64,000 nucleotides of DNA from Stylophora pistillata (lineage: Eukaryota): the NCBI RefSeq assembly GCF_002571385.2, contig NW_019217790.1:783180-847179 (forward strand), in the 5' to 3' direction. This document shows positions 1 through 64,000 of the stretch, piece after piece. The notes under the pieces were generated by a model. That model was not told the DNA's origin. It saw only the letters and a list, made by a program, of their open reading frames with translations, and did no database searches. A program made the position numbers and the translations under genes. Position 1 is the first letter of the stretch, and each line of letters begins with the position of its first letter.

Positions 1-297
1 GGGTAACTTCGGAGACCCTCGGATAGCTTTCGGTTAATCCTCGGAGTATATATTCGGAGCTCGTACACTCTTCGGAAAAATCTTGAAAAAAGAAAAAAGA
101 AGAATTGAAAAACAAGCCTTCAAAAATTCAGGGCTCTCTGGGTAACTTCGGAAACCATCGAATAATCCGTGTTAATCATCGGAGTATATTCGGAGCTCGT
201 ATATTCTTCGGAAAATAATCGGAGTCGTTTTGAATTAAAAAAACAGACGTTGAAATATTCCGGCGGAATTCCGGATTCCGGCTTTTCCAGACTAGCA
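1..297. mobile_element. End of a probable non-autonomous DNA transposon with ~139-bp subterminal direct repeats (runs off the window start)
   Basis: gggtaacttcgga...ggagtatattcggagctcgta occurs at 1-80 and again at 140-220. The block ends in attccggattccggcttttccagactagc. Confidence 0.5.
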
Positions 298-315
298 TGC
301 ATGGATGAGTCCACG

Positions 316-3300
316 TCAGCTAGGAAGCTCTTCTATATGTAGAAACTCTCGTAACAGTCGATACATGTGAAAGTCGAGCTCGGCATTCAACAAAGTTTTT
401 TTAGTTTTACGGTTATCAGTAACAAATAAAAGCGGCACTGTCAGAAGTAGGGGGCTATCTACACCAGGTGGGTAAAATTCCAGTTCATTTTTAGCAACCA
501 GATTATACACAGTGGAGTAAACAAACAAATAGTCGAAGTTGGGAATCGAAATTATGCCCACCCATAGAAATGCGAGGTGGATTCACAACATTCTAACGAC
601 TCTTTTGGTCTTAAGAGCTAACGAAAACAGGGAGAAGAGGAAAATGACGATAATTGCTCGAGTATTTTTACTTGCATTGAGTTGATGAAGACAGTTGTTA
701 AATCAACTTTCGAAACTGCATGATAGAATTTGAAGGAACTAGATGAAATGTAAAGACTTGAATCACGACTTAAAAACGTTTCAATGACTTATTGTTTTAC
801 GCATCCTTAAATCTTTTTAGATAAATCTTGTGAAGTGAAATGTTTGTAGAAACTTTATTCGTCATGTCCAATACTATTAGTTTGTTAACATGATAAACAA
901 TAACACGCTCTAGACCACCCAATTGTTAAGTTTACCAACGTAGAAGAACGATGAATGAAGCGCCGATATTTCGAATTGTCTTGCTCTTTTGGTCCATACC
1001 TAACCCTTAGTGGTAAAACTAAACTATCATTCAAAAACTTTAATGCTGAAACTTTCTGGCGAGTGCTTTTCAATCCGGGAATTTAAATAATTCTGTTGCT
1101 TTGTTAACTATGTAAACACGTGCCATATGATAATTCGCTGCCAATCACTAACCGCATTGAGATGACAGACATCACAATGTTATGACATCACAAAGCTTTA
1201 AAAATAAGAAATCTGGAACCTATTTACAGAATTATTTACCTAAGCTATTAACAGTTAAAATTATTTATCAACGTCCTAGAGTTAAAAATCAACTATTACC
1301 GAGCGCACATTTTAGAACCTCTGCCGCCCTTATTTAGGAATTGTATAGTACACTTTGATAAAATAGAAAACGTCACTATAACAAGCATGCAAAATTACGC
1401 AGGGTTTGTTCATTAGGTCACGGACGTCTGTCAGAACAAATTTTGAACAGGGATATTCATAATTAGTAAGAGCACTTGTCAAACGTGTCTTCATGACACG
1501 TTTGACATACACGTACATGATGTAGGTGAGCAAAGGAAGTAGAGACTAACAAGCGAACTGGAGCCTGAAGGCACATTTTGTCAAACCACCATTTGATCTC
1601 TACTGTTGTACCACACAACTAAAATACGTTTTTGGTAAAACGTTATTGGAAGAAAGAAAATGAAACAAACCAAAGAATGAGAGGAAACTTATGTTAAAGT
1701 TGTTCCCAGAAAGTTGGCGCAGTTTTTCCTCTTCATGTTGAAAGATATCGAACATATACTCTTTTGAAATAGGAGAAGTCTTAATAATGGGTGATTGCTT
1801 CGAGTCGTAGTCCAGGGTAAAGGTGAGCTCTTTCTCACGTCCTTTCTTGCGTCGAGGAGTTGAATAAATTTCCTATAATTACTTATCAAGATAAGGTACT
1901 CTAACATTTTCCTTTCCGTTCTTTTAACTGAAGGTCTTCTTATGTACCCTGCGAGCAGAGCCTTTTTAACCCGTCCTCGAATCGAAAAGGGAAAAAGGCT
2001 CTGCCGAGATGCTGTTGTTGCTCGTTTGAACATGCGCGGCCGTTGCCTAGAAACTGATCCTTTTCCAGGCCCCCTTGAACTATTGTGGGCGTAGATTTGG
2101 TCATCCGTGTACATGAAAAACAAAGGCGTGCTCACCAAAACCAGTTTGACTGGAGGCAAAACCGGCTTGACTAGCCCAAAGTTTTGGGCTTTCGGCATTT
2201 CAAAGCAACAACAGGATGTCGGCAGAGCCTTTTCCCTTGGAGGGTTAAAAAGAAGAAAAGGCTCTGCTCGCAGGGTACTTCTTATTTTGGTCTAAGTCAT
2301 GAACTCAAAGTTCTAGTTTGTAAGTTACATCTTTGTATACAAATTAAACTGACTTTACACCCTAGGGCTCGACCCAGGCCATGCCAGCTGTGACGACCTC
2401 TCGGTTCAACACTATCGAGCTGCTAGGTACCGAAAATGGGGACAGTTCTGCAAGTTGTTTCTAGCTGTGGATGCTGTTACAGGCCAACCCGCCGAGATAG
2501 TTCCAGTGGAGACACCAGATACACAGAAAACAGTTGGCTACGAATCGTGATGTCAAAATTGCGGCGACAGACTGGGACACCTGCGACTCTATCACGGGAC
2601 AAAAGAACCGAAGAACAAGAGCTCGGATATGATCATTTTGCTTGGAAAAACTCATCCATATCATTGGAAAGTCAAGTATTTAAAAAGCAGAATGATGAAG
2701 ATTTTAAACGCATTTCTATTTAAAACATTGTTTCTGACGCATTCTGTCCTTTTTTGTGATTTCTAAGGATTGTTGTCAGAGGGACCAGTCATTGTGTATT
2801 ATCCTGGGGGGGGGAGGGTGGAGGGGTAGAGGGTAGAGGGGAGGAATTTTGGGTTTTTCAGGGCATCAGAGGGGGGATCAGCTATCGCCAACAGAGTACG
2901 TATAATGACCGATAAATAAGACCGCTCTCTTTGGGTTCTCCTTAGCGATTTATGAAAAGCGAAGTGAGCAATACTCTAAAAATTGAATTTTTGTTTTTTT
3001 TTTAATGTCAAAATTGATAATATTGATATTTACAATGAAGGTAGAGAGGATGCTCACCTCAACAGTGTTGCACCAGAGTTTGGTTTCATTACAGAACACC
3101 CTTAATTTTTACATACGTCACTTTAATTATAAATGATTGGCTAATTATGTATACTTATTTAATACGTTAATGCTACCGATAAATGACGTTAATGCCACAT
3201 ATAAATGTAATGACATTATCTTTATGGCTACATTGGGAACTCTGCGCCGATCGAATGGAAACTTTCACGCTGAGTAGAATTCAAATTCAAATTGATGTTT

Positions 3301-6300
3301 ATATTTCCGTTATTACAGCGCAGAAAACTCAACTTAAGCCACACAACCTTTTAGCTTAAAACGAAAAAGACGAATACGAAAGAAGTACCGACTTGAACTC
3401 CAAGTTTTTTTGTTCCGAACTCGAGTTGTGATTGGTTTGAGTCACTCTATAGTTTGCACTGCAAGTTATAGTTCGTATACATGCAATTTAACCTATAAAA
3501 TCTCTTTTCATACTACCCTTGTTTTGTGGACGTTTGCCTTTTTAAATAAAACGTGTTTATCGTACACAAAGACATCATCTGAGCCTGCTGTTAATCGAAT
3601 GCGTACCACTCGATTGGAACCATGTAGCCTGGCCTGCCATATTTCACCAAACGAACTTCGCACAAGACACGTAATCAGTTGGAAGTCATGTTTCTTCCAC
3701 TGAGATGAGTTACGGCAATGACGACTTCCTACGAAGCAATTGACACGTAACAATTCAAAAAACCCAGTTTGCAGCTTGCACCTTTGGCTCCCCCTCACTT
3801 GACACACACGGATGAAAACAATCTGGGTCTAGTAATTGAAATTGAGGCTTCCCTGTAAGAGTCCTGTACACTTATCGTCACCGATATAACTAGTAAAAAT
3901 AAGTCTTGTTGAATAGACTTTTGTTCCTGCAAGAAAACCTAAATAAAACAAGACGAACTTGAAAGGAAACTTTAAAGATAATTTTCATGATATTTGTTCA
4001 TTCACCCCAACCCTCCCACCCCCCCTCATTGTTTGTCATATTCGCCTGTTCTCATTTGTACTCTACCTTCCTGCGGTCACTATCAACAGCTCTCGTCCAC
4101 CATCCCAACCTATTTCCTTTCCGGTGTCGTTGAGTGTATTCGCCAGGTCTTCCATTATCTTTATAGACGAGCTTTCATTGACAAATCGTCTTTCACTCCG
4201 GTATTTCACTAGCTAGTCTTAACCAAGACAGTTCTTGTATGTGGAGAGGAGTAGAATCATTTTTTTCACACGAGGGGAGTGGTCCCTTGAGAAAAGGATA
4301 AGCTTACCTTTATCGCAGACCCGCAGTGGATACGAATGCCTCCCTTGTCTTGCCGTTTTTCTGCGCCTTTTATTCAGAATTATCATCAGACCCAGTATTA
4401 CGATGGCAGTCAGGAATATAATTATTGTTATTGTCACAAGATGAGCCCAGATCAACCATTTTAAATTCATAATGGCCTTTTTAATATCTAAGAAACAAAA
4501 ACAAACATCATTAGTCCTTTTCTGACGAGCACGTTGCACTTCACAAAGTAAATACTTGTCTCAGGGGCAGATCTGGCTGGAATCTGATGACAATTTAGTT
4601 TACCGCTAAAATGCCCCGAAGGACTGAGTCTGCCCAGAGACTGCCGTGGATTCATAATTTTCAATTTGAAATAGTACTTTTTTTTTTTTAAAAAAGAATA
4701 ATTGAGCGGCAAAGCCAGCTACTGATCTATCTCTAAACTTCGTTTATTTCTCCGAGCAAGATTGTCAGATAAGTGCAGACTGCAGCGACTTTAACTGAAC
4801 AGAACTTTAGGAGAAAATTATCTCAAAGCAGAATATTCCACGATCTCTCTATAGGAAGTGAGCAAAAAAAATTCCCTCAACAATGTGCATAAGATCTGCA
4901 CAGAATCCTGCGATTAAAAAATATGCTGTGTTAATTTTGGAGCGTACAGTTTAAATGTCTAATGTCTAATTTTAATTTTATGTCCATGAACGTTATTGTT
5001 TGAGCCGCAAGAGTACTGTGGTTCTAAGCAAGCCCTCTTCCTCATTTCAAAGGTTTTAATCTTACCAACGGAGAGTTTTTGTAATAGAGGTCGCATTTTT
5101 AATTCGATTTTCCGTTATTAACGTTTGCCAATAACCTCTAGTCTCCAGTCTCCACTAAATTTTTTTCAAACTTCCCAACCCGTGTCTTCTTCTGATCTGC
5201 CTAATGCGTGAGATTGTCGTTTTTTAATCTTCAACTATGATCAGGGGCTGGAGAAGCAAAATAAATATATCAAAGTTTTCCTAACCGTCCATCGTATGAA
5301 TTTTGTCCTTCTCTTCTTTTAAAAACATAATGACATTACGGTTGCAGTTGTCTTCAGTGCAGCAACAGTAGTAAAGGGGTTGTAATTTACGACGGTGCTT
5401 TCTTTGTCCATTACAGGCAGATGATTGAGTGCATTCTTTACCAATCTGATATGTACATCCCTTTTTCAAGACAGTTACTCCTCCCTCTTTGTTCTGAGCC
5501 AACAACGCATAACACGCGAGAGTCGAACCAGCCCAAGTCTCATCACACTGCTGGAGCGACGAACATGTTGAGTTTTCCGACGAAGCGGAGTGGAATGTTT
5601 TACATTTGTGATCGTATGACTCACATACCAATGTCCTGCTCTCAGCTACAAAACCTGAGAAAAAAAAACTTTCGAATGTTCAAAGCTTAGACTACGTAGC
5701 TGCTTTTGATGGTCAGCAGCCTTGTCGGGCAATCCCTGGTCACGCCCAGGCAACTCCTCGAGTATTTGAACTTTTGAAGATTTGTTCCGTTAAAATCCCC
5801 TCCCCCCTCCACGGGCAAAAATTACTTTCAAATGCCCCACTCAAGCCCATTTTTTTTATCGAGTGACTCGTTGTGTGATCAATGAATGAATAGTGCACTT
5901 TACATAACAAAGTCACGTATTAGTTTTTGGTGATGCTGTTGGGTTTTTCGCCTGTAACGTCCTTCTACATTATGAAAACTTTCTTTCGAGCCATTTGCTC
6001 TCGGAAGTGGACTCTTTACCTTTAATCTCCTCTGAAATTAAAATAAAAACACGCGATCCCCCCCTTCCCCCCACTGGTTTAAATTCCCCACTCCGGGGCA
6101 CGGACGACAGTCAAATGCCCGTGAGATACCGGGGGGGGGGAAATGTTGAAGCTTCGAATTGATCGCCGCATTAGAGGTTTTTTTCTATAACACATGTCAA
6201 GTAATGTTTAGTTGCCTTTTAAGTCGTCCTACTTTTGTTAGGTTTTGATGAGGTTACGGTTTACTACAGTTTGTTTGGTTGTTCTGCATTAGATGTTTTT

Positions 6301-6691
6301 GGGGTCATGCTTTACTCCCAACAATTTTTTTTCTCCCCATGATATTAAGTAAGGTGTTTGGTGTGGTCACGCTGAGTTACATGACTCATCCGTCACCATA
6401 TGTCAGCTGTTAGGTTGGGTCACACTCTTGAAGTTAGATGTTTCTGAGGTCACGCGAGGTTGGATTTTTTTTTCTTCCGTCACGCGATGTCGAATTTTTT
6501 TCTTCAGTCACGCGACGTTAAATGTATTTCTTTCAGTCGTGTCGTGTGTCTGTTGAGTTTCAAGTCCTAGAAAAGTTATGTTATTTAATTATTGACCCCA
6601 ACATGAAAAACATGTACATTTGAGCGCAGATCGTGATGTGATGATTCTACTTACAGAAAATACAGATCCACCACAACCAGCTAGGACTCAT
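316..6691 (-). CDS. Activin/BMP type II receptor-like protein with truncated, degenerate kinase (~317 aa; decoy receptor or decaying pseudogene)
   Basis: Phase-consistent GT-AG exons: 6655-6691 (MSPSWLWWICIF, signal peptide); 5286-5654 (three-finger ectodomain, KKGC...YYCCCTEDNCN); 4308-4487 (TM followed by NKRRRK); 3517-3728 (FQLITCLVRSSFGEIWQARLHG, like kinase subdomains I-II; could instead end at TGA 3508-3510); 1839-1872 (EIYSTPRRK); 316-437 (LLFV...DFHMYRLLREFLH, then TGA). Exons 1-4 are strong; the last two are less certain. Confidence 0.8.
1945..2277. mobile_element. MITE with TIR taccctgcgagcagagcctttt
   Basis: The TIR at 1945 has its reverse complement ending at 2277, with an extended imperfect inverted repeat (ggctctgccga..ctgttgttgc). 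Confidence 0.8.
2436..2723 (+). CDS. Hypothetical 95-aa protein with possible N-myristoylation/palmitoylation signal, antisense within a putative receptor-gene intron
   Basis: Good start context (aaaATGG). N-terminus MGTVLQVVSSCGCC. No recognisable domain. Confidence 0.3.
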   Translation: MGTVLQVVSSCGCCYRPTRRDSSSGDTRYTENSWLRIVMSKLRRQTGTPATLSRDKRTEEQELGYDHFAWKNSSISLESQVFKKQNDEDFKRISI

Positions 6692-9600
6692 TATGTTTCA
6701 CTGTGATGATAGAACTGCCAACTTCTAATGAAATGGAGATAGGACATTTATTAACAAAACTGTATTGCAGAGATAAAAGGAAAACAAAAAAATCTTATGG
6801 AGAAAAGTTGCGGGTCGCAATAGTCATGAATAAATAAAAACCTCTTCAAAGGGTAACGCGTCGTAAAGTCGACCGCGGGTCTGAAGAACAAATACGATCA
6901 CAGCCCCGACTCGTTAGCGGAGTACAATTGAGGTCAATTACAGCATTTAGAATCATCATCTAATTTTTCTATGTGTGTTTGAATCTAAACTAACGCTGAA
7001 TTTGGCCAGTTTACAAACTGGCTCTAATGATATTACAAAACGGGGCTCTAAGTCTCTCGAATATTTTAAGAATAGCAGGTCCCGTTCATAAGAGCTTCAG
7101 TGAAGAATTGAGAAATACGTGCTCTCAATTCAGGATAAACTCCAACATCAGCCTCAATGAGATTAAAATGAAAGCTTTGACAGAAAAACCATTTCGTGGT
7201 GAAATGGCAGTGACTTAATTTCGATTTCCTCGCTCTAAACTTGAATTTTTCTTTCATATTAATCAGTACGCCTGTCGGCTTAATGCGATTTAAAGAATTA
7301 TGTATGTGCAACAGACATGCAAAATTCAGATAATAAAATCATAAAATCAAGAACAATTTTTTCAACTTACTGGATAGAAATTGGTAGTCCGAAGCGCTAA
7401 TTTGTCGGACGCGACGTGAATAAAAGAATATATTTATTTAAGCGTCCGCTGCCTTTTTTTTTTATGTCTAGTCCAGTCTAATTGCAGAAAAAGTACTGTC
7501 AATCAACGTAAGTTGAAAGCCAATCAAAGGATAGAACAGTACTGAACTGGAACAATGGAACACTTCTTTCGAGTTTTAAGATTGCAAGGGAGATAACCTA
7601 AAATTAATATAATTTGCCATTGACTGAAATAAATGTTTAACATAACAAAAAAAAACTCCACTTACTAAGTTCAGTTTTTTTTTTTCCAACTAAAAATTTG
7701 CATAGTTTTCACTTAATCATATGACAGGATAAAAAAAAGAAAAAATTGATGCAAGAAAAAAGTGGGACTAGTCATCGAAGCGAAACCTAAAAAAACAGAG
7801 CAGAGTCGTGATTCAGAGTTCTTTAAAGATCTTCCAGACGAAAGGTGGTAACTTAAATTTGAGAGATGATAAAGTAAACACGGGAACAGGTAAACAAAGA
7901 ACTGTATAAGATTGCGCAGGTGGCTAGGAGAACACCAATTACCTAACTAGAAAAACACATGCAATCATTCGTTCACAAATTAATTTACGATGTGAGCTGT
8001 TTTTTCTTTTCTTTTTTTGCATTGTCAGGAAAGTCCTTTACTAAGGCATTCACGAAGATAATTAAGGTACGTTGGAATTCAAAAACTAGGTTTTCACAGT
8101 TATCATATCAGTGACTGCAGCTGAGTTACTTGATATTGAAATTAAAATACAAAATTAATTAATAAATGGTTACTTTGTGTGAGACAAATTTTTCTTTTGG
8201 TAAATTAAAATACTGGTTTCATTCAATTGATTTAAACACATTTCCATAATAGTACATTACAACCCCGACCGAGTAAAATTCTAAAATTTTTCAAGCACTT
8301 TCAGTTTAACGGTTAAGCTTTTATTTCACTTAACACTTGGCACGGGACTTTGCCACTATAAAGTTGTGTCAATACTTCTTTGTTTTGAGCCTTTGATGAG
8401 CCGAACACTTTGTAATTCCTCTTTCTTACTATAATTGTGTCGGAAGGTAACATTCTGAAAACATTAATCTGGCGTTGGACGCTTTCTCTTAGCTTAGAAT
8501 TTAGTATGTGCCAGGCGATGAAAAATAGCAGGAGCATCGGGAGAAAGAAAATTTAATCACCGCCCTGTGTCAATAGCGCACTATTTCGCTCGCATTGAGT
8601 CGACGTTTGTCGCGTGAGATCATAATAAAAAAGAAAAATCGAATTACACAGTTTTTAAGGCGGTGTTTCAGCGGTGTTAGTATTTCGGCCAATGTACTCA
8701 GTCACTCCCAATGGTTGCTTTGTTTCCGAACAGACAAGTGATTTAGACTCCGCACGGATTCTGACCTGACCGATTAATCTAACCCTGGTAATTTGGTAAC
8801 TTCTTGTATCCAGTACTTTTGCGATTTGATTGAAAAAGAGGTCTGGGTTTGACCACTGTCGAAACTTGAACAACACGACAATCTATTAGAGGTCCATGAA
8901 AATGTTTTAGGAAAGCACCGTCTTGATTCATTTCCACAAATATATTTGCGTCAAATGAATACTGAAAAATTATGTTTCTGCCTCCAAGTGCTAAAGCTTT
9001 GACGTGGTTTACCCATATGCTGTAATCCCTCTATCCGTAGAATAAGCCTAATATTTTTCCCTCAAAAACTACAGCGTGAATATACATAGCTCTACTTTTT
9101 CATTGACTCTAGAAACTATCCAAACGAAACATTTCTTTGGAGATTCAAAGTCTTCCAGATATTCTCGAACAGAATAGTGCTTACTATCTCTTGTCACTTT
9201 TAACCCACCCCTCCCTTCTCTAAAATTCTTTTACGCTTCCTTTGCGAAACCAAGGGGTACAATTGACAACCAAACTTTCAGTTGTGCCAGACTTACCAAG
9301 AATAAAATCATCCCTCCATTTTTTCCTTAGTTTCGGACTGGAAGTCGCAAATAATTATAAAGACAATGAAATTAATTCGTTCGTCCAGACCTCATTTTGT
9401 GAACACTTAAATCGACTCTAAAAAATCAATCGTCAATGACTTTTTTATTTACACCCGCAGCTCGTATCGTCTTGCAATGTATTATTAAAGATAGTTGAGC
9501 TTCCTTGAACAATCTTTTAAGTAGCACGTGAATATTCAGACATAGGTGAACTTTTTTACCTTATGAACAAGACGGAACTACCTTTTGAAAAAGTGACAAA

Positions 9601-10167
9601 TGATTGAATATACAGCATCCGAAGGAACTCTGAAATTAAAATACTTACTATGTACAGCTTTAAGATATGTCCTTGTTATTGTTGCTCAGTGGATCAATTT
9701 CACCATTGCAACTACTACTACAGCGACTAATAAAAAACCTTAATAAATCCAACAATTTCGAATGTCTGACATGTCTCTGTTTCTGGTGGCTGTCACTCAT
9801 CGAGAGTTGACCAATCACAACAGAGTTCTAGAGTAATAAAACTCTTTTCGGTGCTTTGATGTGTTTTTAAAATAAAAAAAATATTTTAATTAAAAGGTAT
9901 TTTTTTAGCTATTAGAAACTGCATGATACCCACGTAAATGATAATTTTTCTCTTTCATTTCTCTTGCGTGGCTTTAAAAGCCTATTGGTAACTTTTAAAC
10001 TCTTGGTTTCTTTTTGATTTTGTAAATGATGTCAACTGAGTCGTAACGATCAAAAATGCGTCTCCACAGCAGCATCTCTTCCGAGAAGAACATTCATAGA
10101 CATCAATGATCTCAACACTTCCTTTCGCTCATCCTCGAACCAGTCACGAAATTTAAAGCTACTCTCT

Positions 10168-10398
10168 TAGGGGCCGACCATTTAACTCTTGAAAGGGGGG
10201 GGGGGGCGATTTTGAAAAAAAAATTTTCTGCAAGCGCTTGTTGGAAGAAAAAAATTCCATGGAGCCCCAATATAACGGAAAAAAAAAGAGCATTTAGAAC
10301 GGAAAAAATATCCTGCCCATCAGATTGTTAGAAAAAAATTTCTTGATGACCAGAAATCACCCCCTCCCCCCTTCAAAAGTTGAATGGTCGGCCCCTTA
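10168..10398. mobile_element. MITE (TA-flanked, TIR ggggccgacca)
   Basis: taggggccgaccatttaactcttgaa...ttcaaaagttgaatggtcggcccctta. Confidence 0.8.
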
Positions 10399-13112
10399 TC
10401 GCGAGAAGTCAAAACAAGTCGAAATGGAACAGATGTATACATATCATTTAATTTTATGCATGCATAATGGTAACTAATGTATGTCTTACATCAAGCCTTT
10501 TCGCTCACCTGTACTTCTGCGTACTGCGTACAAGAAAAGAAGACTTTTCAGGTGGTGAAAAAGCAAAATCATAAAAAATCGTGGGATAAGATTGAAAACA
10601 GAAACGGCATGCTAAGCCGTATTTCTCTTTTCAAAAGTAGTTTCGTAATTGATTTTAGTTTGTTGTGTAGTTTTACCTCCAGGGGTTTGTAATTTCAATA
10701 AAAAGAATGTCTTTCAGGACTGAAAACATCGAACATTTTGTGAATCTAGTGATTTCCTGTGTAAGCGTGCAGTACTAGCAATTTTCAGACTCCCTGAGAT
10801 TGATATACCTTACCACAATTCTCACATGATTTTATCCTACAGAAGGAAATAAAGTGAACGAATTTTAATCTGTAAAGTATCATCGCCGTAATGCCTCCAG
10901 GTAATTTTTGGAAACTATTTCTTCCTTTTTTTGAGAGTTTCATCCAGGAATTGTGGCGAAATCGTCCCCGCAAGAGTGCAGAGGTATTCTGGAAAAAATA
11001 ACTTTCGTTATATCTAGATTTGGCCGAGTAACGAAGCAAGCAAAGAAAATAAATAAAAGTCCTTGTTCATTTCTTTTTCAGGTTAGCGTTCTCTCAGCCT
11101 GACCATGAAAGAGAAATTTTTTTTATCGAGAACTGAAAGCATAGTTACCGCAGGCCGCGGTGCATAATATACTGCGCGATCTTTCTTTGCAGAGAAAACA
11201 GTAAACATTTTTTATCATTTCTTATTCCCTAAACACATTCATTCAATTTCCAGTTTTGAGTTTTAAATCGTACATACCATGTTTACGAGTTGGCGGAAAG
11301 CGAAAGGCTCAGTGGCAGACATTCACCTGAAAGAATTAAAATTGCTAATTTCGCCTCAGGTGTTTGTCACCAATTTTAACCACTTAACTACTGACACAAA
11401 GGTCATTTATTTTCACGACCAACTTCTGAGCAATGTTTTTCCCCTTCCCCTCAAAAAAAAATATCTTTTGAATTACTTTGAGGAAATATGGAGAATATCG
11501 TTCATATGGCTTAACCCACTGCATTGCGCCTTCGTAAACTTAATGGCGCGCAGGTGTTTCGATTAAAAAGAAAGAAAGACTAGAATCGAGAATCGAACCT
11601 GGACGTCTCTTTTCTCGGAATCTCTCTTCTCTACAGATAGAATACCACACTGGTCTGACAGAATTTCAAAGAATTAAAATGCATATTTCAATTACCTGAC
11701 ACGTATACAGTAGTAGGTCTGACACGTATTTGGTAAGTAACCCCTTCCTGAAATGTTAACGAGGCGGTAGCTTTAGCCTAAATTCTACTCAGTCTGAGTC
11801 CACGATTATTATTTTTTTTTGCCCTATTTCATCGTAACCCAGAACACATTTTTCTTCTACCTTCATTATTAGCTGAGTTACTATCGTTGATGGCTACTGT
11901 TTGGCCTCGTTCTGAAGTACACCGTTGGTTTTTTTGCCAGGTTTTTATCGAACCATGTGCTCTCTTTGATTATAATTTTTGATATCAGACTATAATGGTT
12001 TCTGTCCAAAAAACATGCCATGTAACAGCACAAACGCCATATTTCACAACAATATCAAAGCTTTTTCTAACAGTTATGACTACCAAACAAACATTTTCTG
12101 AGCCGTCCTCAACACATTCAACTGAGGCAATGAGCACGCAGCGCCCCTCAAGTGTTGTTTTTAGAGAGCTTCCTTTGTTTCCATTTTCAGGCTCTTCTAT
12201 CGTCGTAATATCTTTTGACGGAAAAAAAGTCTCAACCTGCTTACAAAAGAACCGAACAAAGTAGAAAAATGCCCCAATTAAAGGACTTCAACGGGAAACC
12301 AGACACTATTTTCTTCCTTTTCGTGCAACTCCATTTTTTTTTTCATCCATTCATCTGAGCAACACTTAGCTCAACTTCAGTCACCAATCAATTTAAAACT
12401 GAAATATAAGCCGAGAATTCCACTGGTTTCTTTCCTTTCTCTTAAGCCTTACAGTGCAAACGTGCAAGACAAGAACACTGAGAACCACTTCGTTGCGGTG
12501 GTTTGTACTTTTAATATAAGTTAATTGGCAGTTTGGTTCACGCGGTAACCTGTAGCGACAAATCCTTTCACACAAAGTAGTCTAATTTCCCACCGACCAT
12601 CATTGTAAAAAAAAAAAAACAAAAAACAGAATACCCGAATTTTGAATTGAATGAATCCATGGTAAAAGAGCGTGAACGTTATACGTTATACGTTATACAT
12701 TGCCCTTATGGTTCAAGGTAACCTACACGAACAAATTCAGAAAGGTATTTTTCGTCTTGTCACGAGCGTGGGAAAGGTCTCCATGAGGAATCAAACCTCA
12801 GATCTTCGGATTCTGCACTCCGATGCTTTCTCAAAGTAGTTTTATCTTAGCTTTTAACTGGTGTTTTCCAGCGACCAACATGGTAAAAGACACAGGTAAA
12901 AGTGCGTAAACCATTGTGAACGTTCCACATATAAAAAGAAACGCGACAAATTAACGCTAGGTGGAACACGGGAGACAAATAACTATAGAAATAATGGAAA
13001 GCCTGACAAATCATCGAACTGAAATGAAACTGCCCTCGCATAATACACACGTTGCCGGCTAACAAGTGTTTGTGAGATTTACTAAGTGCAGTTTGTAAGC
13101 CTTTACCTGTTA

Positions 13113-13415
13113 GAGGGGGGCTTTGGGATTTTCGTTTTTGCGGTTTTGACTGTTTTTTGGATCGGTTTTTCGGTTTTTGGGCCAAAAAGGTTCGGCTTTT
13201 CGGTTTTGATGTTCAGAGCAGTTTGCGGATTTTAAGTGTTTTTGCATTCGGTTTTCAGTTTTTACGAAAACTCTGATGCGGTTTTCGGTTTCTCATTTTT
13301 GACCCCTTTAAAGGTGAAAATGTAGCGGTTTTCGGTTTTGCTGCCTGTTTTCGTCGGTTTTGGAGGTTTTTTTTTTCCGGTTTTTCGGTTTTCCAGAGGC
13401 CCCAATGCCCCCCTC
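13113..13415. mobile_element. MITE with internal cggtttt repeats
   Basis: TIR gagggggg(c)tttggg / cccaatgccccccctc, with ctgtt on both flanks. Confidence 0.7.
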
Positions 13416-13568
13416 CTGTTCTACACCTTTCAAATTTGCAAAAAGATTCCTTCCAAAAATAGAGATTATTAAGTCTACATCTTCTTTACTTTAAATGTCC
13501 TGAAACATCGGCCATTTTGTGCAACCTGATTGCAACGTTTGAAATTTCCTTTGCTGCAGCATAAAAGA

Positions 13569-13710
13569 AATTTGGTTTTATCAACTGAGTTTATAATGCA
13601 AGTTGGCCACCGCGTGTAAAGACGGAGTTTCAAACCTGACGTTTCGAGCGTTAGCTCTTCGTCAGAGCGAAGTGCAGCACCGCATTTTCTTTAGAAACTT
13701 AAAATGTTTA
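13569..13710 (-). mobile_element. Short Penelope-derived element fragment with minimal hammerhead ribozyme
   Basis: The minus strand reads ctCTGACGAagagctaacgctcGAAAcgtc. Same family as 42624-42877 and 58806-58962. Confidence 0.75.
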
Positions 13711-63961: not shown

Positions 63962-64000
63962 AATACTGTATGTATCTCAGGGCAGTACTCTTCACTTGAT

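What the first reader, a model, noticed from the sequence alone, without database searches (positions are those of the whole stretch)
316..6691. Kinase-amputated activin type II receptor: candidate decoy receptor for TGF-beta/BMP ligands
Seen: signal peptide, 12-Cys three-finger ectodomain, TM helix and stop-transfer are intact with clean splice phases. The cytoplasmic exons align in register with the ActRII kinase N-lobe as I recall it: FQLITCLVRSSFGEIWQARL vs [37 protein letters not shown] vs EVYSLPGMKHENILQFI; FHMYRLLREFL vs FHEKGSLSDFL. The Gly-loop is degenerate, the beta3 Lys is Arg, and translation stops at a TGA roughly where ActRII has Trp, before any HRD or DFG motif. A repeat element begins immediately after. 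The ligand-contact Trp of KKGCW is Thr here. Known: kinase-less receptors act as dominant negatives, and BAMBI is a type I-related example. Inference: a type II-derived decoy, or a pseudogene in asymmetric decay.
Basis: partly seen in the sequence, partly recalled or inferred. Interest (0 to 1): 0.8.

Follow-up and report, generated by a model that had tools for sequence, protein, structure and literature searches.

The report
Kinase-less activin-type receptor of stony corals
This coral gene makes a small membrane protein with the outer half of an activin type II receptor and only a short, strongly conserved stub of the kinase, so it is a conserved pseudoreceptor, not a decaying pseudogene. 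It probably modulates TGF-beta/BMP signalling.

Summary
The window is Stylophora pistillata. The minus-strand gene is RefSeq LOC111331341, an "uncharacterized protein" of 268 aa. It has four GT-AG exons: CDS 6691-6655, 5654-5286, 4487-4308 and 3728-3511, with stop TGA at 3508-3510. One poly-A RNA contig carries all three splice joints.

The 12-Cys ectodomain is type II by sequence profile (ActRIIB E 3e-9; no type I hit) and by fold (TM 0.77). The 72-aa tail is a remnant of kinase strands beta1-beta3 (hhalign P 1.7e-7). Its Gly-loop is degenerate and the beta3 Lys is Arg in every orthologue.

They have no RNA joint, no orthologue counterpart and no kinase hit.

Orthologues of 254-269 aa in Orbicella, Oculina and five unnamed relatives all stop at the same place. 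The tail is the most constrained part (dN/dS about 0.08, against 0.25-0.5 for the ectodomain). A pseudogene is therefore rejected.

Best reading: a BAMBI-like but type II-derived membrane pseudoreceptor. Its function is inferred, not shown. No paper describes it.

The parts
6655..6691 (-). Exon 1, coding part: start codon at 6691-6689, then 12 codons plus 1 base of the signal peptide (MSPSWLWWICIF). The 5' UTR runs at least to 6800.
   Evidence: RNA joint 6655|5654 with CT..AC ends in the X4 contig. Donor GTAAGT. The same N-terminus is in P0043. RNA contigs cover 6635-6800.
5286..5654 (-). Exon 2: end of the signal peptide and a 12-Cys three-finger ectodomain of activin type II receptor kind. 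Includes KKGCT (Thr where ActRII has Trp) and the CCC...CN knot.
   Evidence: RNA joints on both sides. Pfam Activin_recp 15.8 bits for this exon (below the 20.9 cut-off); orthologues reach 26.2. Family profile against PDB: ActRIIB E 3e-9. AF2 model pLDDT 75; Foldseek finds the ActRIIB ectodomain at TM 0.77.
4308..4487 (-). Exon 3: stalk, TM helix (LIWAHLVTITIIIFLTAIVILGLMIIL), basic stop-transfer NKRRRK and juxtamembrane stretch.
   Evidence: RNA joints 5286|4487 (also 2 raw reads in X24) and 4308|3728. Donor GTAAGC. Conserved exon in Orbicella and Oculina.
3508..3728 (-). Exon 4, coding part with stop TGA at 3508-3510: a 72-aa cytoplasmic tail. It is a remnant of kinase beta1-beta3 with a degenerate Gly-loop (VRSSFG) and Arg at the beta3 Lys position (VVRIRL). 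The protein ends about where beta4 would begin. The 3' UTR continues below 3508; its end was not fixed.
   Evidence: the contig runs unspliced through 3508; 83% mean column identity in 7 species; 59 of the 60 best PDB hits are kinases aligned at their N-terminal start, best ACVR1 at E 0.023; the best non-self hit in the whole genome is beta1-beta3 of a type I receptor, E 0.022; hhalign probability 93.8%, P 1.7e-7; dN/dS about 0.08.

Best explanation
The locus is Stylophora pistillata LOC111331341, a four-exon gene for a 268-aa type I membrane protein. The protein consists of:
- a signal peptide;
- an ActRII-type three-finger ectodomain with 12 Cys, of which 10 match the ActRII framework and one extra pair lies near the N-terminus;
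- one TM helix;
- a 72-aa cytoplasmic tail that is the leftover first three strands of a TGF-beta-receptor-family kinase. The tail has no usable ATP-binding motifs and nothing of the catalytic lobe.

Shown:
- the gene structure, its expression and its homology to type II ectodomains and to kinase beta1-beta3;
- that no kinase sequence follows;
- that the same truncated form exists in other stony corals and is under purifying selection, strongest on the tail.

Inferred: it works as a membrane-anchored pseudoreceptor. It would enter ligand/receptor complexes through its type II-like ectodomain, or through its conserved tail, without being able to phosphorylate a type I receptor. That would damp or reshape TGF-beta/BMP/activin signalling, as engineered kinase-deleted type II receptors and BAMBI do. 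The strong constraint on the tail suggests it is an interaction module and not a passive anchor.
For: Gene model:
- The RNA contig X4 joins 6655|5654, 5286|4487 and 4308|3728, all with minus-strand GT-AG ends.
- Stranded raw reads fit a minus-strand RNA on exons 2-3.
- Listed RNA runs of several studies hold about a quarter of the stretch's sampled words.
- The model is identical to RefSeq P0043.

Ectodomain:
- Profile against PDB: ActRIIB 3e-9, ActRIIA 5e-8, BMPRII 5e-5, AMHR2 1e-3, TGFBR2 0.01, and no type I receptor at E<=1.
- Fold search gives the same ranking.

Tail:
- Searches support the kinase beta1-beta3 homology.
- No kinase relic lies downstream.

Conservation:
- Orthologues of 254-269 aa end at the same residue in Orbicella faveolata, Oculina patagonica and five unnamed relatives known only from RNA-run contigs. 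In four of these the uninterrupted ORF is the full spliced mRNA form; the fifth, P0055, was called from a later Met.
- More divergent loci keep the tail exon at 54-77% identity while the ectodomain falls to 31-44%.

Selection (closest relative):
- Tail: dN/dS 0.08 in unsaturated pairs.
- Ectodomain: 0.25-0.53.
- TM exon: 0.22-0.57.
- Against the closest relative: 0.18, 0.35 and 0.25 for ectodomain, TM exon and tail.

Background from my own knowledge: kinase-deleted ActRII and TbetaRII act as dominant negatives. BAMBI is described as a non-functional type I receptor that blocks receptor-complex assembly (PMC11226491, PMC9964332).
Against: - No functional data exist.
- The Trp that ActRII and BMPRII use at the centre of the ligand contact (ActRIIB W78, from my own knowledge) is never Trp in this family: it is Thr, Ile, Met, Ala or Val. 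Canonical high-affinity ligand binding is therefore doubtful.
- The complex prediction with the coral's BMP5-8 gave no answer.
- The whole-protein AF2 model was poor, so the fold of the tail is unknown.
- The tail's kinase homology rests on about 40 residues, and each database-wide E-value is only about 0.02.
- Whether the stub derives from a type II or a type I kinase is unresolved.
Confidence: 0.55

Rival explanations
1. A receptor-derived three-finger membrane protein that has left the TGF-beta pathway. The ActRII-like ectodomain now binds something else, as Ly6/CD59-type domains do, and the conserved tail signals or anchors through an unrelated partner.
For: The ligand-contact Trp is lost in all members. 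The ectodomain evolves three to six times faster than the tail. The single sequence also weakly resembles CD59. No complex support with BMP5-8 (which is not evidence either way).
Against: The profile is far closer to ActRIIA/B (3e-9) than to CD59 (0.66). Tyr60 and an aromatic residue at the Phe101 position are mostly kept. The tail is a receptor-kinase remnant, which fits continued life inside receptor complexes.
Confidence: 0.25
2. A positive co-receptor. It captures ligand or type I receptor at the membrane and hands it to signalling-competent type II receptors, raising sensitivity instead of damping it.
For: Same architecture evidence as the main reading. The genome has at least 24 TGF_beta ligand-domain loci, so accessory receptors with new specificities are plausible.
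Against: To my knowledge, every tested kinase-deleted type II receptor inhibits. Nothing here speaks for enhancement.
Confidence: 0.12
3. A pseudogene in decay, or the reader's longer model in which two more exons extend the kinase N-lobe to a TGA at 316-318.
For: By-eye resemblance of EIYSTP and FH...L..FL to ActRII motifs, as in the finding.
Against: - The ORF is intact and spliced as the four-exon model in RNA from several studies.
- The stop position is the same in 8 species.
- dN/dS is well below 1 everywhere.
- There are no joints to 1872 or 460.
- No orthologous counterpart exists.
- No kinase hit at E<=10.
- Both pieces lie in an intron and an exon of a plus-strand GPCR gene.
Confidence: 0.03

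Closest known systems
[quoted passage not shown]
   Same: About 260 aa. Signal peptide, TGF-beta-receptor-like three-finger ectodomain, one TM helix and a short conserved cytoplasmic tail without kinase activity. Acts (BAMBI) or is proposed to act (this family) as a pseudoreceptor.
   Different: BAMBI's ectodomain is type I-like; this one is type II (ActRII)-like, with no type I hit at E<=1. There is no match to the Pfam BAMBI model at E<=10. The tail here is a recognisable beta1-beta3 kinase remnant. No canonical BAMBI domain was found in this coral genome, so it is an analogue and not an orthologue.
Activin receptors type IIA/IIB (ACVR2A/B; the coral's own ActRII on contig C23)
   Same: Ectodomain fold, the 10-Cys framework with the CCC...CN knot, and the CYA and KKGC motifs. 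Best sequence and fold matches.
   Different: There are two extra Cys. The central ligand-contact Trp is replaced. The kinase is cut after beta3/alphaC. The exon structure differs: the coral's ActRII has TM to DFG in one exon, whereas this gene has an intron between the TM exon and the stub.
Engineered dominant-negative type II receptors (kinase-deleted ActRII, dnTbetaRII, GPI-ecto-TbetaRII)
   Same: Type II ectodomain plus membrane anchor without kinase. They block signalling by forming dead complexes (own knowledge; PMC10565558 for a GPI-anchored version).
   Different: Those are laboratory constructs with wild-type ligand-binding surfaces and no conserved tail. This is a natural, selected gene with an altered binding surface and a highly constrained tail.
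Type I receptor of BMPR1 (ALK3/6) kind in the same genome (C11, GS box present)
   Same: Best match to the tail: GEVWQAR is shared with one orthologue and beta1-beta3 align in register (22.9 bits; E 0.022 genome-wide).
   Different: That is a full kinase with GS box, HRD and DFG, and a type I ectodomain. The family has no clear GS box, and its ectodomain is type II.

Membership tests
TGF-beta receptor type II ectodomain (Activin_recp, ActRII-like three-finger) | Significant sequence similarity to solved type II ectodomains, with the Cys framework aligned | tested here: met
   Profile A4 against PDB: ActRIIB 3e-9, ActRIIA 5e-8, BMPRII 5e-5. Ten Cys align, including the CCC...CN knot. No type I receptor at E<=1.
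TGF-beta receptor type II ectodomain (Activin_recp, ActRII-like three-finger) | Pfam PF01064 gathering score (20.9 bits) | tested here: inconclusive
   The window exon scores 15.8 bits. Orthologues P0004 (26.2) and P0007 (23.7) pass, while P0002, P0003 and P0008 do not.
TGF-beta receptor type II ectodomain (Activin_recp, ActRII-like three-finger) | Three-finger fold closest to ActRII | tested here: met
   AF2 model pLDDT 75.1, pTM 0.67. Foldseek's top 16 hits are ActRIIB/IIA ectodomains (target TM 0.71-0.77), followed by BMPRII, TGFBR2 and AMHR2. Caveat: the input alignment held ActRII-like sequences.
TGF-beta receptor type II ectodomain (Activin_recp, ActRII-like three-finger) | Hydrophobic ligand-contact triad (ActRIIB Y60, W78, F101; from my own knowledge) | tested here: not met
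   Tyr is kept. The Trp position is Thr here and Ile, Met, Ala or Val in relatives. The Phe position is Tyr, His or Phe.
Active receptor serine/threonine kinase | Complete kinase domain with GxGxxG, beta3 Lys, HRD and DFG | tested here: not met
   The protein ends 72 residues after the juxtamembrane splice site. The loop is VRSSFG and the Lys position is Arg. There is no Pkinase hit. No kinase relic lies in 1-3510, in the 10 kb below the window, or after the orthologues' stops.
Kinase N-lobe remnant of the TGF-beta receptor family | Tail aligns in register with beta1-beta3 of receptor kinases above chance | tested here: met
   hhalign of tail against the coral's five receptor N-lobes: probability 93.8%, P 1.7e-7, 39 columns. 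The PDB profile search gave 59 of 60 top hits as kinases aligned at their N-terminal start. The best non-self hit in the genome is beta1-beta3 of a type I receptor.
BAMBI | Match to the BAMBI family model; type I-like ectodomain | tested here: not met
   No PF06211 hit at E<=10 for six members. The ectodomain is type II-like.
BAMBI | Inhibits TGF-beta/BMP/activin signalling by dead-end receptor complexes | not testable with these tools
   Needs reporter or pSmad assays.
Pseudogene | Broken frame, no expression, or neutral evolution | tested here: not met
   The ORF is intact. Spliced poly-A RNA exists. dN/dS is 0.08-0.5.

The most novel reading that the evidence does not exclude
Stony corals evolved their own membrane-bound inhibitor by truncating a type II receptor. 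The leftover three-strand kinase stub, which looks more like a type I than a type II N-lobe, is the working part. It would act as a mimic that docks onto partner receptor kinases or their regulators inside the cell, so the protein poisons receptor complexes from both sides of the membrane. It would be a lineage-specific control point for the BMP/TGF-beta signalling that corals use in skeleton formation and in tolerance of symbionts.
Probability: 0.15. Interest if true: 0.8.

Novelty: new variant of a known kind. Interest (0 to 1): 0.62.

Why it matters
Natural pseudoreceptors of the TGF-beta pathway are few, and the textbook case (BAMBI) is type I-derived. This would be a type II-derived counterpart. 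It is conserved and expressed in reef-building corals, in a genome where no canonical BAMBI domain was found.

It offers a simple, testable handle on how corals tune BMP/activin signalling. By my own knowledge, those pathways are implicated in calcification, axis patterning and symbiont tolerance.

It also poses a clean structural question: what does a 40-residue kinase beta-sheet stub under dN/dS of about 0.08 bind? In databases the protein is only an "uncharacterized protein", and no held paper mentions it.

Tried and rejected
- Complex prediction: the ectodomain (P0043 residues 20-135) was modelled with a dimer of the coral's BMP5-8 mature domain. Verdict 'no answer' (score 0.28, mark 0.34). 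This is not evidence either way.
- Whole-protein AF2 model of the Orbicella orthologue: mean pLDDT 47, unusable.
- ESM Atlas: the nearest clusters are receptor Ser/Thr kinases, but scores are weak (0.80; TM 0.43). Treated as a lead only.
- Exon 4 alone against the PDB gave apparently strong hits (E 2.7e-11) to designed 'Pizza6' beta-propellers. Each of the six identical repeats scores only about 7.5 bits (domain E about 50), so the total is a repeat-summing artefact. These proteins were not among the 60 best hits of the family-profile search.
- Weak hit of the exon 4 frame to C168 (E 0.015). It covers the intron/juxtamembrane part, has no DNA repeat behind it, and was not pursued.
- Idea that the stop arose by read-through of an ancestral splice donor (AGG|GTAGTATGA). 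Neither the coral's ActRII nor its BMPR1-like gene has an intron there, so this is unsupported.
- Type I versus type II origin of the stub: scores favour type I, but some type I receptors score as low as type II ones. About 40 columns cannot settle it.
- A search for a canonical poly-A signal to fix the 3' end found none between 1869 and 3508 on the minus strand. The 3' end is left open.
- Joined exons of the window were not handed to any search or fold tool. Exons were searched one by one by reference, and whole-protein work used database proteins returned by the tools (P0043, P0039, P0003).
- The window's N runs (182 N in all) were left as they are. No contig taken for human was met.
Full report
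**What is in the window**

The region is eukaryotic DNA of about 38% G+C. The window lies on a 1,930,160-bp contig of a 398-Mb genome. The RefSeq protein of Stylophora pistillata LOC111331341 sits on a contig of exactly that length. Runs that hold the stretch are labelled as coral.

On the minus strand there are four open pieces:
- a short signal-peptide piece;
- a 12-Cys piece;
- a TM piece;
- a piece holding FQLITCLVRSSFGEIWQARL.

**Gene model and expression**

Listed RNA-seq runs from several studies each hold about a quarter of the sampled words of 3300-6750, which is roughly the exonic share.

Reads and contigs of four runs were laid on 801-6800. One 1632-nt poly-A RNA contig (X4) joins 6655|5654, 5286|4487 and 4308|3728, after the tool's stated cut shifts. 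All three joints have CT..AC ends, that is minus-strand GT..AG. Raw stranded reads (X24) also show the 5286|4487 joint. Over exons 2-3 they lie in the orientation expected for a minus-strand RNA.

The splice sites are GTAAGT, GTTAGG and GTAAGC, each followed by a pyrimidine-rich AG acceptor, and all three introns are phase 1. The frame arithmetic gives 268 codons with stop TGA at 3508-3510. The database protein P0043 (268 aa) is identical to the exon translations.

Exons were searched by reference, and P0043 and its orthologues were used where a whole protein was needed.

- The X4 contig runs on unspliced from exon 4 through the stop and the supposed donor, down to at least 2862. No joint to about 1872, or from about 1840 to about 460, was seen in any run.
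- The open frames holding EIYSTP... and ...FHMYRLLREFL have no counterpart in the Orbicella or Oculina loci (only E>5 noise).
- They have no paralogue in the genome.
- They give no kinase hit in the PDB at E<=10, although the PDB is known to hold human type II receptor kinase domains.
- tBLASTn with the coral's own five receptor kinases finds only exon 4 in 1-3900. It finds nothing in the 10 kb below the window or after the orthologues' stop codons.
- The part of the kinase that EIYSTP was meant to represent (after beta3) is already accounted for inside exon 4.
- Both pieces lie inside a plus-strand gene (see 'Neighbourhood' below).
- The repeat at 1-298 is real but has no bearing on the gene.

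**Ectodomain**

The window exon alone is below Pfam's Activin_recp cut-off (15.8 against 20.9 bits). Two orthologues pass it.

A profile of 15 family ectodomains (A4) was searched against all PDB sequences:

| Hit | E-value |
|---|---|
| ActRIIB | 3e-9 |
| ActRIIA | 5e-8 |
| BMPRII | 5e-5 |
| AMHR2 | 1e-3 |
| TGFBR2 | 0.01 |
| CD59 | 0.66 |
| any type I receptor | none at E<=1 |

Ten Cys align with the ActRII framework, and two further Cys near the N-terminus are extra. An AF2 model of the window's ectodomain (pLDDT 75, pTM 0.67) is closest to ActRIIB and ActRIIA ectodomains (target TM 0.71-0.77). BMPRII, TGFBR2 and AMHR2 follow.

In the alignment to ActRIIB:
- the Tyr of CYA is kept;
- the Trp after KKGC is Thr here and Ile, Met, Ala or Val in relatives;
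- the Phe before CCC is Tyr, His or Phe.

By my own knowledge, that Trp is central to ligand binding in ActRII and BMPRII, so the binding surface has changed.

**Cytoplasmic tail**

The 72-73-residue tails of seven species have 83% mean column identity. Evidence that the tail is a kinase remnant:
- A profile of the tails against the PDB gives 59 kinases among the 60 best hits. All are aligned at the very start of the kinase domain (beta1-beta3). The best is ACVR1 at E 0.023.
- The same profile searched over the whole 398-Mb genome in six frames finds beta1-beta3 of a receptor on contig C11 as its best non-self hit (E 0.022). That receptor has a GS box and is BMPR1-like.
- Profile-profile comparison of the tails with the N-lobes of the coral's five receptors gives probability 93.8%, P 1.7e-7, over 39 columns.

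The Gly-rich loop keeps only its last Gly, and the beta3 Lys is Arg in all seven species. The protein ends about where beta4 starts.

The tail scores best against the BMPR1-like type I receptor (22.9 bits). It scores poorly against the coral's own two type II receptors (2.4-2.6 bits). An ActRII from another organism scores 10.9 bits and a second type I receptor 6.5. The remnant clearly belongs to this receptor family, but its type I or type II origin is unresolved. A chimeric origin cannot be excluded.

The coral's ActRII has TM to DFG in one exon, so the intron before the stub is not shared with it.

**Conservation and selection**

Searching 1.8 billion representative proteins with the ectodomain exon gave nine hits below 1e-10, all short. 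Full-length relatives are 254-269 aa:
- Orbicella faveolata LOC110065489, an 'uncharacterized protein';
- an Oculina patagonica hypothetical protein;
- several from contigs of RNA runs with uninterrupted ORFs, that is spliced mRNAs of other species.

Nearly all end within a residue of the same place (...RVV, stop). Orbicella and Oculina share the exon structure.

Two more divergent loci keep the tail exon at 54-77% identity although their ectodomains are only 31-44% identical.

Nei-Gojobori estimates for pairs with unsaturated dS (0.22-0.78) are:

| Region | dN/dS |
|---|---|
| Tail | 0.08 |
| Ectodomain | 0.25-0.53 |
| TM exon | 0.22-0.57 |

Against the closest relative the values are 0.18, 0.35 and 0.25 for ectodomain, TM exon and tail, from small counts.

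This is a functional gene. The kinase stub is its most constrained part, the reverse of 'asymmetric decay'.

**Mechanism**

Shown: a membrane protein with a type II-type ectodomain and no catalytic kinase, expressed and selected.

Inferred from what kinase-deleted type II receptors and BAMBI do: it joins ligand/receptor complexes non-productively and so damps or reshapes signalling. The constraint on the tail argues that the tail binds something inside the cell.

Against a plain ligand trap: the central Trp is lost and the ectodomain evolves faster than the tail.

The one complex prediction allowed (with the coral's BMP5-8, identified) gave no answer. A role outside the pathway, or a positive co-receptor role, remains possible.

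**Comparison with what is known**

The architecture and size are those of BAMBI. However, the BAMBI model does not match, the ectodomain is type II and not type I, and no canonical BAMBI domain was found in this genome.

Papers on cnidarian BMP signalling list two type II receptors (actRII, bmprII) and mention no truncated one (PMC11846459). A 2024 review cites BAMBI only as the general type I pseudoreceptor (PMC11226491). Searches for the locus name and for truncated or decoy receptors in corals found nothing.

I file this as a new variant of a known kind: a type II-derived pseudoreceptor.

**Neighbourhood**

A plus-strand transcript joins an exon ending at 467 to an exon beginning at 2366. 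That exon runs to about 3570, and in some contigs to 3931. Its frame from 2457 to 2720 matches the C-terminal tail of the 7TM receptor gene that lies convergent to the orthologue in Oculina. The same convergent arrangement is seen in a further relative. Its 3' UTR therefore overlaps exon 4 of the pseudoreceptor gene in antisense.

**Verdict**

Noticed in passing
window 2366-3931 (+), with an upstream exon ending at 467: A convergent plus-strand gene. The RNA contig joins 467 (CAG|GTGGGT) to 2366. The frame at 2457-2720 matches the C-terminal tail of the 7TM GPCR that lies next to the orthologue in Oculina (42% over 90 aa, E 4e-14). Its 3' UTR overlaps exon 4 of the pseudoreceptor gene in antisense. 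Stranded reads at 2401-3600 have the opposite orientation to those on exons 2-3. The 7TM core was not found within 10 kb below the window.
   Followed up: partly
window 1942-2286: A short element of about 340 bp with inverted ends (arms about 1944-2022 and 2204-2278). At least 40 copies at 89-95% identity across the genome are present in RNA contigs. Shorter internally deleted forms show up as 'joints' 1969>2235 and similar. It looks like a MITE.
   Followed up: partly
window 1-298 and 1192-1313: Two further dispersed repeats. 1-298 has at least 8 copies at 93-95% identity. 1192-1313 has copies on contig C1398 and is read at high depth in RNA, with loose ends on both sides, so it is expressed from elsewhere.
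   Followed up: no
G000:C135:284000-293999 (L045), minus strand: A full-length receptor of type I look: weak GS box CSGSGV, and TM to kinase in one exon. Its catalytic motifs read HCD instead of HRD and GLG instead of DFG/DLG. It may be a second, full-length pseudokinase receptor in this coral.
   Followed up: no
G000 contig C70, 420-451 kb, and the genome at large: At least 24 loci with a TGF_beta ligand domain, including a tandem group of four divergent ones on C70. This is a large ligand set for a cnidarian and a possible context for an extra pseudoreceptor.
   Followed up: no
L031 (Orbicella faveolata MZGG01000310.1) 12485-14640, 17563-19718, 20960-22802: The segment carrying exon 4 occurs three times at 99.8-99.9% identity, next to a 2.9-kb run of N. 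This is most likely an assembly artefact and not a real triplication. It explains the odd split gene call there.
   Followed up: partly
window 3239/3240: One RNA contig (X4) carries 83 extra letters here and several small indels between 2900 and 3100. This is probably an allelic insertion in the UTR region.
   Followed up: no
juxtamembrane stretch of orthologues (P0039, P0040, P0041): Three orthologues read CDK(G/S)VSGT twelve residues before the beta1 strand, the same spacing as SGSGSG to beta1 in type I receptors. This may be a faint trace of a GS box or pure chance. Stylophora and Oculina lack the VSG.
   Followed up: no
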